Shown here: piece by piece, positions 1-64,000 of the stretch
How the letters are laid out: the number at the start of each line of letters is the position of its first letter
How positions within the stretch are numbered: the stretch's first letter is position 1
DNA from: a virus
UHGV virus genome: UHGV-0286546
Strand: one strand, 5' to 3'
Length of the DNA: 64,000 nucleotides
Notes under the pieces: model-generated
Told to the model about the DNA's origin: nothing
Seen by the model: the letters and a program-made list of their open reading frames with translations, nothing else
Databases searched by the model: none
Program-made: the position numbers and the translations under genes

Positions 1-329
1 AAATAGATGAAAAGGATATTGAATTCGCCTTTACAAAGCAGGTAGATCCAACAAAACCGAAAACACTTTATCCAAATGAAATTACAGCTTGGAGTAAAGG
101 ATATACTCAATTACAAAAAGATGCAAACAAAGGTAAAAATCAAGCTATTGAATTGACCAATGAAAACTCTTCTGTTTTTGAATCGTTGATATTGACTGAT
201 GAAGAAATCAATGAATTAAAAGAAGATACCAGAGAAAAATGTTTTTGTAGTGGCTCTGGGATATTAAGAATGGCTGCCTGTAGAGAACATTTGGGTTTAG
301 AACCTTATCCTTGTCTCAAAAAGCGGTAA
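1..329 (+). CDS. 3' end of a CDS entering from upstream of the window (hypothetical protein)
   Basis: Open frame (phase 3) from window edge to TAA at 327-329; no start codon in window; coding-like composition. Confidence 0.4.
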   Translation, partial: IDEKDIEFAFTKQVDPTKPKTLYPNEITAWSKGYTQLQKDANKGKNQAIELTNENSSVFESLILTDEEINELKEDTREKCFCSGSGILRMAACREHLGLEPYPCLKKR

Positions 330-345
330 TTTGAAAGTGTTTAAA

Positions 346-954
346 ATGTCAAGCTTTAGAGAAATAGTAAATACTATTTTGAAGTCAGCTTTACTTGGTA
401 AAAATCCTAATGTTGAATCATTAGCTATTATTACAGCTGAAGATTCCTTTGGTAAAAAAATTAACAGAAGAGACAATGCTACTCGATTGAAAGTTTTTAA
501 GATACAATTGAAGCTAGGAGGTCATCCTTATGAAAACATTGTTGATAAATATGGAAATAAAGAGCATTCTTTTGTAATTTTTAATTTATCAAGATCTGCT
601 GCTAAAAATTATGCAAAAGTATATGAGCAAGAATCGTTTATTTTTGGCATAAAGAATAAAGATGACATGTTATATGAATATTGGGAAACTGTAGATAATG
701 GTAAAACTTATAATTTATCTAAAACTACAGATTTTATAAGAAATGAGCCAGAATTAGAAGATTATTTTTCTAGATTACATGATTATAAATTTAATATAGG
801 CTTTGATTTTAATGAATCTATCGACGAAGAAACTGTAAGAAAATTAGAATCTATTACGACTCCAGAAGATAAGAAATGGATTAAAGAATATATTAATGAA
901 GAACGTGTAGGTATGGCTTCTTATTTACATTATAAAAAGTTGTATAAAAATTAA
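346..954 (+). CDS. hypothetical protein; N-terminus MSSFREIVNTIL resembles the shared MSxFRTIVEN leader family
   Basis: Listed ORF 331..954 begins with TTG; in-frame ATG at 346 gives MSSFREIV... matching leader family of 8351/9124/9775/10557/47718. Confidence 0.5.
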   Translation: MSSFREIVNTILKSALLGKNPNVESLAIITAEDSFGKKINRRDNATRLKVFKIQLKLGGHPYENIVDKYGNKEHSFVIFNLSRSAAKNYAKVYEQESFIFGIKNKDDMLYEYWETVDNGKTYNLSKTTDFIRNEPELEDYFSRLHDYKFNIGFDFNESIDEETVRKLESITTPEDKKWIKEYINEERVGMASYLHYKKLYKN

Positions 955-977
955 TGTCTTAAAAGGAGAGAATCAGT

Positions 978-1163
978 ATGACACAAGAAGAAAAACAGAA
1001 ACGCTTAGAAGAACAGCAGTTTAAGAAAAAATGGGCCAAACGTTTGAAACTTAGCCCTATGCCAAATAAGATATCTGCAAATGTTGGTAGAGCACCTCGT
1101 TGTAATAGTAATACCGCTAAAAAAGAAGTATCTTTGGCAGTAGCTTCGAAGAAAAAGAAATAA
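978..1163 (+). CDS. small lysine-rich basic protein
   Basis: ORF preceded by strong SD aaaggagag 6-8 nt upstream of ATG. Confidence 0.45.
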   Translation: MTQEEKQKRLEEQQFKKKWAKRLKLSPMPNKISANVGRAPRCNSNTAKKEVSLAVASKKKK

Positions 1164-1274
1164 TTTAATCCAATTGACTCCCTAAGCCTCTTAACAATGC
1201 GCAACTAGTCTCTGAATTAACAGTAGATGTATATATAAGCTGCAGTAATTATATATATAGGAGTCGTTTTCTGT

Positions 1275-1305
1275 TTTACAATACAATTAAAATACTGCAT
1301 ATAAT
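1275..1305 (+). promoter_or_regulatory. sigma70-like promoter GTTTTACA...TGcaTATAAT
   Basis: -35 TTTACA, extended -10 TGCATATAAT (spacer ~19). Confidence 0.4.
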
Positions 1306-1337
1306 GTATATATTAAATAAATTTGAAAGATAATTTT

Positions 1338-1595
1338 ATGAATTTACTTAATCAATGTCAAATCCGTTTATACGGTGAAAATGAGTGGAGTGAAATTAAA
1401 GAATTTTATCCGGTAGCTAAAAGTGTTTTGATTGAAACCTGGTTAGAAGATCATCCAGAATTTTATGAAAGATCGGTGTTAAGTGATGGATATAAAGAAT
1501 TGATTATTGAAACAAGACATAATGATTCTGAAGATTCTACAATACAAATTCATAAAGTAGATATTTCATATAAGTTTGATATAAAAGATTTATAA
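1338..1595 (+). CDS. hypothetical protein
   Basis: ORF; ATG at 1338 preceded by gaaaga; listed from TTG 1323. Confidence 0.5.
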   Translation: MNLLNQCQIRLYGENEWSEIKEFYPVAKSVLIETWLEDHPEFYERSVLSDGYKELIIETRHNDSEDSTIQIHKVDISYKFDIKDL

Positions 1596-1603
1596 ATTTT
1601 TAT

Positions 1604-1723
1604 GAGAGGGTAGCTCAGTCTGGTAGAGCAACGTAAAAAAGTATTTAGTATTTAAGTACGTTCAGCAACATATATTTTTGGTTGGTAACCCGTGTGTCGT
1701 AGGTTCAAATCCTACCCCTCTCA
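1604..1723 (+). ncRNA. tRNA-like RNA with intact acceptor/D/T arms but ~45-nt expansion of the anticodon region (intron-containing tRNA, pseudo-tRNA or Y-RNA-like)
   Basis: GAGAGGG..CCCTCTC acceptor pairing, D arm GCTCAGTCTGGTAGAGC, T arm GTAGGTTCAAATCCTAC; between them ACGTA-21nt-TACGT stem plus ~35 extra nt; no encoded CCA. Confidence 0.5.
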
Positions 1724-2021
1724 ACAAGTTTTGGTTTGTTAGTTTAGATAGGCTATAATTAAAGTAAGTAAGTTTGGAAGTTACGACACAGACCAAATAA
1801 CCTATCGTTTCCAAATTATCTTTATCGTTGTCGTGAAGGATAAAGAGTGAAAAACTAACGTTAAAGTGACAAAAAGTATACTTAATTATCCAAAGTATTG
1901 CCAATATCACTTGAATTTATGGGTGTCGTGTTTTCGAAAGAGCATGAAGGTCAGGGTCAATCCCAAAAGAGTCACGAACGTGGATTTCATATTTTACCTC
2001 CACCTGCCCATAATTTTTTAT
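1724..2021. other. ORF-free, GC-elevated spacer between tRNA-like elements; candidate structured ncRNA region
   Basis: No ORF >60 aa except one overlapping antisense ORF; local GC visibly higher than flanks; several short palindromes. Confidence 0.3.
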
Positions 2022-2113
2022 GCTCCGTCGTAGTCTTGGTGACCACTAGTTGAATGTCTATAGCTCCAGTCAATTAGTATGGGAATACTGTTCGAATCAG
2101 TTACGGGGTACCA
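2022..2113 (+). ncRNA. second tRNA-like element (acceptor GCTCCGT/ACGGGGT, canonical T arm TACTG-TTCGAAT-CAGTT, encoded CCA) with nonstandard ~40-nt anticodon/variable region
   Basis: 7-bp acceptor pairing incl. two G-U, D-like GTC-TTGGT-GAC, T-loop TTCGAAT, discriminator A + CCA at 2111-2113; core cannot be folded into a standard anticodon arm by eye. Confidence 0.4.
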
Positions 2114-2355
2114 ATTTTTATGAGTAGTTTATTAGTTCTTCTCGCCTTGGAAAATTGAACTAGTGAATAGTCATCTTGTAATGGTAAACATTCTTGACTG
2201 AAACTAAAGAAAAGTTTATATGTTTATTAGAGTAATATGGTAAGCCGCGGCTGAGACTTATAAGGGTAAGTAGATATATAGATGTAATGAAAGTTTTACC
2301 ACAGTATAAAGATTAGTAATATGAAGAAAGAATTAAATGACGCGAGGATAAAATA

Positions 2356-2541
2356 ATGAAAGCAAAGAAAATGACAATATCGATTAAAATACCTAAACCT
2401 AGAGATTTTAATCATTATACCTTACAATTAAAAGGATTGATGAGAACGAAAGTAATTAAAAATAAAAAGAAAGAAATCAAGAAATTCAATTGGAAAAAAG
2501 ATAGTACAGATTATTCAAACATTATATTAGCTAGTGCTTAA
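2356..2541 (+). CDS. small basic protein
   Basis: ORF with SD gaggataa; lysine-rich. Confidence 0.35.
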   Translation: MKAKKMTISIKIPKPRDFNHYTLQLKGLMRTKVIKNKKKEIKKFNWKKDSTDYSNIILASA

Positions 2542-2562
2542 ATAATTTGTATTGTCTTCATT

Positions 2563-2650
2563 GGAGGAATGGCAGAGTGGCTTAATGCAGCGGTTTACTA
2601 AACCGTCGTACCGAAAGGTGCCGTGGGTTCAAATCCTACTTCCTCCGCCA
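2563..2650 (+). tRNA. tRNA-Ser (class II, long variable arm, G73), anticodon reads ACU as hand-folded
   Basis: Acceptor GGAGGAA/TTCCTCC, discriminator G, encoded CCA, long variable arm CGTACCGAAAGGTGCCG, T arm GGGTTCAAATCC; anticodon loop TTACTAA. Confidence 0.8.
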
Positions 2651-2657
2651 ATTTATT

Positions 2658-2751
2658 AGGTCTGTCGTTCAATGGTTAGGACACTAGGCTTATACCCTAG
2701 CGAGCGTCTGATTAACGCGAAATCCCAGTTCGAGTCTGGGCGGACCTACCA
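2658..2751 (+). tRNA. class II tRNA (long 23-nt variable arm, A73) with anticodon loop CTTATAC = anticodon UAU as hand-folded (Leu-like body, Ile AUA anticodon)
   Basis: Acceptor AGGTCTG/CGGACCT, D stem GTTC/GGAC, anticodon stem CTAGG/CCTAG, T arm CCCAG-TTCGAGT-CTGGG, A + CCA. Confidence 0.7.
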
Positions 2752-2776
2752 GTTTTAAATAAGAAAGGAAGTATAA

Positions 2777-2971
2777 ATGAGCACACGTCAAGAATATAAT
2801 AAAAAAATTTTAGCACATATTTCTGAAAAAATAGACCAGTGTTCAGATATGCGTTTTGTACAAATTCTGTGGGCATTGAGAATTGATGATGGACAAGATA
2901 ATTTCTACGAAGAATCGAAAGAAACGTTAGAAAAAGTAGAAAACAATCTAAAGAAAATTAATAACGAATAA
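2777..2971 (+). CDS. hypothetical protein
   Basis: ORF with SD aaggaag. Confidence 0.5.
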   Translation: MSTRQEYNKKILAHISEKIDQCSDMRFVQILWALRIDDGQDNFYEESKETLEKVENNLKKINNE

Positions 2972-2984
2972 TATTATTTCCGGT

Positions 2985-3013
2985 TTTACAATATTTTTAA
3001 CAAGACATATATT
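2985..3013 (+). promoter_or_regulatory. sigma70-like promoter GTTTTACA-N17-TATATT
   Basis: -35 TTTACA 2985-2990, 17-nt spacer, -10 TATATT; upstream of vWA gene. Confidence 0.45.
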
Positions 3014-3046
3014 TGTTTATAGATTAACAGAAAAAAGGAAGTGGAT

Positions 3047-4531
3047 ATGTCTGATAATAAAACAATGACTGAAAAAGGTGCTATTACTAATCAATCTACA
3101 TTAGACAAAGTTGTAGATTGGTTTTATCATGGAGCCGCATTACGTAGAGAAAAAAACAAAGACCGTATTATAGCTTTGTTTGATGATGCTTTTAAACAGG
3201 ATAAAACCAAAGCATTGCGTATTTTATTTTATATTCGTGATATTCGTGGTGGTCAAGGTGAAAGACGCATTTTTAGAATTTGCTTAAATCATTTGGCAAA
3301 AATAGAATCTGCTTGGTTAAAAGACAATTTGGCATTAATTGCTGAATACGGCAGATATGATGATTATTTGTGCTTGCTTGATACAGAAATTAAAAGTGCT
3401 GTAATTGATTTCGTTAAAGCACAATTAGATAAAGATATTGCTGCAATAGATAGCAATACACCTATTTCATTGCTTGCCAAATGGATGCCTTCCGTTACAA
3501 CCAAGAATAAAGAAAAAAGAAGATATTTAAATGCTCTTTTGAATTCTGGTAAATTTGGCACAGTAAAAAATTATAGACAAACGTTATCTAAACTTCGTGA
3601 TAAATTAAATATTGTTGAAAAGAATCTTTGCAATAAAGCCTTTGCTGAAATTGAATATTCTAAAGTTTCTTCTAATGCAATGTCTAAGTATTCAAAAACT
3701 AGAATTTCATCTGGATTAGCTGGTACTTTTTGGCGCAATGACTTAGATAGATTTAAAATGTATTTAGACGCTGTTAAAAACGGTAAAACAATCGACGGCA
3801 AAGAAGTAAAAATAAATGCAAAAACCTTATATCCATATGATGTTATTACAAAATATATGAGTGGTTATAGTATAAGTCATCAAGAAGATCCTGCAGCGGA
3901 AGCTCAATGGAATGCTTTACCTGATTATGTACCAGAGATTAACGGCATTGTAATTTATGATACTTCGGGTTCAATGTATGGATTACCTATGGCTGTATCT
4001 TTGTCGTTGGCTATTTATATTGCTGAAAGAAATAAATCAGAAGTTTGGCGTAATTATGTTATTCCATTCTCATCTAATGCGACTTGGAAAAAAGTAAAGG
4101 GTAACAATTTAGTAGAAAAAATTGAATCTATTTATACTGGAGATTGTTCAAATACTAATTTACAAGCAGCCTTTGATCTTATTTTAGGTAAAGCTATATA
4201 TGCGCAAGTACCTAAAGAAGATATGCCAAAACAGCTGATTATTATTAGTGATATGGAATTTGATTCGGTTTCTTCTAATAACCAAACTAATTATGAAGCT
4301 ATAAAAAGCAAATATAAGAAAGCTGGTTATGACTTACCACAATTAATCTGGTGGAACGTTGAATCAAGAAGCAATCAAACACCGATTACAGTAAATGATA
4401 AAAATTGTTTATTGCTTTCTGGCTGTTCACCGGTAGTTATGCAAGTAGCTTTGGGTGGTTCATACGATTTTATGGAAGCAATCGATAAAATTATTAACCA
4501 AGAACGTTATAGTTGCATCAATTATAATTAG
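3047..4531 (+). CDS. vWA-domain protein with N-terminal alpha-helical domain; Ro60/TROVE-like (DUF2828-type) architecture
   Basis: MIDAS motif DTSGSM ~residue 300 followed by second acidic motif ISDMEFD; N-terminal ~300 aa helical with FYIRDIRGGQGERRIF segment; 494 aa like Rsr/Ro60; ATG 3047 6 nt after SD aaggaag (GTG at 3041 also possible). Confidence 0.8.
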   Translation: MSDNKTMTEKGAITNQSTLDKVVDWFYHGAALRREKNKDRIIALFDDAFKQDKTKALRILFYIRDIRGGQGERRIFRICLNHLAKIESAWLKDNLALIAEYGRYDDYLCLLDTEIKSAVIDFVKAQLDKDIAAIDSNTPISLLAKWMPSVTTKNKEKRRYLNALLNSGKFGTVKNYRQTLSKLRDKLNIVEKNLCNKAFAEIEYSKVSSNAMSKYSKTRISSGLAGTFWRNDLDRFKMYLDAVKNGKTIDGKEVKINAKTLYPYDVITKYMSGYSISHQEDPAAEAQWNALPDYVPEINGIVIYDTSGSMYGLPMAVSLSLAIYIAERNKSEVWRNYVIPFSSNATWKKVKGNNLVEKIESIYTGDCSNTNLQAAFDLILGKAIYAQVPKEDMPKQLIIISDMEFDSVSSNNQTNYEAIKSKYKKAGYDLPQLIWWNVESRSNQTPITVNDKNCLLLSGCSPVVMQVALGGSYDFMEAIDKIINQERYSCINYN

Positions 4532-4650
4532 TTCTTAATAACTATTAAAGACTGTGAAAAACGTACAGCAATCTATAAAATATTTTATATTGAAGACTTG
4601 CTGTGTTTTAACAGCATGATAAGGTATTAATTTCGGTTAATACCTGTTTA

Positions 4651-4716
4651 TAAGGAAGGGCCGAAACAAAAGTTTTTCGTTAAAAGACAGTCTTTACGGT
4701 CCTTCCTTTTTTTTAT
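4651..4716 (+). terminator. rho-independent terminator (branched hairpin + T8)
   Basis: aaggaagggccg...cggtccttcc followed by tttttttt; two further hairpins at 4556-4650. Confidence 0.6.
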
Positions 4717-4728
4717 CAAAGGATAGGA

Positions 4729-4977
4729 ATGTTTACAATGTTAGATTTGCATAAAAAGTCAATATATAATAAAGAAGAATTGGATAAAGCAGATTTATGT
4801 GGATGTTTCTATTGCTGCGAAGTATTTGATCCGAGTGAAATAAAAGAATACACTGATAACGGAAACACTGCACTTTGCCCATATTGTAAAGTTGATTCTG
4901 TAATACCTCTTAATAAAAACGATGAAGAGTCTAAAGAAATTTTACAAAAAATGTATGGATATTTCTTTAAAGATTAA
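4729..4977 (+). CDS. zinc-ribbon protein (CxC...CC...CPYC)
   Basis: ORF with SD aaagga; four Cys pairs. Confidence 0.6.
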   Translation: MFTMLDLHKKSIYNKEELDKADLCGCFYCCEVFDPSEIKEYTDNGNTALCPYCKVDSVIPLNKNDEESKEILQKMYGYFFKD

Positions 4978-5057
4978 AATTTTATTTATTTTTTGTTTTA
5001 CATTTATATTCTATATTATATAAATATATTGTTTTTAAGTCAATATAAAAATTTTAT

Positions 5058-5131
5058 TCGGGGGTCGTCTAGTGGCAGGACATGAGATTTTGGCTCTCAT
5101 AACGTTGGTTCGAATCCAGCCCCCCGAACCA
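5058..5131 (+). tRNA. tRNA-Gln (UUG)
   Basis: Acceptor TCGGGGG/CCCCCGA, D stem GTCT/GGAC, anticodon stem TGAGA/TCTCA loop TTTTGGC, T arm GTTGG-TTCGAAT-CCAGC, A+CCA. Confidence 0.85.
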
Positions 5132-5153
5132 AAAATTGAAAGGAAAAGAAAAA

Positions 5154-5380
5154 TGAAGTTATATGATAGTGGAATTATTTTAGGTAGTGTAATTGCATTT
5201 ATGATATATGGAATAGGGTATATTATAAATGGAAAAATTAATGAACAGCCTAAAGTAGACTATCAAGAACAAAGAATTCTAAACGAAGGTTATGTAAAAA
5301 CTAATTATACAGAAGATCAAATTTTCTACAGTGATTACCAAGAATGTGTAGAATATAAAGATCATTTTTATTGTTATTAA
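5154..5380 (+). CDS. small membrane protein
   Basis: ATG at 5154 after gaaaggaaaag; listed ORF 5072 starts inside tRNA-Gln and is N-terminally over-extended; one hydrophobic helix. Confidence 0.45.
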
Positions 5381-5394
5381 TTTAGGAAGTAAAG

Positions 5395-5643
5395 ATGAAA
5401 AAAGTATTGTTAGGCATTTTTATTGTTTTATTGTTAACTGCTTGTGCTCAAGAAAGAGTACCGTACGTTAAAACAGATTGTAGAAATTGTAATTCTCAAT
5501 ATACCGTAAGAAAACCTGTAGAAATTGTATACGAAGAGATTACTTATACTACTGTTTATGAACCAAGAACATATGCTAAGACAAAAAGAGTAACGGTTCC
5601 ATATAAAAATTGTGAAAAAACTTATAAAAAATACTGTCGTTAA
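5395..5643 (+). CDS. putative lipoprotein
   Basis: Signal peptide with lipobox LLTAC; SD ggaag. Confidence 0.6.
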   Translation: MKKVLLGIFIVLLLTACAQERVPYVKTDCRNCNSQYTVRKPVEIVYEEITYTTVYEPRTYAKTKRVTVPYKNCEKTYKKYCR

Positions 5644-5730
5644 TAAAAAATTGCTTTACAAATAAAAATTTTATGATAATATAAATATATAAATTAAAAA
5701 AGAAGGGTTCTATAAACTATGATGAAAATG
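5641..5730 (+). promoter_or_regulatory. conserved promoter cassette TTGCTTTACA-N16-TAATAT plus leader (copy 1 of 2)
   Basis: ~80% identical to 11101-11190; followed by 19-codon ORF and terminator. Confidence 0.45.
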
Positions 5731-5810
5731 ATGTTTAAATATATTAGATTTTATAAACAGCTCAATCGAGGTGTATAATTTTCTATTACGTTTTTATCAG
5801 ATAGAATTTA

Positions 5811-5848
5811 AAAGCCTCGAGAATAAGAATCGAGGCTTTATTATTATA
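5811..5848 (+). terminator. rho-independent terminator
   Basis: gcctcga-loop-tcgaggc followed by T-rich run. Confidence 0.55.
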
Positions 5849-5855
5849 AGTTTTT

Positions 5856-5940
5856 GGTTGGGTCGCATAGCGGCAATTGCTGGAGACTGTAAATCTCTTC
5901 TCTTCGGAGTTCGTAGGTTCGAGTCCTACCCCAACCACCA
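5856..5940 (+). tRNA. tRNA-Tyr (GUA)
   Basis: Acceptor GGTTGGG/CCCAACC, anticodon loop CTGTAAA, long variable arm CTCTTCGGAG, T arm GTAGG-TTCGAGT-CCTAC, A+CCA. Confidence 0.85.
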
Positions 5941-5945
5941 TTTAT

Positions 5946-6023
5946 AGAGAGGTAACTCAGTTGGTCTAGAGTATTCGCCTGATATGCGAAGAGTCGTGAG
6001 TTCGAGTCTCACCCTCTCTACCA
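5946..6023 (+). tRNA. tRNA-Ile (GAU)
   Basis: Acceptor AGAGAGG/CCTCTCT, D arm ACTC..GAGT, anticodon stem TTCGC/GCGAA loop CTGATAT, T arm GTGAG-TTCGAGT-CTCAC, A+CCA. Confidence 0.85.
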
Positions 6024-6042
6024 AATTATTTAGGGAGCATTT

Positions 6043-6600
6043 TTGTTGAGTTATAACAGATTAAAAAATTTTAGAAAATTACGAAAACTAGCTATATTAC
6101 AAGGATTTGGCGGAAAATGTCAATGTTGTGGTTATAACAAATGCGTTCAAGCTTTAGAATTTCATCATTTAAATTGTAATGATAAAGAATTTTCTATTAG
6201 TACCATTATGAATAAAAACTGGAACGAAATAAAAAATGAATTAAAAAAATGTATTTGTGTGTGTGCCAATTGTCATAGAGAAATACACAATAATTTATTA
6301 GAAATTGATGTTAATAAACAATATTTTGACGAAAACGCCGTACAAGATTATGAATGTGCTATAAATAAGGTAACAAAATATAGCAAATGTCCAATTTGCG
6401 GAGCATTAAAACCAGAATATAACAAATTTTGTTCTCGAAAATGTGCCGCGAAATCAAGAGATAGAGTAAATTGGGAACAATACGAAAGTTTAGTTTATAT
6501 TATTGATAATAAAATTGAATCTATTAATAGTATTGCTTCTAAATTAAATATTTCTTGGCAAGCTGTAAAGAAAAGATATAAAAAATTAAAATCGCAATAA
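6043..6600 (+). CDS. HNH homing endonuclease
   Basis: HNH motif EFHHL...CANCHREIH with flanking CxxC pairs; TTG start after SD tagggag; inserted between tRNA genes. Confidence 0.8.
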   Translation: MLSYNRLKNFRKLRKLAILQGFGGKCQCCGYNKCVQALEFHHLNCNDKEFSISTIMNKNWNEIKNELKKCICVCANCHREIHNNLLEIDVNKQYFDENAVQDYECAINKVTKYSKCPICGALKPEYNKFCSRKCAAKSRDRVNWEQYESLVYIIDNKIESINSIASKLNISWQAVKKRYKKLKSQ

Positions 6601-6617
6601 AGATTTGAATTATTTAT

Positions 6618-6693
6618 GGTCATGTAGCTCAGTTAGTAGAGCACCAGACTGAAAATCTGGGTGTCGTTGGGGCGGAACCAACCGTGACCACCA
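6618..6693 (+). tRNA. tRNA-Phe (GAA) with non-canonical T-loop GGCGGAA
   Basis: Acceptor GGTCATG/CGTGACC, D arm TAGCTCAGTTAGTAGAGCA, anticodon stem CCAGA/TCTGG loop CTGAAAA, T stem GTTGG/CCAAC, A+CCA. Confidence 0.75.
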
Positions 6694-6699
6694 TTTATT

Positions 6700-6775
6700 G
6701 GAAGTATAGCTCAGCCGGTAGAGCAACGAGCTTTTAACTCGTGGGTCATGGGTTCGAATCCCTTTGCTTCCACCA
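6700..6775 (+). tRNA. tRNA-Lys (UUU)
   Basis: Acceptor GGAAGTA/TGCTTCC, anticodon stem ACGAG/CTCGT loop CTTTTAA, T-loop TTCGAAT, A+CCA. Confidence 0.8.
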
Positions 6776-6783
6776 ATTTTTAT

Positions 6784-6860
6784 GGCGATGTAGTTCAGCC
6801 GGTTAGAACGTATCCCTCATAAGGATAAGGTCACTTGTTCGAGTCAAGTCATCGCTACCA
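6784..6860 (+). tRNA. tRNA-Met/Ile2 (CAU), elongator type
   Basis: Acceptor GGCGATG/CATCGCT, anticodon stem TATCC/GGATA loop CTCATAA, T arm ACTTG-TTCGAGT-CAAGT, A+CCA. Confidence 0.8.
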
Positions 6861-6913
6861 TCTTTTTAAATTTTAAGTTCTAAACATAAAATGATTATTA
6901 CGGAGAAATTTTT

Positions 6914-7390
6914 ATGCCTAGAATTATAAAACATACAGATAAAGTTTTAGTAGAACGCTGTGAAAGTTATTGGTTAAGTCTACGACATGTAAATAGTTAT
7001 TTACCAGGGATAGAAATTTTTAAAAATCCGTCAAAGTCTGATCTTTTAAAAATGTTAAGACAAACATCTACAATACGAGGATTTGCTGATCACGAAGATG
7101 TAATTGTATGGAATGGAGAAGAAGAAATTCATGGTACAATCGAAAAGGCAATACGACAAAAGTATGGTGATGATACTTTTTCAGACGGTAAGCATAGGAT
7201 AGCAAGATTTCAAGTATTTAGAGATAAAAATAACCTTTTAGGATTTGAAGACAATGAGGGTCCCGATACAGATGAGGTAACGAATGAGTTAAAACAAACA
7301 CTTTTGGGTAACCCAAATTTCACTAAACTCTTTTCGAAAGAAGAAATACTAAATGCACAATCTCATCACATTATAGACGATGAAGAATAA
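6914..7390 (+). CDS. hypothetical protein; paralog of 10557..11102 and 47718..48302 (NPSK...IRGFAD...DVIVWNG domain) lacking the shared N-terminal leader
   Basis: Shared motifs ERCES, NPSK, TIRGFADHEDVIVWNG, KQTLLGNPNFTKLFSKEEILNAQSH. Confidence 0.6.
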   Translation: MPRIIKHTDKVLVERCESYWLSLRHVNSYLPGIEIFKNPSKSDLLKMLRQTSTIRGFADHEDVIVWNGEEEIHGTIEKAIRQKYGDDTFSDGKHRIARFQVFRDKNNLLGFEDNEGPDTDEVTNELKQTLLGNPNFTKLFSKEEILNAQSHHIIDDEE

Positions 7391-7452
7391 ATAAAATTGT
7401 TTTACTTTTATTAAAAATAATATATATTTATTTTAAATAGCTTTGCATTAGA

Positions 7453-7529
7453 GGATTCTTAGCTCAATTGGATAGAGCAATAGCCTTCTAAGCTATGGGT
7501 TGCAAGTTCGAATCTTGCAGAATCCGCCA
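7453..7529 (+). tRNA. tRNA-Arg (UCU)
   Basis: Acceptor GGATTCT/AGAATCC, anticodon stem ATAGC/GCTAT loop CTTCTAA, T arm TGCAA-GTTCGAATC-TTGCA, G+CCA then T7 run. Confidence 0.85.
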
Positions 7530-7548
7530 TTTTTTTATTATTTTCTGT

Positions 7549-7580
7549 TTTACATTTTTTAATTATGGTGTATTTTATTA
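7549..7580 (+). promoter_or_regulatory. sigma70-like promoter GTTTTACA-N17-TATTTT
   Basis: -35 TTTACA at 7549; -10-like TATTTT. Confidence 0.35.
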
Positions 7581-7589
7581 ATATCTGTT

Positions 7590-7830
7590 ATGGCGGAAGT
7601 ATAGACGCTAGATGGAGTGTGGAGAGAGGAAGTGAATCCGGAATAGCTTACCTCGCAGATGAAAAGAATACGGCCGAAAGCGGTGAATAATCGCAATCGG
7701 AGAAACCGTAGAACGGAGGCTCAGACGGGATGCAAACTAACCAATTAAGTCACAATTCGCGAAGTGATGTCATCGAGCCCAAAACAAAGACCACACGTTC
7801 TAAAGGGTTGGTATTTTCTTAATAGTATAT
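7590..7830. ncRNA. candidate structured ncRNA (GC-rich ORF-free island)
   Basis: ~240 nt with GC clearly above genome background, no ORF, downstream of promoter-like element and tRNA-Arg; analogous position to T4 small stable RNAs. Confidence 0.3.
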
Positions 7831-7887
7831 CATGGCTTTAGATAACAGATATTAACAAAGTATATAGTGAAAGGAATGAATAAATAG

Positions 7888-8295
7888 ATGTTGGAAAAAA
7901 TAAAAGAAAAAATTAAAGATTGGTGGTTTTCTAGAGATAGTATTTTTAATTTTTATTTCTCAATATCTTCATCTGGTATTTTTATAAATTTTACTATATT
8001 AGATTACGGTATAGATTTAGATATCACTATTCCGTGTATTCTTCCTAGCTTCTATATTAAAACCTTTTATGAAAAAGAACAAGAAATCTTTACAAATAAA
8101 TTTTGGGGTGAACAGTTTACATTTGTTTCTGATTTGCGTACAGAATTTGGTACAGGTTGGTTTGTTAATCAAGATCATGCTGGTTTTAGTGCTCAAGCGT
8201 CAATTTTAGGTTTTAATTATAGTTATGAATTGAGAGATACAAGGCATTGGGATTACTTTAAAAATTGCTGGAAGAGCTGTTCAGAAGATAAATAA
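7888..8295 (+). CDS. hypothetical protein
   Basis: ORF with SD gaaaggaatg. Confidence 0.5.
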   Translation: MLEKIKEKIKDWWFSRDSIFNFYFSISSSGIFINFTILDYGIDLDITIPCILPSFYIKTFYEKEQEIFTNKFWGEQFTFVSDLRTEFGTGWFVNQDHAGFSAQASILGFNYSYELRDTRHWDYFKNCWKSCSEDK

Positions 8296-8350
8296 ATAAG
8301 ACATTCTAAAGTTCTAAGTATATATTTGGTATATTTAGGACTTTTTATTT

Positions 8351-9106
8351 ATGAGTAGATTCAGAACAATTGTAGAAAATATCATAAAAACTTTTACAGA
8401 AGACGCGTTCTCAGACAGAGATAGATATAAAGAGGCAATTGATGTATATCTTAATGTATTAGATAAAATGGAACCGTCTCTAAATACAGATAAAATTATT
8501 ACAGATAGCGCAGAATGTGTCAGTTTACAAGTAGATACACCTCATGGTCCTCTAATTGTTAGTGTTTCTCTAGATAAAGATGTACATAATGCCGGTGTAT
8601 ATTATCCAGAATACAACGCTATTGAACTTAACATACACGGTATAATGGATTTGAGTGATGAAACTATAAACATGACAGATCCGATTACCGGTGAAGAAAA
8701 TGTTACAGGTATAAATGCTAAATACTTATATAAAATTTTATCTTCTCGTGCCGTTCAAGATACATTTATTCACGAATATACCCATTTTATAGATGATAAA
8801 ACAAAGTACTCCATGAAAAAGCAAGCAGATACATATAAAAATATAGATTATTTCAATAAACCTTACGAAAGAAATGCGTTTTATATTGCTTGGTTAAATA
8901 AAATCGTTTCATATACCTATAAAAAATATGGTAAAATAATGAAAGAGTTGACACCAGATGAACGATTAAATTTTTTAAGAAATGCTTGGAAAGAAGACGA
9001 AGAATTTGTAGAATATTATAATAAACTTGAACCTGCTGCAAAGAAAAGATTTATGTCAAGATTATATAATTATTTTAGTACTGATTTCTGGTCGGATGCT
9101 GCATAA
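8351..9106 (+). CDS. leader-family protein 1 (MSRFRTIVEN...), putative zinc metallopeptidase (HEYTH)
   Basis: Conserved N-terminal leader; HExxH motif TFIHEYTHFID. Confidence 0.65.
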   Translation: MSRFRTIVENIIKTFTEDAFSDRDRYKEAIDVYLNVLDKMEPSLNTDKIITDSAECVSLQVDTPHGPLIVSVSLDKDVHNAGVYYPEYNAIELNIHGIMDLSDETINMTDPITGEENVTGINAKYLYKILSSRAVQDTFIHEYTHFIDDKTKYSMKKQADTYKNIDYFNKPYERNAFYIAWLNKIVSYTYKKYGKIMKELTPDERLNFLRNAWKEDEEFVEYYNKLEPAAKKRFMSRLYNYFSTDFWSDAA

Positions 9107-9123
9107 CAAAAGGTAGATTTAAA

Positions 9124-9708
9124 ATGAGTAAAATAAGAACAATTATTGAAAATATCCTTTATGAAGGTGATAAAAAAATATTTGATAAAGAATCTGGATA
9201 CAATAGCTCTAAAGATGAGTTATATATTTATGATTTACTTAAAAAGAAATGGCCAGATGTTAAAATGAGCTATACCAGAGATGATTTTATTAATCCAGAA
9301 ACTCATCGTCATTTTCAATTAGATTTTTACGTACCTTCTGAAAATATGGGAATACAGGTAAATAAACATTGGAAACACGGTAGAAGAGTATATGATCCAT
9401 CTGATCCAAATTGTCAAAAAGATGTTCGTTGGTTAAAAAATAAAGGTGGAGATTTTTATAACAAAGTTTTGCATACCTGGACCGAATTAGATCCTATTAA
9501 ACGAGAAGTTGCAAAGCAAATAGGTATGAAATACGTAGAAATCTTTAATTTAGACGAATTTAATACTTGGTACAATAATCCAGAATTAACATACGAAGAA
9601 TATAAACAGGCTCCAGATTCTTTACAATACGACAGTGATGAATATTTTGCTGCAAAAGCTAATAATCGTGATATTTATGGTAATGATTCCGATCCGTTAG
9701 GTGCATAA
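9124..9708 (+). CDS. leader-family protein 2 (MSKIRTIIEN...); possible Vsr/DUF559-like nuclease fold
   Basis: Leader; segment FQLDFYVPSENMGIQVN resembles DUF559 core. Confidence 0.55.
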   Translation: MSKIRTIIENILYEGDKKIFDKESGYNSSKDELYIYDLLKKKWPDVKMSYTRDDFINPETHRHFQLDFYVPSENMGIQVNKHWKHGRRVYDPSDPNCQKDVRWLKNKGGDFYNKVLHTWTELDPIKREVAKQIGMKYVEIFNLDEFNTWYNNPELTYEEYKQAPDSLQYDSDEYFAAKANNRDIYGNDSDPLGA

Positions 9709-9774
9709 TTACGGTTTTACTTTTATTTTAATATAAATTATTATATATAAAATTTAAAATAGATAGGTATAAGA

Positions 9775-10530
9775 ATGAGTAAGTTTAAAACCATCGTAGA
9801 AAATGCATTATATGAAGTTGGAGCATTGCCTTTTCCAAAAAATATTCAAGTATATGCTAAAAAAGAAAAAGTAAATTTATTTGAAATTAAATATTTACGA
9901 AAAGATGGTAAATTGGATGAACCAGGTGGAATTTGTTATGCTAAAACTGGAATTTGGAAAGATATCCGTGAAAATGAAAATGCTTTTATACGCACGCAAT
10001 TAGATGAAAAATTTAGACCAGATCAAGGCAATTTTAGTAAATATCGTGGTGGTATGATTGTATTTGCTCTGAGTGTCAATACTGTCATTGATAAATTGAA
10101 TTATAATCAATTAGTTGCAGAAATTAAAAAGATTTGGTATACCTTAATAAACAATACCTTTAAAAATAAAATGATTAAAGGTGTAGTTAATTCTATGAAA
10201 AATACTTATGCTAACATTGAAGATGCAGAGATCGGAGGTATTACAATAGGTAATAACTTTAAAGGCATGTATTTTGATGGTAATAAAGTATATAATGATA
10301 AATCAACGAGTTTAGAAATAAATGACATTTCTAGTGAGATGTTGTTATTACTAGCTATTGAAATTTGTAAAGCATTTCGTCAAGATAGCGTTTTAATCAA
10401 AGATTTCAATAAAAATAAATTCTTTTTGTGTGATTCTGAAGAAGTAGAAGGCGAAATTCCAGAAGAAAAAATAAAAAACGCTTCTAAAGACTTAGCAAAC
10501 TTAAAGAATGTAAATACAAAAACAAAATAA
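9775..10530 (+). CDS. leader-family protein 3 (MSKFKTIVEN...)
   Basis: Leader conserved at protein and nucleotide level. Confidence 0.6.
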   Translation: MSKFKTIVENALYEVGALPFPKNIQVYAKKEKVNLFEIKYLRKDGKLDEPGGICYAKTGIWKDIRENENAFIRTQLDEKFRPDQGNFSKYRGGMIVFALSVNTVIDKLNYNQLVAEIKKIWYTLINNTFKNKMIKGVVNSMKNTYANIEDAEIGGITIGNNFKGMYFDGNKVYNDKSTSLEINDISSEMLLLLAIEICKAFRQDSVLIKDFNKNKFFLCDSEEVEGEIPEEKIKNASKDLANLKNVNTKTK

Positions 10531-10556
10531 TGTATGATTTAGCAGAAAGTATAATT

Positions 10557-11102
10557 ATGAGTAGATTTAGAACAATTGTTGAAAATGCTATTGCCAAAGT
10601 AAATAAAAAACTTTTAAAAGAACGTTGTGAATCGCTTTTTATAGCACCAATGAGTCTACATAATGATGAGCGAGAAGTAGTAGAAGTACTTTATAATCCT
10701 TCGAAAGCAGAATTCAATAGAGCATTTAGAGAATGGGGTACTATACGAGGACTTGCTGACAATGAAGATGTAATTATTTGGGATGGATATAAAGCTGTTC
10801 ATGATTCAGTAAAAGAACAATTAGAAAAACAGTATGGTGCAACCTTTCCAACTAATTACGGGACATTATGCAGATTTGAAACAACACGCGAATATCCATT
10901 AATGCTCGAAGATGATACAAAACAGTATAGTCATGGTAAAGAATTAGATCCAGTAAAGCAAACCTTATTTAAAAATCCTAACTTTACACGATTATTTTCA
11001 GAAGAGGAAATACTAAATGCTGATTCTCATAATTTTGCTAATGGAGAATTCGGTGAGTTTCAAAATGATCCAGAAATATTAAAAAAGTTTGGATATGATT
11101 AA
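10557..11102 (+). CDS. leader-family protein 4 (MSRFRTIVEN...), NPSK/IRGLAD domain paralog of 6914..7390
   Basis: ATG 10557 after listed upstream extension; paralogy motifs. Confidence 0.6.
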   Translation: MSRFRTIVENAIAKVNKKLLKERCESLFIAPMSLHNDEREVVEVLYNPSKAEFNRAFREWGTIRGLADNEDVIIWDGYKAVHDSVKEQLEKQYGATFPTNYGTLCRFETTREYPLMLEDDTKQYSHGKELDPVKQTLFKNPNFTRLFSEEEILNADSHNFANGEFGEFQNDPEILKKFGYD

Positions 11103-11190
11103 AAATTGCTTTACAGATATAAAATTTTATGATATTGTATAAATATAAAATAAAAAAGAGAGTTCTATAAATTATGATTAATACGAATAT
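11101..11190 (+). promoter_or_regulatory. conserved promoter cassette TTGCTTTACA-N17-TATTGT plus leader (copy 2 of 2)
   Basis: ~80% identical to 5641-5730; followed by 21-codon ORF (11174-11239) and terminator. Confidence 0.45.
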
Positions 11191-11275
11191 TTTACATTGT
11201 TGGTGTCATCATTTACTTCACAGAGGTGTTGATGCTTAGTTATACGTGTTAATTCATAAAATTATTAGTTTCAAG

Positions 11276-11309
11276 CCTCTAGGATAATTACTTTCTAGAG
11301 GTTTTTTTA
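11276..11309 (+). terminator. rho-independent terminator
   Basis: cctctag-loop-ctagagg then T8. Confidence 0.6.
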
Positions 11310-11313
11310 TTAT

Positions 11314-11387
11314 GGACTGTTGGTAGAGTGGTTATACGTTAGTCTGCAAAACTAATTACACAAGTTCGAATCTTGTACAGTCCTCCA
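11314..11387 (+). tRNA. tRNA-Cys (GCA)
   Basis: Acceptor GGACTGT/ACAGTCC, anticodon stem TTAGT/ACTAA loop CTGCAAA, T arm ACAAG-TTCGAAT-CTTGT, T+CCA. Confidence 0.8.
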
Positions 11388-11430
11388 ATTTTACGCATAG
11401 AAGTATATATCAATAAAATGGTCTATTCTT

Positions 11431-11506
11431 GTGTGCGTAGCTTAATTGGTAAAGCGTCGGTTTGTGGTACCGAAGGATACGAGTTCGAATCTCGCTGCTC
11501 ACCCCA
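11431..11506 (+). tRNA. tRNA-His (GUG); no encoded G-1, one U-U mismatch in acceptor
   Basis: Anticodon stem TCGGT/ACCGA loop TTGTGGT, D arm GCTT-AATTGGTA-AAGC, discriminator C + CCA. Confidence 0.7.
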
Positions 11507-11512
11507 CTTTAT

Positions 11513-11586
11513 AGGGACTTAGTTTAATGGTAAAACACTAGTCTCCAAAACTAGATATAGGAGTTCGATTCTCTTAGTCCTTGCCA
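11513..11586 (+). tRNA. tRNA-Trp (CCA)
   Basis: Acceptor AGGGACT/AGTCCTT, D arm GTTT-AATGGTA-AAAC, anticodon stem CTAGT/ACTAG loop CTCCAAA, T-loop TTCGATT, G+CCA. Confidence 0.8.
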
Positions 11587-11589
11587 ATT

Positions 11590-11940
11590 CTAACGATATT
11601 TAAAGTATAATGTATCTGCTTCATATCTTATTCTGTTATAACGTATTATATTTTTTACATCTTCTATATCAGAGTCTGGAACAGTAAACCATTCACCACG
11701 CATTTTATAATTTTTACGACGTAATTCTCTATGTATTAATCTTTCGATTTTAAGTAAATGATTTCTTTCACATTCAAATTCTTCAGTAAACAATAACACC
11801 AAATCATTCGGATGTCCGGTTTGTAATTCTTTTATTCTTTTATTAGGATCTTTAGATATACCTACTTTTATATGACCGTTATTATCTCCAATCATATACA
11901 TATAATCTAAAGGTTGTATTTCATCATTTATTATTTGCAT
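11590..11940 (-). CDS. GIY-YIG-like (T5orf172/MUG113-type) nuclease
   Basis: GHIKVGISKDPNKRIKELQTG motif typical of T5orf172 GIY-YIG variant; adjacent to tRNA cluster. Confidence 0.65.
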   Translation of the reverse strand: MQIINDEIQPLDYMYMIGDNNGHIKVGISKDPNKRIKELQTGHPNDLVLLFTEEFECERNHLLKIERLIHRELRRKNYKMRGEWFTVPDSDIEDVKNIIRYNRIRYEADTLYFKYR

Positions 11941-11995
11941 ACTTATTAGAATACTTAATCTCTACAAAATAACAAAATAAATTTCAATTAACGGT

Positions 11996-12024
11996 TTTAC
12001 ATATATAGTCAACAATAGTAAAAT
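11996..12024 (+). promoter_or_regulatory. sigma70-like promoter TTTACA-N17-TAAAAT
   Basis: Upstream of J-domain gene. Confidence 0.45.
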
Positions 12025-12050
12025 GTAATTATAGATAAAAGGAAAATGTC

Positions 12051-12842
12051 ATGGTTAAAAACTATTACGAAATATTAGAAGTACATAAATTTGCTTCAGA
12101 TACTGAAATTAAGCGTGCTTTTTACAAGTTAGCTAAAAAGTATCATCCTGACATTAACCCTAAAACAGCAAACTTATTTAAAGAAATTAATGAAGCTTAT
12201 CATGTTTTAATTGATCCTAAACTAAGACGTGAATATAATAACAGCTTAAATACAGAAGTTCCGTTCACTTTAAACGAAGATATTTTTAAATCCTCTGAAA
12301 ACGATTCATTAGTAGATATTCTTAATAATGTAACCAAACAAACAGAAGACCTGAATAAAGAATTAGAAGAACTTATAAACTCTTTTGATTACTTTGAAGA
12401 TGGACAATACTACTATAATCCAGAAAAAGAAAGTATCTTTAGAATTATAGATGAATTTAAAACATTTAGATTTGAAAACGCTGTTGCTGCCATATGGAAT
12501 AGAAATGCAATTAGTATCTTCGGCGCGGCATTTGTTTTCCTGCTGAGTTTTATTTGTATTTTGTTTACTAAACCATTTAAACTCTATAAACATCTTACTT
12601 ATAAAAAACGTAACTTTGCTTGGTTAAATCATATTTCCAGATTAACTAAAGAAAATAAATTGTTTTTTACATTGTGCTGGACTATTATCTTAAATATTTT
12701 TAGCGTAAGTAGGCTAATTTATAATATTTTATATTCTACTGTATGGATTTTCAGTAAGATTTTAAAATACTTCTTGATTCCAGCCGCTATTATATTTGCT
12801 GCCACATTTAGAGTTGCTTTCTATAATCCAACAAGAAGATAG
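12051..12842 (+). CDS. J-domain (DnaJ-like) protein with C-terminal hydrophobic segments
   Basis: YYEILEV...[15 protein letters not shown] (HPD motif); C-terminal half with 2-3 predicted TM helices. Confidence 0.8.
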
Positions 12843-12856
12843 CAGAGAAGTTTAAA

Positions 12857-13189
12857 TTAATTTCTTTCCCAAATACCTAAAACAATCATTTGGCCAACTA
12901 AGACTTCAAAATCAACAGTTGGCTTTATTTTTATTTTCACTTTATATCCCAGATCAGAGGCTTCTATATGTGGTTTCAACATAGTCAGTTCCATTTCAAA
13001 TGAATCACACAAATCTGAATTAATTTGATTCATAATATCAACTAAAAGCTGTTGCTGACACATTATTTTAAAATTTAATGCTTCGTCTTCTAAATACGGT
13101 AATCGATCACAATAATACATATCGTGAAAGTAGGTATTCGTAATACATTTAAAAATCTTACTAATTAATAACTCTCTATTGAATTTCAT
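12857..13189 (-). CDS. hypothetical protein
   Basis: ORF in 3-gene minus-strand operon with overlapping start/stop. Confidence 0.5.
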   Translation of the reverse strand: MKFNRELLISKIFKCITNTYFHDMYYCDRLPYLEDEALNFKIMCQQQLLVDIMNQINSDLCDSFEMELTMLKPHIEASDLGYKVKIKIKPTVDFEVLVGQMIVLGIWERN

Positions 13190-13512
13190 AAAGCCATCTC
13201 ATATAGTCTATTGGTTATGCGTAATGTTGCAACTATTAATTCACTGTAGGTTTCGTCTAATACCTTTACATTTATACGAATATTAATTACTTTTGGACGT
13301 ACACGTACTAATGTATAATCAATTTGTAAGAACCCTTCGAATTCTTTTTTAATTTTCTTTATATTATCTAGAAAATCCGATTTATATGGACAAATAATAG
13401 TACATATACCTAATTCATTGTTAGAATTCATTGTCACTCGATAACCAGACATCTTAAAACACTTATGAACTAAGCTATAAAAAATTGCTCTATTATAATC
13501 TTCTATAACCAT
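13186..13512 (-). CDS. hypothetical protein
   Basis: ORF, overlaps neighbours by 4 and 10 nt. Confidence 0.5.
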   Translation of the reverse strand: MVIEDYNRAIFYSLVHKCFKMSGYRVTMNSNNELGICTIICPYKSDFLDNIKKIKKEFEGFLQIDYTLVRVRPKVINIRINVKVLDETYSELIVATLRITNRLYEMAL

Positions 13513-13961
13513 GTCTTCATCTCTTGTTCAAATTTTAAGATGTGTGTATTCTTATGATACCCTTTGATCTTTAACAGCGTCATGAAATCTTCTATTTCAT
13601 CAGTATACTCATCGCTAACGCATATCCATAATTCATTCCTTAGCTTTCCGGGCCACGTTGTAATCATATCCTGAGCATATATATGATATGGTTCTGTTTT
13701 TTTAGTAAAATAAAGATATTCGTGTAACAACTTATATTCTCGACTAAATTTATGAATCATATCAATTTCCTCAGAATCTATATTCCCTTGTAAATTAAAT
13801 AAAACATTACAATAAGTTACTCCATCTGTTATTGAATACTCTTGATTGATTAAATATATAGGCAAACCAATATGATTTTTTGCCATTTCTTTTGTCAAAA
13901 TATCAAATATAAAACCTAACTTTTCATCTATAATATCTCTACTATTCATACTGGACTCCAA
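13503..13961 (-). CDS. hypothetical protein
   Basis: ORF, first gene of minus-strand trio. Confidence 0.5.
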   Translation of the reverse strand: MESSMNSRDIIDEKLGFIFDILTKEMAKNHIGLPIYLINQEYSITDGVTYCNVLFNLQGNIDSEEIDMIHKFSREYKLLHEYLYFTKKTEPYHIYAQDMITTWPGKLRNELWICVSDEYTDEIEDFMTLLKIKGYHKNTHILKFEQEMKTWL

Positions 13962-14067
13962 AGATTATTATAATTATAAAGAATTGTACCATAGTCTTAA
14001 TAGAAAAGTAAAACATTATTATTCTATTATGTGATATTAATTTAAATAAACAAGGATATAACTCACA

Positions 14068-14370
14068 ATGATTAAAACATTAAATGAAGAAACTTATGAG
14101 TATGAAGATATATCATTGGAAGAATTACATTGGCGCGTACATAATAGCATGGACCGTTCAGATAACTTTAATTACGGTGAATATGAAGATTTAGAAAAAC
14201 CAACTAATGATTATGATATAGAAGATTTTACTGAAAATCCTTATGACTATGGATCACAAGAATATCTGACTACTATGGAAAAACTAAAGGCACAGCGAGA
14301 CAAATACAGAGAAAGTAAAGAAAACTCTAAAAATTTATACCTGCAAAATTGTAAAAAATATTCCAGATAA
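14068..14370 (+). CDS. hypothetical acidic protein
   Basis: ORF with SD caaggatataac. Confidence 0.5.
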   Translation: MIKTLNEETYEYEDISLEELHWRVHNSMDRSDNFNYGEYEDLEKPTNDYDIEDFTENPYDYGSQEYLTTMEKLKAQRDKYRESKENSKNLYLQNCKKYSR

Positions 14371-14376
14371 AAAGGT

Positions 14377-14408
14377 TTTACATTATACCATATATTAAAT
14401 ATAATAAA
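14377..14408 (+). promoter_or_regulatory. sigma70-like promoter GGTTTTACA-N17-TATAAT
   Basis: Consensus -35/-10. Confidence 0.45.
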
Positions 14409-14431
14409 CTCATGATAACAAAGGATATAAC

Positions 14432-14761
14432 ATGTATAACCAACAAAAAGTAAATAATTTTAAAACACTATTGAGAATAAAATACCCAACGCCTCTTGCT
14501 GATGGAAACGAAGCACAAAAGTTGGCCTGGCGTATCTTTAATCATTTAACTACAACATATAATCCTAAAATAGAAGCATTAGATACGTATGACTCTCCAA
14601 AAACGCATTATATATTATTTATAGGTAACAAACGTATAGATGTTGAATTATCCTCATCTGCTTTTTATGTTAAAGATGTACCACTTTGGACAGTAGATGA
14701 AAAAGAAACTTATCTAAACAGTACATTTATAAATTACTTGCTAAATGAAAATTTAATATAA
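14432..14761 (+). CDS. hypothetical protein
   Basis: ORF with SD aaaggatataac. Confidence 0.5.
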   Translation: MYNQQKVNNFKTLLRIKYPTPLADGNEAQKLAWRIFNHLTTTYNPKIEALDTYDSPKTHYILFIGNKRIDVELSSSAFYVKDVPLWTVDEKETYLNSTFINYLLNENLI

Positions 14762-14775
14762 AAGGAAGATAAATC

Positions 14776-15075
14776 ATGGGAACTAATTACTACTTACACA
14801 CTGACTTCTGTCCTTGCTGTGGAAAACCTAAAAAAGAAATTCACCTGGGTAAGTCTTCCTTCGGTTGGAAATTCTTAATTCATAAAACAAAGAAAACTTC
14901 TAATTATAAAGATTTTTGTAATTTTTTAAAAACAGGAATAATTAAAGACGAATACGGTGAAGAATGGACAACAGAAGATTTTCTAGATTTAGTAAACGCA
15001 CATCAAAACGATAAAACTGATAAAGACTGCGAAATTATTGACGGATATGCTTTTTTAGATTGTGATTTTACTTAA
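14776..15075 (+). CDS. hypothetical protein (CPCC motif)
   Basis: ORF with SD aaaggaag. Confidence 0.5.
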   Translation: MGTNYYLHTDFCPCCGKPKKEIHLGKSSFGWKFLIHKTKKTSNYKDFCNFLKTGIIKDEYGEEWTTEDFLDLVNAHQNDKTDKDCEIIDGYAFLDCDFT

Positions 15076-15087
15076 AGGAATAACGTA

Positions 15088-15540
15088 ATGAAAATATTTG
15101 GATACAACATTTTAAAAGATTCCGAACTTGAAAGAATTAAAAAAGACCATTGGGAAGATTTTAAAAAATATCTTAAAATAAAAAAGCTTTGGCATATTGA
15201 CTATCACTGGGAAAAGAAACCTAAGTGTTCTGCTTGTGATGAAAAAAGAAAACTAACCATACAAATGCCTGATGGTAGCACAACAAAAATTTCTTGCTCT
15301 TGTGATAAAACTATAACAATAATGGAAGTAGCCCCACTCGATAAGGAATTACCTATTATCGCTGTTAAAGGAGAAATCGTATATATGGCTGATGGGTTTA
15401 GTGAATGGAGTGTTAGTGGCAGAATTATATTCAAACAATCAGAATTATATACCACAGAAGAACATTTAGATAGATGTTTCTTTACTTCAAAGAAATTAGC
15501 TGAGCAGGCTTTAAAAATTATAAAGGAAAATGAAAAGTGA
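15088..15540 (+). CDS. hypothetical zinc-binding protein (CSAC...CSCD)
   Basis: ORF with SD aaaggaataac. Confidence 0.5.
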   Translation: MKIFGYNILKDSELERIKKDHWEDFKKYLKIKKLWHIDYHWEKKPKCSACDEKRKLTIQMPDGSTTKISCSCDKTITIMEVAPLDKELPIIAVKGEIVYMADGFSEWSVSGRIIFKQSELYTTEEHLDRCFFTSKKLAEQALKIIKENEK

Positions 15541-16223
15541 CTTTATTGATTGACAATACAGATAAACTAAAAGCTATAATGGAATTTAATCCATCATTAT
15601 CTTATTATAAATTTGTCTGTTTGATAAGAGAAAAAGATTATAAAGATAAAGAAATGCCTCTATCTAACAAAGAAAAACAAGAAATACTTGTAAAACAATG
15701 GCTTGTTGATTCCCAAGAATCATTAGATAAACAATTGCCTGATATGCTTAAAATGACAGATATGTTTAAATGTAGATTATATATGTGCTTAGATAGAAAA
15801 TCTACAATGAAAACATTAGTACAGATGAGAAATCAAATAAATAATTATCTTGATCCATTTTTGGGTAATGATAATCCTAGCTGTTCTATTAAAGCTATAA
15901 ACAAAGTCATTATATCAGCAAGTTCTGTTTCTGAATCTTCTGATAAAAAATTTAGAAGATGGTTATATGATTGTGATTCATTGTCTTCATCTTTGAAAGA
16001 ATATGTTAGAGATGATTGTGGACAATTTTATCTAGCAACATTTAAAACAAAAAACGGTTATCATGTTGTTGCTAAAAGAGAGTTTAATGGTACTAGTGTT
16101 ATATCTGAATTAGCTGATTATGCTTTTGAAAATGGGTTAACTAAAGAATTTTTAGATTCACAAAATAGACCACTAGTTGAACTAAAAGAAAATGCTATGG
16201 TATTGGTTGCTATGGGAGAGTAA
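15537..16223 (+). CDS. hypothetical protein
   Basis: GTG start overlapping upstream stop (GTGA). Confidence 0.5.
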   Translation: MTLLIDNTDKLKAIMEFNPSLSYYKFVCLIREKDYKDKEMPLSNKEKQEILVKQWLVDSQESLDKQLPDMLKMTDMFKCRLYMCLDRKSTMKTLVQMRNQINNYLDPFLGNDNPSCSIKAINKVIISASSVSESSDKKFRRWLYDCDSLSSSLKEYVRDDCGQFYLATFKTKNGYHVVAKREFNGTSVISELADYAFENGLTKEFLDSQNRPLVELKENAMVLVAMGE

Positions 16224-16225
16224 CA

Positions 16226-16528
16226 ATGGAAATTAAAGATAGCATACCAAAAATTCCAAGTAATAGATTTTTATTTGAAAATTGGAACTCAAGATTTTGT
16301 ATAAACTTTTATGATATGTATGAGAATAAGGAATTTATAAAAAGTAAAATCATAGGCTGGTGTGAATCATCAAAAGTTTTTGCGAGAAAAAGAAATGACG
16401 AGGAATCCATTGCTATTATGCTTGATGATAATACTTGGTGTCATTTTCCAACCTTTGCGATTGAGTGTTTAATAGGTAAAGATATGAGAAATTTTTGGAA
16501 TTTTGAAAAGTATGAGGTCAAAGAATGA
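16226..16528 (+). CDS. hypothetical protein
   Basis: ORF with SD gggagag. Confidence 0.5.
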   Translation: MEIKDSIPKIPSNRFLFENWNSRFCINFYDMYENKEFIKSKIIGWCESSKVFARKRNDEESIAIMLDDNTWCHFPTFAIECLIGKDMRNFWNFEKYEVKE

Positions 16529-16680
16529 TTAAAGTGGCAATTTATAATAGCTATTATTCTTGGGTAAATGATGAACCAGAGGCTGTATTAACCTTGAAAG
16601 AGTTTGAAGATGAGTTTAACAGCAGATTAGATAATAATTTAGACTTTGACCCTAGTCGTATCAGATTTATTGTTGAATAG
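16525..16680 (+). CDS. small hypothetical protein (51 aa)
   Basis: ATGA overlap with upstream stop; not in >60 aa track. Confidence 0.35.
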   Translation: MIKVAIYNSYYSWVNDEPEAVLTLKEFEDEFNSRLDNNLDFDPSRIRFIVE

Positions 16681-16688
16681 GAAATTAA

Positions 16689-16931
16689 GTGATGTTTGAA
16701 GTACCAGAAGAAATATTGATTTATGCTTTTAGATATGCATTAGGTAGATTATCTTCTTCCCCCTACGATGTTGCTATATTGTTGATTAAAAACAAAAATA
16801 AAATAAGTAAGCATTACAAAACTATGATTGTAAATGAAATAGACTTGTTTTTAAGTTTGAAAGAAGATCATCCTAAAGATTTGGTAGAATTATGGAAAAC
16901 TGTTAAAACCGAAATGGAAAGGACAAATTGA
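16689..16931 (+). CDS. hypothetical protein
   Basis: ORF. Confidence 0.5.
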   Translation: MMFEVPEEILIYAFRYALGRLSSSPYDVAILLIKNKNKISKHYKTMIVNEIDLFLSLKEDHPKDLVELWKTVKTEMERTN

Positions 16932-17203
16932 TGTCATATTATTCAGAAAAAGATGAAGTGATATTCTATAATAGTCCTACAAATGATGAAATTGAGCTTT
17001 ATCTTATGTTAAATTGGGAAGAACTGAAAAAGAACAATTATATTTGGGAAGATATTAATGGTAAGAGGTTTAAAGAAAATCAAATAGATAACAGATATCT
17101 AAAAAATATAATCCGTTATTGTAGACGAAATTTTAGACCGCAAGAACAAATAACAGCTTTAAACAATCTAGCTTTAAGAAGGGGTATCAAATGGCACGTT
17201 TAG
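16931..17203 (+). CDS. hypothetical protein
   Basis: ATG overlapping upstream TGA. Confidence 0.5.
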   Translation: MSYYSEKDEVIFYNSPTNDEIELYLMLNWEELKKNNYIWEDINGKRFKENQIDNRYLKNIIRYCRRNFRPQEQITALNNLALRRGIKWHV

Positions 17204-17595
17204 AAGAAGTTTTATCAGAGTTCAGAAAAGGAGCGAAAATTAGAGCTACTCATTGGGATAAAAACTCCTATATCGAAATCAAGAATGAAGAGATTGTTGA
17301 TTGTAAAGGAACTGATGTCGGTGATTTACCATTTTATAAAGTAATGAACAATGATTGGGAATTTTATCGAGAACTAGAACCAGACTGGGATTATATCATT
17401 AAGAATAAGTGTTTATGCTGGTTTTGGGATAAAAGAGAAGATCACAAAATAGCAGGAATTTTAGAAAAATATTGTAATTTAAACAATATAAGTAGATTTA
17501 TTGTGAATATTTATGGGGAAGAAGCAGGTTTTTTTCACTGTCGTCCTGTTTGTAAAAATGAGATAAACTTTTATGAGGATAGAAAAGATGAGTAG
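17191..17595 (+). CDS. hypothetical protein
   Basis: ORF. Confidence 0.5.
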   Translation: MARLEEVLSEFRKGAKIRATHWDKNSYIEIKNEEIVDCKGTDVGDLPFYKVMNNDWEFYRELEPDWDYIIKNKCLCWFWDKREDHKIAGILEKYCNLNNISRFIVNIYGEEAGFFHCRPVCKNEINFYEDRKDE

Positions 17596-17803
17596 ATACG
17601 ATTATATGGATAAAGAAATCCTAGCTAATTTGCTATATGAGAGAGATAAAGAAATTGAATCTCTAAAAGATGAATTACGCTCAGAACGTAGAAAAAAGGA
17701 AGATTTAATGTATGAAGTAACAAAATTAAAACCTTATGAACAACGAGCAAAAAACTCTTATGATAATTGGGTTACAAACGCTGAAAGAGAAATATATGAA
17801 TAA
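17587..17803 (+). CDS. hypothetical coiled-coil protein
   Basis: ATG after gatagaaaag. Confidence 0.45.
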
Positions 17804-17891
17804 AGAAATATTTAAGGTTCAAATAAGCGTGAATAAAAAGTGGGCATCTTGTTTATAATGAAAACCGAAGATTTTACAGAGGATAGAAAAG

Positions 17892-18074
17892 ATGGGATTT
17901 GAAGAAGCATTAAATTATATGAAAGAAGGTAAAAAAGTCTATATCAACGGTGATGATTACGCAATCATTGACGATGAAATAAGAGTTTTCCCAAATAAGT
18001 GGGATGATGATTTTCCAGCTTCGTTGGATAGTGATTTAATTTTATCTGATAATTGGAGCTTATGCGATGAGTAA
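17892..18074 (+). CDS. hypothetical protein
   Basis: ORF with SD gaggatagaaaag. Confidence 0.45.
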   Translation: MGFEEALNYMKEGKKVYINGDDYAIIDDEIRVFPNKWDDDFPASLDSDLILSDNWSLCDE

Positions 18075-18209
18075 AGAAAAGGTCTATATCTGTGTCGGTG
18101 AGGGCTACATAAACAACATCAGACAAGGCTTGTGCGGTGGCTATGGAACTGTTAGTAATATCATTCAATGGTTATTTAATCGTTCAAAAAAAGATTGTTT
18201 CCCTGAATA
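18066..18209 (+). CDS. small hypothetical protein (47 aa)
   Basis: ATG overlapping upstream stop; glycine/cysteine containing. Confidence 0.3.
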
Positions 18210-18313
18210 AACAGACAAGGAAATAATTAATTATTTTGCCAAGAATTACCGGAAAAGGTTTGAAGAAAAGAGCAACGAAAGCGGAGGTTGGAGTATTCAA
18301 AAGGAGAAATCAG

Positions 18314-18508
18314 ATGTGGCAGAAGATTAAAAAAATTTTAAATTTATACAAAAATTGGTTTTTATCAATATTGAAAATTTTATTTTTGATTTGTTTATTA
18401 ATAATGAGTTTAACTGTAATAATATTATCAGCCCCTTTTATTATTTCAACAAAAGTTCAAACGGTTTTACAAAATATGTTTGATAAGATTATAAGGTTTA
18501 TGTGGTGA
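18314..18508 (+). CDS. MWQKIK-family small membrane protein
   Basis: SD aaggag; shares 19-nt start region gatgtggcagaagattaaa with 18508 and 19122. Confidence 0.45.
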   Translation: MWQKIKKILNLYKNWFLSILKILFLICLLIMSLTVIILSAPFIISTKVQTVLQNMFDKIIRFMW

Positions 18509-18699
18509 TGTGGCAGAAGATTAAATGCTGGCTAAAACAACTATTTTGCAAGCACGAATGGAAGTGTTTAAATTATGACTGCAAATATCGTAAACCGAAT
18601 TGGTGTGGTGACGAGGGTTTAATTCATGGATTACCGTTATGTTGGGCTTGTTATTCTCGTCATGTAGTTTGTAAACATTGTGGAAAGATAAAAAAATGA
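18508..18699 (+). CDS. MWQKIK-family Cys-rich protein
   Basis: Shared start region; 10 Cys. Confidence 0.45.
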   Translation: MWQKIKCWLKQLFCKHEWKCLNYDCKYRKPNWCGDEGLIHGLPLCWACYSRHVVCKHCGKIKK

Positions 18700-19112
18700 G
18701 TGTACAAGCTTGTAGAATAAGAGGATTTGGTTATAAATTTGATTATGAATATCCATTGTTCTCTTTTATAAAAGGTGAAGATGAAGAAGAAATATTAGAC
18801 AACGAATATGACTTCATTGATGTTTTGGGATTGAATTTTAGTTATTATGATATGCATAACACCCCATCTGATAAAAATAAACGCAAATTAATGATTATTA
18901 CAGATGGAATGAATGGAAACTATAAAGCCGTTATGTTTGTAACTCAAGTTATTGATATGTATGATACTCATGGATTTTATGAGCAGGGTTGGGTAAGAGA
19001 TTTTAGAAATGACGACTGGTTGCGAAAATGTGCGAAAAGAGATATTGAAACGTTATTACAGCGAAAATTTGATGAAGAACCTATTGAATTAGATTTAGAA
19101 TATTATAGTTAG
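18696..19112 (+). CDS. hypothetical protein
   Basis: ORF; ATG overlapping upstream TGA. Confidence 0.5.
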   Translation: MSVQACRIRGFGYKFDYEYPLFSFIKGEDEEEILDNEYDFIDVLGLNFSYYDMHNTPSDKNKRKLMIITDGMNGNYKAVMFVTQVIDMYDTHGFYEQGWVRDFRNDDWLRKCAKRDIETLLQRKFDEEPIELDLEYYS

Positions 19113-19121
19113 GAGATTGTG

Positions 19122-19394
19122 ATGTGGCAGAAGATTAAACGCTGGTTTACTAGACCGTTACTTAAACCTAGAACAGTGTTAGCTAGAGCTGATATAGGCG
19201 GAGAATGGTTTAGATTTAAAGTTCATAAAGGTAACCAAATTTACCTATATTGGTTTGGTTATATGTTTCCCCTCGAGTTGCAAGAAGATGGTTCAACTAT
19301 TTGTAAAAAAGAGGGGATAAGAGGATACAATAAACCATATTATTGGCATTGGATAGGAGATGACGGTAGAGATTGTCGTCAGGCAACGTTGTAA
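19122..19394 (+). CDS. MWQKIK-family protein; 3' end is a frameshifted copy of the 3' end of 18508..18699
   Basis: Shared start region; ttgtaaatattgtggaaagatt vs ttgtaaacattgtggaaagata with 1-nt indel. Confidence 0.45.
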   Translation: MWQKIKRWFTRPLLKPRTVLARADIGGEWFRFKVHKGNQIYLYWFGYMFPLELQEDGSTICKKEGIRGYNKPYYWHWIGDDGRDCRQATL

Positions 19395-19436
19395 ATATTG
19401 TGGAAAGATTAAGTAATTTTTATAAGGATAGAAATG

Positions 19437-19874
19437 ATGAGTAAATCAAAACCAGAAGTCGGTGATATATGGGAAATATCTGATCCAAACGCTGGAACTT
19501 ACCGAGCTCTTGTCATTAATACAACCAACTTTAAACATCCCTATTGTATTACAGATGACCTAGAAGGATGTTTTTTATGGGGCTATTCAACTGAAACATA
19601 TATTGGTAACTCTAAAGGTTCAATTTCGGCTTTATTTGAGGTAAAAAACGATAATATTATAAAAGTAGGACAGATTTACGAATTACCAGAAACAAAGGGT
19701 AGAGTTGTTGTTATTAGAGCTCCTGAAACAAAATCTCCATTAGATTGGGTGTATTTTATTTTTGATAATGGATATACCAAAAGATTATGGCAGAAAACAG
19801 TTAAAGAGCTTAAACTCATCACAGAATACCCCACTTGGCAGGAGGCCGTTAATTCAAAGGAGTTTAAAAAATAA
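19437..19874 (+). CDS. hypothetical protein
   Basis: ORF. Confidence 0.5.
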   Translation: MSKSKPEVGDIWEISDPNAGTYRALVINTTNFKHPYCITDDLEGCFLWGYSTETYIGNSKGSISALFEVKNDNIIKVGQIYELPETKGRVVVIRAPETKSPLDWVYFIFDNGYTKRLWQKTVKELKLITEYPTWQEAVNSKEFKK

Positions 19875-19990
19875 TACAAATGGGGATGTGATAGTTTAGG
19901 CGTTTGAAATACTAGTTAGCCGATACGAAAGAGATTCCACCGGTGCGACTCTGGACATCCCCACTATTTTAACAAAGGAGTTTAAAAAAT
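19855..19990 (+). repeat. 18-bp direct repeat caaaggagtttaaaaaat flanking a ~100-nt GC-rich hairpin element
   Basis: Copies at 19855-19872 and 19973-19990; internal 9-bp stem tggggatgt/acatcccca. Confidence 0.6.
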
Positions 19991-20186
19991 GATTGATATT
20001 ATAAAAGCCTTCTGTGAAATGATAATAGATACTACTGTCATTACATTACTAGGTATCGTGTGTATTCTTCTATTTGTATGCGCCTTCTTATTTTTTCCAT
20101 TTAAAAGTATAAAAGCTTGGTTCGGTACACAAATATATAAAATCGCAGATACTATGGAATACTACTTAACAAAAACTGAATACTAA
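19989..20186 (+). CDS. small membrane protein
   Basis: ORF; hydrophobic core. Confidence 0.45.
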   Translation: MIDIIKAFCEMIIDTTVITLLGIVCILLFVCAFLFFPFKSIKAWFGTQIYKIADTMEYYLTKTEY

Positions 20187-20189
20187 AAC

Positions 20190-20930
20190 ATAACTACTAC
20201 TGAAAGATAAACAAATGAACACTACTGATAAAACATACCTCAAATCAAGAACTAAAACTGAATATAAACTCCTATCCTATATAACAAAAACACTAAACCT
20301 TAACTCAAAAGACTTTAAAATTAAAAAAGCCAAACGTAAAGATAAACCCTCTATGCTAATGTCTTCCATGCCAATTATAACTAACGTCTACAAATTTCTA
20401 AAAAATAATTATAACCTACCAGAACTTACTATATCTACATCATATTATTCAGATACAAAAAAACTACTAAGAAGATCTCATACTGAATATAATGTCCTAC
20501 ACCTCAAAATAAACAATACAGTACAAGATCCTCAAGACATACTAACCCTACTCCGTATTAAAAACTCTATATAACACACAATCTACCTATAGGGGCCATA
20601 CGTATATTACACAACCTACTACGTTAATAACTACGCTAATAGCTACACTAACTCCAACATGGCCCCTCTACATATCCCATAACCATACATACCACACAAC
20701 TTCACCTACAATACCTACAAGGGGCCTTACTTATACCTATACAACATAATACGGACCTACAACTATACTAGCCTATAAACTAACTTTACCTTTGGCCCCT
20801 CTACGAACTCTACGACTAATACTTCCCTTGCTACCTATGTACCCTGCCTTGCTACTTCTGCCTTTCTTTTATTTATCTTAACACTTCCAACGCTTCCCCT
20901 CCTACTGGATTTTATATTGAGCTTATTATT
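20190..20930 (+). repeat. G-depleted (A/C/T) strand-biased tract with four spaced GGGGCC/GGCCCC inverted motifs
   Basis: Top strand nearly G-free for ~750 nt; AGGGGCC at ~20591 and ~20721, GGCCCCTCTAC at ~20661 and ~20804. Confidence 0.6.
20215..20574 (+). CDS. LRIKGY-family small protein (ends ...DILTLLRIKNSI) encoded in G-depleted DNA
   Basis: C-terminal family motif; unusual A/C/T-only codon usage. Confidence 0.5.
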   Translation: MNTTDKTYLKSRTKTEYKLLSYITKTLNLNSKDFKIKKAKRKDKPSMLMSSMPIITNVYKFLKNNYNLPELTISTSYYSDTKKLLRRSHTEYNVLHLKINNTVQDPQDILTLLRIKNSI

Positions 20931-20939
20931 TATATACGT

Positions 20940-20970
20940 AAAGGCCCCATGGCGGGGGGCCCACCATGAG
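20940..20970. repeat. GC-rich palindrome aaggccccatggcggggggcccaccatg
   Basis: ggcccc/ggggcc hairpin with CCATGG; isolated GC island in AT-rich DNA. Confidence 0.5.
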
Positions 20971-20974
20971 ATAA

Positions 20975-21470
20975 TTAAAATATTTTCAATGGTGAATTTT
21001 TTTTATTTCAATGGTGAAAAAAATTTATTATTATAAATATATAATAAATAATAAAAAAGCTTAATTAAAAAAATTTTAATATAAATATAAAAAATACAAG
21101 GTTAAAATTTTTATTTTCAAGGCTAAAATTATTTATTATAATAAATTATAATTTAAAATAAAATTTTACAAAAGCTTTTTATTTTATATAATATGCAAGT
21201 TTGTAAATTTATTTTAAGAAGTAAATTAAAAGCTAATTAAATATAAAGAGCTTCAAGGCTAACTTTTTTGTTTTCAAGGCTTAAAAAATATAATATAATA
21301 AAAAAATTTTAATTAAAATAATAAAAAGCTTCAAGGTTGAAATTTTTGTTTTCAAGGTTCAAATTATTTATTATTATAAAAATATAATAAATAAAAAATT
21401 ATAAAAGCTTTTTATTTTAATAATAATATGCAAGTTTATAAGTTTATTTATTAAATATAAAAAAAGAATC
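20975..21470. repeat. AT-rich tandem/direct repeat region (ttttcaa(g/t)g(c/g)t.aa units; two ~130-nt higher-order repeats ending TATAATATGCAAGTTT)
   Basis: Repeated units visible at ~20985/21007, 21100-21230 and 21330-21460; no ORFs. Confidence 0.55.
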
Positions 21471-21623
21471 TAATCGTAATTTGTAAATATATAATACAAT
21501 TACAATTAGCCCTAGGAGAACAGTTGTCTCAGAGCTGTTGTGATTATACTATATATTTCGTTTTGACAGAGATGATATATATAGATTTTGTAAATTAACC
21601 AACCACTATGAAAGGAAAAAGCT

Positions 21624-21959
21624 ATGACAAAGGCTAAAAAAACCATGACTGTTGAAGAAGTACGTAAAGCAAGAGAAGAAAACATCCCGGTAGTATTTAA
21701 TATGATAGCTGCACTGAAGGCCATAGAAGATACGCCTGCCAAGGTTGTTAAAAGCGGTGCTCTTGGTGATTTCAGTAAGGATATTATGGAATTGTTTAGG
21801 CAGGCCGGTACCCCCTTGGCATTAAATCAGGTAAGAGCGGCACTTATAGCAGGGGGTAAGGAAGTTACAGCGAAGCAGGTTGCTGATAGATGCTGGTTGC
21901 TTGCGAAGCGTGGTCAGTTGAAGAAGGGTACTGATAAAGGTGTATATGAGTTAGCTTAA
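21624..21959 (+). CDS. hypothetical protein (possible small DNA-binding protein) in GC-richer island
   Basis: ORF preceded by TTAACCAACCAC motif and SD; codon usage much GC-richer than neighbours. Confidence 0.55.
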   Translation: MTKAKKTMTVEEVRKAREENIPVVFNMIAALKAIEDTPAKVVKSGALGDFSKDIMELFRQAGTPLALNQVRAALIAGGKEVTAKQVADRCWLLAKRGQLKKGTDKGVYELA

Positions 21960-22132
21960 GAGCGCCGCATGGTAATTGATATAAGGGGATGTCGTTAGTG
22001 ATGTCCCCTTTTGTTGTATATGAGTAGTATATATAAACGACGAAGATGAGTGAGCGTCGCTTATACATATTGCTTGATAGACAGAATTAAGTGATATGAA
22101 ACCCAACCGATATTAAATGAAAGGAAAATATT

Positions 22133-22327
22133 ATGAATAAAGTATTTAAGAACGTCGCTTATAATAGATCATTGAAGGTAGTGTCGTTAGGAAATGGCAA
22201 CTATGGTTTGTATGATCGTGAGTTTAAGTTTTGGGTAGCGCAAGGCAGCAAGACTGATATGTTAATGTTGTACAAAAAGATGACGGTTAATGCTTATTGT
22301 GATTCAAAGTTATTGATAGCACAGTGA
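22133..22327 (+). CDS. hypothetical protein
   Basis: ORF with SD gaaaggaaaat; followed by hairpin agagcga/tcgctct. Confidence 0.45.
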   Translation: MNKVFKNVAYNRSLKVVSLGNGNYGLYDREFKFWVAQGSKTDMLMLYKKMTVNAYCDSKLLIAQ

Positions 22328-22657
22328 CGTTGTAAGAGTAAGAGCGATGTTAGTAATTAGCGTCGCTCTTGTTTGTATTAACCTTTTATTAGGGAGTAAA
22401 CGATATGACAATATTAAAAAGTGTTGCTATCGCGTTGGTTGTAGTTAAACCAGGTAGTAAAAGTCAGCAAACGTTGTTAGTTGTTGATGAGAAAGTAAAA
22501 ACCTATTGATAAGGAACAAAGCAATGAACGATATAAAGGTTGATAAAGATCCTATAGGTTATTTGTGGCGTGTATGGTTATGTAACGTTATCATATTTGT
22601 AACTGATACACAAGCTCGTGCTGAAGAATTTGCTAAACTTTATAGAGGAGCAACACA

Positions 22658-22849
22658 GTGAGTAAAACCTTGAAAAACCTAGCGTATTTAATCCTAATGA
22701 TGAGTGCGCTTATTTTAATGACAATATGCTTGATGACGCCGGATAAAACGAACGATGGTTATTTTACGGATATTGTTCGTTATTGGACGGATAATCAGTA
22801 TTATTGTGATAATTTTAACCCTAACTACTGTAAAGGAATAAAACCATGA
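22658..22849 (+). CDS. small membrane/Cys-containing protein
   Basis: GTG start overlapping upstream 45-codon ORF. Confidence 0.4.
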   Translation: MSKTLKNLAYLILMMSALILMTICLMTPDKTNDGYFTDIVRYWTDNQYYCDNFNPNYCKGIKP

Positions 22850-23085
22850 GTGAGTTTATTACAGTAAACACGCTGGAGTTAAAACCAATAGATCCTAATA
22901 CGTTGGGACTTACTTATAAACTCACTGCGTGTGTGGATGTCAATAAAAGGATGGTTGAGTCATTTCGAACAATCAAAGATCCTTTTAATAAGAAGGCATA
23001 CGTTTTATTAACAATGACTTCTGGTAAAGAGTATGTCATTACTGAAGAATCTGAAACCTTACTTAGAGAGGAGATTGAACAATGA
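22846..23085 (+). CDS. hypothetical protein
   Basis: ATGA overlap. Confidence 0.5.
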   Translation: MSEFITVNTLELKPIDPNTLGLTYKLTACVDVNKRMVESFRTIKDPFNKKAYVLLTMTSGKEYVITEESETLLREEIEQ

Positions 23086-23294
23086 GTATCGTAAATAAAA
23101 CAGATAGAGATTGGAATTACACAATGCTTGTAAGTACAGTCGATACATTAAAATCTTCACAAGGATTTTATTCAAGATTAGCGGCAGAGCTTGCTGAAAT
23201 GTCTGAGGAAGAAAAAGAGCAGCTTAAAGAACAGTTAGCTAATCAACCTAAGTTTAACGACTCATTAGATGTTGTTATGTTTTTAGAAGGTTAA
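23082..23294 (+). CDS. hypothetical protein
   Basis: ATGA overlap. Confidence 0.5.
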   Translation: MSIVNKTDRDWNYTMLVSTVDTLKSSQGFYSRLAAELAEMSEEEKEQLKEQLANQPKFNDSLDVVMFLEG

Positions 23295-23308
23295 CAAAGG
23301 AGGCTACC

Positions 23309-23722
23309 GTGACAATACCTTATGTAACAGGTGACCAACTTAAAAATGCTGCAGACTATCTTGCTTCTACTAAAGAACAAGGTGGATGTTATCATTGGAA
23401 AGTTTGCAGTAAAGACGACAAAGATATTTCTGTTGTCTTAGGTTGGACAGATGGTTTTGATAAAGATGATCCTGATAAAGATAAATATCAAGATGATACT
23501 TGGAGACTTGCTGTTAAAGTAGGTTATCAACCGTCAAATAGTATGATGCAATGTGATTATGATGTAGACTTTAATCTTCCATACTGGCCAGAAAATGGTG
23601 ATGTTTTGGATGAATGTGAACGCGTCATCTATGAAACCACTGACTTTGGAATACTTGCTAAGGATATAAATAGCAATGTAAATTGGGTAATCGAGCATTG
23701 GAAGGAGTTAGGACATGATTAA
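23309..23722 (+). CDS. hypothetical protein
   Basis: SD aaggagg. Confidence 0.5.
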   Translation: MTIPYVTGDQLKNAADYLASTKEQGGCYHWKVCSKDDKDISVVLGWTDGFDKDDPDKDKYQDDTWRLAVKVGYQPSNSMMQCDYDVDFNLPYWPENGDVLDECERVIYETTDFGILAKDINSNVNWVIEHWKELGHD

Positions 23723-24065
23723 AACACTGTGTGATGTGGAAATAATTATATCTGAAGACAATGAAGTCTCATATAATTATAAAGGAGTACTCTATACCAA
23801 AGAAAAATTTGAAGAGAGATTCCTTCCTAAGTCCAAAAAGTTTGCGTTAATCTATACAGACTATGGTGATACCTGTGATGGTTTAGCTAGAGTGTCTGGG
23901 GTATATGATACATTCAGAGAAGCGCAGATTGAAATGAACAAAGATGTTGAACACTTTAAAAAAGTAAACAGTCAATATCCTGACGAAGCTTCTGATGATA
24001 ACTACATTGTATTAGGTGATACATTTGATGGTTGTCAATGGCAAATCTTAGAAATGGAAGTATGA
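23715..24065 (+). CDS. hypothetical protein
   Basis: ORF overlapping upstream by 8 nt. Confidence 0.5.
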   Translation: MIKTLCDVEIIISEDNEVSYNYKGVLYTKEKFEERFLPKSKKFALIYTDYGDTCDGLARVSGVYDTFREAQIEMNKDVEHFKKVNSQYPDEASDDNYIVLGDTFDGCQWQILEMEV

Positions 24066-24128
24066 AACAACTAAAAACTATGAATTATTATGTACTTTTA
24101 ACCTAACCACATTAAAGGAGAATAAATT

Positions 24129-24530
24129 ATGACTAATATGTGTAATGATGATGACCATGAATTTGTTGGCATGGACATGTGCATATATTGTGGTGAATGT
24201 AAACAATTGCTATTACAACCACATTTTTTCAAAGATGCAAATGGTGAAATGAAACCAAAAAGAGGTATTCGTAAATATCAATCAACGAGTCCTGAACCTT
24301 GTGACAAATGTAAAAAGAAGTTTGAAGAGGATGGAGTTGTACCTATGATTGAAGCAACTCGCGGTCATAAAGGTGAGCCTATCTTTGGTAAGAGATACAT
24401 CTTCATGAGAAGAGAAGCTATTCAGGGTCAAGAGTTTATTGACTTTATGAATAAACACGGATACTTAATCTGTGAACCTGAATTTATTGATACAGTGTTA
24501 GCTAAACATAAGGAACAAATGAATGTGTGA
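24129..24530 (+). CDS. hypothetical Cys-rich (zinc-binding) protein
   Basis: CIYCGEC...CDKCKKK; ACCTAACCAC motif + SD upstream. Confidence 0.55.
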   Translation: MTNMCNDDDHEFVGMDMCIYCGECKQLLLQPHFFKDANGEMKPKRGIRKYQSTSPEPCDKCKKKFEEDGVVPMIEATRGHKGEPIFGKRYIFMRREAIQGQEFIDFMNKHGYLICEPEFIDTVLAKHKEQMNV

Positions 24531-24750
24531 TGACATTAAAAAGTTAGAGGAAGAACTCAAGCAAGCTGAATATGATGAAACAGATGCATATGGAACGTAT
24601 ATGTATTATGAATGTGCAGACCGAGGATATGATTATGCAGCTGCCTCAAAAGCGTGTGATGATTATCATAAAGCAAGTCAACGAGTGAAAGACCTCAAAG
24701 AAAAACTTGAAAGCCTACGTAAAAAGGTTAATGGTATTAAAAATGAATGA
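24523..24750 (+). CDS. hypothetical protein
   Basis: ORF. Confidence 0.5.
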   Translation: MCDDIKKLEEELKQAEYDETDAYGTYMYYECADRGYDYAAASKACDDYHKASQRVKDLKEKLESLRKKVNGIKNE

Positions 24751-24805
24751 TACCATGTAAAACATATTATTATGAATCTTCTACACTAACTGAAAGGAGT
24801 GTGAC

Positions 24806-25090
24806 ATGTCTAAGAAACTAAAAGAAGTCTTTACGGTTGATTTAAATACACAGGATGAAGATAATCAAGGTCGTCCTGTATATGTTGTATCGACCAGAAA
24901 AGAAGCTGAAAGGAGAGTGCGAATCCTTAATGAGCAAGAAGCTTGGGGAGTTGAACTTACTGAGGATAAGTTGGATATTAGTGATTGTGATGAGAATTAC
25001 AGAGTAATCAGTTGTGGTCGTCCTCATAGATTTTATAACGTAGGATCATTTGAAGTAGATGGTCCTTTTTATGAAGAAGAAAGTGAATGA
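24806..25090 (+). CDS. hypothetical protein
   Basis: SD gaaaggag. Confidence 0.5.
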   Translation: MSKKLKEVFTVDLNTQDEDNQGRPVYVVSTRKEAERRVRILNEQEAWGVELTEDKLDISDCDENYRVISCGRPHRFYNVGSFEVDGPFYEEESE

Positions 25091-25091
25091 T

Positions 25092-25331
25092 ATGAATAAA
25101 GATTCAAAGCAAACTTTATATATGGTTGCTTATTGGTTTTTCTGTGATGTAGAAAGTATGGTTATTGAAGCTTTCGAAACTCAAGAAGAAGCAGACAAAT
25201 TTGAAGAACTTGTCTGGGATAAATGCCAAGATGCACATATTGAATGTGATGTTGTTACTTATATTGGCACAACAAATCGATATAATGATGCTTTAAGTAA
25301 CCTCAATAAGTTACTAAATGAAGAAAAATGA
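25092..25331 (+). CDS. hypothetical protein
   Basis: ATG just after upstream stop; listed ORF 25059 over-extended. Confidence 0.45.
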   Translation: MNKDSKQTLYMVAYWFFCDVESMVIEAFETQEEADKFEELVWDKCQDAHIECDVVTYIGTTNRYNDALSNLNKLLNEEK

Positions 25332-25349
25332 TAATAAGGAGTAAAAAAC

Positions 25350-26009
25350 ATGGGAAATCGTGCAGTAATCACAGATGCTGAAAAGAAAATCGGTGTATAT
25401 CTTCATTGGAACGGTGGACGAGATACAATCGAACCGCTTTTGGCATACTGTAAATTAAAAGGATACAGGGATGTAGAGAATGATCCTAGTTATGCCTTTG
25501 CGAGATTAACACAGGTTATTGCTAACTTTTTTGGTGGTAGTAATTCCCTTGGTGTTGGACTTTTCAGTGAGCTTGATACTGATAACATGGACAATGGTAC
25601 ATATGTTATTGGTAAAGATTGGAAGATTGTTGACAGACTGTTCTTTAAAGGTTTCGAACAAGATCATTATAAATTCTTACCTATGCTGCGTGCACTTAAT
25701 GATAGTCAACCAAAAAAAGAACAACTTGATAATATAGAGTTAGTCAAGTATTGTTTACAGAACGGTATATCCTTAGAAGATGACTGTGATCGTGAACATG
25801 TTATTGATGCCAATGGATTTGATGAAACAGTTGGATACATTATTAAAGATCTTAATATAGAGATTGATGTCACTCGGATTAAAACAATGTATCAAACCGA
25901 GTCAGACAATTTCGAATTAGAATTAGTCAACGGTCTCAAATATCCTATTAGCTCTAATGACGCCAACCTAATCATGGCTAAAATTGCAACCCTTAACAAT
26001 CCGGAGTAA
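25350..26009 (+). CDS. hypothetical protein
   Basis: SD aaggag. Confidence 0.55.
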   Translation: MGNRAVITDAEKKIGVYLHWNGGRDTIEPLLAYCKLKGYRDVENDPSYAFARLTQVIANFFGGSNSLGVGLFSELDTDNMDNGTYVIGKDWKIVDRLFFKGFEQDHYKFLPMLRALNDSQPKKEQLDNIELVKYCLQNGISLEDDCDREHVIDANGFDETVGYIIKDLNIEIDVTRIKTMYQTESDNFELELVNGLKYPISSNDANLIMAKIATLNNPE

Positions 26010-26013
26010 ATAA

Positions 26014-26211
26014 ATGGCAACACCTAAATCATTAAAACCTATTCCAGCAGATGAAGCACGAGCCTTGATTGAAAAACATCTTAAGGCAGGAACAGGTTTT
26101 TACGAATATCCTGATAATGTCGGTGATTTCGTATATCAAACAAAACGAGGAGTGTATCTAATCCGTGAAAACTTTGGAGGTAGATATGAAACCGGTAAAA
26201 TCAGCGACTAA
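26014..26211 (+). CDS. hypothetical protein
   Basis: ORF. Confidence 0.45.
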   Translation: MATPKSLKPIPADEARALIEKHLKAGTGFYEYPDNVGDFVYQTKRGVYLIRENFGGRYETGKISD

Positions 26212-26461
26212 TAATCTTTTGTTTGTAAACGTGAGAACCTATACACCAAATGTAAGGTTTGATACTGATGGTTTAAATGATGATGTGGAACTTGTAGAAG
26301 ATAACTGCATCAGATTAAACATTTTACAAATCTGTTATATCGAACCTTATAAACATCTAGGTTTCACATACTATAAATTGGTAATGACAAATGGACAATC
26401 CATAGTTACCGATAAGTTTTCATTTTCTTCTATTGATAAACTTATACAAGGAGGTGATTAA
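26186..26461 (+). CDS. hypothetical protein
   Basis: ATG after ggaggtagat. Confidence 0.45.
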   Translation: MKPVKSATNNLLFVNVRTYTPNVRFDTDGLNDDVELVEDNCIRLNILQICYIEPYKHLGFTYYKLVMTNGQSIVTDKFSFSSIDKLIQGGD

Positions 26462-26462
26462 A

Positions 26463-26915
26463 ATGACAAATAGACAGTGGCAAACATGTGAAAAATGTGG
26501 AAAACAATATATCGATGAAGAATCTGATATATGTCCACAGTGTCAAGATGAATTGTATTGTGAGCTTAATAATCTTGAAGACGTAACACCAAAATCTGAA
26601 AATGTTACTTGGTCTGCATCGGGTGTTGTTATTGGTAAAGACTTCTATGGTAATGCGGGAAGTTATCCTGCTTTAAACTACGCGAGTTTTGATACTAAAG
26701 AACACCTGCTTGAAAAGATAAATACGGACTTTGCAGACAACTGTCTTGATGCAGGTTTTGGTTTTGACCGTCTACTTGCTGCTAGGATGCATGTATGTAT
26801 GAAGCATACCATAGTAATTGATGGTAAAGATTATACACATGAAGAATGGCAGAATGTGGATATTGGTGACACAAGTCTTATTGATAAACTAACCAAGGAG
26901 AACGGCAATGAATGA
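26463..26915 (+). CDS. hypothetical zinc-ribbon protein
   Basis: CEKCG...CPQC; SD caaggaggtg. Confidence 0.5.
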   Translation: MTNRQWQTCEKCGKQYIDEESDICPQCQDELYCELNNLEDVTPKSENVTWSASGVVIGKDFYGNAGSYPALNYASFDTKEHLLEKINTDFADNCLDAGFGFDRLLAARMHVCMKHTIVIDGKDYTHEEWQNVDIGDTSLIDKLTKENGNE

Positions 26916-27177
26916 AGATATAGAAGTCGGTGATATTATTTCAAAGATGTATGGTTACAATATGACCTTATATAAATTTTATCGTGTTGAACGTATAACT
27001 GGTCGGAGTATGTTCCTTCAAGAGATTGGTAAGACAATTGTAGATGGAGATTATATGACTCCGAAAGTTATACCTAATCCAAAAGAGTTAAAAGGAGGTG
27101 TAATTCGTAAGAGTTTAAATACTTATGTAGGTAATAAATGGGATGGTAAGCCTTTACAAGAAGATCGTTGGGATTAA
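26908..27177 (+). CDS. hypothetical protein
   Basis: ORF. Confidence 0.5.
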   Translation: MNEDIEVGDIISKMYGYNMTLYKFYRVERITGRSMFLQEIGKTIVDGDYMTPKVIPNPKELKGGVIRKSLNTYVGNKWDGKPLQEDRWD

Positions 27178-27264
27178 TTTTTGTAAAAATTTTTTCAATT
27201 TATTAACTATTTTTTAGTAATTTTATGATATGTATTAACCAACCACAACGAAAGGAAACAAAAA

Positions 27265-27627
27265 ATGTATGTACTTAATACTGTCACTACCGAAGAACAG
27301 TTTAAAGAATTGTATGATGCATCTGCTTATACGATAACTGGTGCTGGTGGTGATTTAAGTGAATGGATGAAAGGTATTAACGATGGATTGCAGCAACGTA
27401 AAATCGGCTCAGTCTCTCAGTTTTATACCTTTAAGGGTGCAGATATGAACAGAGTCTATAACTTAAAAGGTGATGTGATGTATCAAGATGATTTGACATT
27501 CCTCGCCTTTAAGTTAGATGGCTTGAATGTTGGTAAGTTGTCAATGCTCAAGTTAGAAATGGGTGACAGATGGTTTGACGATATTGTAGATAATAACCGT
27601 CACTTCAATAAACGTTTGTTGAACTAA
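27265..27627 (+). CDS. hypothetical protein
   Basis: TTAACCAACCAC motif + SD upstream. Confidence 0.5.
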   Translation: MYVLNTVTTEEQFKELYDASAYTITGAGGDLSEWMKGINDGLQQRKIGSVSQFYTFKGADMNRVYNLKGDVMYQDDLTFLAFKLDGLNVGKLSMLKLEMGDRWFDDIVDNNRHFNKRLLN

Positions 27628-27637
27628 GGAGTGTGTG

Positions 27638-27832
27638 ATGACAGACAAACAACTGCGAAAACTGGCTAAAGAAGAATACCTTGATTGTCGTGAGTGTGGT
27701 CATTATCCTGAATTTATTACTGATTGCTGTGAGCTAAGTGATGAAGAAGAAAAAATGTATGCCTCTGAATATGATATGACTATCGAGGAATTCAGAAAGT
27801 ACAAAGCATATCTTGAAGAATTGTGTAACTAA
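27638..27832 (+). CDS. small Cys-containing protein
   Basis: SD ctaaggag. Confidence 0.45.
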   Translation: MTDKQLRKLAKEEYLDCRECGHYPEFITDCCELSDEEEKMYASEYDMTIEEFRKYKAYLEELCN

Positions 27833-27893
27833 ATAAATAAGTATTATTATGTTTTTTTGTTTAAACCCAACCGTAGAATGAAAGGAAAGTACA

Positions 27894-28523
27894 ATGGGAA
27901 AATCAAGTCGTATACAAATTGAAGATGAAGTTTTTGATAGCTTAAAAGATGCTGCAGACTTCCTCGGTATTAATGATTATGATCTATCTGGTAAGCTGGA
28001 TGATTGTGAAGAAAAAGTCATTAAAGGTTTTAAAGTTAGAAGATTGGATCCAAGAGTATCTCGTTTGTGTGGTGCAATCTATTGTAATAAAACCGGTAAA
28101 TTGTACAAGAATGCAGTTATCCTCGGTAAGTGTTTGAAAGTAAATCCTACGTATATCTCTAATGAATTACGTAAGAACAACAAGTATGTTGACCGGTTTA
28201 ATAATACATATCGTCGGGTACAGAATCCTGAAAACTTCGATATGTCTAAAGCGATTGATACCATCGAGCCAGTTACTTTACATGCTGTATCATTGGTTGA
28301 AACGCAGAAACCGGTTGTACAGAATGAACCGTCTACATATATCGAACCTGCACCGGTAGCTAAGCCTGAGGTAAAAGAATCGGTTGTTGAAGATGATAGT
28401 GACATCCTAAATGATTTGGAAAAACTTACCGTAAGATTCTTGAATAAAAGAGATTACAGTACAGTTGAAGGTCTTCTGGATGTTATGAAAAAGATTACTT
28501 CTGAAAAAACAAATCTAGCTTGA
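27894..28523 (+). CDS. DNA-binding protein with NUMOD1-like HTH motif(s)
   Basis: VFDSLKDAADFLGIN resembles NUMOD1/HTH; AACCCAACC motif upstream. Confidence 0.55.
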   Translation: MGKSSRIQIEDEVFDSLKDAADFLGINDYDLSGKLDDCEEKVIKGFKVRRLDPRVSRLCGAIYCNKTGKLYKNAVILGKCLKVNPTYISNELRKNNKYVDRFNNTYRRVQNPENFDMSKAIDTIEPVTLHAVSLVETQKPVVQNEPSTYIEPAPVAKPEVKESVVEDDSDILNDLEKLTVRFLNKRDYSTVEGLLDVMKKITSEKTNLA

Positions 28524-28537
28524 GGGAGAATAGAAAC

Positions 28538-29026
28538 ATGACTGACCAAACTGTAAAGAAAATTAAACGGAAAGATGATTATACCTTAGAAGAATTGCGG
28601 GCATTAATCGCTGAAATGGATGAGAGTATAGGTCGTCAGCATGGAAAATCCGGTAAAATCTTTGAAGACGAAGAAAAAGAAAAGAACAGACTTTGGAATA
28701 ACTATTGTTCAAGAAAGTCTCGTGAGCGTAGAAGAAAAGTTGAGAAAGACCAGGAAAAATCATTCATGGAAGCTCATGGTTTAAGCGCTGACGAAGACGA
28801 GTACGGAATAAGACCTGTTGATGAAAGGAGATATATACGATGCTTCCACTCTGGTTACATTGATGCTCCAGTCTATCGTAAATACGTACAACGAATGACT
28901 GGCTTAAGTCTTAAACAAATCTGTATCCTACAAAAGCGTACAGGTTTAATTCCAGTTCCTGCTGTCGGTGATGCTGAAGCTGAGAAAGACTGGAAAGAAA
29001 GATATGAGCGTGGCGATATTTATTAA
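28538..29026 (+). CDS. hypothetical protein
   Basis: ATG after gagggagaat. Confidence 0.5.
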   Translation: MTDQTVKKIKRKDDYTLEELRALIAEMDESIGRQHGKSGKIFEDEEKEKNRLWNNYCSRKSRERRRKVEKDQEKSFMEAHGLSADEDEYGIRPVDERRYIRCFHSGYIDAPVYRKYVQRMTGLSLKQICILQKRTGLIPVPAVGDAEAEKDWKERYERGDIY

Positions 29027-29461
29027 TGGTAAAAAAATAATTTTCCACGGCAACTAAAATGTGATATATATAATATTGTTTTATGAGCTAAACAATATTT
29101 AAATAACAATCGGAATTGGTCCGGTTGTATAACTGAAAGGCACTAAAATATAAAACGTAATTAAGGTTCAAGGCGACTATGATAATTCTACAGAGTAATC
29201 CTTTTTATGATATTCACTAACAACTAGTACACGATTACTTTGTATATCACGCTCGGCTGGTAAAATGTAAGTTGCGTTAAGATTTACAAACCTACAGAGT
29301 TTTCCCTTTTTCCTTGTGGTTGGGGAAAGAATCCTGGACATGATTATAAACTGTCTTTCTGTCGCGAAGAGGTATTTAATTATTGAGTACATTGTAGTTA
29401 GATACCTCTTCTTTTTATTCAACCCTATACTGTAAATGTATAACATCTAAGGAGATCAATT

Positions 29462-29779
29462 ATGACAAAACAGATTAAAACGTTAACTGACAAACAGATT
29501 GAAGAGTTGGTTAAAGCTTACGTAGAATATAAAAACGCTGAACAGAAATTTAAAGACCTTAAAGAAAAATATACCAAAGACTTGGTCGAAGGTAAATTTT
29601 CAGCTGAAGGCATTGGTGAAGTTATTAAAACCAAGTTTGTAAGGTCTTCCCTCAATTCCACAAGATTATCAGAAGAACACCCTGAAATCAACCTTGATGA
29701 ATATAAAGATTCCACTGAATCAACAAGTGTAACCATTAAAAATAAAATGGTTAACAATAAAGTTCTTGGTATATTCTAA
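29462..29779 (+). CDS. hypothetical protein
   Basis: SD ctaaggag. Confidence 0.5.
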   Translation: MTKQIKTLTDKQIEELVKAYVEYKNAEQKFKDLKEKYTKDLVEGKFSAEGIGEVIKTKFVRSSLNSTRLSEEHPEINLDEYKDSTESTSVTIKNKMVNNKVLGIF

Positions 29780-29790
29780 AGGAGAATGCC

Positions 29791-30810
29791 ATGAAGACAA
29801 TTGAAGAATGGTTTCAAGGTTTAACTGAGACCCAACAAGACTACATCAAAAGAACTGCTAACGGTTTTGATGTAAATGTTCCGGGTTATTTCGAATTCGA
29901 TAAAGACTTAGATGCAGATAAAATACTTAGTTTTATTGCGCGAGGTCGTTTAGATAGTGCAGGATCTACAAATACGGAACGTAAAGAAGCCAATTTGTTT
30001 CTAGTCTATAGTCTGAATAAATGTAACAAAGAGTTACTATCTGATGATATGTTCATAACTTACCTAGATAATACATATTATGATGCTTCTTACGTACGTA
30101 AATACCTATCTAAAGAAATTTATCTGAAATTTCTCGAAAGTAAATATAGCAGATATGGTGAAGGAATATATGACTTAGACCAATTGCTTATTAGTACTGA
30201 AGACTTTGATAATATCAATTGGAATAAACTCAAAAATTCTTCTGGTTTCTGTAACGAAGAACTGTTTGGTATCATGGGTAAAGAAAAAGCTAAGGAATGG
30301 TTAAAAGAACATCCTGCAGCTTTTGATATTTATCGTGATGAGGAACGTCCACTTATTGATGAACTCTTTGATGAGTTATTCTTTGGTGAAGATGGATGGT
30401 GTGAATCAGATAAAATGGTAGTAGTTAGAAGGTATGCTGCACATCAATATCGTTTTGATGATCTGTTAAAGCGAATTGTTTGTGTAGATAAAAAGTATTA
30501 CAAGTATATCTATCCATTCATTGAAAATCGCACAGCTATGGCAAATGAAATCTATACAGCAAAGAAATCGGAGGAAGAGCTAACCGGTAATGAAACGGTA
30601 GAACAAGTTTATAGATATTCGAAAGAAATACGTAAGCTTGCTCAAATCGCTGCATGCTGTGTCAGAGGAAATATCAGTAAAGCAATGACAGGTACACTTG
30701 CTGAAGTCGCAGGACTTATGAAGATATACCAATATGACTTCGATAAGATCTTTGCGTGTATGTATCCTGAAACAATTGAAGATGATGAGGAGGAATACCA
30801 GGAAGCTTAA
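29791..30810 (+). CDS. hypothetical protein
   Basis: SD aaggag. Confidence 0.55.
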   Translation: MKTIEEWFQGLTETQQDYIKRTANGFDVNVPGYFEFDKDLDADKILSFIARGRLDSAGSTNTERKEANLFLVYSLNKCNKELLSDDMFITYLDNTYYDASYVRKYLSKEIYLKFLESKYSRYGEGIYDLDQLLISTEDFDNINWNKLKNSSGFCNEELFGIMGKEKAKEWLKEHPAAFDIYRDEERPLIDELFDELFFGEDGWCESDKMVVVRRYAAHQYRFDDLLKRIVCVDKKYYKYIYPFIENRTAMANEIYTAKKSEEELTGNETVEQVYRYSKEIRKLAQIAACCVRGNISKAMTGTLAEVAGLMKIYQYDFDKIFACMYPETIEDDEEEYQEA

Positions 30811-30833
30811 GTAACTGATTTGGTTTAATTTTC

Positions 30834-30874
30834 AGGTAGTGAAACATGTATTTATTGAAGTAACTACCTTTTTT
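30834..30874 (+). terminator. rho-independent terminator
   Basis: aggtagt-loop-actacct + T5. Confidence 0.55.
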
Positions 30875-30975
30875 AATTACCATGTTAAAAAAATATATTT
30901 TCATGGTGAATCAATTGTAGTATATAAACAAACGTATTTTATAATATAACCCAACCAAAATTAGGAGAAAATGTT

Positions 30976-32208
30976 ATGGTTAAGAATGTACAAGATAAAT
31001 TGCTGATGCCGGAATTCACGATTGATACAGTTGTTAATGATAGTGGTATCGAAATTCCTGGTATCAAAAGAATGTATGATATTGCATTGGCTATTGGTGA
31101 TTCATTGATGCAGTGGGGTGGTCCAGGATGTGGTAAGTCTCAGTCAGTACAGCAGTGGAATGCAGATAAAGTTGCTGAGTATGAAAAACGTATGGCTGAA
31201 GGTGAAAAAGTAAAACCTTGGAATCCGGTCGTTTGTGATGTTCGTTTGTCTATGAAAGAGCCAGTTGATATGGTTGGTGTTCCTATTCCGACTAAAGATG
31301 AAAAAGGTAACATGACAACTGTTTGGGCAACTCCTTCGATGTGGCCTAAGAATGATGGTGAATTCGCTGGTGGTGTTATTCACTTGGATGAAATGAATCA
31401 GGGTCAAGCTGCTATTCTGAATGCTGCCTTCCAGTTGATTCAAGACCGTGCTTTGGGAGAATACAAAGTACCTGAAGGTTATATCATTATTGGTTCATCT
31501 AACCCGTCTGCATATAACTCTACTGTTACTGAGTTTTCTGTACCATTGTCAAACAGATTTAGTCACTTCAATGTTAAACCTGACTTCGATTCTTGGTTGA
31601 ACTACAGAATGAATAACGGTGGTAACTTGGATGTTATGACCTTCTTAAAGACACAGGGTATGAATATGTTGTTTGATAAAGAAGGTATGGAAGCCAAAGT
31701 TGGTAGTCTTGCCGATGCTATGTATACAGATATTGTTATCACTCCTCGCTCTTGGGAAGTAATTGAAAAAGTATTAGCGCTTCCTGATGGTAATAAAGCA
31801 ACTGGTGGATTTACAATAGATGAAAAACAAAGATATGCAACCGGTCGTTTAGGTCTTGCTATTGCTTCCAGACTGTTTACTTGGTTGAAAGATAAAGCTA
31901 AATATCAAGACTGGAGAGAAATCCTTATCGATGGTAAAGACTTTAAAGATGAAAACAGTGAACAATTCTGGGCTGTTCAGATGGCATGTATGAATGCAAT
32001 CATTAACCAGAAAGATGATGCGAAATGTCGTGAATATTGCTTGAACTTCGTAAAGGCTACAGAAAAACTTAAGACTGCAGCATTCAAAGTTATCAATATT
32101 ACACAGTTGATTAGATGTAAACGTGTTGAAGGTAATCTCAAAATCTTCAATTCGATGAGAGATGCACCTAACTTGATTCGTTTGATTTCAACAATCACTC
32201 GCAGATAA
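30976..32208 (+). CDS. MoxR-like AAA+ ATPase (AAA_5 type)
   Basis: Walker A GGPGCGKS, Walker B VIHLDEMNQ, sensor region; TAACCCAACC motif + SD upstream. Confidence 0.8.
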   Translation: MVKNVQDKLLMPEFTIDTVVNDSGIEIPGIKRMYDIALAIGDSLMQWGGPGCGKSQSVQQWNADKVAEYEKRMAEGEKVKPWNPVVCDVRLSMKEPVDMVGVPIPTKDEKGNMTTVWATPSMWPKNDGEFAGGVIHLDEMNQGQAAILNAAFQLIQDRALGEYKVPEGYIIIGSSNPSAYNSTVTEFSVPLSNRFSHFNVKPDFDSWLNYRMNNGGNLDVMTFLKTQGMNMLFDKEGMEAKVGSLADAMYTDIVITPRSWEVIEKVLALPDGNKATGGFTIDEKQRYATGRLGLAIASRLFTWLKDKAKYQDWREILIDGKDFKDENSEQFWAVQMACMNAIINQKDDAKCREYCLNFVKATEKLKTAAFKVINITQLIRCKRVEGNLKIFNSMRDAPNLIRLISTITRR

Positions 32209-32289
32209 TCTTAAGTAAAAACAAAGGGTTAGGTTATTAAGTTAGTCTAACCCTTTAACTTCTCAACCACAAAAAGAAAGGAAAGTAAA

Positions 32290-32694
32290 ATGTCTTATGT
32301 AGTAATGGATAAACAACGTAATGCCTTTGTTTTATTCGATAGGCATGTTAATAGTTCAACTCTAGAAATTATTACAACGGTTGAATTAGTCGGTTGTATA
32401 GAGATTGCTTCAGAATTTAGTTCACAAACGATTGCAGAAAAAATGATTGAGCAAGCCAGTGTAGCGTATGACACAACTGGTTATGAAGTAATCGATGTCG
32501 AAGCATATAAACAACAGAAAGAGGCTGAAGCGAAGGAGAATGCACAGAAATACCTAGCCGAAGAATGGAAGAAATTGTCACCTGAAGAAAAGAAAGAACA
32601 GATGAAAAAAGCTATCGATAATGGTAATATTGATGAGCTTAAAAAGTTTCTTGAATATGTTGGTGACGATGAATCTAAAGTCGACAACGATTAA
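32290..32694 (+). CDS. hypothetical acidic coiled-coil protein
   Basis: SD gaaaggaaagt. Confidence 0.5.
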   Translation: MSYVVMDKQRNAFVLFDRHVNSSTLEIITTVELVGCIEIASEFSSQTIAEKMIEQASVAYDTTGYEVIDVEAYKQQKEAEAKENAQKYLAEEWKKLSPEEKKEQMKKAIDNGNIDELKKFLEYVGDDESKVDND

Positions 32695-32740
32695 TCTAAA
32701 GTTGAAGAAGACTAAGTTATTGATTTGAAAGGATTTTAAT

Positions 32741-34117
32741 ATGACAGTTGATGTTAAAGAAATCTGGGAAGCTGCGATGGTTGAATTGGTCATTGAGTTT
32801 CCTATTTATGCACAACTTCTAACGAGAATAGGTACGACCTTTGTAAATGAACCTAATCGTAAGTTTGTAGCATGGACAGATGGTAGAACAATTTACGTTA
32901 ATGAGTCTATGATAAAAATGTTTAATGAAGATCCTATTGTTAAAGGTGATTCAGGAACACAGTATAACAGAGCCATTACAAAAAGAGAAATGATGTTCCT
33001 TCTGTGTCATGAGTTACTGCATCTTATTGGTTTAACTTACGATAGAGGTTCACAAAAAGGATTGTATCGTGGTGCAGTAAATGCTAACGATAGACACATG
33101 TGGGAATTATGGAATAAAGCCACTGACTATGAAATCAACAGCTTACTACATAATAATGAAAAGACTACAGACCGTGGCGATGTTGTACATAATGCTATCG
33201 GTAAAATGCCAGATTGGGTACTGTATGAAAGCGACTACCGTGACAAAACAGCAGAAGAAATCTTTGAAATCCTTAAGAAAGAGGATGAAAAGAATAATCA
33301 CGGCGGTGGTTCTGGTGGCTGTTCCGGTAAAGGTCAGTCAGCAGATGGAGGTCAAAGCTGTGGTAATAATGTAGATGGTCTTGATTTTAGTATTGATGAT
33401 CATATGCCAATACAGGATGATGCTACTAGAAACGAAGTACTTACTAAGATGTCAGAAGTATTCGGTTCAAGGACTAATGGTTTAGGTATGTCTTCAATCG
33501 ACAGAATGATTAATAACGTATATAAACCTCAACCCTTTAACTGGAGACGTGCACTTACTAGATATATTCGTGGCTGGATGAAAGATAACTATACTTGGAA
33601 CAGACCTTCTCGTGCTGGTATAGCGAATAACCTTATCCTTCCATCATCTGGTCGTACTCCTAAAATGCATATCGGAGTTGCAGTGGATACTTCTGGTTCA
33701 ATTCACGATACTGAGTTACATACTATGATGGATCACTTGTTTACCATTCTATCACAGTTTAAAGACTTTACTGTAGATGTTTGGTGTTGTGGTTCAAAAG
33801 TATATCCCGAAACGTTCCGAACATATACTGCATCGAATAAACGCGAACTACATAATTTCAAGTTTGCTTCTGATGGTGGTAATGATATGCGAGAGAATTT
33901 CAAGTTTATCAAAGAGAAATATAAACAGGATAAATTGGATGTCTTCATCTGTATGTCTGACTTCTATGATCCATTAGACGGTGATACAGAAACAGTAAGT
34001 CCTTGTCCTTGTATTTGGATGGTTCTTGATCACCCTTCATTCACACCACCGTCATTAATTAAAGCGGAAACCTATCCGTTTGTTGTTGAAGATAGTAAGA
34101 ACAATGCTGACTACTAA
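32741..34117 (+). CDS. vWA-domain protein with N-terminal DUF2201-like putative metallopeptidase domain (HExxH)
   Basis: LLCHELLHL motif; Gly-rich linker; MIDAS DTSGS at C-terminal vWA. Confidence 0.75.
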   Translation: MTVDVKEIWEAAMVELVIEFPIYAQLLTRIGTTFVNEPNRKFVAWTDGRTIYVNESMIKMFNEDPIVKGDSGTQYNRAITKREMMFLLCHELLHLIGLTYDRGSQKGLYRGAVNANDRHMWELWNKATDYEINSLLHNNEKTTDRGDVVHNAIGKMPDWVLYESDYRDKTAEEIFEILKKEDEKNNHGGGSGGCSGKGQSADGGQSCGNNVDGLDFSIDDHMPIQDDATRNEVLTKMSEVFGSRTNGLGMSSIDRMINNVYKPQPFNWRRALTRYIRGWMKDNYTWNRPSRAGIANNLILPSSGRTPKMHIGVAVDTSGSIHDTELHTMMDHLFTILSQFKDFTVDVWCCGSKVYPETFRTYTASNKRELHNFKFASDGGNDMRENFKFIKEKYKQDKLDVFICMSDFYDPLDGDTETVSPCPCIWMVLDHPSFTPPSLIKAETYPFVVEDSKNNADY

Positions 34118-34128
34118 TTGAAAGGAAA

Positions 34129-34230
34129 GTAAAATGGTATCTAAGAAAATAACCGTTCCTAAATGGAAATATTTACTTAATGTTTTAAAAGATAAGTTGA
34201 AGAAATATCTTGTCAAATTAAAGCAGAAGT
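34129..34230 (+). CDS. very small basic protein (33 aa)
   Basis: SD gaaaggaaagt + ATG; below ORF-track cutoff. Confidence 0.3.
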
Positions 34231-34309
34231 AAGTAATATGTAACAAAAACAAGGGGTTATCTGAAATACGGTAATCCCTTACTACTAACCCAACCAAGGA
34301 GAATGAAGT

Positions 34310-34522
34310 ATGTGGTTAATTGTATTTCTTGTATTTTTATTTAGTGATAGTCGTAAAGTGTTTGTTGTTGTCTTTGCGCTTGCTTGTTTAACGCAGTGTT
34401 ATAGTGAATATTTAAATCATAATCTTAGAGTAAGAAACCAAGAGACTATCGAAAAAATAACCACTCAAATAGGAGAAATTGCAAATGTCAAATCAGAAGA
34501 TATTACAAGCCTTACAGAATAG
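34310..34522 (+). CDS. small membrane protein
   Basis: TAACCCAACC motif + SD upstream. Confidence 0.45.
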   Translation: MWLIVFLVFLFSDSRKVFVVVFALACLTQCYSEYLNHNLRVRNQETIEKITTQIGEIANVKSEDITSLTE

Positions 34523-34877
34523 TGAATATAGTGATAATGCCAAAACGTTCACTAGTCAAATAAGCAACTGGGATAAGTCTGAAACATTTCCATATGAAGA
34601 CCTTAAACAATATCTTAAGTTACATCAATGGGAATATAACGACTTTAACTTTGAAAATGAGTTACTGATACAAGAATTCTTACCTGCATTTGTATTAGAT
34701 ATATTCTTTGCGATGAAGGAATTCCGAGATAATAGTAGAATGGAATTAACATCAGTACAGGAAACATATGCACGAATCTATGGTTATCCTCATAAGACCC
34801 AAGATGAAAAAGCATTTTGTTTGTATGAGTACTTGTTTAATCGCTACTATGAAAATAGTGAAATTAAAGGAGAATGA
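34479..34877 (+). CDS. hypothetical protein
   Basis: ORF. Confidence 0.5.
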   Translation: MQMSNQKILQALQNSEYSDNAKTFTSQISNWDKSETFPYEDLKQYLKLHQWEYNDFNFENELLIQEFLPAFVLDIFFAMKEFRDNSRMELTSVQETYARIYGYPHKTQDEKAFCLYEYLFNRYYENSEIKGE

Positions 34878-34880
34878 AAG

Positions 34881-36071
34881 ATGGATACCAAAGTAATAGA
34901 ATTTTTTCGTAAGTTAGATGAATACTACGATAGAGCAGCTGCTAAATATAACTTGCCCTATAACAAAAACCGTCTTAGTGGAATTGCAGGTATATTAACA
35001 ACTGCTAAAGATAATGGTGATTCTTATAAAATCTTATTAAAAGGAAACTATCTTAAAAACTGGAGTTCAGATTTACTCGGCACAGTTCTCGATGTTTTAC
35101 CGGAACTTACACAAGAAGATAAAGATAAGATTTTATCACATCCCAAATTCGCAGAATACATTTTAATTTCAGAAGACGGTGAAATCAGTCATTTGTTTGA
35201 ATCATCTGTTGTTAGAAAGATGATTAAAAGCTGTGAACAAACACTCGAAAAAAATGATTATAGTCGTAAATACCTTTATACCTATGATACTATTTTATCT
35301 AGTATGTCAGATCCTTTTAATCCTACAGATGAAGAAATCTATAATATATTCTTACATCATGATTTAGATTTCTTAGAAGTCTTTAGAGAAGTTTGGGGTG
35401 ATAGAGTATTAGATATTGCTATCAAAGCAATTGACTACAAGGTTAATGTTAAAAAAGACTTAGCAATGAAGAGTTCAGTACTCATAAGCGGTGATATTTT
35501 TAATGAATTAGCTGTGCGATGGAAAGGAGATATTAATGCTTTTAGCTTCGCATGGCTTGATTGTGTAAAAGTTGAATCTTTCTATAAACTGTGTACAAAA
35601 GATAAAAGATACTATAAAGCAATCCCTAAGTTTATTTCACATGATGAACATAAAGCTGTTCCAAATAATGTATTTAATGAAAAAGATACATTTGATGAAA
35701 CATTTAGACTTCTTATGCTTATTGCTAAGGTATGTCAAAACAGAGAGATACCTAAATATCAAGCTGCTAAATTAAAACAGTATGTAGCATTGATTAAGAT
35801 TCATGATTATAAATTTGAAACGATTGTCGATACATTGCTTGACTGTAAAGATAATCCTCCAGCTGAACTTCCTAAAGAACAGAAACCAGCTAAAACTAAA
35901 ATGTATATGCTTATTGGTTCAGATGGATCAGCAAGAGCATTTAATACACAGAGTGAAAGATTAAAGGCTCTAAACGAATTAACTGAAGAAAATCCAACAG
36001 TTAAATACTTTAAGTCAGTCGCTACACTTAAACCTGAAGACGAAGGAGAATTACAGAATGAGAACAACTGA
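34881..36071 (+). CDS. hypothetical protein
   Basis: SD aaaggagaatg. Confidence 0.55.
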   Translation: MDTKVIEFFRKLDEYYDRAAAKYNLPYNKNRLSGIAGILTTAKDNGDSYKILLKGNYLKNWSSDLLGTVLDVLPELTQEDKDKILSHPKFAEYILISEDGEISHLFESSVVRKMIKSCEQTLEKNDYSRKYLYTYDTILSSMSDPFNPTDEEIYNIFLHHDLDFLEVFREVWGDRVLDIAIKAIDYKVNVKKDLAMKSSVLISGDIFNELAVRWKGDINAFSFAWLDCVKVESFYKLCTKDKRYYKAIPKFISHDEHKAVPNNVFNEKDTFDETFRLLMLIAKVCQNREIPKYQAAKLKQYVALIKIHDYKFETIVDTLLDCKDNPPAELPKEQKPAKTKMYMLIGSDGSARAFNTQSERLKALNELTEENPTVKYFKSVATLKPEDEGELQNENN

Positions 36072-36360
36072 AGAACTTAAAACCATATTTCTGAAAAGTC
36101 ACAATCAGTTATTACAGAATATGCAGAGACAAGCTACCGAATTTGCTGAAGCTATGCTTAATAAAGATGAGTCAGTAGCTAAAGCAAGGTATGTTGAAGT
36201 TAAAAATGCTGCAGATAAAATATTAAAAGAAAATAATGTGACTGCAGAAGAATTAGAAATCATTAAAGCACATCAAAAAGAATGGGTAAAAGATGCCATG
36301 CAAGATGTACTTAGTGTATTAACCAACCAGATGAAAGGAAAAGACAATGAAAGCATATAA
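36058..36360 (+). CDS. hypothetical protein
   Basis: ORF. Confidence 0.5.
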   Translation: MRTTEELKTIFLKSHNQLLQNMQRQATEFAEAMLNKDESVAKARYVEVKNAADKILKENNVTAEELEIIKAHQKEWVKDAMQDVLSVLTNQMKGKDNESI

Positions 36361-36820
36361 AGTAGATACGATGCTAGTACGCGAAGAAGCACTTAAAGAA
36401 CTCGATGCTTTTGCTTGGCGTAATGGTTACGGTCGTATCAATAAAGAGGATATGAGTAGCTGGTGTCCTGAAGTTAAAAAAGAATGGAAGAATTGTTACT
36501 CACTTGTATATAGTAAATACAGAGGTATAGCGGCAAGGAAAGCAGCAAATCTCTGGACATCAGTACTTAATAACGGTAACTTAGAAAAGATATTTGCTAG
36601 TTATGGTTTTGTCTTAGCTGACGGTAGGGTATACGTTCATGACAATGCTTCAACTATCATTAAGGCTGTACTTAAAGCTGCAATTAACGAGATTGAAAAA
36701 GAGATTGGTATTAAAGGTATCAAGATAAGACCAAGAATTACAGCCGGTAGTCATAATCTACTTGATTGGTCAGATGCACATATCGAAGAAGAAGAGGAAC
36801 AAGAAGAAAAAGAAATTTAA
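36347..36820 (+). CDS. hypothetical protein
   Basis: ORF. Confidence 0.5.
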   Translation: MKAYKVDTMLVREEALKELDAFAWRNGYGRINKEDMSSWCPEVKKEWKNCYSLVYSKYRGIAARKAANLWTSVLNNGNLEKIFASYGFVLADGRVYVHDNASTIIKAVLKAAINEIEKEIGIKGIKIRPRITAGSHNLLDWSDAHIEEEEEQEEKEI

Positions 36821-36927
36821 TTCAGTAGAAATAACGGCTTTACATATTTATTATTTTGTAGTAATAATAAACCAATAATTAAATGTAATGGTGCATTTAA
36901 TAATTTTTTAATGAAAGGAAATCAACT

Positions 36928-37395
36928 ATGTTTACTGTATATCCAACTAAAATGAAATCTATGACCAACATGCATAAATCTTTTGAAACCGAAATGGAAG
37001 CAAAAGAATATGTAGCAAGCAGAAAAAACCCGGATAACTATACAATCGAGTTTAATGGTACAAAAACTGACCATACAGCAACAAATTCAGAAATTGCTAC
37101 TACGAATACTGAAAATAAACAGAATGCATCCACGGGTCAAAAAAAGGCTCCTAAAATTGAAATTAACTTTGAAGATGCAGTAAGAATCACGAGGGAGAAT
37201 GTACGCCACTTCTATGGTAAAGCTGGTTATATCCAAGTTGTCAATGAATCCGGTGAAGTATTACATATCGGAAAGACTAAGAATATGGGTAAAGTATTTA
37301 GTAACTATGTAAACTGTGCTCGATATAATCAGTCTTACGATTTTAACCTAGATGGTACTGACCAATTGTTCTTCAAAGAATGTTTAATTGACTAA
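36928..37395 (+). CDS. hypothetical protein
   Basis: SD gaaaggaaatc. Confidence 0.5.
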   Translation: MFTVYPTKMKSMTNMHKSFETEMEAKEYVASRKNPDNYTIEFNGTKTDHTATNSEIATTNTENKQNASTGQKKAPKIEINFEDAVRITRENVRHFYGKAGYIQVVNESGEVLHIGKTKNMGKVFSNYVNCARYNQSYDFNLDGTDQLFFKECLID

Positions 37396-37485
37396 GTAAT
37401 CCGTAATATTAATAAAAAAGGATGGTATAGAATAAACAATATATCATCCTTTCTTTTTCTTCAATCACAAAAAAGGAACAGACCA

Positions 37486-38223
37486 ATGAATATTACAGAA
37501 CAGCAATGTAAATACTTCATACGTCATAAAAGAAGTATGATTGTAAAGGAAGATAGCGATTATAATAAAGGCTACTACGTAAGTTGGACAAAGAATAGAC
37601 CGGTATGTACTCCTGATGAAGTATTATATGTTATAAACAAATGTTATATTGTAGCTTTTACCAAACAGGAAGCTCTTAACATAATCGGTAAAAATGAAAA
37701 TGAGTATAGAGATGACAGATATCGGTATTGTCAATATATAGAAATCATAAACTATGTAAAAGCACAGACCGGAAAAGCTCTTATAAGTATGGAAGGTAAA
37801 TATAAAACTGCTTTTTATGCATATAATGTATCCGAAGATGGTATTGCTGTCATACTGTTTGATGTAAAAGATATGATTAAGATTGTTACTAGAACCAAAA
37901 AAGAAGAAAAACTACAGCAAGAACTTGACGATAGGATGTCTAAGCGTAAACTTATTGATACTATCTTTAAAGCGGCTATCGATAACATTGCTGAAAAATA
38001 TGGTTTAGAATATCAATCTGAGTTTAATTGTTTAACTTTAAGCAACCCGAATAAATTGTACGATCTAATTGATTTAGTACTTAAAGAAGTAATTGCTAAA
38101 GACTTCGCACAAATTGGTTTACAGATTAATCCTAGAATGGAAAGATCTAAAAGTATTACTACAATGTCAAAAATAATTGATCTTGATGATGCAGAAATAG
38201 TGGAGGTAACAAATGAAGAATAA
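37486..38223 (+). CDS. hypothetical protein
   Basis: SD aaaaggaac. Confidence 0.55.
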   Translation: MNITEQQCKYFIRHKRSMIVKEDSDYNKGYYVSWTKNRPVCTPDEVLYVINKCYIVAFTKQEALNIIGKNENEYRDDRYRYCQYIEIINYVKAQTGKALISMEGKYKTAFYAYNVSEDGIAVILFDVKDMIKIVTRTKKEEKLQQELDDRMSKRKLIDTIFKAAIDNIAEKYGLEYQSEFNCLTLSNPNKLYDLIDLVLKEVIAKDFAQIGLQINPRMERSKSITTMSKIIDLDDAEIVEVTNEE

Positions 38224-38466
38224 AAAAGTTATATTATTGGCTTTACATGTGGAATAGCTTATTGTATGATGTATATATAAGATGCAATGAAGCATGTTAT
38301 ATTTTTATGAAAGGATAAATCATGACTAAATCTGGACTGCTACGTAAAATGGCTTCTAAGATTATTAAAAAGAAATAACTCTAAATAATCAATTAACCAT
38401 AGAGAAATAGGATTGTTATGTATATTAGCAGTCCTATTACTTTTTATAAATGAAAGGAATAAAACA

Positions 38467-38598
38467 ATGTGGTACGTAAAACTCAATGGAACAATCCTTC
38501 CTACTCCTTACTTGCATTACAGTGATTGTTTTGATGCTTGTAATAGACTTAAAGAAGAAATGATTGCGGTATGTACAGAACCTGTTTTTATAGAATAA
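38467..38598 (+). CDS. small hypothetical protein (43 aa)
   Basis: ATG after gaaaggaataaaac. Confidence 0.4.
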   Translation: MWYVKLNGTILPTPYLHYSDCFDACNRLKEEMIAVCTEPVFIE

Positions 38599-38611
38599 AG
38601 GAGAATATCTG

Positions 38612-38896
38612 ATGTTAGAGTTAATGCCAACTGTAATTAAACCGGCTAAAGACATACAAGATTACTTAGAAAGAAAGCTTACAGTTGCTCTTACAGTTGA
38701 ATTTGAAGATAAGAGAGTATGTTATAAAACTCTTTCATCCACAAGTAGCTTCAGTTGTCAAATAGCAGGTTATATACAGGACTTCTTTCAAGAAACTTTA
38801 AGGATAGGTATTTTTAAAGCCTACAGTAGAGTTTATATAAATAACGATGATGTAGAATTATTACATACGATTTTAAGACTAGAAGGAAAACTGTAA
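38612..38896 (+). CDS. LRIKGY-family small protein (array A)
   Basis: C-terminal ...LLHTILRLEGKL. Confidence 0.55.
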   Translation: MLELMPTVIKPAKDIQDYLERKLTVALTVEFEDKRVCYKTLSSTSSFSCQIAGYIQDFFQETLRIGIFKAYSRVYINNDDVELLHTILRLEGKL

Positions 38897-38912
38897 TGAA
38901 AGGAGGTTTAGA

Positions 38913-39212
38913 ATGATAGAATGTAATATATTATGGGAATTGCTTGCAAAAGGATGTAACTACCCCTATATTACAATTACTATACCAGAAGAAAATAAAA
39001 CACGCATCTACATTACTAAACCTTATGATAGATATAGACCTATATCTAATAACATAGTAAACCAAGTAGTTGATACTATAGTAAATACATTTAAACAAGA
39101 AGGCATAAACGTAATCAAAACAAATCTTTCCACTGATTTTCATGAATATATAGTGGATGCTGATATAAACTTTCTTATTGGATTAATTAAAGTAAAAGGA
39201 GTATGTTCATGA
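38913..39212 (+). CDS. LRIKGY-family small protein (array A)
   Basis: C-terminal ...LIGLIKVKGVCS. Confidence 0.55.
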   Translation: MIECNILWELLAKGCNYPYITITIPEENKTRIYITKPYDRYRPISNNIVNQVVDTIVNTFKQEGINVIKTNLSTDFHEYIVDADINFLIGLIKVKGVCS

Positions 39213-39499
39213 GGATAACTAGAGCATTTCAAAAGGAATTAAGACGCTTACTCCGAAGACATAACCTAGAAGCTTTCAGACTAAATGTAACAGACATAAC
39301 TGAAAACAATAAACCTAAAGTATATATCTACTTACTTATAGGTGATCTTCCTCACATTAGAATAAGTGATTATCTTTTATTACTAAGTGGAGTCTTTGAT
39401 AAATCAGGAGTTGAATACCAATATCTAAAGAATGTTTGTACCTTTAGTTTTAATCCAGAAGATATAGAAGTATTAACCGGATTTATTAGACTATATTAA
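39203..39499 (+). CDS. LRIKGY-family small protein (array A)
   Basis: C-terminal ...VLTGFIRLY. Confidence 0.5.
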   Translation: MFMRITRAFQKELRRLLRRHNLEAFRLNVTDITENNKPKVYIYLLIGDLPHIRISDYLLLLSGVFDKSGVEYQYLKNVCTFSFNPEDIEVLTGFIRLY

Positions 39500-39514
39500 A
39501 AGGAGATAAATACT

Positions 39515-39880
39515 ATGTCAGACTTTAAATTGGAATTAATTAAACAAGGAGTTGTACTGGATAATATACCCGAAGAAATGTATTGGGCTTATGAAACTGT
39601 ACGTCAATCTGGTATATACAATATGTTAGTATTTCATCCTATTATGGGAAGATATGCAGAATCTAATAAAGATGAAGTATTAAAAGTTATGGATGATATA
39701 TATGTAAAGTACTGTGCTTATACAAATGCTAACATAGAAGAAAGTAAATACGTACATATGACTGTAGACCATGTACGAGCTATCCAAGAATGTTATAACT
39801 TATGTAAAGATTACTTTAAACCTGTACCAGAAGGAGTTATTAATCTTAAACGTAAAGTAAGTATAGATATTGAGTTTTGA
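39515..39880 (+). CDS. hypothetical small protein in array A
   Basis: SD aaaggagataaatact. Confidence 0.5.
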   Translation: MSDFKLELIKQGVVLDNIPEEMYWAYETVRQSGIYNMLVFHPIMGRYAESNKDEVLKVMDDIYVKYCAYTNANIEESKYVHMTVDHVRAIQECYNLCKDYFKPVPEGVINLKRKVSIDIEF

Positions 39881-39897
39881 TTAAAGGAGAATACAAT

Positions 39898-40131
39898 ATG
39901 CTTGTTAAATGTGAAATTATAGACAAAAGAATTAAAGACGGTTTCTTTTCTACTAAATATATTGTTACTGTTAGACCTATAGAAAAACTTAAACCAAAAG
40001 CTATAGAAGTAAAATTCAGTATGGAAAGTTATCATTACTGTCATATAGGAGATATCATTACTTTAACATTTAATGAAGAAGACGATGGTTTATACTATAT
40101 AGATCATGATGCAGGATTCTCAAAAAACTAA
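39898..40131 (+). CDS. hypothetical small protein in array A
   Basis: ATG after aaaggagaatacaat. Confidence 0.45.
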   Translation: MLVKCEIIDKRIKDGFFSTKYIVTVRPIEKLKPKAIEVKFSMESYHYCHIGDIITLTFNEEDDGLYYIDHDAGFSKN

Positions 40132-40141
40132 GGAGGTTAAC

Positions 40142-40414
40142 ATGAATACTAATTACTTAGATGAATTAGTTAAAATGCTATACCGTTACACAAATAACAT
40201 TTTTAGATATAAAGTAAGTATTGAAATAGATCAGGTATATATTTATCCTCGAAGTATTAATTATAGTAAACATACACTAGAAGCTCTATCTAATGTTAAA
40301 GACTTATTTGAAAAAACATTAAATAAAGAAATTAAAAAAGTACAAAACCAACTAATACTTAATCTACAGGATGTTATAGATTTATATACTATACTTAGAA
40401 TACAAGGAGTATAA
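40142..40414 (+). CDS. LRIKGY-family small protein (array A)
   Basis: C-terminal ...DLYTILRIQGV; SD ctaaggaggtt. Confidence 0.5.
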   Translation: MNTNYLDELVKMLYRYTNNIFRYKVSIEIDQVYIYPRSINYSKHTLEALSNVKDLFEKTLNKEIKKVQNQLILNLQDVIDLYTILRIQGV

Positions 40415-40448
40415 ACATTATGACCAACCACAGTAAGGAGTACTACAT

Positions 40449-40757
40449 ATGGATAAAGAAATAATAGAAAACATATTAGACTTTGAAGTTATCACTATGA
40501 ACATATTTCAAAGTCATTTGTTTGTTTCAAATATAGAAAAACATGAAGGTATAGATCATGTATGTCTTGTTATTGACTATACCAAAGATAATGCTAAAGA
40601 AAAAATAGAAGGATTATTACAGAATGCAGGAGTACAGTATACCTATATAAAATCTGATTACTCTAATTTCTGCGGTAAAATACTATTTAAAGTATCTGAC
40701 CTAGAACTTTTAAATACTTATCTACGAATTAAATATGCAGACAGTTTAATATACTAA
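40449..40757 (+). CDS. LRIKGY-family small protein (array A)
   Basis: ...LLNTYLRIKYADSLIY; ACCAACCAC motif upstream. Confidence 0.55.
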   Translation: MDKEIIENILDFEVITMNIFQSHLFVSNIEKHEGIDHVCLVIDYTKDNAKEKIEGLLQNAGVQYTYIKSDYSNFCGKILFKVSDLELLNTYLRIKYADSLIY

Positions 40758-40776
40758 TATAAAGGAGGAATATACT

Positions 40777-41064
40777 ATGGCTATTTTACCACTATCAAAT
40801 TATATTAGAAGGTACTTAACACAAGGATCTCAATTGGCTTTTCATACTACTAAAGGAACTAAAATAATTGCTCCAGGTATGATATTTGGTTTACGTTTAT
40901 CTCATGATCGTAGAAAAATAAGATGTATTATAGAAGATGAAATCAATAAAGTCTTTACACTTACTAGAGAAGATTATCAATACTTATTAGATAATTCAAT
41001 TTCTATTCCTGAAGCAATCAAAGAAGGATACCTAACAGAAGATAAACTAACTATTTATGACTAA
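40777..41064 (+). CDS. hypothetical small protein in array A
   Basis: SD aaaggaggaatatact. Confidence 0.5.
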   Translation: MAILPLSNYIRRYLTQGSQLAFHTTKGTKIIAPGMIFGLRLSHDRRKIRCIIEDEINKVFTLTREDYQYLLDNSISIPEAIKEGYLTEDKLTIYD

Positions 41065-41351
41065 CCCTTTCTTTTCTTCTGTTTTTCGTTTTTCTTTTTA
41101 TATATTTTTTCTTTTAACTTTTATTATTCTTTTCTTTAATATTTATTATTATTAATTTTAAATTTTATTATTTTTTTATTTTAACTTTAAATTTTTATTT
41201 TCATTTAACATTTAATATTTTTTATTATTACTTTTTTTAATACCCTTACTTTATTTAAGAGAAGTGAAAGAAGAAAACAAAGAAGAAAGCGAGAGAAGAT
41301 GCAAACACAGTTTAGAACCAGGTACTACGTAAAACCCAAATTATAAATACC

Positions 41352-41395
41352 AAGTTACGCACAGCTTTTTGCAAGTTACGCACAGTTTTTTAATC
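41352..41395 (+). repeat. direct repeat caagttacgcacag(c)tttt x2
   Basis: Two adjacent near-identical 18-nt units. Confidence 0.5.
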
Positions 41396-41434
41396 TACTA
41401 ATAAAAAATATAAAAAATACTTAAAAAATTGCTT

Positions 41435-41475
41435 TACATTATCCATTTATTATGACATAGTATATTTGTTAGCTT
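41435..41475 (+). promoter_or_regulatory. TTGCTTTACA-type promoter (TTATGACATAGTAT -10 region)
   Basis: Same -35/-10 pattern as 5650, 11110 and 41930. Confidence 0.4.
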
Positions 41476-41704
41476 GAGTGAATCATGTTAATTACATTTA
41501 AGTTTAAATTTGATCTTTATATTCCGAATTAATAAAGAATTGGTAAACATGTAGCCAGTTGTTTTGTTGATTTGTTAGTTGCTCCTCCTTGTTGGTTACC
41601 TCTTATTAGCCAACGCAAAGAATGTTATAATGCTTCTTATATGGAAGTTAACCATCTGCAACTGTGGAATGATTAGATGGAATTATAACGATAAGAGTTT
41701 TGTC

Positions 41705-41795
41705 ATCTTTGGAAGTGTGTATTCGCATAATCTATCCTTTTATCCTTTTTTGGGCGCAAATAGATCTCAGAATACACACTTCTTTTTTATTTATC
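41705..41795 (+). repeat. hairpin element copy 1 (GTGTGTATTCGCATAATCT...AGATCTCAGAATACACAC + T-run)
   Basis: 13-bp stem enclosing conserved TTCGCATAATCT and AGATCTCAGAATA; second copy at 42241-42322 with different but complementary stem. Confidence 0.55.
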
Positions 41796-41929
41796 TCTCG
41801 TTTATTCTCCCTCGTCTTGTTTAAAGCTCATACAGTAGCATTTCCTATAAAAGATATACAAACTACCAGTAAAATAAATTAGACTATCCAGAAGTCAAAA
41901 AACAAGGTATTTAAAAAGGTATAAAAAAT

Positions 41930-41965
41930 GCTTTACAAATAAAATAAATCATGACATATATATAA
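41930..41965 (+). promoter_or_regulatory. TGCTTTACA-type promoter
   Basis: tttaca-N17-catatat; ATCATGACATA box. Confidence 0.35.
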
Positions 41966-42240
41966 TTGTTATTTTTCAGATAAATGAGCTCTTTGTATTC
42001 ATTAACTCGAAATAACAGCTTTCTTCAAGCATCGGCTACCGGTGTAATATATAATATCGATGAGTTATATATTATATCAGGAGGGGTTGCATAACCTTTC
42101 TTTGGTCGTTTATTTGTTTTAGGCCAAATAAAATAACGTTGTAATGCTCTAAATATAAAGAGTTAACAGTTCGCAACCTGAAATGTAAGGAACTGAATTA
42201 CAATAAAAACGAATAATTTACAATGTGTTATAATAACTAT

Positions 42241-42322
42241 AGGTATATATTCGCATAATCTTCTTAAACATGTTCGTTGGCCCGTTCTGTACTAGAAGAT
42301 CTCAGAATATATACCTTTTTTC
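42241..42322 (+). repeat. hairpin element copy 2 (GGTATATATTCGCATAATCT...AGATCTCAGAATATATACC + T6)
   Basis: 12-bp stem; abuts stop codon of minus-strand gene 42323..43300. Confidence 0.55.
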
Positions 42323-43300
42323 TTATCCTTTATAATACTGAATTCCATACTTCTTTATAAATAACCCACATCTATTAACATCTGTATTAACTTCTGGTCC
42401 TACAAATATATAATCAGGAGCTTTAACATGTTCTTTAATAAGCCCTACCCATTCTATAAAGTTATAATACATATTTTCTGGTGTACCTTTCCATCTTTCT
42501 GTATTAGGACCAAAGGGAGGACATACAAATACTGTCTTATCTGTTTCTACTACTTGTGCTAATACATCTCTCTGTACCCATCCATAATATTTACAAAAGA
42601 TTGGATTAATGTCATAAGCTTCTATTTCTGCATCTATATTGTTTTTCTTATAATACTTTCTTGCTCCTTCTATTATACCACCAAATCCTGCCATAGGACA
42701 ATATATGCCTTTAGAAATATCTTTACCACTTTCTTCTAATATCCTTTCAAAAGCAGAAGGCATAAGAGCAGTTACCTTTGGAGCAATCTTAGCGATAGTA
42801 AACCTATGTAATACTTCTTGTAATAAACCTATATCATTATCCTTAAATACTTTTTCAACCCTATTACAAAACTCTTCATACTTATTACCTTTTATACTAT
42901 CATTAATTATCTTAAATAAGTTGTTGATAGCTTTTATTAAATATTCCGGTTTATTCCACGCTTCTTTAGGTGATAACTTACCAGATACATAACAGTCCCA
43001 AATAGGATGATCTGCTGGCCATTTTTTAGTACCCGGAAAAGCACTTCTTAAACACTTATTTAGTATATATTCATCAGTTAATCCAAATAAACTATTAACC
43101 TTTTCTAATTTTATTCCTTTTGTTTTACCGGTATGACTATCTCTCATCTTTTGCTTTGTTAATTCAGATACTACATACTTACCTTGTTGTTTCCTATAAG
43201 CACTGACACACCGACATGAACAAAACTGTCTACCTTTTCTAGCAGGATGAAATAACTTACCACAATACTTACATTCTATATCTTCTTTCTTATTCATCAT
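42323..43300 (-). CDS. Zn-finger + NUMOD3 DNA-binding protein with C-terminal Rossmann/methyltransferase-like motifs
   Basis: N-terminal CKYCG...CSCRC; NUMOD3-like SELTKQKMRDSHTGK; C-terminal PMAGFGG (motif I-like), EIEAYDINP, VFVCPPFGP (motif IV-like); SD aaaggaga. Confidence 0.6.
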   Translation of the reverse strand: MMNKKEDIECKYCGKLFHPARKGRQFCSCRCVSAYRKQQGKYVVSELTKQKMRDSHTGKTKGIKLEKVNSLFGLTDEYILNKCLRSAFPGTKKWPADHPIWDCYVSGKLSPKEAWNKPEYLIKAINNLFKIINDSIKGNKYEEFCNRVEKVFKDNDIGLLQEVLHRFTIAKIAPKVTALMPSAFERILEESGKDISKGIYCPMAGFGGIIEGARKYYKKNNIDAEIEAYDINPIFCKYYGWVQRDVLAQVVETDKTVFVCPPFGPNTERWKGTPENMYYNFIEWVGLIKEHVKAPDYIFVGPEVNTDVNRCGLFIKKYGIQYYKG

Positions 43301-43985
43301 TGTCTCCTTTCATGTCAGATCCATCCCAAGGTCTACTTGCATTTATATATGAATCTAATGGTCTAAGATTTTCTAATGCCCAACACTTTTTAAAATCTTC
43401 ACAATATATGTCTGTAATATTAAAAGTATTTACTGGTCTAATATGATCTATTTGCCAAGTTTCTCTTAGTCCTTTAGCTGTTAAACCAAGATTATCCCAA
43501 CTCATCCAATCTTCAAACTGACTCTCTAAATGCTTTTCTAAATCTTGTATACTATATCCTAATATATTACGTATACTATCATCTTTTTTATTTATAAGCG
43601 ATCTTCGTACTGCCGTCGATATAATGCATCTTAATTTATATCCAATATCACTAGCATACCTTTCATTTTTCCATTTACGATTATACTCGGCTTTTATCTT
43701 TCTTTGCTCTTCAGTCCTATTCTTATGCCATTTTGAAGCTTCTTTCTTATGTGTTTGGTAATATTCCTTTTTATAATCAGGGTTATTCGTTCTAAACCTT
43801 TCATTTTCTTTTTTAATTTTTTCAGGATACTTCATACAATACCTTTTACGTGCAGCTAATACCTTTTCCCTATTTGCTCTCTTCCATCTACGATTCCTTT
43901 CATTCTTTATTAATCTAGCTCTTTCTAAAGGATCTTCTACACTAATAAACATCTCTTCTATACCTTTATATAAATCATCAGTCAT
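43290..43985 (-). CDS. HNH endonuclease
   Basis: WQIDHIRPV...ALENLRPLDSYIN motif; basic N-terminal half. Confidence 0.7.
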   Translation of the reverse strand: MTDDLYKGIEEMFISVEDPLERARLIKNERNRRWKRANREKVLAARKRYCMKYPEKIKKENERFRTNNPDYKKEYYQTHKKEASKWHKNRTEEQRKIKAEYNRKWKNERYASDIGYKLRCIISTAVRRSLINKKDDSIRNILGYSIQDLEKHLESQFEDWMSWDNLGLTAKGLRETWQIDHIRPVNTFNITDIYCEDFKKCWALENLRPLDSYINASRPWDGSDMKGDNDE

Positions 43986-44123
43986 TACAGCATCAATCCT
44001 TTAATCACTTCGTTAGTATATTAACATTATCTAGAATTACAACTTTGTCAGTATATTAACAAAAGAAATTTCAAAAGTAAATACCTAACTTTCCAAAAGT
44101 ATTAAAAAGATAAATATAAAAGA

Positions 44124-44152
44124 AATCCCCCAGATTTTACTCCAGGGGATTC
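44124..44152 (-). terminator. hairpin terminator downstream of capsid gene
   Basis: aatcccc-loop-ggggatt with T-rich run on minus strand. Confidence 0.5.
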
Positions 44153-44187
44153 TTGATTCTACAATAATATCTTGCTAAATCAACAAC

Positions 44188-45771
44188 TTAGGCGTGAGCT
44201 TGGTTGAAGTTAGCAATAGCACCACGTACCAAGTACTCAGGCTTATTGATGAACAAATCATAGAAAGACATAGCGCCTTTGTGATTCTTCAAATTAGGAG
44301 CTTGGAAAGTAGGTGTGAAATAGAGCGGGATCCACTCAGCTAAAACAATTGCCGAATCACCTAACTGGAATCCTTTGAAACCGAAGACAACCTGATCAAC
44401 CGGTAATGTCTTAGTATAAGGAACAGCGATAACAGCAATAGTACCGTCACGCAATGTACCAGCTAAGTAAGGTCCAATCGGTTTCTTAGCTTCAGGAGCT
44501 GCTTTGAAACCTTCGATTTGTTCTACGATTGTTAAACCTTGACGAGCAGAAACAATCATGAATTCAACTGTACCACGACCAGCAACTTCTTGGATAATAC
44601 CACGAGCACTAGAAATAGTAGTTGTATAAGCAGAATATCTCTGTTGTAAGGTTAAGTTAGCACCGTTTGCAGCACAATCAAATGTCAAATCAGCGTTCGG
44701 AGTAGCAGCAGCATATACACTGTGGATCAATGACAAATCACGTTCCCAACGAATAGTACCAGCAATTTGGTTAGCAATCAATTCATCAGTGTCAATTGCT
44801 AAGTGAGCGTTCATTACCAAACCAGCTGCAACACTGTAAGAACTCATTAACGGGTGCTGCTTAGCTAAAATAGGCTGATTAGGAATATCGAACTGAATCT
44901 TACGAATCAAATCAACATCTGTTTCAACATCAACAGCAGCTTCGAAACTCAGCATAGCATTCTCAGCAATAGCATCAGCATACATAGTAGCATCCAATTT
45001 CAATGTAGCTACACCAGTCTGAGCATTAACTGTACCAGAAACACCACGACCAATTACATTGTATGCACCACTGTTAACACCATCCAACTGCGCAGAACCA
45101 TTACCATAGTCACGTGCAATCTCTTTACCTGCTAAACGAACGATGAACGAACCAGCACGTACTTTAACTGTAGCATCAGAAGGCAATGCAGCAGACGGAT
45201 TAGCAGTTACATCAGCAGTAGCCTGAACATCTGTATACCCAATGAACTCAGAAGAATACGTACCATCTGTCGGATTCTCAAATACAATGTCACCAGCTTC
45301 AACACCAGCAGCGTCTTGAGAATAACGTGTTTTGATGATGAAGATTTGGCCAGACTGACGATCTAAAGCTTGAATATCAGCAATGTAGTTTGCTACCATT
45401 TGCGGATAAAATACATTAACGATATCAACGACTTTAGGAGTCAAGCTTGCAACACCAGGGCTGAGCAAAGAAACAGCAGAAGTAGAAGCGTTACCGCCAA
45501 AATCTTCGTGCAGGATATTGCGACCTGTGTAAGGAGTATCTGGCTGTTGAGCGATGTATTCAGCAGTATTTTCTAAGAGCTGAACCATAGTAGCGGCTTG
45601 GTATTTAGCTTCTTTAGAGTCAGATTCCAGAGCTTTTACGAGAGCCGGGCAGCGTTTGCCGAGAGTAGATTCACTGAGAACTTCTGCAGCGTGAGCGATA
45701 CCTTTATTGATTCTTTCGCTACGGGCTTTAGCAACCAGTGACTTATTTTCAACTTTGGTTAAGATAGACAT
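44188..45771 (-). CDS. major capsid protein, T4 gp23 family
   Basis: 527 aa; segment SGQIFIIKTRYSQDAAGVEAG and C-terminal GFKGFQ resemble T4 gp23 (from memory); Ala/Gly/Thr-rich, GC-richer codon usage; N-terminal LTKVEN putative protease site; SD aggaaa. Confidence 0.7.
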   Translation of the reverse strand: MSILTKVENKSLVAKARSERINKGIAHAAEVLSESTLGKRCPALVKALESDSKEAKYQAATMVQLLENTAEYIAQQPDTPYTGRNILHEDFGGNASTSAVSLLSPGVASLTPKVVDIVNVFYPQMVANYIADIQALDRQSGQIFIIKTRYSQDAAGVEAGDIVFENPTDGTYSSEFIGYTDVQATADVTANPSAALPSDATVKVRAGSFIVRLAGKEIARDYGNGSAQLDGVNSGAYNVIGRGVSGTVNAQTGVATLKLDATMYADAIAENAMLSFEAAVDVETDVDLIRKIQFDIPNQPILAKQHPLMSSYSVAAGLVMNAHLAIDTDELIANQIAGTIRWERDLSLIHSVYAAATPNADLTFDCAANGANLTLQQRYSAYTTTISSARGIIQEVAGRGTVEFMIVSARQGLTIVEQIEGFKAAPEAKKPIGPYLAGTLRDGTIAVIAVPYTKTLPVDQVVFGFKGFQLGDSAIVLAEWIPLYFTPTFQAPNLKNHKGAMSFYDLFINKPEYLVRGAIANFNQAHA

Positions 45772-45839
45772 AGTAGTTTAATTTCCTATATTAAGTTTTA
45801 AGTTAAACGTTTATATATTTTTAGTTTTTTGTATAGATA

Positions 45840-46620
45840 GTATGTATTTATATCTATGTCCAGAGTAGTGTAAAGATCCCGTAGGATGGGAAACTTAGTA
45901 TTAGTTATTTAATTAGAACAGTATATTTATGATAAAGTAGTGATTTGGAAGAATTTTTTTGTAAATTTTTTTATTTTAGTTGTATATGTAGGTATATATG
46001 TGGAGTATTTGGGTTAATGTAAGTATGTTATCGTATATATGAGTAGTGTAGTATATAGTAGATAAAAGGTAACGTGATGAGATTGTATGTAGTTATATGG
46101 TGTATGTGTATATATAGGTTGTAGGAATTTTTAGGAAATGTGTCGGCGTAGGTAGATTGTGATATATAGTGGGTATGTATGATTGTAGATAATTGGTTTT
46201 ACGTTTACTGTATTACATGGTATAGTAATGGTAATAATGAAATGAATGATATGAGAGGATGAGCTACGTATGCTGAAAAGAGAATATAGAGAGGTATTAG
46301 GTACAGTATTAAGGAATGATATAGCGGAAGCACTTGACTTATTTACTGGTATTTGGTCAAGTGGTATATATAGAGTTGGTGTAGATAAAGGTGTTGAAAA
46401 AAGATATAATATAGATATAGTATGTAGTAAAGACCAGTATAAAAGAGTTAGAGAGTATGTAGAAGAGGCATATAATTTTAATGAAGAGAAGTTAGTATTC
46501 GATGAAAGTTATTTTGATAGTGCGCATTATTGTTATTCAGTTAGTGAAGAGAAGTTAATGCAGATTTATAGTTTACTTAGAATTAAAGGATATACGATGA
46601 ATTAATCCTAATGTATGGTA
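45840..46620 (+). repeat. C-depleted (G/T/A) alternating purine-pyrimidine tract spanning divergent promoter region and gene 46270..46605
   Basis: Top strand almost C-free; runs of TG/TA alternation (gtatgtgtatatatagg etc.). Confidence 0.55.
46270..46605 (+). CDS. LRIKGY-family small protein (array B, first member) encoded in C-depleted DNA
   Basis: C-terminal ...LMQIYSLLRIKGYTMN. Confidence 0.55.
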   Translation: MLKREYREVLGTVLRNDIAEALDLFTGIWSSGIYRVGVDKGVEKRYNIDIVCSKDQYKRVREYVEEAYNFNEEKLVFDESYFDSAHYCYSVSEEKLMQIYSLLRIKGYTMN

Positions 46621-46704
46621 TATATTGTTTATTATAGATTCCTTTGATACTTAGTTGTATTGAAGGAATTTTTTTTACTATTTTGTTGTAATGGTAATAT
46701 TTGT

Positions 46705-46733
46705 TTTACATTTGAATAGTATTTTGGTATAAT
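46705..46733 (+). promoter_or_regulatory. sigma70-like promoter GTTTTACA-N17-TATAAT
   Basis: Exact consensus hexamers with 17-nt spacer. Confidence 0.55.
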
Positions 46734-46782
46734 ATATATAAAATGTAATGTTATAATGAAATAAAGAATTAGGAATGTATAT

Positions 46783-47526
46783 ATGAAAACAAGCATGTCA
46801 GTTTTTAGGCGTTTTGAAGTACTAGATAAATATTATACTGGTTATTCTACTTCTAAACAAATTATGAAGCACAAGGTTGAATTAGAAAGATTTAAGGGCT
46901 TATCTTTAGAAGAAAAATTGGGTAGTAAAATAAATGATTTGTTGTTACCTACTTGTGTATTAACTATTTTAGATTCCATTGGAGTATATTTATATTTAGA
47001 TCTTTATACAATTAATTTTGAAGTAAATGAATATAACTATCATAGATTAAAAACAAAAAAGATGGCATTGGGTATATTAAAAGCACATTTAGAAGCAATT
47101 GGATTAGGATTTGATATAGATGAAATAGATGATGAGATGATTAAGCGTATTCGTAATAAATATAATGATATGTATTCGAGTTTAAAGATATTAGAAAACT
47201 TTGGATTTGAAATTATTAAAAGTTGTAGATATGATGAATATGTTAATGCAGGATATAATACTAACTTATATAATTCTGTTGCAGCAGTTTTATTAAGTTA
47301 CCCTGCATTATTAGACTTTGTTGACTTAAAAGAAAGACAAGGAAAAAACGATAGTATATTTCCAGAATTAGTGGTTAAAAATACAGACGTTGATATGTTT
47401 ACTACTTTATGCAGGATTATGGATGTTAATTTCAAAGTTTGGTATGGCAGCAGAGGTAATAGAAAGTATCCACATAATACATATTTTGATGTGTTTTTAC
47501 CTAAGCGCTTAAAAAATGACATTTGA
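46783..47526 (+). CDS. hypothetical protein
   Basis: SD attaggaatgtatat. Confidence 0.55.
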   Translation: MKTSMSVFRRFEVLDKYYTGYSTSKQIMKHKVELERFKGLSLEEKLGSKINDLLLPTCVLTILDSIGVYLYLDLYTINFEVNEYNYHRLKTKKMALGILKAHLEAIGLGFDIDEIDDEMIKRIRNKYNDMYSSLKILENFGFEIIKSCRYDEYVNAGYNTNLYNSVAAVLLSYPALLDFVDLKERQGKNDSIFPELVVKNTDVDMFTTLCRIMDVNFKVWYGSRGNRKYPHNTYFDVFLPKRLKNDI

Positions 47527-47717
47527 GTAAAGATATATAAGATTAATTAATGTTATAACAATAGAAGGTATTTGAGTAGGTTATAGTAGATATCAGTAAT
47601 TGTAGCCCTTTACCTTTAGTAGAATAGAGGGTTATTTTTATATCTGGATAAAAACTATTTTGGTATATAAAAAGAAGGGAAGGATATATTATAATAACAC
47701 CGGTACTTTGGGATTTA

Positions 47718-48302
47718 TTAGGCAACATTTACTGATAATCCGGTTTTTCTTAACCAAGTATTAAAATCGTCTTTTTCATGAGGCGGTTTGTCATCGTAAC
47801 AGTATTTATCAGCTTGTTCTTTTGTTAAACCGTAATTTTTTATAGTCCATTCTCTAGGTTGATATTCACTACTACAACTCTGATATGCGTCATAAAAGTT
47901 TTGTATATCGAAGAAAGATAAATTATTTTGTGGAATCATTTCTTTATGTGCGTCTATTATTTCTTGTAAGCGTGCATTTGGTGTTCCTCTTACTTGTAGA
48001 TTTCCATTATTATCTTCATCAAACATTGTATGTACTTCACTATCGGTTAATTCACCATATTCTTCCAATGCACTTATCAAATTATCATGTAACCAAACAT
48101 CAGCATCAACAACATATATATTTTTATCAGTAGCAATTCCTCGTATTGAATTAAATCTTGTATTACTTTTAAATGAAAAATATTCATAAGGACTAGGATT
48201 TTTTAGTACAGTTAATATTTCATTTTCATCAAACCAAGTAGGTACTCTTAATATTTTAGTTTCTAACAATATACCTTCTACTATCTTTCTAAACTTTGAC
48301 AT
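47718..48302 (-). CDS. leader-family protein 5 (MSKFRKIVEG...), NPSP/IRGIAT domain paralog
   Basis: Leader and NPS..IRG..VVDA motifs shared with 6914 and 10557; only minus-strand gene in this region. Confidence 0.6.
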   Translation of the reverse strand: MSKFRKIVEGILLETKILRVPTWFDENEILTVLKNPSPYEYFSFKSNTRFNSIRGIATDKNIYVVDADVWLHDNLISALEEYGELTDSEVHTMFDEDNNGNLQVRGTPNARLQEIIDAHKEMIPQNNLSFFDIQNFYDAYQSCSSEYQPREWTIKNYGLTKEQADKYCYDDKPPHEKDDFNTWLRKTGLSVNVA

Positions 48303-48457
48303 AATACACGCCTTCTAGTAATAATTTTCACAATATTTATTAGAACCTATGTTAATATTTATCGAATAGACAATCTGTTTTACTTTATTTGTATTTGTGG
48401 TATAGTAAATAAAAATAAATACTTGTTTTGATATGTAAAAAAAAAGGAATGTGTATA

Positions 48458-49285
48458 ATGATGAATAAGATTTATAAAGTAGGTGATGTTATTAATGATT
48501 GGGTATTAATTGAAAAGAGTAATAAGACATATGCAAATGGTAATATTATTTATAAAGCAGTACACAATAAAACAGGTAAAATAACATTGGGAACACCTTA
48601 TTTATTTCGTACCAATAAAGTTAGTTCCGGAGCAGTAAGGAAAGGTAAGCATGATGGAGAAACAGTCAACGGGTGGTTATTAGAAGATACTGGTAAGCGA
48701 TATGGAAAAGGATACATTCGACAATATAAAGGTACTAATAAAATAAGTGGCAAAGTAGTATATGGTCCTTATGATTGTTTTAAAAATGGAAATCTTAAAG
48801 AAACTAATAAAGCCCTATATGATGGTCGTATAGTTAATGGATGGTTATTAGAAGACACAGGTGAAAAGACGAATATAAACCAGCATATTTATAAAGGAAT
48901 AGAAAAAGATACAGGTAGAATTGCATATGGAATAAGTACAAATTTTAAGAATAATACATTTAATAAGGTAAAGAAAAAGAATAAACATCATGGCGAAATT
49001 GTTAACGGATGGTTGTTAGAAGACATTGGTTTAAAAGTAGGTAATAGTCGTAATACTAAATATAAAGGCATACATCAAGAAACAGGTAAAGTTGGTTTCG
49101 GTGCATATAGAGAATTTAAATTAGGTAACGTATCCAATAAAGTTAAAGTAAAGGAACAACCTAAAAAGAAAAAGATTAACGTAAGTGATATAGTTGATAT
49201 TAAACAGACTTTAGAAGCACAATTGAATAAAATTGTTAATGTTGCTAAAACTAAAGGATATACAATTACATATATGATTGAATAA
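48458..49285 (+). CDS. tandem-repeat protein (4 x ~57-aa VNGWLLEDTG...YKG...TGK..G repeats)
   Basis: Internal repeats visible in translation; SD aaaaaggaatg. Confidence 0.55.
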   Translation: MMNKIYKVGDVINDWVLIEKSNKTYANGNIIYKAVHNKTGKITLGTPYLFRTNKVSSGAVRKGKHDGETVNGWLLEDTGKRYGKGYIRQYKGTNKISGKVVYGPYDCFKNGNLKETNKALYDGRIVNGWLLEDTGEKTNINQHIYKGIEKDTGRIAYGISTNFKNNTFNKVKKKNKHHGEIVNGWLLEDIGLKVGNSRNTKYKGIHQETGKVGFGAYREFKLGNVSNKVKVKEQPKKKKINVSDIVDIKQTLEAQLNKIVNVAKTKGYTITYMIE

Positions 49286-49309
49286 GACTCGTCGATAAAT
49301 GATTATATG

Positions 49310-49348
49310 AAGGTCCTTGGAGAAAAATCTTTGGACCTTTTATTTTAT
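49310..49348 (+). terminator. rho-independent terminator
   Basis: aaggtcc-loop-ggacctt + T-rich. Confidence 0.55.
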
Positions 49349-49388
49349 TGGTTTTACTTTATTTATAGTATAGTGTATATTATATATA

Positions 49389-49982
49389 ATGTTTAAAGAA
49401 ATAGAGGATTATACCATGCTTAGTAATGAAGAATATGATGAACGTTATCCAGATAGAGAGGATAAAAATCTTATTGTTAAATTAGCTGCTAATATCGTAC
49501 ATGAATTAGAGGTGCATTTAAATCCAAAATTAGAAGAATATGCAAACTGGAGGATAACATCAGATCCAAAAAACCATCGATTATACGCATTGAGTACTTA
49601 TTACCTTAAAAATAAAGATAAATTACTCATAATAAGTGAACCTTTTTGTTGGTTAAGTCTTGAAGGTATGGTATCACATCAAATGAAAGCAGTTAAGATG
49701 CGTATTGCTGAAATAAAGTTAGCTTTAGCGATAACAGGATTAGATAAAGCAGTAAAATTTGTTCCTGACGTTGTTCAGCATCCTAATGCCAAAATTCAAA
49801 AAAATAAATATTATGATGAAGTTAGCTTACCTTATAAATACTTTTCTAATAAATCAATTGAATTAAGATTTACTGTTGATTTGGAGTTATTGGATCCTTT
49901 ACGATATGGTTATTTTAAGACATTAGGCTTTCCTTTAACAAGATCAGAACTTTTACAAGATAATGACTATGTAATTGACTAA
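49389..49982 (+). CDS. hypothetical protein
   Basis: ORF (alternative ATG 49416 after agagga). Confidence 0.5.
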   Translation: MFKEIEDYTMLSNEEYDERYPDREDKNLIVKLAANIVHELEVHLNPKLEEYANWRITSDPKNHRLYALSTYYLKNKDKLLIISEPFCWLSLEGMVSHQMKAVKMRIAEIKLALAITGLDKAVKFVPDVVQHPNAKIQKNKYYDEVSLPYKYFSNKSIELRFTVDLELLDPLRYGYFKTLGFPLTRSELLQDNDYVID

Positions 49983-49997
49983 TAAAGGATATATGTA

Positions 49998-50303
49998 ATG
50001 AGCACAGATACATTTAGACTTAAGGATATTGCAGCAGGATTTGTAATGGATATTGGTATACAGTTTGAAACAAAAATTTATGCGTCAATATTTACAGAAG
50101 TACGAGATGCTCGTTATAGGTTAGAGATAATGATGCCGGTAGAATTAGAAAAAGAACTTGACAGGTTTTTAATAGAGAAGTATGAGTTAACATCGACATT
50201 ACGAATACATTGGAATGCCTTTTGGGTTAAAAAAGAGTATCGTATAAAAAAAGATATGTTAGACAACATTAAGGTTTTGATTAGATTGTTAGGATATATG
50301 TAA
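49998..50303 (+). CDS. LRIKGY-family small protein (array B)
   Basis: ...NIKVLIRLLGYM. Confidence 0.55.
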   Translation: MSTDTFRLKDIAAGFVMDIGIQFETKIYASIFTEVRDARYRLEIMMPVELEKELDRFLIEKYELTSTLRIHWNAFWVKKEYRIKKDMLDNIKVLIRLLGYM

Positions 50304-50304
50304 A

Positions 50305-50607
50305 ATGAATGAGATACATTATAACATTTGTAGGATGTTAGAAAAAGAGTTATATAATAAATTTGGAGATACTTATATATTTGCCTATATAGATTATTTT
50401 AATAAAGATAAATCAGTACTTAATATAACTTGTGAAGATAAAAAAGTGAATGAGATAAAAGCATATATAGATGAGATATATATGTTTAAATCTTTTCCTG
50501 AGGGTGTTAAAGTTTGGGATTCATTTAAAGACCGTATTTCATATTTAGTTAATGATGAAGATTTAGAAAAAATGGAAGTTATACTTATGATAAAGGGTTA
50601 CTTATAA
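50305..50607 (+). CDS. LRIKGY-family small protein (array B)
   Basis: ...MEVILMIKGYL. Confidence 0.55.
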   Translation: MNEIHYNICRMLEKELYNKFGDTYIFAYIDYFNKDKSVLNITCEDKKVNEIKAYIDEIYMFKSFPEGVKVWDSFKDRISYLVNDEDLEKMEVILMIKGYL

Positions 50608-51050
50608 TGACTAATGTATCAGATAAGCATAGTAAAATAATATGTATAGCTTGCGATTATGATTGGGGCGAAGGTGTAACGGTAAATCAAGAAATGGTAC
50701 GATTACAACTTTATATGTATATTGTTAATAAAGTCATAAAAAGCAAAGATGTTAGGATAGAAAGTCTTCCCAGTTTTTCTGAGCATGAGGTACACTATGA
50801 AATCAAGTTATATGAAGACGATTTAACACCGGATTACAATACATTATACAGAATTGATGAACGAGCTTTTACAAACGATATACTTGTAAATTGTATTGAA
50901 GAAAAGATGACTTTGTTTAGAAAAATAAAACTTAATCTATGGTATATGTATGTAACTACTCATGGAATGGTTTATGTATTTATACTTATCGCAATTGTTA
51001 TTTTATTGATATTTGGGTTAAGACTAAATTATTTGTGTAATTGTGGATAA
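50607..51050 (+). CDS. LRIKGY-family protein with C-terminal TM helix
   Basis: internal YNTLYRIDERAF motif. Confidence 0.5.
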   Translation: MTNVSDKHSKIICIACDYDWGEGVTVNQEMVRLQLYMYIVNKVIKSKDVRIESLPSFSEHEVHYEIKLYEDDLTPDYNTLYRIDERAFTNDILVNCIEEKMTLFRKIKLNLWYMYVTTHGMVYVFILIAIVILLIFGLRLNYLCNCG

Positions 51051-51092
51051 TATATCAGTCATAGATGTAAATATTGAAAGGTTGTAGTTAAT

Positions 51093-51407
51093 ATGCTGTC
51101 TGTTGATCTAAACGAGTTAAAGAGTGTAATAGAATCTGACATTGGTGCATTTTTCAAAAGTAATAACTTAGAAGCACCTTTACTTGTATTTTTAAATCAT
51201 GCTGATTCTGAAGATGTCTTATATTTTTCAGTGCTAATTGGAATAGCTGCCCGCAAACAACTCGATGAATATATACAAACTACTTACAGAGCATCTAAAA
51301 TATCAGACTTTAAAGGTGAACAAAATGTTCATTATGGTTCCTACGTTTTAACTAAAGATACAATAGAAGATATGATAACTATATTTAGGATAAAAGGTTA
51401 TTTGTAA
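51093..51407 (+). CDS. LRIKGY-family small protein (array B)
   Basis: ...DMITIFRIKGYL. Confidence 0.55.
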   Translation: MLSVDLNELKSVIESDIGAFFKSNNLEAPLLVFLNHADSEDVLYFSVLIGIAARKQLDEYIQTTYRASKISDFKGEQNVHYGSYVLTKDTIEDMITIFRIKGYL

Positions 51408-51539
51408 TACATAGAGAATTATAACTCTTATCGCTTAAAATAGGCTCGGTTATTATTCCAGACCTTTATTTATATCTGTTTTACACTATTTTATTTACAT
51501 AGTACAATAAATATATAAAATGAAAAAGGTAGTATGTAA

Positions 51540-51917
51540 ATGAATGAGAATGTTTTTGCGTATATTAATATTGATGATTATCGTTTAGATTTGTCTAGTA
51601 TTGAATTAGACAATGAAATAATAAGTATACCCGAATCAATAATAACTAGTAGTACATTTATTAATACTCTTCACAATAAGTTAAAGAGTTGTTTTAAGAA
51701 TGTTTATGCAGTGCGTGCGCTTCGAACTTTTCCTATACCACAAGGCCATGAACTGGCAATATATCCTAAGTTTCAATATGTGATAAATGTAAACTTTGAG
51801 TATAAGGATTTAAACGATGAATTGTTTACTTTATATAAGATTGATCGCAAATCTGCTTTAATTTTTTTACTTAATGAGGTAAAAAAGATTATTGAAGAGT
51901 TTGAAAATATTATATAA
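51540..51917 (+). CDS. LRIKGY-family small protein (TLYKIDRK subtype)
   Basis: ELFTLYKIDRKS near C-terminus. Confidence 0.5.
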   Translation: MNENVFAYINIDDYRLDLSSIELDNEIISIPESIITSSTFINTLHNKLKSCFKNVYAVRALRTFPIPQGHELAIYPKFQYVINVNFEYKDLNDELFTLYKIDRKSALIFLLNEVKKIIEEFENII

Positions 51918-51926
51918 AGGTTGGCA

Positions 51927-52274
51927 ATGCTAGAAAAGTTAAAAATTGGTATTCATGTATATCCTGCAGCTGATTTTGAAGTGTATAGTACTAAAATAAC
52001 TGTATATTTAGATTCTTTTTTGTCAAATTCAGAAGAACTAATAAAAGATAGCTTGATTGCTCAACTTGCAAAATATTATATAGGTGATGATTTTTCCGAT
52101 AATATAATTAGTTATATTTGGTTTAAAGGAAGTACATTTGATGTATCTTTTGACATAAAAGTAGTTGAGCATCAATTACTTGAAGAGTACAGAACCTTAT
52201 ATAGAATAAATAAAAAGACAGTCTGTGATTATTTTATTGACAGTATTAAAAAATTGGACAAGTGTACGTTATGA
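51927..52274 (+). CDS. LRIKGY-family small protein (TLYRINKK subtype)
   Basis: EYRTLYRINKKT. Confidence 0.5.
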   Translation: MLEKLKIGIHVYPAADFEVYSTKITVYLDSFLSNSEELIKDSLIAQLAKYYIGDDFSDNIISYIWFKGSTFDVSFDIKVVEHQLLEEYRTLYRINKKTVCDYFIDSIKKLDKCTL

Positions 52275-52621
52275 GTTTAATAATAAATGTAAAACTCTTT
52301 GATCGTGATACTGAAGCTGATTCGATATCTTCAAAACAGATATACGAAAACTCTTTTGTTGCTCCAGAAGAATTAATTTCAGATAGAAGTTTGGATACTA
52401 TTCGAGAGATAGTCAAAATCAAATTACAAGAATATTTCAAAGACTTTTGTTTTTCGTGGGTATATTGGATAAAAGATAAATATTGTGAAGACAATAGATA
52501 CAAGTATGAAGATCAAGTAATCTCAATTAGTCTTTCGATATATGGTGAACTTATTAAAGGTGATTATAATACATTATATAGGATTGACAAAAAAAAGTAT
52601 GTGTATCTATATAATGAATAA
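52262..52621 (+). CDS. LRIKGY-family small protein (TLYRIDKK subtype)
   Basis: DYNTLYRIDKKK. Confidence 0.5.
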   Translation: MYVMSLIINVKLFDRDTEADSISSKQIYENSFVAPEELISDRSLDTIREIVKIKLQEYFKDFCFSWVYWIKDKYCEDNRYKYEDQVISISLSIYGELIKGDYNTLYRIDKKKYVYLYNE

Positions 52622-52659
52622 ATTAAAAGAATTAGAATTAGTAAAAGGATGACAACGTA

Positions 52660-52998
52660 ATGTATACTCATACTACTAATATCTTTTTTAACCTTGTGAC
52701 AGAGCAGAATGAAATTATTAAATATAATGTCGTTTTATCTTTGCATAGTCGAACTCCAAAAATAAAATCTCAAAAGGTATTTGATTTGATTAAAAATAAA
52801 TTAAAGGCGTTTTTTATTAATATTCCTAATATGACAATTTATCATAAAAATGAATATTTAACGATTTCGGCTTTGGAACAAGAATGTGATATTTTAGTTA
52901 TAATTAAAGTCATTGCGATAGATTTAAAAGAACATTATAGGACTTTGTTGAGAATCAGTCCTAGATCTCTAACAGAATGTTTCGTAGCGGCGTTATAA
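52660..52998 (+). CDS. LRIKGY-family small protein
   Basis: HYRTLLRISPRS. Confidence 0.5.
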   Translation: MYTHTTNIFFNLVTEQNEIIKYNVVLSLHSRTPKIKSQKVFDLIKNKLKAFFINIPNMTIYHKNEYLTISALEQECDILVIIKVIAIDLKEHYRTLLRISPRSLTECFVAAL

Positions 52999-53043
52999 CA
53001 GAATGCAGTGAAAAATTTAGTACAATAAAGTGAAAGTAAAACA

Positions 53044-53388
53044 ATGAATCCTGAATACAAACTTTTTATCCAGTTAAATATGTATTGCACAAACACAGTC
53101 GAAGCAGTCATGAAAAATATAACAATGATTATACCTTATATGAATACGCGTACTTTAGCTATCAAAATTGAATCTATTATAAATAAATATTTTATAAGCC
53201 AAAGATTGAGTCAAATAAAATACACATATCATCCTTTTAAAACAGATATTGGAAATGAGATTATCGTTTATGTAAATATGCGTGAAAAAGATTTGTTAAA
53301 TGATTATAAAACTTTGCAGCGAATCAAAGAGGATTATGTATTATGTAACATTAAATCAGAAATAGAAGCGTGTTTAACTCTGTTTTAG
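53044..53388 (+). CDS. LRIKGY-family small protein
   Basis: DYKTLQRIKEDY. Confidence 0.5.
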   Translation: MNPEYKLFIQLNMYCTNTVEAVMKNITMIIPYMNTRTLAIKIESIINKYFISQRLSQIKYTYHPFKTDIGNEIIVYVNMREKDLLNDYKTLQRIKEDYVLCNIKSEIEACLTLF

Positions 53389-53470
53389 TATTTTATTAAC
53401 TATTTCTGTTTTACTTTTCTTATAAAATAGCATATACTTATAATATATAAAGAAGAAAAGGACAAAAACA

Positions 53471-53812
53471 ATGAATATGCTAAAACATTTTACAGATGCA
53501 ACAGCTCATGCAAAGGCGCTGAAGATTATATTGGGATTAGATTCGCCGGTACATATCTTTGGACAATACGATAGACAAGAGAAAAAAGAAATTTCTTATA
53601 TTATTTGTTTTGATTTGCCTTGTAATAAGTCTGAAGCACCTTATTTTAAGAATTATGTGTTGTCTAATTTAGTTCAATTCGGAATGACAGCGAAACGAGT
53701 ATTTTTTACAAAGAATAAATTAGTTTTAACTGTTCCTTTTGAAGCTTTACTTGAATTATCACAACACATAAAAATGATGGTAAATTCTACAAGCAATAGG
53801 GAATTTAAATGA
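53471..53812 (+). CDS. small protein in array B (weak family motif)
   Basis: ORF; SD aaaaggacaaaaacaatg. Confidence 0.5.
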   Translation: MNMLKHFTDATAHAKALKIILGLDSPVHIFGQYDRQEKKEISYIICFDLPCNKSEAPYFKNYVLSNLVQFGMTAKRVFFTKNKLVLTVPFEALLELSQHIKMMVNSTSNREFK

Positions 53813-54129
53813 TAGAAACTTGTGAAACGATTTCTGCCCTTTTACTCAAATACTTTTTAAACAATAATAGAGAATTGTATTTATTTAAGCCGGTATTTGA
53901 AATAAACCCAAAGGAGCTTTTGAATCACGCTAAAAAATTAATAAAAGAGTTGGGGCTAAATAATTATATAGATGTTTGCTTACACGAAGTTATTATTGAA
54001 CTATCTGGAATACAAATGGAAAAACAATCTACTGAAATGGTACATTTTAGTGTGAAAAAAGATAAGGAACATATGGCAGATACTATTTTAGGTTTACTCT
54101 ATATTAAATTAGGAAAACAGTATGATTGA
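53809..54129 (+). CDS. small protein in array B (weak motif ILGLLYIKLG)
   Basis: ATGA overlap. Confidence 0.5.
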   Translation: MIETCETISALLLKYFLNNNRELYLFKPVFEINPKELLNHAKKLIKELGLNNYIDVCLHEVIIELSGIQMEKQSTEMVHFSVKKDKEHMADTILGLLYIKLGKQYD

Positions 54130-54433
54130 CGAACGAGACATATTGGATTTTTGTCGGCTATATAACGAAAAACTTCATGACAATACTGGATTGAAGGTAA
54201 TGTGTTTTTGTGAAGAATCAGATGTTGTTCATGTTGGTTATTTTTTAGGTCATATCTTTAGTGATACTCCTATTGCAAAAGCTTTTTATAAAGAAATAGT
54301 AGAAGCAATGACAGTCAAATTAAAAGAATTGAATATTAATTATAAAATTGCTTTAGATGGTAAATTAATTGGTGTAATAATAAATGAAAATGCGTTTTAT
54401 GATTTTTTGACGTATCTTAAAATTCTTAACTGA
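54122..54433 (+). CDS. small protein in array B (weak motif FLTYLKILN)
   Basis: ORF. Confidence 0.5.
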   Translation: MIDERDILDFCRLYNEKLHDNTGLKVMCFCEESDVVHVGYFLGHIFSDTPIAKAFYKEIVEAMTVKLKELNINYKIALDGKLIGVIINENAFYDFLTYLKILN

Positions 54434-54443
54434 AGAGGTTTAA

Positions 54444-55022
54444 ATGTACAATTCACACCTAATCACATTTTGTGTTTATAGACGTAATTCTGTTGTTTTT
54501 AAATACACAACATCAGATCGTTTTATACTACCGATTGCTGATTTATTTGATAATAAGGGGATTGTACTTTACGATGATATTTATTTTAAATTGAGTGATT
54601 TAAATAAATGTTTTAAATTAAGCAGTGATAAAACAAATAACCAAACTATAAAAAATGAATTACTTTCACTATTTAAATCACGAATTAGACATGCAAAACA
54701 ATTTAGTAAGCAAGTTCAAGTACACCCAATAATCGATATTTGTTATGCGGACGATAAGGATATTATTTCATTTATACGTTATATCAAAAAATGTGATTTG
54801 AGAAAGTTTATAGCATACCTTGCATCTACGTTTAAACTAAATAAATATCAATCCTTTTCATTATACAAAGCAGGTTTAAATAAAAAACAAGTTACTTTGA
54901 GTTTACGTACATTATTTGATGATGATACTACGGAATTATATCGAGTGATTAATGAAAAAGATATTTATAAAATGATATATGACTCGGTAAAAGGATATAC
55001 AAAGGAAGAAAATGAATCGTAA
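54444..55022 (+). CDS. array B protein (TELYRVINEKD motif)
   Basis: ORF. Confidence 0.5.
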   Translation: MYNSHLITFCVYRRNSVVFKYTTSDRFILPIADLFDNKGIVLYDDIYFKLSDLNKCFKLSSDKTNNQTIKNELLSLFKSRIRHAKQFSKQVQVHPIIDICYADDKDIISFIRYIKKCDLRKFIAYLASTFKLNKYQSFSLYKAGLNKKQVTLSLRTLFDDDTTELYRVINEKDIYKMIYDSVKGYTKEENES

Positions 55023-55281
55023 TATACCTGAATATATAAAAGATATATTTGTAAAAACAATACATTATGAAAAGTCACAGTGTATATTTAAATACCGTCA
55101 TAAGCAAAAATTATTTTCTGTTGAATTTCCCGGTACCTTGTATACATTTGAATGGTTTTCTATTAAGCAGATGTTAGCGCTGACTGGGTATAAAGTAATG
55201 TATAGGTATAACACTGTTTATATTTATGACGTTGATGATTTTGAATTATTGCACGGAGTATTGAAATTACATGTTAGTTAG
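55012..55281 (+). CDS. LRIKGY-family small protein
   Basis: ...FELLHGVLKLHVS. Confidence 0.5.
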   Translation: MNRNIPEYIKDIFVKTIHYEKSQCIFKYRHKQKLFSVEFPGTLYTFEWFSIKQMLALTGYKVMYRYNTVYIYDVDDFELLHGVLKLHVS

Positions 55282-55576
55282 TTATAAAGAAAAAGTAGCT
55301 TATTACAATTATATAAAAGATAAATTATGCAAAGACCTCAACTTGGAGATAATAGAGTTTACATGTGTTCGGGGTGAAGTTTTAATATCTTCTCTTGATC
55401 CTAGTACTTATACTAATTATGAGATCAAAGACACAATTAGAAATAATATATATGAATTAAATCTTATTGGTTATATTGTGGTTTCTATGGGTTATGACAA
55501 TAGATATATTAGTGTTAAAGTTTATGATCCTGCTCCAGAATTTATCACACTTCTAAGAATAGAAGGATATTTGTGA
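55271..55576 (+). CDS. LRIKGY-family small protein
   Basis: ...EFITLLRIEGYL. Confidence 0.55.
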   Translation: MLVSYKEKVAYYNYIKDKLCKDLNLEIIEFTCVRGEVLISSLDPSTYTNYEIKDTIRNNIYELNLIGYIVVSMGYDNRYISVKVYDPAPEFITLLRIEGYL

Positions 55577-56065
55577 ATGTATAAGTTCAATGAAAAAATA
55601 TATCTTGCAGTTAGTGGAAATCATAGAAATAAGGTTTTACATTATTTAAAAAATAGAGCAGAAATGTATAAAATCTATGTTCACAGGGATTATTTTAAAG
55701 ATGAAGAAATAATTACAATTAAACCGTGGGGTAAATCTGGTAGTGGAATGCGTTATGGTTTATATCAGGATTTAGATAGATATTCATTTTTAGCTTTAAA
55801 GAAAATGATGAAGTATCAAGGAAAAAGAATCATAGAGATAGTTCTAAAACCAGAGATAGTAGTAGCTTTATATTTAAATTACGGGGTAAAAATACACACA
55901 GTAGAAGGAGCGTTAATTGAATATATAAAGCAGATTTTTAAAAAAGATGTTTATGTAACTCATTCTTGGGAAGTTTGTACGTATTCGATTCATGAAACAA
56001 AGTATATATGTACAGAAACAAACACATTAGAAAAAGTTGAAAAACAATATATTGAAATTTTATAA
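55577..56065 (+). CDS. hypothetical protein
   Basis: ORF. Confidence 0.5.
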   Translation: MYKFNEKIYLAVSGNHRNKVLHYLKNRAEMYKIYVHRDYFKDEEIITIKPWGKSGSGMRYGLYQDLDRYSFLALKKMMKYQGKRIIEIVLKPEIVVALYLNYGVKIHTVEGALIEYIKQIFKKDVYVTHSWEVCTYSIHETKYICTETNTLEKVEKQYIEIL

Positions 56066-56078
56066 AGGAAAAAGAAAA

Positions 56079-56432
56079 ATGATCTTAAATAAAGGAAAAT
56101 ATACAAACATTAAAGTTGCTTTGGCAAATACTAGTATTATTAATAAAGATCCTCAGATTACTCTTTATTCAGATGATGCAAAGACCATTATTGGTAAAGC
56201 TAAAGTCGTAGATGAAAATCCTTTAACCTTAGATATTGAAATCGAAAAGAATTTAGAATTTTCTACTCCATATTTTAGAATTGTACCTATGAATTATACT
56301 CAACAAAATGGCTATATTATTTCTATACAATCTCTTAAATTAGTAGCTGACATTTCAGAATATACTCCTTTTGTTTTGTCTATTGAAGATAGCTTTAAAG
56401 CAAAGAGAACTACTAGAAAAGCTAGCAAATAA
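56079..56432 (+). CDS. hypothetical protein
   Basis: ATG after aaaggaaaaagaaaa. Confidence 0.45.
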   Translation: MILNKGKYTNIKVALANTSIINKDPQITLYSDDAKTIIGKAKVVDENPLTLDIEIEKNLEFSTPYFRIVPMNYTQQNGYIISIQSLKLVADISEYTPFVLSIEDSFKAKRTTRKASK

Positions 56433-56435
56433 CTG

Positions 56436-56464
56436 TTTTACAAAATAGACAAAATATTGTAAAT
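56436..56464 (+). promoter_or_regulatory. sigma70-like promoter GTTTTACA-N17-TAAATT
   Basis: followed by hairpin cccca/tgggg. Confidence 0.4.
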
Positions 56465-56538
56465 TATAAATATAAAGTTAATTGACCCCAGATATTATTA
56501 TTTAGTATTTGGGGTATTTTATGCAAAGGAATCAAGAA

Positions 56539-57147
56539 ATGAAAAAATTACCCAGCGAATATTTATTTGTTGCAAAAGATGGTAAAACATATTATAAAGC
56601 ATATCAAAAACATAAAAAAGAAATTGAACTTAATGGATATATATTAGCTTCGATTCCGGTTGTATTTGATAAAGAGGCTACTACAGAAGTATTGTTTAAA
56701 ATCATAGAAGATAATCCGCACCTAAAAGATTCTATGTTTTATTTTGATGAGTTTAATAAAGAATTTAATCAAGAAAGCGAAGATACTTATAAAGGTAAAT
56801 TAAACTTTTATTGGTGGGGCATTGAAGTTGAAGATAAAGTTATTGATACAATGATTCCTAAAATGGAAGTAGATATGATTGACGAAACAGGCGAGCGTTA
56901 TAGTATTGAATTTTTATCTGTAAATAAATTGAAAAATCTTAAAATCAACGTTGATCCTACTTTCAATATTTATGACAAAGAAAATAAACCGGTATATACT
57001 CTTGTTAGTTATCCGACGCTGTTCCATATTTTGTATGGATTTTTCTGGGAAGTAAGTTTTTTCGGTAATCCAGAAGATAGAGAAAATAAATCAAATGAAT
57101 TACAAGAAGCGTTAAAAGGTATTAAGAAGGAATTCGACATTGAATAA
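56539..57147 (+). CDS. hypothetical protein
   Basis: ATG after aaggaatcaagaa; listed TTG start 56509 lies inside hairpin. Confidence 0.5.
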   Translation: MKKLPSEYLFVAKDGKTYYKAYQKHKKEIELNGYILASIPVVFDKEATTEVLFKIIEDNPHLKDSMFYFDEFNKEFNQESEDTYKGKLNFYWWGIEVEDKVIDTMIPKMEVDMIDETGERYSIEFLSVNKLKNLKINVDPTFNIYDKENKPVYTLVSYPTLFHILYGFFWEVSFFGNPEDRENKSNELQEALKGIKKEFDIE

Positions 57148-57526
57148 AAATAATGTATTATTAGTTGAAGATAATTTAAGTGTTGCAGCAATTTTTAAAA
57201 TATTAGCAAAAAGAATGGGTATTAACTTAGTCCATCAAACTTCGGCAGAGCGTACTTTAGAATTAGAAGATACTCCACATGCACCTATTTCTTTGGCAAA
57301 TCTTATTATATTGGATTTTGATTTAGTAGGTGAAAATACTCTACCTATTTTACAATATATTAAAGATAATAATATAAATACTCCTGTTATTATGAATAGT
57401 GCAAACCCTAGTATAAAGGATACTATTGATAAAAACGGTTTTACAGATATAATAAAAGAATATAAAGATAAAAATTGTTCATTACAAGAAACACAGGATA
57501 TAATTTTAAAATACCTCGAGGCATAA
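57140..57526 (+). CDS. stand-alone CheY-like receiver (REC) domain protein
   Basis: VLLVEDN acidic pocket, LIILDFDL phospho-acceptor Asp region, PVIMNS, ~128 aa. Confidence 0.55.
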   Translation: MNKNNVLLVEDNLSVAAIFKILAKRMGINLVHQTSAERTLELEDTPHAPISLANLIILDFDLVGENTLPILQYIKDNNINTPVIMNSANPSIKDTIDKNGFTDIIKEYKDKNCSLQETQDIILKYLEA

Positions 57527-57532
57527 GTTTAA

Positions 57533-57718
57533 ATGATTAGTAAAGAAATTGATGAGAGACAAGAAGCACAACAGCTTAATGACTTTTATAATCAAGATGC
57601 AGATTTTATTTTGACAAAAGAAGAAAAGATTGCTAGAATAAAAAAGAACAAAGAGAATTACTATAAAGAACGATTAGCTAAGATGGTATTTGATTCGAAA
57701 GGTAGACAAGGTAAATGA
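57533..57718 (+). CDS. small hypothetical protein
   Basis: ORF. Confidence 0.4.
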   Translation: MISKEIDERQEAQQLNDFYNQDADFILTKEEKIARIKKNKENYYKERLAKMVFDSKGRQGK

Positions 57719-57882
57719 CTACGGAATTAGAAGCTAAGTTAATAGACCAAAACGAAAAGTTAACTAAAACTTTATTACAAATCAAAACTATAATTCAAAA
57801 CGGTAATAGAATTGATTTGGAAATGCTTAAAAAAGAAATAACATTAATAATCGATCAAGAGTTGAAACTAGATGGTAAATAA
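57715..57882 (+). CDS. small hypothetical coiled-coil protein (55 aa)
   Basis: ATGA overlap; below track cutoff. Confidence 0.35.
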   Translation: MTTELEAKLIDQNEKLTKTLLQIKTIIQNGNRIDLEMLKKEITLIIDQELKLDGK

Positions 57883-58177
57883 TTTTGTAATCGAAATCGA
57901 AAAAGAATTAAAAAAACAAATAATATCTGAATTGATATTTAATACAGATAGACTTTTGGATAATGAACCTTTTTTTATGAAAGGTACTGATATCGAATTT
58001 GTAGATAATTCCTGCGTTTTTACTTTCTTTACGTTTTCTACAATAAAAAATATTGTCTTAGAGCTTTTTAAAAATAGACTTAAAAATGTAGAGATCAAAG
58101 ATAGTGCAAATACAATTACTCTTTGCGGTGTTTCTTCTTATGATGATTTAATAGGATTATTAACTATATGCAAATAA
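57872..58177 (+). CDS. small protein (weak LRIK-like C-terminus LIGLLTICK)
   Basis: ORF. Confidence 0.45.
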   Translation: MVNNFVIEIEKELKKQIISELIFNTDRLLDNEPFFMKGTDIEFVDNSCVFTFFTFSTIKNIVLELFKNRLKNVEIKDSANTITLCGVSSYDDLIGLLTICK

Positions 58178-58437
58178 GCAATAAACTTATTATGGAATTA
58201 TCTAAAACCGCTTTGAAATATGCCATACTCTTAGATATTTCATACAATAATAATATCTTAAGTTTTAAAATCAATTCAAAAAGTTATGATTGGGGAATAG
58301 GTAAGTTTTTATCTAGTTGTTTTACAGTTTTATCAAAATATTATAATATTACATATAATAAAGGTTGTTTTACAGTTAACGATCTTACAAATGAAACTCT
58401 ATTTATTAAAAGGCTGAAAAAAATTGACAATCGATGA
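58168..58437 (+). CDS. small protein (LFIKRLKKIDNR C-terminus)
   Basis: ORF. Confidence 0.45.
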   Translation: MQISNKLIMELSKTALKYAILLDISYNNNILSFKINSKSYDWGIGKFLSSCFTVLSKYYNITYNKGCFTVNDLTNETLFIKRLKKIDNR

Positions 58438-58750
58438 AGAAACATTTGAAACTGTGTTTAGAAAGTTTTGGTATCCTTTTTCACTCTATTTGTTGACTCT
58501 CACATTTAAAGAAACAACAAAAGCACTATTTATTATTTGTAAATTCGAAGATGAGCGTATTGAATCTTCTAGTATAAATACAATTCAAAAGGCTTTTCAT
58601 GTTGCAGTTTTAAAAGACCATTTAAATAAATATCCAGAATTAAAAGATCAAATAAGAATAATAAATGAGTATGTAAACAAGAATAGTAAAATTACATTTG
58701 AAATTAAAGATCCTGACTTATTTTATGCATATATGAGATTGAAAGTATAA
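58424..58750 (+). CDS. LRIKGY-family small protein
   Basis: ...DLFYAYMRLKV. Confidence 0.5.
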   Translation: MTIDEETFETVFRKFWYPFSLYLLTLTFKETTKALFIICKFEDERIESSSINTIQKAFHVAVLKDHLNKYPELKDQIRIINEYVNKNSKITFEIKDPDLFYAYMRLKV

Positions 58751-58752
58751 AT

Positions 58753-59145
58753 ATGATTTTTATAGCAGATGTTATCAGAGATAATAAGAAAGTTGAAGTA
58801 ACCGGTCCCTTTGAAAAAGTTATCAAACAATGCATGCCAGATGTAGATCCTAAAGAATATGTACGTGGATTTTTTATATTTTTAAATTACTTTAATATTA
58901 CGGAAAATTCGTCTGGGCATGCTTATTGGTATTGTAATGATTCAGGCAGAAGATATGTTACTTTAGATTTCAGTGACATTTATCATAATGCTTTATATGA
59001 AATTGCTAGTTTTAAATATTTTAAAGATGCCGGAATAAAACCACAGTATACTACAATCTATAATAAAACACGTTATAGTTTAACCATTCCGGTACAAGAA
59101 GATTGGGAAGTTTTTCTTGGATATATAAAGATTACAAACTATTAA
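58753..59145 (+). CDS. LRIKGY-family small protein
   Basis: ...VFLGYIKITNY. Confidence 0.5.
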   Translation: MIFIADVIRDNKKVEVTGPFEKVIKQCMPDVDPKEYVRGFFIFLNYFNITENSSGHAYWYCNDSGRRYVTLDFSDIYHNALYEIASFKYFKDAGIKPQYTTIYNKTRYSLTIPVQEDWEVFLGYIKITNY

Positions 59146-59154
59146 ATAAACTGT

Positions 59155-59185
59155 TTTACAAAAAATGTTATCGACGTTATACTAT
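59155..59185 (+). promoter_or_regulatory. sigma70-like promoter GTTTTACA-N17-TATACT
   Basis: consensus hexamers. Confidence 0.45.
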
Positions 59186-59215
59186 ATTTAATAACAATGA
59201 TTGAAAGGAAAATAA

Positions 59216-59836
59216 ATGAACAAACTAGTTAAAATAAAAGTAGACGGAATGATTTTTGATTCTTTAGTAAAAGCTGCGAAGTTTATTAAATGTAATGCTT
59301 ATTCGATTAGTAATAAGTTTACATCTGCTAAAAGCAATAAAATTGAATTTAAAGGTCATTCTGTTGAAAAAATCGAAGCAAATGATTTGATGATTAAATC
59401 GAATCGTGGTAGAAAAAGAGTTAAAGTAAAATGTGTTACTACCGGTGAAATTTTCAATTCTATTTCAGATGCAGCTAAAGCACTTGGTATCAACGCATGG
59501 ACTTTTGGTCTTAAAATGGAAACGAACGGTAAGTATGTTGATGCTCAAGGCAAAGAATATGTTCGTGAAACACCGATTAATAGAAGTAGTAATACTGAAT
59601 ATAAAAAGACTAAAAACGACACGATTATATCTAAGCCACGTCATGAAATGATTAAAGATACAATTATTGAAACTGTAGAAAATCTCGATGTAGAAAAAAC
59701 AGTTGAAAAAATGGTTGCATCAAAAACCGAAGAAATTCGTGATCTTGAAAAAGTTGCTACTAAATTGGCGGCAAAGAGCAAGTACAGTGAAGCAGCTATG
59801 ATTTATGAATTGCTGAATACTCTCACTACAAAATAA
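59216..59836 (+). CDS. DNA-binding protein with two NUMOD1-like HTH motifs
   Basis: IFDSLVKAAKFI and IFNSISDAAKALGIN repeats; similar to 27894..28523. Confidence 0.55.
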   Translation: MNKLVKIKVDGMIFDSLVKAAKFIKCNAYSISNKFTSAKSNKIEFKGHSVEKIEANDLMIKSNRGRKRVKVKCVTTGEIFNSISDAAKALGINAWTFGLKMETNGKYVDAQGKEYVRETPINRSSNTEYKKTKNDTIISKPRHEMIKDTIIETVENLDVEKTVEKMVASKTEEIRDLEKVATKLAAKSKYSEAAMIYELLNTLTTK

Positions 59837-59856
59837 TAAAGTTTATCCTTCAAATT

Positions 59857-59890
59857 GGACTCGGTTTTTAATGAATCGGGTCCTTTTTGT
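59857..59890 (+). terminator. rho-independent terminator
   Basis: ggactcg-loop-cgggtcc + T5GT4. Confidence 0.6.
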
Positions 59891-59920
59891 TTTACATATC
59901 AAATTAATTATGATAAATAT
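59891..59920 (+). promoter_or_regulatory. sigma70-like promoter GTTTTACA-N17-TAAATA
   Basis: immediately after terminator. Confidence 0.4.
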
Positions 59921-59954
59921 TAAATAATGTTAAACAAATGAAAGAGTTAGAAAA

Positions 59955-61184
59955 ATGACAAAAATTACAGTACTTGATAATGGTTTTAAGATTATTACCG
60001 AAAAAAGAAATTTCAACAATGTTTCTATGGGTGTTTTTGTAAAGGTCGGGCTTTTTAATGAAACAGATGAAATGAATGGTATATCTCACTTTCTTGAACA
60101 CATGGCATTTAAAGGTACCAAAACCAAAACAGCTCAAGAATTAGTAGATAGTATTGAAAAACTCGGTGGTAATTGTAATGCATTCACCAGTACTACACAT
60201 ACAGCATATTTAGTTAACCTTCTTCCTGAGCATTGGAAAGCAGGTGTAGATTTCCTTTCTGATATTATTAAAAACTCTACTTTCCCAAAAGAAGAAATCG
60301 AAAGAGAACGAAATGTAATCCTTCAAGAAATTGCTATGTATGAAGATAATATCAGTAGTGTTAGTTGGAATGAAATCATTAGTAATGCCTTTAAAGGACA
60401 AGCTCTAGGTAGAAAAGTAATCGGTACAGAAGAAAACGTAAAACGATTTACTAGAAATGATTTAATTAAATATATGACAGATGGATATGTTGCCAATAAA
60501 ATGACTTTTTCTATTTGTGGTAATGTTAAACACGAAGAAGTTGTAAAATACGTAAAAGCTGCTTTTTCTAATTTAAATACAGAATTTAAGTTACAGGAAT
60601 TTTCTTCTAAATACAAATCACCTAAAAAGAGAAAAGAAATTGAAACCAAGTTTGATCAGGCACATGTTTGTTTGACTGTTCCTGGACGTAAAATGTTCGA
60701 AAGAAGTAATTATGTTCATTCCATTTTTAATAATATTCTTGATGGTGGTATGTCAACACGGTTGTTTCAAGAAGTACGTGAACGTAATGGATTAGGATAT
60801 GCAACTTCTACTATTGCAGAAAGTGAACCTAATACCGGTATTTATGGCGTTTGGGCAGCAGTTGATAAAGAAGACATTGAAAAAACAGTAGAAGTCTTAG
60901 GAGCCACATTTAAATCAATGATGCAAAATATTGGTGACGATGAGTTTGAAAAAGCCAAGAATATCACTTTATATAATCTTACAAGTAAAGAAGATGATTG
61001 TTATTCAGTAATGGATGCTAATGCAGTTTGTGGTATATTTGATAAGAAACGTAAATCATTAAAGACTAAAAAAGCAATCATTAATAAAATTACAAAGCAA
61101 GATGTTATTGAATATGCTAAATCTTTGTGTGATAAAAAAATGGATATTGTAATTGTTAAACCTAAAGTCGAAGAAAGGATTTAA
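59955..61184 (+). CDS. M16-family (pitrilysin/insulinase-like) zinc peptidase
   Basis: Inverted zincin motif HFLEHMAFKG (HxxEH) near N-terminus; 409 aa; second-domain R/Y motifs. Confidence 0.75.
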   Translation: MTKITVLDNGFKIITEKRNFNNVSMGVFVKVGLFNETDEMNGISHFLEHMAFKGTKTKTAQELVDSIEKLGGNCNAFTSTTHTAYLVNLLPEHWKAGVDFLSDIIKNSTFPKEEIERERNVILQEIAMYEDNISSVSWNEIISNAFKGQALGRKVIGTEENVKRFTRNDLIKYMTDGYVANKMTFSICGNVKHEEVVKYVKAAFSNLNTEFKLQEFSSKYKSPKKRKEIETKFDQAHVCLTVPGRKMFERSNYVHSIFNNILDGGMSTRLFQEVRERNGLGYATSTIAESEPNTGIYGVWAAVDKEDIEKTVEVLGATFKSMMQNIGDDEFEKAKNITLYNLTSKEDDCYSVMDANAVCGIFDKKRKSLKTKKAIINKITKQDVIEYAKSLCDKKMDIVIVKPKVEERI

Positions 61185-61186
61185 AA

Positions 61187-61903
61187 ATGAAAAAGGAAAA
61201 AACTTTGGAACCTAATGAATATTTTCATGGATTAAAAGATAAGATTCAAAAGACTGATTTGGCTACAATTGAAGAAGATATTAAGATGGTAACAAATCTC
61301 ATCGAAGAAGCTAAAGAAATTGGTCAAAATGCTCTTGCTAAAAACTATGAAGATCTAGCAATTACTTATTTTAAAGAAAGAGTCATTTTTAAGCATGGAT
61401 ATTCTAAATATGTTAAAAAAGATGATATTGAAAAATATATTAGAAATGTTAAAGATCAAGTAGTTAAAATTTGTGAATTGGAATTGTTTCCGAGGACTTT
61501 GCCTAAAGAAGTATCGGATAAGATTAAAGAGTTGAAAAAACTTAAAATCTTTGATGATATGTGGGTTGTTTTTATTGACTATGAACAAAAAGAAAACCTT
61601 ACAAAAGAAGAAAAGGAAATGAGATCAAAGAATAGAGACCCTATCCTTTTTGCTACTTTTGAAGAATGTATGGATCGCTTTTATTTCATTGCAGATTGGG
61701 ATGACGATATTTGTGATTTAAGATTTGAAGATATGGTTACAGAATTAAAGAAACTTGATAAAAAATACGCTGTTAAAGAGATCATTAAAGACGGCGAAAA
61801 ATATATGCAAGAATTAATTAAAGAGCGTAATCATAAACCGGTGAAACTTTCAGATAAGATTAAAGCAACATGGAAAAGTCTGTTAGATATTTGGAAGGAA
61901 TAA
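61187..61903 (+). CDS. hypothetical protein
   Basis: ORF 3 nt after peptidase gene. Confidence 0.55.
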   Translation: MKKEKTLEPNEYFHGLKDKIQKTDLATIEEDIKMVTNLIEEAKEIGQNALAKNYEDLAITYFKERVIFKHGYSKYVKKDDIEKYIRNVKDQVVKICELELFPRTLPKEVSDKIKELKKLKIFDDMWVVFIDYEQKENLTKEEKEMRSKNRDPILFATFEECMDRFYFIADWDDDICDLRFEDMVTELKKLDKKYAVKEIIKDGEKYMQELIKERNHKPVKLSDKIKATWKSLLDIWKE

Positions 61904-62835
61904 GCTTTGCGCGTGTAAAGGAGCGTTTTAATGATTATCTTCGGTGCAAAGAAGAATTGAAAGACAACACTAGAATGCTCCATTGTCTTGTTAAGAATAC
62001 TGGACAAATCGATGCGTTACTTGTACCTCATAATAAAGAATTTGCATCTCTCACTAAACACTGGGAACGCCTACCAGTAAACATTGATCGTACTATCGAT
62101 AATGTTTTTAAGAAATTAATATATAAAAAGTCTAAAACAGATGATCTAACTGAGATAATACGCGCTAATATACAGTTTCATGAGGATCATATGGCGCAAC
62201 AACTATATAATAGGACTATAAACGATGCTAGAGAAGAACGTCGTCGAAATTTAGAAATACAATTAGAAAATCCTGGTACAGTTGGTGTTTACAATGACAA
62301 TGACGAATTAATAGACGTTGTTGACAGTGAAGAATATGCAGAATACTTAGAAGCACATAAGAATTTTCAACGCTTTGGTTATTCTCATATTGAATTATTA
62401 CGACGTAAACAACTAGAATATTCTATCGAAGAAGGATCAATGTATAGACCAGATTTTAGTTATGAACAAAATAAATATATAAATAAGGAATTGTCACGAG
62501 ATAGTAAATTTTGGCATAAATTTCTAAAGAAGACAAGCCTGAATCAAATGTATTGCAAAGAATGTGGTATGCCAATAGACGATTGTGAAAGACACGTTTG
62601 TGATACATATGATATACCAACAAAAGTAGAACAAATCTTTACTAGACTGTCTATAAAACATTTTGTACAACCTAAGATGTTTGGGGTAAAGCGTTACGAA
62701 CTTTTAAGAAAGAAAGTAACTAAAATCACAATACCAGAAAATTATGAAATACCAGAATATAAAAAAGAAATATTAGCAATGAATGACATAAGACGTGATA
62801 ATTATAATCCAGAAGAAAATTTTAATATAGTATAA
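61870..62835 (+). CDS. hypothetical protein
   Basis: ORF overlapping upstream by 34 nt (start uncertain). Confidence 0.5.
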   Translation: MEKSVRYLEGISFARVKERFNDYLRCKEELKDNTRMLHCLVKNTGQIDALLVPHNKEFASLTKHWERLPVNIDRTIDNVFKKLIYKKSKTDDLTEIIRANIQFHEDHMAQQLYNRTINDAREERRRNLEIQLENPGTVGVYNDNDELIDVVDSEEYAEYLEAHKNFQRFGYSHIELLRRKQLEYSIEEGSMYRPDFSYEQNKYINKELSRDSKFWHKFLKKTSLNQMYCKECGMPIDDCERHVCDTYDIPTKVEQIFTRLSIKHFVQPKMFGVKRYELLRKKVTKITIPENYEIPEYKKEILAMNDIRRDNYNPEENFNIV

Positions 62836-62903
62836 AATCGGTTTTATTTATTGATAATATAAGTTATAATAAAGATGTTTTAAAAATTAAGAAAGGGAAT
62901 AAA

Positions 62904-63470
62904 ATGTTCAAATCCAAGACTAGCGTTTTGCTTACAACAATTTTTGGGGTTTTGTTTATCGCAGGATTTTGGCTTGTAAGCACTTATGTTTCAACTGTAA
63001 ATAAAGAAGTTGATTTGTTTTCGATGATTACAGAAAAACAGAAAAGTAATCAACAGATTCATGATAAGATGTGGAAGATTATTCAGCAGAGTGGTAATAT
63101 TGCGGAAAAGGAAAAAGAGGCTTTTATGTCTGTAGTAACTGCATATATGGCACCACGTGAAGGAAATACACTTGATGGTCGTGGCTCTTTCATGAGTATG
63201 CTTAAGGAAGCTTATCCTAATACTTTGCCAGAATTAAACTATACAAATGTACTTAATGTAATGGAAGCAGGAAGAGCAGAATTTCAACGTAATATGACTG
63301 AGTTGTTTGATATTTGTAGAGAATATACTCGTTTGACCGAACGTATTCCTACCAAATGGTTTGTAAATGCTCGTCCAGAAAAAGCAGAACTTTGTAAAAC
63401 AGTTACATCTACTCGTACCGTTAAATCCTTTGATACGGGTGTAGACGATAACGTAGGTATTGATTGGTAA
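62904..63470 (+). CDS. N-terminally membrane-anchored protein (LemA-like topology)
   Basis: single N-terminal TM helix then soluble domain. Confidence 0.5.
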   Translation: MFKSKTSVLLTTIFGVLFIAGFWLVSTYVSTVNKEVDLFSMITEKQKSNQQIHDKMWKIIQQSGNIAEKEKEAFMSVVTAYMAPREGNTLDGRGSFMSMLKEAYPNTLPELNYTNVLNVMEAGRAEFQRNMTELFDICREYTRLTERIPTKWFVNARPEKAELCKTVTSTRTVKSFDTGVDDNVGIDW

Positions 63471-63491
63471 TTTAATTTTTCCATCAGGTTT

Positions 63492-63520
63492 GGCGGAACC
63501 TTAAAAACCGCCTTTTCTTT
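63492..63520 (+). terminator. rho-independent terminator
   Basis: ggcgg-loop-ccgcc + T-run. Confidence 0.55.
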
Positions 63521-63535
63521 TCAGAAAGGGATAGC

Positions 63536-64000
63536 ATGCAGTTTATTTGTTTATTAGCTTTTGCAAACTTAATTTTCGGGTTTGTATTCGCATATCGTTC
63601 AAGAAGAATTACATACGGCGAATTTTTTCTAGTTTCTGTTGTAGTATGGCTTTTGATGTCTTTAGTATATGGCATTTATTATAAGATTCGCATTAGTGAT
63701 AATAAATTCATAAACGATAGAGTGATTTCTATGAGATATGAAGGTCCGTGGGTATCACATTATACTTGTTGTAAACGTCATGCTACACGCTGTCATGGAT
63801 CGGGTAAACATAGAACGTGTACTACATATTGCGCATGGTGGGGAACTTGTTATAAATCAGAAGGTGATTATAGCGAATATACATTAGAAAAATACGGTAC
63901 ACATCGATTGCCTAATGAAAAATTACACGAGCTAAAAGATTTATACTTTAGTGGTCCAGAAGTAGTCAAAGGGTCTAGACCAAGTTATACGAGCGGTGAT
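63536..64000 (+). CDS. 5' part of a CDS running off the window end: membrane-anchored Cys/His-rich protein
   Basis: ATG after aaagggatagc; open to window end; not in ORF track because no stop. Confidence 0.5.
   Translation, partial: MQFICLLAFANLIFGFVFAYRSRRITYGEFFLVSVVVWLLMSLVYGIYYKIRISDNKFINDRVISMRYEGPWVSHYTCCKRHATRCHGSGKHRTCTTYCAWWGTCYKSEGDYSEYTLEKYGTHRLPNEKLHELKDLYFSGPEVVKGSRPSYTSGD

What the first reader, a model, noticed from the sequence alone, without database searches (positions are those of the whole stretch)
1604..4531. Ro60/TROVE-like vWA protein next to aberrant tRNA-like RNAs: possible phage Ro/Y-RNA-like module
Gene 3047..4531 has the Ro60/Rsr architecture: a ~300-aa helical N-domain followed by a vWA domain with MIDAS DTSGS, about 500 aa in total, DUF2828-like. 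Immediately upstream, within the tRNA cluster, lie two RNAs (1604-1723 and 2022-2113) with perfect tRNA acceptor, D and T arms but a greatly expanded central region. They are separated by ~300 nt of ORF-free GC-elevated DNA. Bacterial and mycobacteriophage Y RNAs (YrlA) are tRNA-mimicking RNAs encoded beside rsr. The co-location here suggests an analogous RNP, which has not to my knowledge been described for T4-like phages.
Basis: inference. Interest (0 to 1): 0.75.

Follow-up and report, generated by a model that had tools for sequence, protein, structure and literature searches.

The report
Phage Ro-like protein with partner RNAs
A large phage encodes a protein shaped like the Ro60 RNA-binding ring. 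Beside the gene lie a tRNA-shaped RNA and a second small RNA that share a short signature, a helix plus ACAGCAA. That signature sits next to this gene family in dozens of unrelated phages, which points to a widespread phage counterpart of the Ro/Y-RNA particle whose RNA partners had not been defined.

Summary

RNA 1604-1722 is real. It belongs to a covarying family of tRNA-shaped RNAs whose anticodon stem is split by a ~45-nt module: an A-rich run, a capped helix, then CAGCAA. A covariance model finds 95 such RNAs in 43 loci. All lie on the DUF2828 strand, mostly within 1 kb of the gene. Five of seven loci found by RNA pattern alone carry the gene 120-360 nt away.

The same helix+ACAGCAA core also occurs as stand-alone hairpins beside the gene in Listeria, Campylobacter, Vibrio, E. 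coli, Staphylococcus, Bacillus and Mycobacterium phages.

RNA 2022-2113 is a conserved odd tRNA-like RNA that lacks the module, so its membership is unproven.

The best reading is a Ro/Y-RNA-like particle that uses a new RNA motif absent from Rfam. RNA-protein binding is inferred, not shown. The protein family and the Y-RNA idea are already published for Bas63 gp130 and CKA15_055. The RNA motif appears to be new.

The parts
3047..4531 (+). Gene for a 494-aa DUF2828+DUF7788 protein. It has a Ro60-like fold: an N-terminal helical repeat domain followed by a C-terminal vWA domain with MIDAS residues D305, S307, S309, T370 and D402. A GTG at 3041 is an alternative start.
1604..1722 (+). R1, a tRNA-shaped RNA carrying the family module.
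- Acceptor stem: 1604-1610 with 1716-1722.
- D arm: 1613-1629.
- Lower anticodon stem: ACG 1631-1633 with CGU 1691-1693.
- A-run: UAAAAAA 1634-1640.
- Capped helix: 1641-1648 with 1652-1659.
- UCAGCAA: 1662-1668.
- Distal hairpin: GG 1680-1681, loop UUGGUAA 1682-1688, CC 1689-1690.
- Variable loop: 1694-1698.
- T arm: 1699-1715.
   Evidence: Sequence and fold. Family covariance model score 92 bits, E 4e-17, against at most 43.6 bits for ordinary tRNAs. Orthologs in L002, L004 and L102. Family covariation. Split anticodon stem test.
4546..4714 (+). Stand-alone module RNA in the 3' region of the gene.
- P1a: (U)AAAGACUGU 4546-4555.
- P2a: AAAAAC 4557-4562.
- ACAGCAA: 4565-4571.
- Variable ~100 nt with hairpins.
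- P2b: GUUUUU 4672-4677.
- Bulge: CGUUAAAAG 4678-4686.
- P1b: ACAGUCUUU(A) 4687-4696.
- G+C-rich stem 4654-4663 with 4697-4706, followed by U8 at 4707-4714 (terminator-like).
   Evidence: Motif position. RNAfold z -5.1. The same architecture occurs at the same place in L002, L003, L099, L102, L096 and L004, with different, complementary P1 sequences. The simple terminator scan does not call the stem because its loop is 33 nt.
2022..2113 (+). R2, an aberrant class II-like tRNA-shaped RNA with encoded CCA and a 16-nt loop where the anticodon loop would be. It lacks the CAGCAA module. Its membership of the system is unproven.
   Evidence: One homolog at L096 4716-4806 has compensatory changes in the acceptor, T and central stems. 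Not hit by the family model or by Rfam.
2985..3013 (+). Promoter-like site (TTTACA-17-TATATT) upstream of the gene. It sits inside a block, TTTCC(G/T)GTTTTACA, that is conserved upstream of the homologous genes in L002 and L003. This implies that the gene and the 3' element are one transcription unit, separate from R1.
   Evidence: Consensus scan. Upstream sequences of relatives. Inference only.

Best explanation
The protein is a phage member of the Ro60 structural class, in its DUF2828/DUF7788 branch. It most likely forms a ribonucleoprotein with small RNAs encoded beside it.

**The proposed recognition element.** It is a short helix (P1, commonly AAGAY.../...RUCUUG) whose two strands continue into conserved single strands. 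GUAAAA lies 5' of one strand and ACAGCAA lies 3' of the other.

**Three topologies of this core.**
- A stand-alone hairpin, with P1 formed by the RNA ends and a large variable loop, like a Y RNA. In the window this is ~4546-4714, co-transcribed in the 3' region of the gene.
- The core capped by a loop and set into the anticodon stem of an otherwise complete tRNA. In the window this is R1 at 1604-1722, built on a tRNA-Thr(GGU) body. It is probably cut out by RNase P and RNase Z like its tRNA neighbours.
- In mycobacteriophage Crossroads, the permuted form, with T arm, closed acceptor hairpin and D arm inside the loop. This is the YrlA topology.

**Proposed function.** By analogy with Rsr-YrlA-PNPase, the RNA would tether the ring protein to tRNA-handling or RNA-decay enzymes, or gate the ring. 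The particle would then act in RNA (probably tRNA) surveillance or in countering host defence during infection.

**Shown versus inferred.**
- Shown: the fold class, the RNA family and its covariation, and the strict genomic linkage and strand bias.
- Inferred: physical binding, the processing steps, and the cellular role.
For: **Fold**
- Foldseek E-values are 1e-7 to 1e-6 for the same three structures.

**Linkage**
- [AT]CAGCAA on the gene strand occurs at 2.26 per kb in the 500 nt upstream and 2.53 per kb in the 500 nt downstream of DUF2828, in 73 non-identical loci. The background is about 0.2 per kb. The opposite strand has 0 and 12 hits.
- The covariance model gives 95 hits of at least 65 bits in 43 loci (40 of the 80 IMG/VR DUF2828 loci). 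All are on the gene strand.
- Loci found by RNA pattern alone (L005, L006, L007, L009, L010) each carry DUF2828 120-360 nt away on the same strand.

**Structure**
- In 40 family members, 93.4% of cells are paired, against 66% in shuffles and about 45% in slid controls. There are 267 double-change cells against 74 expected. None of 500 shuffles does as well.
- For motif copies near the gene, AGRY lies just upstream in 80%, against 24% of controls. A 7-bp partner lies downstream in 46%, against 5%.

**Breadth**
- The motif lies next to the gene in KVP40, EC6, List-36 and CP81, and in Crossroads, Tsamsa and a Staphylococcus phage.
- The Crossroads copy has YrlA-like order.

**Literature**
- phiLo Ro60 binds two upstream Y-like RNAs and PNPase (PMC12135203).
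- Bas63 gp130 is Ro60-like, lies upstream of tRNAs and counters the Ppl defence system (PMC11482910).
- CKA15_055 lies near abundant non-coding transcripts (PMC12282133).
Against: - No binding data exist for any DUF2828 protein.
- There is no TROVE sequence signal. The TM-scores to Ro60 are low (0.33-0.50). Ring closure was not checked.
- The RNAs fail the Rfam YrlA model and lack GNCGAA.
- In the window, R1 lies 1.3 kb upstream in a different transcription unit, with two tRNAs and two small ORFs in between.
- 30 of 44 family members would become canonical tRNAs with sense anticodons if the insert were removed. The Thr anticodon is kept in R1 orthologs. This fits an intron at least as well as a mimic.
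- In the A+T-rich clade of the window, the P1 helix of the 3' element is not individually significant. Its support is comparative only.
Confidence: 0.6

Rival explanations
1. R1-type RNAs are genuine decoding tRNAs (here tRNA-Thr GGU) interrupted by a new kind of short intron or removable insert in the 5' strand of the anticodon stem. The DUF2828 protein would be a maturation, splicing or chaperone factor for them, or would simply be co-located with them. It would not be a stable RNP partner.
For: - Removing the insert restores a perfect 5-bp stem, a 7-nt loop and a 4-5-nt variable loop in 30 of 44 members. Shuffled controls give 2.3 +/- 1.5.
- Position 33 is U in 21 of 30 and position 37 is a purine in 25 of 30. 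All inferred anticodons are ordinary sense anticodons with G, U or C at position 34.
- R1 orthologs keep GGU or UGU.
- The window has no other tRNA-Thr.
- The acceptor stem is 99.6% paired.
- An RtcB ligase gene lies near the gene in Listeria phage List-36.
Against: - The insert sits at variable positions (after 0-5 nt of the stem) and never at position 37/38.
- No Rfam intron or ribozyme family matches.
- The same core occurs as stand-alone RNAs with no tRNA body, and in permuted YrlA-like order.
- L002 and L004 also carry a normal tRNA-Thr(UGU).
- Position 32 is A in 20 of 30, which is unusual for tRNAs.
- No ligase or endonuclease was recognised in the window.
Confidence: 0.22
2. The ACAGCAA elements are cis-acting signals of the DUF2828 transcript, such as an autoregulatory leader, a 3'-end or processing site, or a stability element. 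They would not be separate partner RNAs. The tRNA-embedded copies would be by-products.
For: - Many copies lie in the 5' leader within 70-200 nt of the start codon. In KVP40 the distance is 27 nt.
- In the window clade the element ends at a U-tract directly after the gene.
Against: - There are one to five tandem copies per locus.
- Copies embedded in complete, covarying tRNA bodies would be excised by tRNA processing.
- Copies are interspersed among tRNAs up to 2 kb from the gene.
- Autoregulation would still require the protein to bind the motif, so this explanation overlaps with the best one.
Confidence: 0.12
3. The co-location is a coincidence. The RNAs are decayed tRNA genes in a tRNA-rich region, next to a generic vWA protein.
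For: - The gene family usually sits in or beside phage tRNA clusters.
- R2 folds no better than shuffled sequence.
Against: - The motif shows a tenfold, strand-specific enrichment confined to about 500-1000 nt around the gene.
- A search by RNA pattern alone recovers the gene.
- The RNAs covary strongly.
- The motif is conserved across phages of six bacterial phyla or classes.
Confidence: 0.03

Closest known systems
Bacterial Ro60 (Rsr) with YrlA/Y RNAs (Chen et al. 2014, PMC4201824), including the Rsr-Y RNA-PNPase machine
   Same: - The protein is a ring-type helical repeat domain plus a vWA/MIDAS domain.
- The small RNAs are encoded next to the gene on the same strand, often in several copies.
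- One RNA class contains a tRNA-like domain with true D and T arms.
- The protein-linked module hangs from the position of the anticodon stem.
- The Crossroads copy has the YrlA order: stem, T arm, closed acceptor, D arm, stem.
   Different: - The protein has no TROVE sequence match. It belongs to the DUF2828/DUF7788 families.
- The RNAs do not hit Rfam YrlA, and they carry GUAAAA/ACAGCAA in place of GNCGAA.
- The window's R1 has native tRNA ends and a capped module helix. It also retains an anticodon-like hairpin.
Thermus phage phiLo Ro60 with Yrl1 and Yrl2 (PMC12135203; PDB 9KOP, 9L5Y)
   Same: - It is phage-encoded.
- Two candidate RNAs lie beside the gene.
- RNA binding and PNPase recruitment were shown experimentally for phiLo.
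   Different: - phiLo Ro60 is deposited as a TROVE-domain protein. Sequence identity to the window protein is about 15%.
- Its RNAs were picked by a CGAA motif and are not tRNA-embedded.
Same protein family in studied phages: Bas63 gp130 (PMC11482910) and Listeria phage CKA15_055 (PMC12282133)
   Same: - These are DUF2828-type, Ro60-like proteins next to tRNA regions. Homology to Felixounavirus and P100-like phages was confirmed.
- The authors of both papers guessed that nearby RNAs are Y RNAs.
- ACAGCAA elements are present at the expected places in EC6 and List-36.
   Different: - Neither paper defines the RNAs or a motif.
- Function is known only as a counter to the Ppl defence system (Bas63) and as presence in virions (CKA15).
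- That Bas63 gp130 is the orthologue of EC6 gp023 is inferred from taxonomy and gene order. It was not tested here.
Intron-containing tRNAs (group I introns in bacterial and phage tRNAs; archaeal bulge-helix-bulge introns)
   Same: An insert interrupts the anticodon arm, and removing it precisely would give a canonical tRNA.
   Different: - The insert is 40-50 nt, too short for a group I intron, and it is not at position 37/38.
- There is no Rfam intron hit.
- No bulge-helix-bulge geometry is apparent.
- The same module exists outside tRNAs.
T4 stable RNAs species 1 and 2 (RNA C and RNA D) from the tRNA cluster (from my own knowledge)
   Same: These are small stable RNAs of unknown function, encoded and processed within a T4-type phage tRNA cluster, with tRNA-like ends.
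   Different: - No sequence comparison was made here.
- T4 lacks a DUF2828 gene as far as I know.

Membership tests
DUF2828/DUF7788 phage proteins (PHROG 850) | Pfam PF11443 and PF25043 above their gathering scores, plus a full-length PHROG 850 match | tested here: met
   PF11443 scores 107.7 bits (cut-off 29) and PF25043 scores 136.8 bits (cut-off 27.1). phrog_850 gives E 2e-115 over residues 3-489. 705 phage records have full-length tblastn matches.
Ro60/TROVE proteins | Sequence match to the TROVE domain or to Ro60 sequences | tested here: not met
   TROVE is absent from the Pfam hits at E up to 1. Neither phmmer nor a 38-sequence profile hits any Ro60 chain in the PDB at E up to 10.
Ro60/TROVE proteins | Fold: a helical-repeat (HEAT-like) domain followed by a vWA domain, matching solved Ro60 structures over both domains | tested here: met
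   [not shown]
Ro60/TROVE proteins | MIDAS motif DxSxS...T...D in the vWA domain | tested here: met
   D305, S307, S309, T370 and D402 are invariant in alignment A1.
Ro60/TROVE proteins | Binds Y RNA and misfolded RNAs | not testable with these tools
   This needs RIP, EMSA or a structure of the complex.
YrlA / bacterial Y RNA (Rfam RF02553) | Encoded adjacent to the Ro60-type gene on the same strand | tested here: met
   In the window, the 3' element starts 15 nt after the stop codon and R1 lies 1.3 kb upstream.
YrlA / bacterial Y RNA (Rfam RF02553) | Match to the Rfam covariance model at its gathering score (69 bits) | tested here: not met
   There is no hit at R1, R2 or the 3' element. There is none in Crossroads, Tsamsa or the Staphylococcus phage. 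The only hits are 21-bit chance matches across tRNA pairs.
YrlA / bacterial Y RNA (Rfam RF02553) | GNCGAAN0-1G motif near the terminal stem | tested here: not met
   R1 contains no CGAA (sequence). The family instead conserves CAGCAA and GUAAAA.
YrlA / bacterial Y RNA (Rfam RF02553) | tRNA-like domain with D and T arms, in permuted order with the RNA ends in the protein-binding stem | tested here: inconclusive
   [quoted passage not shown] R1 has native tRNA order. The permuted order is seen only in the Crossroads copy.
Canonical tRNA | Contiguous cloverleaf recognised by standard detectors | tested here: not met
   Default ARAGORN gives no call. Rfam tRNA gives no hit at E up to 10, even on 800 nt. 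ARAGORN with the intron option calls a tRNA with a 39-nt insert and an arbitrary anticodon.
Canonical tRNA | 7-bp acceptor stem, D arm and T arm with a TTCRANY loop | tested here: met
   Sequence. Covariation in 40 members: acceptor 99.6% paired, T arm 100%, D arm 94%.
Group I or other known tRNA introns and ribozymes | Match to an Rfam intron or ribozyme model, with insertion in the anticodon loop | tested here: not met
   No such Rfam hit. The insertion is in the 5' strand of the stem, at variable positions.

The most novel reading that the evidence does not exclude
The helix+GUAAAA/ACAGCAA module is a portable protein-binding cassette that phages graft onto real tRNAs. It would create tRNAs whose anticodon arm is held, masked or released by a Ro-like ring. 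Two outcomes are possible. It could be a new, protein-dependent class of tRNA intron or switch. Or it could be a tRNA decoy or guard that defeats host defences that target tRNAs or sense nucleic acids, in line with the anti-Ppl phenotype of Bas63 gp130.
Probability: 0.15. Interest if true: 0.9.

Novelty: new variant of a known kind. Interest (0 to 1): 0.68.

Why it matters
Ro60 and Y RNAs are conserved from bacteria to humans, yet their bacterial and viral roles are poorly understood. The DUF2828 branch is far more common in phages than canonical TROVE Ro60: 711 phage records. These include model groups such as Felix O1-like phages, KVP40, P100-like Listeria phages, Campylobacter phages and cluster L mycobacteriophages. 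One member has a defence-countering phenotype.

A defined RNA signature makes several things possible:
- It turns a vague guess ('some of the tRNAs may be Y RNAs') into specific, mutable candidates in tractable phages.
- It explains a class of 'aberrant tRNAs' that annotation pipelines miss or mislabel.
- It offers a case in which a single RNA core is used in three circularly permuted contexts.
- If the tRNA-embedded copies prove functional, they would link RNA surveillance directly to phage tRNA biology.

Tried and rejected
1. **Sequence route to Ro60.** Pfam at E up to 1, phmmer, and a profile search against PDB sequences all gave nothing. Only fold comparison worked.
2. **Rfam.** YrlA, Y_RNA, tRNA, intron and ribozyme models on the window and on seven reference phages gave no family for the elements.
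3. **Near-DNA relatives in INPHARED.** There are none; only tRNAs and an HNH gene match.
4. **Intron idea.** My first reading was 'a tRNA with an intron at 29/30'. I kept it as a rival rather than the lead after finding stand-alone and permuted copies of the same core.
5. **Generic 'longest helix' test around the motif.** It was too permissive in A+T-rich DNA. In controls, 77% of sites had helices of at least 7 bp, and per-locus significance was weak. I replaced it with a constrained test and a covariance model.
6. **Exact-pattern scans of IMG/VR for R2 and for the window-type 3' element.** No hits.
7. **PADLOC and NCBIfam on the protein.** Nothing.
8. **Search for an RNA ligase or endonuclease partner among window ORFs of at least 180 aa.** None was recognised. 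Smaller ORFs were not scanned.
9. **My 'capped helix' counter.** It was mis-specified and its 1% figure should be ignored. The covariance model covers that class.


Full report
**What is in the window.**
The window comes from an A+T-rich phage with a T4 Gp23-type capsid protein. Its closest relatives are metagenomic contigs of 235-254 kb. INPHARED holds no near-DNA relative.

The first 12 kb is a dispersed tRNA region with 12 standard tRNAs. Inside it lies the ORF 3047-4531.

**The protein.**
- It matches Pfam DUF2828 and DUF7788 above threshold. It matches PHROG 850, labelled 'RNA-binding protein', over its full length (2e-115).
- No TROVE signal was found with Pfam, phmmer or a 38-sequence profile against PDB sequences.
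- An AlphaFold2 model built on 38 homologs is confident, with pLDDT 87.7 and pTM 0.82.
- With Foldseek, the only matches at E below 1e-3 are three Ro60 structures aligned over both domains: Thermus phage phiLo, Xenopus and Deinococcus Rsr.
- The MIDAS residues are invariant.
Membership of the TROVE sequence family was tested and not met.
- The family is not new. There are 711 phage records with full-length homologs. They are annotated as 'Ro-like RNA binding protein' in cluster L mycobacteriophages and as 'RNA-binding protein' in KVP40, Campylobacter CP81, Listeria List-36, Felixounavirus EC6 and Bacillus Tsamsa.

**RNA 1604-1722 (R1).**
- The sequence has a complete acceptor stem, D arm and T arm. 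Standard detectors still miss it.
- The reason, read from the sequence and its homologs, is that the 5' strand of the anticodon stem is split. The order is ACG, a 46-nt insert, GG, the 7-nt loop UUGGUAA, then CCCGU.
- The insert reads UAAAAAA, then a capped 8-bp helix, then GU-UCAGCAA, then a linker.
- Orthologs with the same layout lie upstream of the homologous gene in L002, L004 and L102. Their acceptor, T and anticodon stems show compensatory changes, and they carry a Thr anticodon (GGU or UGU).

**R1 belongs to a large family tied to the gene.**
- A pattern taken from R1 found seven IMG/VR loci. Five of them carry a DUF2828 gene 120-360 nt away on the same strand. The other two stretches are short.
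- In the other direction, I fetched 80 loci through the protein and scanned them. ARAGORN with the intron option and a descriptor found 1-5 such RNAs just downstream of the gene in about half of them.
- In a 40-sequence alignment, 93.4% of cells are paired in the acceptor, D, T and module helices. Shuffles give 66% and slid controls about 45%. There are 267 double-change cells against 74 expected, and none of 500 shuffles does as well.
- A covariance model built from this alignment scores R1 at 92 bits and ordinary tRNAs at no more than 43.6 bits.
- The model finds 95 RNAs of at least 65 bits in 43 loci, all on the gene's strand.

**The core motif is wider than the tRNA-embedded form.**
- [AT]CAGCAA on the gene strand is enriched about tenfold in the 500 nt on each side of DUF2828 genes. 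The counts are 79 and 92 hits, against a background of about 0.2 per kb. The opposite strand has 0 and 12 hits.
- The upstream copies are stand-alone hairpins of the form (U)UWAGAY-NNN-ACAGCAA-[variable]-NNN'-RUCUWG, and the helix centre covaries.
- AGRY lies just upstream of 80% of near-gene motifs, against 24% of controls. A 7-bp partner lies downstream in 46%, against 5%.
- The tRNA-embedded form is a circular permutation of the same core: ...AUCUUG-loop-AAGAU..-CAGCAA.
- The motif sits beside the gene in the following phages:
  - KVP40, 27 nt before the start codon.
  - EC6, four copies among the downstream tRNAs.
  - List-36, three copies just upstream.
  - CP81, two copies.
  - Crossroads, three copies just downstream.
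  - Tsamsa.
  - A Staphylococcus phage.
- One Crossroads copy encloses a T arm, a closed acceptor hairpin and a D arm. This is the YrlA order (compare the consensus).
- Rfam 15 has no family for any of these elements.

**A second element in the window.**
- ACAGCAA occurs at 4565, 34 nt after the stop codon.
- The region 4540-4705 folds with a z-score of -5.1.
- The same arrangement sits at the same place in L002, L003, L099, L102, L096 and L004, with different but complementary P1 sequences. The order is P1a, AAAAA(A)C, RU, ACAGCA(A/G), about 100 variable nt, GUUUUU(U), (C)GUAAAA, P1b, then a G+C-rich stem and a U-tract.
- Taken one locus at a time, helix length is not significant in this A+T-rich DNA. 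The support is comparative, and I give this element moderate confidence.
- R1 carries the same flanks: CGUAAAAAA before the helix and GU-UCAGCAA after it.

**RNA 2022-2113 (R2).**
- It lacks CAGCAA. Its fold is no better than shuffled sequence. The family model does not find it.
- One homolog, L096 4716-4806, has compensatory changes in three stems and an encoded CCA. R2 is therefore a real, unusual tRNA-like RNA.
- The central loop of the L096 homolog contains AUCU...AGAU followed by CAGUAUA, which may be a degenerate module. This is speculation.

**What it most likely does.**
- The linkage pattern is the one that defined bacterial Y RNAs (PMC4201824).
- A phage Ro60 has been shown to bind adjacent Y-like RNAs and host PNPase (PMC12135203).
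- For DUF2828 homologs, Bas63 gp130 counters the Ppl defence system (PMC11482910). CKA15_055 is present in virions and lies near abundant non-coding transcripts (PMC12282133).
- I therefore favour a Ro/Y-like RNP (0.6).
- The main rival (0.22) is that R1-type RNAs are true tRNAs with a removable insert. Its support is as follows:
  - 30 of 44 members regain a canonical anticodon arm on deleting the insert, against 2.3 +/- 1.5 in shuffles.
  - They have mostly U33 and R37.
  - They carry only sense anticodons.
- The two readings are not exclusive.

**Novelty.**
The protein family and the Y-RNA hypothesis are already published. The defined RNA core, its three topologies and its quantitative linkage to the gene are not in Rfam. 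I did not find them in the searchable literature.

Noticed in passing
window 2657-2751 (+); also L003 6885-6978 and L004 8932-9026: A 94-95-nt tRNA with anticodon UAU (Ile) has a long class II-type variable arm (~23 nt) and an encoded CCA. It is conserved in related phages. Class II architecture is not expected for tRNA-Ile, so its identity and charging are unclear.
   Followed up: partly
window 2563-2650 (+); also L004 7811-7900, L096 5486-5573 and L099 72-161: A class II tRNA-Ser with anticodon ACU (A at the wobble position) is conserved across relatives. A34 is unusual in bacterial-type tRNA-Ser.
   Followed up: no
L094 (Listeria phage List-36) 2420-2971: A ROOL RNA (Rfam RF03087, 91.5 bits against a gathering score of 99.1, E 2e-17) lies about 1 kb upstream of the DUF2828 gene. 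An HD phosphohydrolase gene and an RtcB ligase gene lie just downstream. Some of the 'highly transcribed regions' reported for phage CKA15 may correspond to this ROOL RNA.
   Followed up: no
L103 (Mycobacterium phage Crossroads) about 4480-4645: An unannotated RNA lies directly after the 'RNA-binding protein' gene. Its order is P1a-ACAGCAA-...-T arm-closed acceptor hairpin-D arm-GCGUAUGCAAAAAUC-P1b. This is YrlA-like topology, but Rfam YrlA does not detect it.
   Followed up: partly
L001 6441-6734, L099 2934-3226, L100 2805-3097 and L003 2397-2693; equivalent area in the window about 5050-5343: ARAGORN with the intron option calls tRNAs with 219-223-nt inserts at position 36/37, which may be group I introns. 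In the window this area holds tRNA-Gln at 5058-5131 and a 102-aa ORF. There was no Rfam intron hit in the window. Unverified.
   Followed up: no
L008 3389-3528 and L011 524-663: A tRNA-Trp(CCA) carries a 68-nt insert after the anticodon loop. It sits in a ~5-kb ORF-free stretch packed with RNAs that also holds two module-bearing tRNA-like RNAs. No DUF2828 gene lies within the stretch held.
   Followed up: no
window 2114-2213 (+): The ~100 nt after R2 resemble segments that follow tRNAs in L002 (9351-9423, 78%) and L003 (6608-6707, 73%). This may be a repeated intergenic or processing element of the tRNA region.
   Followed up: no
window 1268-1305 and 2975-3013 (+): A repeated promoter-like block, TTYC(T/G)GTTTTACA-N17-TATAAT-like, lies upstream of ORF 1323-1595 (followed by R1) and upstream of the DUF2828 gene. 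The second copy is conserved in L002 and L003.
   Followed up: partly
window 6043-6600 (+): An HNH endonuclease ORF sits between tRNA genes. A 190-nt segment of it is 71-75% identical to Lak megaphage genomes, and this is the only non-tRNA DNA match of the window in INPHARED.
   Followed up: no
window 30976-34117 (+): A second vWA-type pair is present: an ATPase (phrog_1297) and a DUF2201 metallopeptidase/VWA-like protein. It is unrelated to the Ro-like gene.
   Followed up: no

What the first reader, a model, noticed from the sequence alone, without database searches (positions are those of the whole stretch)
1604..1723. 120-nt tRNA-shaped gene with a ~45-nt insertion replacing/expanding the anticodon arm
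Acceptor (GAGAGGG/CCCTCTC), D arm (GCTC-AGTCTGGTA-GAGC) and T arm (GTAGG-TTCAAAT-CCTAC) are canonical. Between D and T arms there are 68 nt instead of ~22, including an ACGTA-21nt-TACGT stem. That is too short for a bacterial group I intron and too long for a class II variable arm. Options are a novel short intron, a tRNA-derived regulatory RNA (Y-RNA-like) or a pseudogene. No CCA is encoded, unlike all 12 bona fide tRNAs here.
Basis: seen in the sequence. Interest (0 to 1): 0.6.

Follow-up and report, generated by a model that had tools for sequence, protein, structure and literature searches.

The report
tRNA carrying a Ro-protein binding module
This is a phage tRNA-Thr-shaped gene split in its anticodon stem by a 46-base hairpin-plus-ACAGCAA module that, across many phages, sits beside a gene for a Ro60-like RNA-binding protein, so it is probably a new tRNA-embedded kind of Y RNA, or possibly a new protein-dependent tRNA intron.

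Summary
Window 1604-1723 (+) has canonical acceptor, D and T arms, 69 nt between the D and T arms, and no encoded CCA. ARAGORN and Rfam both miss it.

It is not a one-off. Removing 1634-1679 (46 nt, between tRNA positions 29 and 30) restores a perfect anticodon arm, tRNA-Thr(GGU). The insert belongs to a large, unannotated phage RNA family. It has an A-rich linker, a covarying 7-bp hairpin and a near-invariant C-N-G-C-A ('ACAGCAA') motif.

The family is tightly linked to the DUF2828+DUF7788 protein (window 3041-4531). The best full-length PDB matches of that protein's predicted structure are Ro60/Rsr.
- In 80 viral loci chosen by the protein alone, all 100 RNA-model hits lie on the gene's strand, at a median distance of 428 nt.
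- 86 of those 100 hits lie inside tRNA bodies.
- The same module also flanks a permuted YrlA-like RNA in a mycobacteriophage. It also sits in 5' leaders of the protein's gene.

Best reading (about 0.55): a Y-RNA-like partner of a phage Ro-like protein, built into a normal-topology tRNA. Main rival (about 0.25): a protein-assisted tRNA intron. Group I, bulge-helix-bulge (BHB) and pseudogene readings are rejected. Splicing or protein binding can only be settled experimentally.

The parts
1604..1723 (+). Whole tRNA-shaped gene (120 nt including discriminator A1723; no CCA encoded)
   Evidence: Sequence. Custom cloverleaf scan. Fold z-score -3.6. Missed by ARAGORN default and by Rfam.
1604..1633 (+). 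5' segment: acceptor 5' strand (1604-1610), D arm (1613-1629), nt 26 (1630) and anticodon-stem positions 27-29, ACG (1631-1633)
   Evidence: Excision point 29/30 is the unique best solution (score 9.0).
1634..1679 (+). 46-nt insert (module): linker UAAAAAA, hairpin, GUU, CAGCAAC, linker AUAUAUUUUU
   Evidence: Enumeration of excisions. Family alignments A2 and A3. Covariance model R1 hit at 1634-1672, 29.2 bits, the only good hit in the 64-kb window.
1641..1659 (+). Conserved hairpin: GUAUUUA (1641-1647) pairs with UAAGUAC (1653-1659); loop GUAUU
   Evidence: R1 alignment. Helix covariation across 34 relatives: 87% paired against 59% in shuffles, and 72 double-change cells against 23.
1663..1669 (+). 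CAGCAAC, the near-invariant single-stranded motif (family consensus ACAGCAA; C, G, C and A invariant in 34 sequences)
   Evidence: Invariant columns in A2 and A3. Variants ACGGCAU, ACCGCAU and CUGCAAU occur in cultured phages.
1680..1723 (+). 3' segment: anticodon-stem positions 30-31 GG (1680-1681), loop UUGGUAA (1682-1688, anticodon GGU at 1684-1686), 3' strand CCCGU (1689-1693), variable loop GUGUC, T arm (1699-1715), acceptor 3' strand (1716-1722), discriminator
   Evidence: After removal of 1634-1679, ARAGORN calls tRNA-Thr(ggt).
3041..4531 (+). Gene for the Ro60-like protein (DUF2828 + DUF7788/vWA, 496 aa), the inferred protein partner
   Evidence: Pfam and PHROGs hits. AlphaFold2 model with pLDDT 91. 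The top three PDB matches by Foldseek are Ro60 1yvr, Rsr 2nvo and a TROVE domain 9kop. D307, S309, S311, T372 and D404, which I read as a MIDAS pattern, are invariant. Linkage to the RNA module.

Best explanation
The element is a tRNA-Thr(GGU)-shaped RNA that carries a 46-nt protein-binding module: an A-rich linker, a 7-bp hairpin with a conserved upper stem and loop, and single-stranded ACAGCAA. The module is inserted into the 5' strand of the anticodon stem between positions 29 and 30.

The module is the recognition element for the phage's Ro60-like protein (DUF2828 + vWA, window 3041-4531). RNA and protein together form a Y-RNA-type ribonucleoprotein. Here the 'tRNA-like effector domain' known from bacterial YrlA is an almost intact tRNA of normal topology rather than a permuted mimic.

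Shown here:
- the anatomy of the gene;
- conservation and covariation of the module;
- strict same-strand linkage of the module to the protein gene;
- the Ro60-like fold of the predicted protein structure;
- presence of the same module in non-tRNA contexts next to the same protein.

Inferred, not shown:
- that the protein binds the module;
- that the tRNA part tethers the protein to tRNA-handling factors (repair, processing, or host anticodon nucleases), or gates the protein, as Y RNAs do for Ro60;
- that while the insert is present the RNA cannot decode on the ribosome.

Whether the module is ever excised is open.
For: 1. Family. Pattern scans of viral contigs found dozens of tRNA-shaped genes with a homologous 40-57-nt insert.
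2. Structure. Hairpin covariation is strong: 87% of cells paired against 59% in shuffles and about 40% in slid controls. C-N-G-C-A is invariant.
3. RNA-to-protein linkage. About 50 of 157 loci fetched mostly by RNA patterns encode a DUF2828 homologue. In the loci I checked it lies on the same strand, usually less than 1 kb away. One example is Synechococcus phage BUCT-ZZ01, which has two interrupted tRNAs.
4. Protein-to-RNA linkage. In 80 loci chosen by the protein alone, model R1 gives 100 hits in 47 loci. All are on the gene's strand and none lies inside the gene. Median distance is 428 nt, with 1-5 hits per locus. 86 of the 100 lie inside tRNA bodies.
5. Protein fold. The AlphaFold2 model has pLDDT 91. 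The only full-length PDB matches are Ro60, Rsr and a TROVE domain. The invariant D307, S309, S311, T372 and D404 fit my reading of a MIDAS pattern.
6. The module occurs outside tRNA genes. In Mycobacterium phage Jobypre three ACAGCAA motifs, two of them preceded by a hairpin, flank a permuted T-arm / capped-acceptor / D-arm RNA just downstream of the 'Ro-like RNA binding protein' gene. That RNA matches Rfam YrlA with E = 2.6e-7. Listeria phage AG20 has three ACAGCAAU motifs just upstream of the gene. Several viral loci have copies about 80-120 nt upstream of the protein's start codon.
7. No other conserved neighbour. DUF2828 is present in 80 of 80 loci; the next most frequent family is in 13 of 80.
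8. Decoding looks dispensable in some members. Some interrupted tRNAs duplicate a normal tRNA with the same anticodon in the same phage: Erwinia Glu-UUC and Vibrio Asn-GUU. Some carry a Ser GCU anticodon on a class I body. About 40% of protein-selected members lack a cleanly restorable class I anticodon arm.
9. No insert-free allele of the abundant gut family was found in IMG/VR.
Against: - No binding or expression data exist. The protein-RNA contact is inferred from genomic linkage only.
- The anticodon arm is restorable far more often than chance: 44 of 62 perfect in the pattern set and 19 of 51 in the protein-selected set, against 0.3% in the null. U33, R37 and sensible anticodons are kept. 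That is what selection for a spliced, decoding tRNA would produce. A pure scaffold would not obviously need it.
- The window RNA does not match Rfam YrlA and lacks YrlA's GNCGAA motif (motif from PMC4201824).
- Felixounavirus carries the protein but gave no R1 hit near the gene, so the pairing is not universal at this sensitivity.
- 33 of 80 protein-selected loci had no R1 hit.
Confidence: 0.55

Rival explanations
1. A genuine, protein-dependent tRNA intron. The 46-nt insert is cut out at the 29/30 junction by an unidentified endonuclease, and the halves are sealed by a host or phage RNA ligase. The nick would lie in a duplex, a substrate that suits nick-sealing ligases. The product would be a functional tRNA-Thr(GGU). 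The Ro60-like protein would act as an intron-binding cofactor or chaperone, analogous to a maturase.
For: - Excision of 1634-1679 gives a perfect 5-bp stem and a 7-nt loop with U33 and A37, and ARAGORN calls tRNA-Thr(ggt).
- 61 of 62 relatives become ARAGORN-callable tRNAs after excision, against 0 of 62 before.
- 44 of 62 give perfect anticodon arms. Of those, 40 have the junction at 28/29 or 29/30.
- In the protein-selected set, perfect restoration occurs in 19 of 51, against 0.3% in shuffles.
- Host tRNAs cover many ordinary isoacceptors: Thr, Lys, Asn, Ile, Val, Arg, Gly, Gln, Pro, Met, Glu and Phe.
- No other tRNA-Thr lies in this window.
- An RNA ligase gene is annotated about 4 kb from the protein gene in Listeria phage AG20.
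Against: - No splicing machinery was identified, and no endonuclease or ligase is conserved next to the module.
- No bulge-helix-bulge motif is present.
- No closing helix brings the two junctions together.
- Junction sequences are not conserved.
- Too short for group I or II introns, and no ribozyme family matches.
- The same module occurs where nothing needs splicing: a YrlA-like RNA and mRNA leaders.
- Some hosts are redundant or non-canonical tRNAs.
- No insert-free allele was found.
- Ro-family proteins are not known to be catalytic (established knowledge).
Confidence: 0.25
2. An excised but unligated insert. The module is removed or nicked by a host RNase, as RNase III removes intervening sequences from 23S rRNA. 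This would leave a two-piece tRNA held together by its stems, or tRNA halves with a function of their own. The Ro-like protein would handle the fragments.
For: - The insertion point lies inside a helix, so the halves would stay paired.
- M. smegmatis YrlA is itself cleaved in vivo, by RNase P in its acceptor-like stem, and then receives CCA (PMC4201824).
- Ro/Rsr systems are linked to RNA repair and tRNA fragments (PMC7790460 abstract; PMC7824862).
Against: - The insert is not a long continuous duplex, as RNase III would prefer. It has only a 7-bp hairpin and no supported closing helix.
- No evidence for cleavage sites was found.
- It shares the objections raised against the intron reading about modules outside tRNA genes.
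Confidence: 0.1
3. A dead tRNA gene disrupted by a small selfish or random insertion, with no function of its own. Its linkage to DUF2828 would be an accident of both lying in tRNA clusters.
For: - No CCA is encoded, unlike the other tRNAs of the window.
- GenBank records label relatives 'tRNA-OTHER' (flagged as a pseudogene) or leave them unannotated.
Against: - The hairpin covaries and the motif is invariant across very distant phages.
- All 100 hits lie on the protein gene's strand, at a median distance of 428 nt.
- There are 1-5 copies per phage, in tRNAs of different identity.
- The tRNA cores stay intact, with 7-bp acceptor stems and T loops.
Confidence: 0.03

Closest known systems
YrlA-type bacterial and phage Y RNAs bound by Ro60/Rsr (Rfam RF02553; Chen et al. 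2014, PMC4201824; Wang et al. 2018, doi 10.1101/312249)
   Same: - An RNA with D arm, T arm and acceptor stem, encoded on the same strand within a few kb of a Ro-type protein gene, often in several copies.
- The protein-binding module is attached at the anticodon-stem end of the L shape.
- A mycobacteriophage relative of this system (Jobypre) matches RF02553 at E = 2.6e-7 and carries the same ACAGCAA modules.
   Different: - The partner protein belongs to DUF2828/DUF7788, not Pfam TROVE.
- The window RNA has normal tRNA topology with free acceptor ends. YrlA is permuted, with a capped acceptor stem and no free CCA end.
- It keeps a complete, restorable anticodon stem-loop.
- The presumed binding element is a hairpin plus ACAGCAA, not GNCGAAN0-1G.
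- There is no RF02553 hit in the window.
Archaeal non-canonical tRNA introns (bulge-helix-bulge, cut by EndA and joined by RtcB)
   Same: - A short (tens of nt) insert at a non-canonical position inside the anticodon stem. Position 29/30 is one recalled from the archaeal literature; this is from memory.
- Removal restores a normal tRNA.
- Different tRNAs in one genome carry related inserts.
   Different: - No BHB motif at the junctions: 0 of 40 and 2 of 40, no better than shuffles.
- The host is a bacterial-type myovirus with a T4 gp23-like capsid protein.
- No splicing endonuclease was found among the ORFs I scanned.
- The insert has its own conserved hairpin and motif, tied to a Ro-like protein.
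Bacterial and phage group I introns in tRNA genes
   Same: They interrupt the anticodon region of bacterial-type tRNA genes, and standard tRNA finders miss them.
   Different: - Group I introns are longer than 200 nt with P1-P9 helices and sit in the anticodon loop (from memory).
- This insert is 46 nt, sits in the stem, and matches no Rfam intron or ribozyme family.
Intervening sequences of bacterial 23S rRNA removed by RNase III without religation
   Same: An extra stem-loop inserted into a helix of a stable RNA, which could be removed while leaving a functional fragmented molecule (analogy from memory).
   Different: - This insert has only a 7-bp hairpin and no long duplex.
- It has a conserved single-stranded motif.
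- It is coupled to a specific protein gene.

Membership tests
Canonical (class I) tRNA gene | Recognised by tRNA finders and the tRNA covariance model; about 23 nt between the D and T arms | tested here: not met
   ARAGORN default and Rfam RF00005 give no call. The D-to-T interval is 69 nt.
Canonical (class I) tRNA gene | 7-bp acceptor stem, D arm with GG, T arm with TTCRANY, and 5-bp anticodon stem plus 7-nt loop with U33 and R37 once the insert is removed | tested here: met
   ARAGORN calls tRNA-Thr(ggt) after deleting 1634-1679.
Y RNA / YrlA (Ro60-associated tRNA mimic) | Encoded within about 4 kb of a Ro60-type protein gene, on the same strand | tested here: met
   The window RNA lies 1.3 kb upstream of the Ro60-fold protein gene, on the same strand. 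Family-wide, all 100 hits are on the gene's strand at a median distance of 428 nt.
Y RNA / YrlA (Ro60-associated tRNA mimic) | Contains a tRNA-like D arm, T arm and acceptor stem | tested here: met
Y RNA / YrlA (Ro60-associated tRNA mimic) | Permuted topology: RNA ends in the Ro-binding stem, acceptor stem capped by a loop, no free CCA end | tested here: not met
   The window RNA has the normal order acceptor-D-anticodon-T-acceptor. The permuted form is seen only in the mycobacteriophage relative.
Y RNA / YrlA (Ro60-associated tRNA mimic) | GNCGAAN0-1G Ro-binding motif, and a match to Rfam RF02553 | tested here: not met
   No CGAA occurs in 1604-1723. No RF02553 hit at E<=10.
Y RNA / YrlA (Ro60-associated tRNA mimic) | Physically bound by the Ro-type protein | not testable with these tools
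   Needs co-immunoprecipitation or a gel-shift assay. Only genomic linkage is available.
Ro60/TROVE protein family (for the partner protein) | HEAT-repeat ring plus C-terminal vWA domain with a MIDAS site | tested here: met
   AlphaFold2 model with pLDDT 91. The top PDB matches are 1yvr, 2nvo and 9kop over about 540-570 aligned columns, with TM 0.31-0.52. D307, S309, S311, T372 and D404 are invariant and fit my reading of a MIDAS pattern.
Ro60/TROVE protein family (for the partner protein) | Sequence match to Pfam TROVE or to solved Ro60 chains | tested here: not met
   Pfam gives DUF2828 + DUF7788 only. phmmer against PDB sequences finds no Ro60.
Group I intron in a tRNA gene | More than 200 nt, P1-P9 core, and a match to Rfam Intron_gpI | tested here: not met
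   The insert is 46 nt, and there is no Rfam hit at E<=10.
Archaeal/eukaryal-type (BHB) tRNA intron | Two 3-nt bulges holding the splice sites, separated by a 4-bp helix | tested here: not met
   The window fits neither geometry. In the family, 0 of 40 and 2 of 40 fit, against shuffled 11% and 7%.
Archaeal/eukaryal-type (BHB) tRNA intron | A splicing endonuclease (EndA/TSEN) and a ligase are available | tested here: inconclusive
   None was found among 30 window ORFs scanned with Pfam or among conserved neighbours. The rest of the phage genome and the host are unknown.
Class II tRNA (long variable arm) | The extra nucleotides lie between positions 44 and 48, 3' of the anticodon arm | tested here: not met
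   The extra 46 nt lie 5' of the anticodon loop, between positions 29 and 30. The variable loop is a normal 5 nt, GUGUC.
tmRNA | tRNA-like domain plus a tag reading frame | tested here: not met
   ARAGORN -m finds nothing. Rfam gives only an 18-nt T-arm match at 5.5 bits.

The most novel reading that the evidence does not exclude
These inserts are the first non-self-splicing, protein-dependent tRNA introns in the bacterial virus world. They would sit in the anticodon stem and be excised and religated with the help of a Ro60-like protein that recognises the hairpin-ACAGCAA module. Phage tRNA maturation would then be gated by a phage-encoded ribonucleoprotein step, and Ro-family proteins would have a role in tRNA splicing.
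Probability: 0.25. Interest if true: 0.95.

Novelty: new variant of a known kind. Interest (0 to 1): 0.8.

Why it matters
- It gives DUF2828, a protein of unknown function found in 709 cultured-phage records (Felixounavirus, Listeria, staphylococcal, mycobacterial, Vibrio and Campylobacter phages), a concrete RNA partner and a testable binding motif.
- It defines an RNA family that is absent from Rfam 15. Public records annotate its members wrongly: over-long tRNAs with a wrong anticodon, 'tRNA-OTHER' pseudogenes, or nothing at all.
- It extends the Ro/Y-RNA principle from permuted tRNA mimics to near-intact tRNAs. That bears directly on the open question of what the tRNA-like domain of bacterial Y RNAs is for.
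- If the inserts are spliced, they would be a new class of tRNA intron outside Archaea and Eukarya.
- Either way, tRNA counts of many phages are underestimated. A link between phage tRNA arrays, RNA repair and host anticodon-nuclease defences becomes experimentally approachable in cultured phages.

Tried and rejected
- ARAGORN with intron search calls tRNA-Lys(ttt) with a 39-nt intron, but its anticodon stem has G.G and U.U pairs. Rejected in favour of the 29/30 solution, which is perfect and shared by relatives.
- Rfam at gathering threshold and at E<=10 over 1500-1850 gave nothing relevant.
- blastn of 1300-2100 against cultured phages at E<=1e-5 gave no match. Only the short 120-nt query at E<=1 found relatives.
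- An exact 26-mer scan found only L003, a different and longer insert.
- The first protein-based locus search returned two distant loci. Neither had a clear interrupted tRNA, and the single weak R1 hit in L001 lies outside any tRNA body.
- A closing helix between the 5' and 3' linkers of the insert is not better than shuffles (mean 3.8 against 3.65 bp).
- A pseudoknot between the hairpin loop and ACAGCAA was examined by eye. Motif variants (ACGGCA, ACCGCA, CUGCAA) show no compensating loop changes, so I dropped it.
- The BHB motif is not met.
- I looked for an insert-free allele of the abundant gut-phage family and found none.
- I looked for a conserved neighbouring nuclease or ligase. Only an HNH family turned up, in 13 of 80 loci.
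- Pfam and PHROGs scans of 30 window ORFs found no RtcB, Rnl, Pnkp or EndA.
- The promoter/terminator scan was uninformative in this AT-rich region.
- The genome-contig scan gave mostly chance matches. Four true members were found, two of them with the protein adjacent.
- Nine literature searches found no description of this RNA family or of DUF2828 function.
Full report
**1. The observation**

Window 1604-1723 (+) reads GAGAGGG-UA-GCUC-AGUCUGGUA-GAGC-A-ACG / 46-nt insert / GG-UUGGUAA-CCCGU-GUGUC-GUAGG-UUCAAAU-CCUAC-CCCUCUC-A.
- The acceptor, D and T arms are canonical, and 69 nt separate the D and T arms.
- The 3' flank is A-ACA. The window tRNAs that my scanner recovered carry NCCA, and ARAGORN's ends for all 12 run 3 nt past Rfam's.
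- ARAGORN in default mode and Rfam do not call the element.
- ARAGORN with intron search proposes tRNA-Lys(ttt) with a poor anticodon stem, which I reject.

**2. What the insert interrupts**

I enumerated every way of deleting a block between the D and T arms.
- One solution is perfect. Removing 1634-1679 joins ACG to GG and gives the stem ACGGG/CCCGU, the loop UUGGUAA (U33, A37), anticodon GGU and variable loop GUGUC.
- ARAGORN then calls tRNA-Thr(ggt).
- The anticodon arm is therefore split between positions 29 and 30, not replaced or expanded.

**3. It is a family**

- A viral-contig scan for a D arm and T loop separated by 50-80 nt returned 31 loci, several with inserts resembling the window's.
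After filtering for a closed acceptor stem it gave 62 distinct tRNA-shaped genes of 108-128 nt.
- In 44 of the 62, one deletion restores five Watson-Crick pairs plus U33 and R37. In 40 of those the junction is at 28/29 or 29/30. The restored anticodons are Thr, Lys, Asn, Ile, Val, Arg, Gly, Gln, Pro, Met and Phe, and also Ser GCU on a class I body.
- ARAGORN of 62 after excision and 0 of 62 before.
- The inserts share an A-rich 5' linker, a hairpin with a conserved upper stem and loop (for example AUCUUGUUAAGAU), 1-4 nt, ACAGCAA, and an 8-15-nt linker.
- The 7-bp hairpin covaries strongly. 87% of cells pair, against 59% in shuffles and about 40% with slid partners, and there are 72 double-change cells against 23.
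- C-N-G-C-A is invariant in 34 diverse sequences.
- A covariance model (R1) finds exactly one good copy in the window, at 1634-1672 with 29.2 bits. It finds 2-4 copies per phage elsewhere, in tRNA bodies of different identity.
- Cultured carriers include Erwinia phage pEa_SNUABM_50, Vibrio phage 6E35.1a and its relatives, Synechococcus phage BUCT-ZZ01 and Burkholderia phage FLC9.
- These records annotate the genes as a 116-nt 'tRNA-Phe(aaa)', which by my parsing is Glu-UUC, a 122-nt tRNA-Lys, 'tRNA-OTHER' flagged as a pseudogene, or nothing.

**4. The linked protein**

- The 496-aa ORF at 3041-4531 is DUF2828 + DUF7788, PHROG 850 'RNA-binding protein'.
- In BUCT-ZZ01 a 32%-identical homologue lies directly upstream of two interrupted tRNAs.
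- tblastn of the window protein against all 157 loci then held, nearly all fetched by RNA patterns, found a homologue in about 50. In the loci I checked it lies on the same strand, usually less than 1 kb from the interrupted tRNA.
- The reciprocal test used 80 viral loci chosen by the protein alone. R1 gave 100 hits at E<=1 in 47 loci. All 100 are on the gene's strand and none lies inside the gene. Median distance is 428 nt, 81% lie within 1 kb, and there are 1-5 per locus.
- 86 of the 100 lie inside normal-order tRNA bodies.
- No other protein family is conserved in these neighbourhoods: 80 of 80 for DUF2828, and the next family, which looks like an HNH nuclease, in 13 of 80.
- An AlphaFold2 model built from 63 homologues has pLDDT 91 and pTM 0.90.
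- The only full-length PDB matches are Xenopus Ro60 (1yvr, E = 4e-9), Deinococcus Rsr (2nvo) and a TROVE-domain structure (9kop). All further matches are vWA/MIDAS domains.
- D307, S309, S311, T372 and D404 are invariant, which fits my reading of a MIDAS pattern.
- Sequence methods do not see the relationship. Some GenBank records already call homologues 'Ro-like RNA binding protein'.

**5. The module outside tRNA genes**

- In Mycobacterium phage Jobypre, the gap just downstream of the Ro-like gene holds a T arm, a capped acceptor stem-loop and a D arm in the permuted YrlA order. Three ACAGCAA motifs flank them, two of them preceded by a hairpin.
- Rfam YrlA matches its tRNA-like core at 39.3 bits, E = 2.6e-7, below the gathering score of 69.
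- In Listeria phage AG20, three ACAGCAAU motifs lie just upstream of the gene. By eye, their helix strands appear circularly permuted relative to the tRNA-embedded form.
- In several viral loci a copy sits about 80-120 nt upstream of the protein's start codon, with a second ACAGCAA about 45 nt further up.
- These contexts need no splicing. They fit a protein-binding element, including possible autoregulation.

**6. Mechanism**

The best-supported reading is a Ro/Y-RNA-type ribonucleoprotein.
- The hairpin-ACAGCAA module would be the binding site of the Ro60-like protein.
- The tRNA body would play the part of the tRNA-like effector domain of YrlA (PMC4201824; doi 10.1101/312249). Here it has normal topology, free acceptor ends and an intact, though split, anticodon arm.
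- In both systems the protein-binding part is attached at the anticodon-stem end of the L shape.

The linkage, the fold and the conservation are shown. Binding and function are inferred. The function could be tethering to tRNA-handling or repair factors, gating of the protein, or decoy or protection against anticodon nucleases.

Three observations argue that decoding is not the conserved function:
- some phages also encode a normal tRNA with the same anticodon;
- the GCU anticodon sits on a class I body;
- about 40% of protein-selected members have no cleanly restorable class I arm, although class II members were not modelled.

**7. The intron rival**

The restorable anticodon arm is far beyond chance: 19 of 51 perfect in the unbiased set against 0.3% in shuffles. 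Selection for a spliced, decoding tRNA would produce exactly this, so I keep a protein-assisted intron at about 0.25.

Against it:
- there is no BHB motif;
- there is no helix joining the junctions;
- junction sequences are not conserved;
- there is no ribozyme match;
- no nuclease or ligase is conserved nearby;
- no insert-free allele of the commonest family exists in IMG/VR;
- the module occurs in non-tRNA contexts.

A cleaved-but-unligated 'split tRNA' gets about 0.1, and a dead gene about 0.03.

**8. Comparison and novelty**

- The system works like Ro60-YrlA. However, it fails three YrlA membership features that I could test: the permuted topology, the GNCGAA motif and a match to RF02553.
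- The protein belongs to a different sequence family from Pfam TROVE.
- The RNA family is not in Rfam 15.
- Nine full-text searches found no description of the RNA family or of DUF2828 function. The searched library lacks most subscription-journal papers, so prior description cannot be fully excluded.
- I rate it a new variant of a known kind. If splicing is demonstrated, it would be categorically new.

**9. Limits**

- All functional statements rest on comparative genomics.
- The window covers 64 kb of what is probably a genome of about 240 kb or more. Relatives' contigs are 234-254 kb, so ligases or nucleases elsewhere in the genome were not seen.
- R1 is a short model (38 positions). It misses divergent modules, for example near the Felixounavirus gene.

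Noticed in passing
window 2022-2113 (+): A second tRNA-shaped sequence that ARAGORN and Rfam both miss. It has acceptor GCTCCGT/ACGGGGT, D arm TAGT-CTTGGTGACC-ACTA, T arm TACTG-TTCGAAT-CAGTT and an encoded ACCA. Its 'anticodon' stem GTTGA/TCAAT encloses a 16-nt loop, and it has an 11-nt variable region. It carries no ACAGCAA module, its fold z-score is about 0, and there is no Rfam hit.
   Followed up: partly
window 2658-2751 (+); L159 6885-6975: tRNA-Ile(UAU) of 94 nt with a long class II-like variable arm (GCGAGCGTCTGATTAACGCGAAAT). This is unusual for Ile. A related contig conserves it next to its DUF2828 region.
   Followed up: no
window 2563-2650 (+): tRNA-Ser with anticodon ACU, meaning an unmodified-looking A34. 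This is rare in bacteria.
   Followed up: no
window 4545-4715 (+): Just after the stop codon of the Ro-like gene lie UACAGCAAU (4562-4570) and UAACAGCAUG (about 4609-4618). Each can pair with an upstream (G)CUGU. A long GC-rich stem followed by a U-run near 4640-4710 looks like a terminator. R1 scores the first motif only 13.7 bits. These may be further binding sites or a Y-like RNA.
   Followed up: partly
L161 5404-5786 (Mycobacterium phage Jobypre, PV251868): An unannotated YrlA-like RNA lies downstream of the 'Ro-like RNA binding protein' gene. It has a permuted tRNA-like core with three ACAGCAA motifs and ends in a stem followed by a U-run that looks like a terminator. It matches RF02553 below the gathering score.
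   Followed up: partly
L162 4600-4900 (Listeria phage vB_LmoM_AG20, JQ797329): Three (C)UAACAGCAAUUAC motifs lie upstream of the DUF2828 gene. Each is preceded by a strand (GGAAUC, AGAGAGC, GGAAGC) whose complement lies downstream and is followed by UGU/GUA. This suggests circularly permuted modules. A putative RNA ligase gene lies about 4 kb downstream.
   Followed up: partly
L194, L210, L215, L238, L212 at about 3880-3930 (viral contigs): Module copies sit about 80-120 nt upstream of the DUF2828 start codon, in the mRNA leader. Another ACAGCAA lies about 45 nt further upstream. This suggests autoregulation by the protein.
   Followed up: partly
L003 2050-2350 (-) and L007/L009/L015-L034 group: The same tRNA 5' half (…GGTAGAGCAACGTA) is followed by a longer, different insert beginning A(U)A-A-AUGUCUU. 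In L003 it is followed by a Shine-Dalgarno sequence and an ATG. L003 also encodes a DUF2828 homologue nearby. These may be a different class of interrupted tRNA, such as a group I intron with an ORF, or truncated genes.
   Followed up: no
L154 4349-4464 (Erwinia phage pEa_SNUABM_50, MT939488): GenBank annotates this 116-nt gene as tRNA-Phe(aaa). With the module removed it reads as tRNA-Glu(UUC). The same phage also has a normal tRNA-Glu(ttc). A further unannotated interrupted tRNA lies around 4790-4930.
   Followed up: partly
L042, L079, L087, L090, L094, L114, L129, L131, L145 (contigs mostly from sample 3300045988; a 97%-identical human-faecal phage record, MT837596, is): An abundant subfamily restores to anticodon GCU (Ser) on a class I body without a long variable arm, which bacterial SerRS normally requires. 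No insert-free allele was found in IMG/VR.
   Followed up: partly
L004, L005/L010/L033, L014, L018 (viral contigs): Other tRNA-shaped genes have different expansions: a long hairpin in place of the anticodon loop, or GC-rich extra arms. They lack the ACAGCAA module.
   Followed up: no
window 6043-6600 (+) and 59216-59836 (+): A free-standing HNH endonuclease ORF sits between tRNA genes, and there is an I-TevI/NUMOD1-type ORF. Both look like homing-endonuclease-like genes.
   Followed up: no
L160 (Escherichia typing phage 1, Felixounavirus, NC_041979): The DUF2828 'RNA-binding protein' gene sits at the head of a 24-tRNA array, but R1 finds no module near it. The RNA partner in Felix O1-like phages, if any, is different or too divergent.
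   Followed up: partly

What the first reader, a model, noticed from the sequence alone, without database searches (positions are those of the whole stretch)
2658..2751. Class II (long variable arm, A73) tRNA carrying an Ile-AUA anticodon (UAU) as hand-folded
Anticodon stem CTAGG/CCTAG is unambiguous and leaves loop CTTATAC, giving anticodon UAU. The body has a 23-nt variable arm and discriminator A like tRNA-Leu/Tyr. LeuRS does not read the anticodon, so such a tRNA could insert Leu at AUA codons. Alternatively it is a tRNA-Leu(UAA) derivative with A36U or a phage tRNA-Ile with unusual architecture. Either way it is a candidate recoding or codon-compensation device in a very AT-rich genome.
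Basis: seen in the sequence. Interest (0 to 1): 0.55.

Follow-up and report, generated by a model that had tools for sequence, protein, structure and literature searches.

The report
Phage isoleucine tRNA with extra arm
A giant gut phage carries a real tRNA that reads the isoleucine codon AUA. It has a conserved extra arm whose loop copies the anticodon loop of the other isoleucine tRNA. It is an apparently undescribed structural variant, not evidence that AUA is recoded to leucine.

Summary
ARAGORN and Rfam call window 2658-2751 (+) a 94-nt tRNA with anticodon UAU, a 23-nt variable region, A73 and an encoded CCA.

It belongs to a discrete family: 16 loci and 8 distinct sequences in large gut or metagenomic phages. 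All have UAU. All 25 base pairs are kept, and 13 of them show compensatory changes.

The leucine-recoding idea is not supported:
- AUA is 3.0% of codons and 36% of Ile codons, and in orthologue comparisons it substitutes like AUU/AUC, not like Leu codons.
- Two family members have C73.
- The 1-72 pair is A-U or G.U.
- The D-arm is class-I-like.
- The extra arm (3 nt, 4-bp stem, 7-nt loop, 5 nt) differs from every Leu, Ser or Tyr tRNA in the same phages.
- Short 73-75-nt tRNA(UAU) genes with the same D-arm exist elsewhere, so the arm looks like a 19-nt insertion.

New point: the arm's loop is invariantly CUGAU plus two variable bases. In 5 of 8 sequences it is CUGAUAU, the exact anticodon loop of these phages' own tRNA-Ile(GAU).

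Best reading: a tRNA-Ile that decodes AUA without needing TilS. What the Ile-anticodon-like arm does is unknown; it may be a recognition element.

The parts
2658..2751 (+). 94-nt tRNA gene, anticodon UAU, 7/5 acceptor/T geometry, CCA encoded
   Evidence: ARAGORN; Rfam RF00005 at 53 bits; family covariation; family covariance model 115.8 bits
2684..2700 (+). Anticodon arm: stem CTAGG/CCTAG, loop CTTATAC; anticodon TAT at 2691-2693; U33 and A37 present, C38
   Evidence: Sequence. The loop is YTTATAC in all 8 distinct family sequences, although the search pattern left the anticodon free. Pairs 28-42 and 29-41 covary.
2701..2723 (+). Variable region (23 nt): linker CGA, 4-bp stem GCGT/ACGC, 7-nt loop CTGATTA, linker GAAAT
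   Evidence: Both linkers are invariant in 8 of 8 sequences. Stem pairs 3 and 4 covary: GCGT/ACGC, GCAT/ATGC, GCAG/CTGC.
2704..2718 (+). Extra-arm hairpin. Its loop, 2708-2714, starts with the invariant CUGAU, which reads as C32-U33-G34-A35-U36 of a tRNA-Ile(GAU) anticodon loop
   Evidence: CTGAT is invariant. The loop is CTGATAT in 5 of 8 sequences, identical to the anticodon loop of the phages' own tRNA-Ile(GAU). The motif occurs once in the window. In IMG/VR it occurs only in this family, apart from one chance hit.
2748..2751 (+). Discriminator A73 followed by encoded CCA; position 72 (2747) is T in all 8 family sequences
   Evidence: A73 in 6 of 8 sequences and C73 in 2 of 8. The 1-72 pair is A-U (4) or G.U (4).
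2563..2650 (+). Upstream neighbour in the same tRNA array: tRNA-Ser with anticodon ACU, 7 nt before the UAU tRNA
   Evidence: ARAGORN; Rfam 53.9 bits; conserved in L006, L007 and L041
5946..6023 (+). The phage's own tRNA-Ile(GAU). Its anticodon loop CTGATAT (5979-5985) is the sequence copied by the extra-arm loop in most family members
   Evidence: ARAGORN; sequence. MAFFT aligned this loop with the extra-arm loop without prompting. CTGAT anticodon loops occur only in tRNA-Ile(GAU) among 111 distinct tRNAs.
6784..6860 (+). tRNA with CAU anticodon (elongator Met or tRNA-Ile2 type); a possible second AUA decoder if the host's TilS modifies it
   Evidence: ARAGORN. A near-identical copy in relative L007 has TAT instead of CAT.

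Best explanation
This is a functional phage tRNA-Ile(UAU) that supplies decoding capacity for AUA, read as isoleucine. The genome is about 30% GC and uses AUA for about 3% of all codons. With U34 instead of C34, the tRNA does not depend on lysidine formation by the host's TilS.

Its body is a class-I tRNA(UAU) lineage that also exists without the arm in other phages. A 19-nt insertion in the variable region created a fifth arm, which has since been kept under strong selection. That arm has a 4-bp stem. Its 7-nt loop displays CUGAU, the 5' part plus anticodon of a tRNA-Ile(GAU) anticodon loop.

Shown: the gene, its fold, its conservation, its array context, the Ile-like behaviour of AUA, the short relatives, and the loop identity.

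Inferred: charging with Ile by the host IleRS, which would read A35, U36 and A37 and usually A73. Also inferred is that the arm is a recognition element for IleRS or another factor specific to tRNA-Ile. Such an element might offset the poor recognition of U34 by Trp-type bacterial IleRS. The role of the arm is the weakest step.
For: - The tRNA call and its registration.
- Family: 16 loci and 8 distinct sequences, all with UAU, even though the anticodon was left free in the search pattern.
- Structure: 100% pairing and 13 of 25 compensatory pairs, including 2 of 4 in the extra arm. The linkers and CUGAU are invariant while all acceptor-stem 5' columns vary.
- The family is discrete: 111-117 bits against at most 51 bits for any other tRNA in the loci searched. 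The short L044 gene, fetched later, scores 57.4 bits.
- AUA use: 3.0% of codons and 36% of Ile codons, with a standard stop-codon pattern.
- AUA substitutes like an Ile codon: 62 AUU/AUC partners against 36 Leu and 35 Val; logL Ile -598.8, Val -632.4, Leu -681.0. It sits at 91-92% Ile columns of DUF2828.
- Short relatives: L044 (75 nt) shares the D-arm and anticodon arm. The 73-nt gene of Streptomyces phage Coruscant, annotated tRNA-Ile, shares the D-arm, G1.U72 and A73.
- E. coli tRNA-Ile(GAU) also has A1-U72 and A73.
- Literature: E. coli IleRS charges UAU poorly, while Arg-type IleRS charges it well (PMC3575796). A B. subtilis tRNA-Ile1 G34U mutant decodes AUA (PMC3919564).
Against: - No aminoacylation or expression data exist; the identity is inferred.
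- C38 replaces A38, and two members have C73. A73 and the anticodon positions are strong determinants for E. coli IleRS (PMC9976931).
- A15, U48, G18-G19 and A73 together overlap the E. coli LeuRS identity set (PMC9976931).
- The window already carries a CAU tRNA that may be an Ile2 type, so the need for a second AUA decoder is not obvious.
- In a standard L-shape a variable arm points away from where IleRS binds the anticodon (my own structural knowledge). A direct 'second anticodon for IleRS' role is therefore geometrically awkward.
- Loop positions 6 and 7 of the arm vary (AU, UA, UU), so it is not a complete anticodon loop with a conserved purine 37.
- The host is unknown.
Confidence: 0.65

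Rival explanations
1. Leucine-accepting class-II tRNA, the first reader's idea and the nematode nev-tRNA analogy. LeuRS ignores the anticodon, charges this tRNA with Leu, and AUA is read partly or wholly as Leu.
For: The tRNA has a long variable region. A73 is present in 6 of 8 members. An A15-U48 Levitt pair is possible, and G18-G19 are present. These overlap the E. coli Leu identity elements (PMC9976931). There is a precedent: nev-tRNA-Ile(UAU) is charged only with Leu in vitro (PMC3333845).
Against: AUA substitutes like Ile, not Leu. Two members have C73, which abolishes leucylation in E. coli (PMC9976931). The D-arm has a 4-bp stem and 8-nt loop, unlike the phages' tRNA-Leu with a 3-bp stem and 11-nt loop. 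The arm layout is unlike all Leu, Ser and Tyr tRNAs in the same genomes. The covariance model shows no kinship with Leu tRNAs. Short class-I relatives exist. Even in nematodes, no mistranslation was detected in vivo (PMC4300185).
Confidence: 0.08
2. A tRNA that switches or has two heads. The two hairpins, UAU and GAU, can each stack under the D-stem as the working anticodon arm. One molecule would then be charged through the GAU hairpin, or would read AUU/AUC as well as AUA.
For: Both hairpins have 7-nt loops with U at loop position 2, and both triplets are Ile anticodons. The 3' linker GAAAT has the length of a normal class-I variable loop. The invariant A46.G62 could extend the arm to 5 pairs; this is read from the sequence.
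Against: The arm stem has only 4 Watson-Crick pairs. The loop position equivalent to 37 is not a conserved purine (A in 6 of 8, U in 2 of 8). At least four of the eight distinct lineages already carry a separate tRNA-Ile(GAU). No such tRNA is known. ARAGORN, Rfam and RNAalifold all place UAU in the canonical arm.
Confidence: 0.05
3. A tRNA-like decoy or regulator that does not act mainly in translation. The GAU-loop arm, or the whole molecule, would soak up a host factor aimed at tRNA-Ile, such as an anticodon nuclease, toxin, modification enzyme or sensor. Alternatively, it may be a ligand of the neighbouring Ro-like DUF2828 protein.
For: The loop sequence of an accessory arm is conserved. 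The gene lies 296 nt upstream of a DUF2828/DUF7788 'RNA-binding protein' gene. From my own knowledge, phage tRNAs that counter anticodon nucleases are known.
Against: All universal tRNA features needed for translation are kept and conserved: the 7/5 helices, U8, A14, G18-G19, the T-loop TTCGANT, U33, A37 and the encoded CCA. The anticodon loop is as conserved as the arm loop. Linkage to DUF2828 is not constant: in L005 the tRNA is 4.7 kb downstream of it, and in L012, L021 and L025 it lies among other tRNAs. Rfam gives only tRNA hits and no Y-RNA-like hit.
Confidence: 0.1
4. An ordinary tRNA-Ile(UAU) whose extra arm is a tolerated, functionally neutral insertion. The resemblance to the GAU anticodon loop would be coincidence.
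For: Other class-I tRNAs in related phages carry one-off long variable regions: L006 tRNA-Asn at 91 nt and L021 tRNA-Arg(UCU) at 87 nt. Short relatives apparently work without the arm.
Against: A neutral insertion would decay. Across sequences only 72-94% identical, the arm instead keeps its length and its pairing, by compensatory change. It also keeps 5 of 7 loop bases and all 8 linker bases. A random 7-mer has about a 6e-5 chance of matching the cognate GAU loop exactly, though that comparison was made after the fact.
Confidence: 0.12

Closest known systems
TilS-independent bacterial and phage tRNA-Ile(UAU). Examples: Mycoplasma mobile tRNAIle2(UAU), the B. subtilis tRNAIle1 G34U suppressor, the tRNA-Ile(TAT) of Streptomyces phage Coruscant, and the short gene at L044:1312-1386
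   Same: UAU anticodon with U33 and A37, and A73 in most members. The presumed task is the same: reading AUA as Ile without lysidine. The Coruscant gene has an identical D-arm (TCGTTCAATGGTTAGGAC); the L044 gene differs at one base (GTCC for GTTC). The 1-72 pair is weak in all of them (PMC3575796; PMC3919564).
   Different: Those tRNAs are ordinary class-I tRNAs of 73-77 nt with a 4-5-nt variable loop. This family has a 23-nt variable region that forms a conserved fifth arm with a GAU-anticodon-like loop.
Nematode nev-tRNA-Ile(UAU) (PMC3333845, PMC4300185)
   Same: A long variable arm combined with a UAU anticodon, conserved across a lineage.
   Different: nev-tRNAs derive from tRNA-Leu and are leucylated in vitro. 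This family shows no kinship to Leu tRNAs, has a class-I D-arm, includes C73 variants, has short class-I relatives, and AUA behaves as Ile. It is phage-encoded, not eukaryotic.
Bacterial allo-tRNAs, in which UAU is a predominant anticodon (PMC5389517, PMC7609411)
   Same: Non-canonical tRNAs that carry a long V-arm and a UAU anticodon and are found in metagenomes.
   Different: Allo-tRNAs have 8/4 or 9/3 acceptor/T helices, a long D-stem with a tetraloop, and G73 or U73 (Ser identity). This family is 7/5, with a 4-bp D-stem and 8-nt loop, and A73 or C73.
Canonical bacterial class-II tRNAs (Leu, Ser, Tyr)
   Same: A variable region longer than 10 nt that forms a stem-loop.
   Different: In the same phages, Leu, Ser and Tyr V-arms typically have 0-3 (usually 1) unpaired 5' nt, a loop of mostly 3-5 nt and 1-3 unpaired 3' nt. 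This family has 3 nt, a 4-bp stem, a 7-nt loop and 5 nt. It also differs in the D-arm, the 1-72 pair and the anticodon.

Membership tests
tRNA (Rfam RF00005) | Cloverleaf with a 7-bp acceptor stem, D-, anticodon- and T-arms, and conserved U8, A14, G18-G19, U33 and a T-loop, scoring above the gathering threshold | tested here: met
   53.0 bits against a gathering score of 29; ARAGORN call; all 25 pairs kept in 8 sequences
tRNA-Ile(UAU), an AUA decoder that does not need lysidine | Anticodon UAU in a 7-nt loop with U33, U36-A37 (the t6A context) and discriminator A73 | tested here: met
   The loop is YUUAUAC in 8 of 8 sequences. A73 is present in the window and in 6 of 8 sequences; C73 in 2 of 8.
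tRNA-Ile(UAU), an AUA decoder that does not need lysidine | AUA is read as isoleucine in the genome that carries it | tested here: met
   The codon-substitution profile fits Ile best. AUA occurs at 91-92% Ile columns. This test is indirect, because the host's tRNA-Ile2 could also read AUA.
tRNA-Ile(UAU), an AUA decoder that does not need lysidine | Aminoacylated with Ile by IleRS | not testable with these tools
   Needs an aminoacylation assay. The host and its IleRS type (Trp or Arg at the residue that reads the wobble base) are unknown.
Class-II tRNA of Leu/Tyr/Ser type | A long variable arm (more than 10 nt, stem-loop) | tested here: met
   A 23-nt region with a covarying 4-bp stem
Class-II tRNA of Leu/Tyr/Ser type | Body and arm geometry, and sequence kinship, typical of Leu, Ser or Tyr tRNAs. 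These include a 3-bp D-stem with a large D-loop, G1-C72, and a V-arm with short linkers and a 3-5-nt loop | tested here: not met
   The D-stem has 4 bp with an 8-nt loop. The 1-72 pair is A-U or G.U. The arm has 3-nt and 5-nt linkers and a 7-nt loop. The covariance model scores Leu, Tyr and Ser tRNAs at 45 bits or below, no higher than class-I tRNAs.
Bacterial tRNA-Leu identity (E. coli set) | A73 is essential (C73 abolishes charging), together with A15-U48 and G18-G19 in the correct D-loop register | tested here: inconclusive
   A15, U48 and G18-G19 are present. A73 occurs in 6 of 8 members but C73 in L005 and L032. The D-loop has 3 nt before G18-G19, against 4 in the phages' tRNA-Leu (PMC9976931).
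nev-tRNA (nematode V-arm tRNAs) | Derived from tRNA-Leu and charged with Leu despite a non-Leu anticodon | tested here: not met
   There is no sequence kinship to Leu tRNAs, and short class-I relatives exist. Charging itself cannot be tested here.
allo-tRNA | An 8/4 or 9/3 acceptor/T-stem configuration, a tRNA-Sec-like D-arm, and G73 or U73 | tested here: not met
   The 7/5 configuration holds with full covariation. The D-stem has 4 bp with an 8-nt loop, and position 73 is A or C.
Bacterial Y RNA / YrlA-type tRNA mimic next to a Ro-like gene | A tRNA-like module lacking a normal anticodon arm, a Ro-binding helix, and constant linkage to the Ro gene | tested here: not met
   A complete anticodon arm is present. 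Rfam gives only tRNA hits. Linkage to DUF2828 varies between relatives.

The most novel reading that the evidence does not exclude
The extra arm is a relocated identity element. By displaying the C-U-G-A-U of the tRNA-Ile(GAU) anticodon loop, it would let a host IleRS that recognises U34 poorly still accept a UAU-anticodon tRNA. The same could apply to another factor specific to tRNA-Ile. Recognition could be direct, or could work by the two hairpins swapping places under the D-stem. That would be a natural example of anticodon recognition being uncoupled from the decoding anticodon within one tRNA. The phage would gain an AUA decoder that does not need TilS and works across hosts.
Probability: 0.2. 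Interest if true: 0.85.

Novelty: new variant of a known kind. Interest (0 to 1): 0.6.

Why it matters
Phage tRNA-Ile(UAU) genes that help AT-rich phages read AUA are familiar. A class-I tRNA that has gained a fifth arm and kept it across diverged phages is not described in any paper I could find, least of all an arm whose loop copies the other Ile anticodon loop.

If the arm is an identity or handling element, it shows a new way to solve a known problem: most bacterial IleRS enzymes charge UAU-anticodon tRNAs poorly. It would also be a ready-made design for engineering orthogonal or codon-specific tRNAs.

The result also removes a false lead. There is no sign that AUA is reassigned to leucine in this phage. 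Automated annotation should not treat such long-armed tRNAs as Leu-like.

Tried and rejected
1. **Leu recoding.** Tested by codon substitution and found Ile-like.
2. **Stop-codon recoding or an alternative code.** Rejected: 78% of the window is covered by ORFs of at least 80 aa, and the stops are TAA 71, TGA 23, TAG 10.
3. **Derivation from tRNA-Leu(UAA), Tyr or Ser.** The covariance model and pairwise comparisons show no kinship. The nearest non-family tRNAs are class-I; the His and Gln top hits reflect the D-arm search pattern that fetched them.
4. **Pairing between the D-loop and the arm loop.** The single-sequence MFE fold pairs UGGUUAG with CUGAUUA. Rejected: position 20a varies (U, A, G) while its partner G stays invariant, and G19 and G22 are needed elsewhere.
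5. **Pseudoknot between the arm loop (GAU) and the 3' linker (AUC).** There is no covariation, and it would compete with the T-stem and with U48.
6. **Arm hairpin as a repeated genomic element, promoter or terminator.** Rejected: there is one copy in the window, none elsewhere in IMG/VR apart from a chance hit in a GC-rich coding region, and no terminator-like site.
7. **Y-RNA or ligand of the Ro-like protein.** There is no Rfam hit, and the synteny is not constant.
8. **The 75-nt tRNA-Ile(tat) of L007, L008 and L010 as a short orthologue.** Rejected. It is a C34-to-U copy of the CAU tRNA lineage (window 6784-6860), with two acceptor-stem mismatches and one anticodon-stem mismatch.
9. **Close relatives among cultured phages.** Megablast of 12 kb found only tRNA-sized matches. 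The capsid protein is at most 39% identical to any INPHARED phage.
10. **Exact look-ups of the DUF2828 protein.** Both failed because of a one-residue difference or a different start.
11. **'U12-G23' as an Ile determinant.** The review PMC9976931 lists this pair and the family does have U12.G23. I did not use it, because E. coli tRNA-Ile(GAU) itself reads U12-A23 (sequence confirmed).
12. **Literature.** Five full-text searches found no description of this architecture.

Full report
**Observation**

The window segment 2658-2751 (+) reads AGGTCTG TC GTTC AATGGTTA GGAC A CTAGG CTTATAC CCTAG CGA GCGT CTGATTA ACGC GAAAT CCCAG TTCGAGT CTGGG CGGACCT A CCA.

ARAGORN calls exactly these coordinates as tRNA-Ile with anticodon tat. 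The Rfam tRNA model matches at 53.0 bits, against a gathering score of 29. It keeps the same anticodon-loop registration and places a 20-nt insertion in the variable region.

The single-sequence MFE fold is not the cloverleaf. That is common for unmodified tRNA sequences, and the comparative data below override it.

**Context**

The gene is the second of 12 tRNAs in an array at 2563-11586. The genome is about 30% GC.

The window is part of a 480,241-bp scaffold from an ENA metagenome. The capsid protein at 44188-45771 (-) is gp23-like and matches that scaffold exactly. No close relative exists among 50,697 deposited phage genomes.

The standard genetic code fits. ORFs of at least 80 aa cover 78% of the window, and the stop codons are TAA 71, TGA 23 and TAG 10. 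AUA accounts for 488 of 16,535 codons (3.0%) and 36% of Ile codons.

**A conserved family**

Two orthologues were found through synteny, independently of any RNA pattern. I took relatives of the neighbouring DUF2828 protein and fetched their contigs. L005 and L006 carry 94-95-nt tRNA(tat) genes.

DNA patterns then found more members in viral, metagenome and genome collections. Those patterns left the anticodon and the whole arm hairpin free.

In total there are 16 loci and 8 distinct sequences, 72-94% identical to one another. All have the anticodon TAT.

The cloverleaf plus a fifth helix keeps 100% of 200 pair cells. Thirteen of 25 pairs show compensatory changes, including two of the four pairs of the extra arm (GCGT/ACGC, GCAT/ATGC, GCAG/CTGC). 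None of 500 shuffles reaches these values, and slid controls give 22-50% pairing. RNAalifold predicts the same structure on its own.

A covariance model built from the family scores members at 111-117 bits and every other tRNA in the 40 sources searched at 51 bits or less. The family is therefore a discrete entity.

One caveat: the patterns fixed GGACAC, ACCC and GCGAGC, so the invariance of those bases is partly imposed. This does not apply to the anticodon, the rest of the arm stem, the arm loop or the 3' linker. It also does not apply to the members found by synteny or by the D-arm pattern.

**What kind of tRNA it is**

The body is class-I-like. The D-stem has 4 bp with an 8-nt loop. The phages' own tRNA-Leu has a 3-bp D-stem and an 11-nt loop.

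The 1-72 pair is A-U (4 sequences) or G.U (4 sequences), and U72 is invariant. E. coli tRNA-Ile(GAU) likewise has A1-U72 and A73.

The variable region has 3 unpaired nt, a 4-bp stem, a 7-nt loop and 5 unpaired nt. Genuine Leu, Ser and Tyr tRNAs in the same phages typically have 0-3 (usually 1) unpaired 5' nt, loops of mostly 3-5 nt and 1-3 unpaired 3' nt.

Two short relatives lack the arm:
- A pattern for a form without the arm found L044:1312-1386, a 75-nt tRNA(tat). It has the same D-arm (one base different) and the same anticodon arm, and a 4-nt variable loop (TTAT). It aligns with the family across the whole body, with a clean 19-nt gap, and at 57.4 bits it is the best non-family score.
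- Streptomyces phage Coruscant carries a 73-nt gene annotated tRNA-Ile, anticodon tat. It has the identical D-arm, G1.U72 and A73.

The long form is therefore best read as a class-I tRNA(UAU) lineage that acquired an insertion, not as a derivative of a class-II tRNA.

**Which amino acid**

I tested AUA without assuming a code. I aligned 40 orthologous ORF pairs between the window and related contigs and counted which codons face AUA.

Excluding AUA itself, there were 195 partner codons: 62 AUU/AUC, 36 Leu codons and 35 Val codons. This matches the profile of AUU/AUC (Ile 0.48, Val 0.15, Leu 0.14) and not that of Leu codons (Leu 0.61, Ile 0.08). The log-likelihoods are -598.8 for Ile, -632.4 for Val and -681.0 for Leu.

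In the DUF2828 gene, two of six AUA sites fall in columns that are 91-92% Ile across 119 homologues, and Leu is not among the three commonest residues at either.

Two family members have C73, a change that abolishes leucylation in E. coli (PMC9976931). Only IleRS is known to read an N34-A35-U36 anticodon (identity sets in PMC9976931).

These results argue for Ile and against Leu. They are indirect, because a host tRNA-Ile2 could also read AUA. The overlap with Leu determinants (A15-U48, G18-G19 and A73 in most members) means that only an aminoacylation assay can settle the point.

**The extra arm**

The linkers CGA and GAAAT are invariant. So are the first five loop bases, CUGAU. Meanwhile all seven 5' acceptor-stem columns vary. 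Selection on the arm's single-stranded parts is therefore as strong as on the anticodon loop.

CUGAU is C32-U33-G34-A35-U36 of a tRNA-Ile(GAU) anticodon loop. In 5 of 8 sequences the full loop is CUGAUAU. That is the exact anticodon loop of the phages' own tRNA-Ile(GAU), at window 5979-5985 and in L013 and L015. Among 111 distinct tRNAs collected here, CTGAT anticodon loops occur only in tRNA-Ile(GAU). MAFFT aligned the two loops without prompting.

The last two loop bases vary (AU, UA, UU), so the loop is not a complete anticodon loop with a conserved purine 37. The invariant G45-A46 and G62-A63 (tRNA numbering from base 1 = window 2658) could form tandem G.A pairs that extend the stem. This is read from the sequence and is not tested.

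**Mechanism**

Most likely, the molecule is charged with Ile and reads the abundant AUA codon without needing TilS. This is a familiar phage strategy.

What the arm adds is inferred. E. coli IleRS charges a UAU-anticodon tRNA poorly because Trp905 reads the wobble base. Arg-type enzymes, such as those of M. mobile and B. subtilis, accept it (PMC3575796, PMC3919564). An arm that presents the well-recognised GAU loop could compensate, or it could recruit another factor specific to tRNA-Ile.

Against a direct role: from my own structural knowledge, variable arms point away from the anticodon-binding side of class-Ia synthetases. The hypothesis therefore needs either a new contact or a swap of the two hairpins under the D-stem.

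Rival readings are set out with their evidence in the rival-explanations section. They are Leu charging, a two-headed decoder, a decoy or regulator, and a neutral insertion.

**Comparison with known systems and novelty**

The family works like the known lysidine-independent tRNA-Ile(UAU) genes, and its body is related to short phage examples.

It fails the defining tests for three known groups. It is not an allo-tRNA, because it is 7/5 and not 8/4 or 9/3 and has A73 or C73 (PMC5389517). It is not a nev-tRNA, because it has no Leu ancestry (PMC3333845, PMC4300185). It is not a canonical class-II tRNA.

Five full-text searches found no description of a tRNA whose variable arm mimics an anticodon loop, or of this phage family. 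Absence from that library is not proof.

I rate it a new variant of a known kind. It is of moderate to high interest because of the conserved anticodon-like arm, not because of any recoding.

Noticed in passing
window 2563-2650 (+); also L006:7811-7900, L007:9486-9573, L041:5643-5730: A tRNA-Ser with anticodon ACU (A34) is conserved in several related phages. From my own knowledge, A34 is rare in bacterial tRNAs outside tRNA-Arg(ACG). If it were deaminated to inosine it could also read AGA (Arg). AGU is 30% of Ser codons here and AGC 7%.
   Followed up: partly
window 3047-4531 (+): A 494-aa DUF2828 + DUF7788 protein (PHROG 850, 'RNA-binding protein', vWA-like) is embedded in the tRNA array. 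Homologues occur in 711 deposited phage genomes. In relatives L004-L007 the gene again sits among tRNA genes. It may have a tRNA-related role.
   Followed up: partly
window 6618-6693 (+); also L005:161-237: The tRNA-Phe(GAA) has a non-canonical T-loop, GGCGGAA in place of TTCRANN, and a D-loop without the usual GG (…CAGTTAGTA…). A tRNA-Glu in L005 has a similar T-loop, GGCGGCA. This points to an altered D/T elbow in some tRNAs of these phages.
   Followed up: no
window 6784-6860 (+) versus L007:8025-8099: The window's CAU tRNA has a near-identical copy in L007, L008 and L010 whose anticodon is TAT (C34 to T). That copy has two acceptor-stem mismatches and one anticodon-stem mismatch. This suggests the CAU tRNA is of the Ile2 type. 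The L007 copy is either a second route to a UAU decoder or a decaying gene.
   Followed up: partly
L006:2041-2131; L021:4345-4431; L006:6042-6127: Other class-I isotypes in related phages are also unusually long: tRNA-Asn(GTT) 91 nt, tRNA-Arg(TCT) 87 nt and tRNA-Pro 86 nt. The Asn and Arg tRNAs have hairpin-forming variable regions that do not resemble anticodon loops; the Pro variable region is not predicted to fold. Each was seen only once.
   Followed up: partly
L041 (contig in a Succinivibrionaceae MAG); L037 (Melainabacteria MAG); L039 (Erysipelotrichaceae MAG): Contigs carrying the same tRNA array are binned into bacterial MAGs of three different phyla. L037 and L039 carry the same phage sequence in two different bins, so the binning is unreliable and gives no firm host clue. 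L041 has the same UAU tRNA as the window and the same tRNA order.
   Followed up: no
L004:4414-9259; L005 to L007, between the tRNA genes: Related tRNA arrays are interspersed with HNH, LAGLIDADG and T5orf172 endonuclease genes. In L004 there are also three S-AdoMet lyase paralogues. This suggests mobile-element traffic and anti-restriction functions inside the tRNA region.
   Followed up: no
window 11219-11307 (+): A weak Rfam match to OmrA-B sRNA scores 27.5 bits, below the gathering score of 40 (E = 0.09). It lies just upstream of tRNA-Cys and is probably chance.
   Followed up: no
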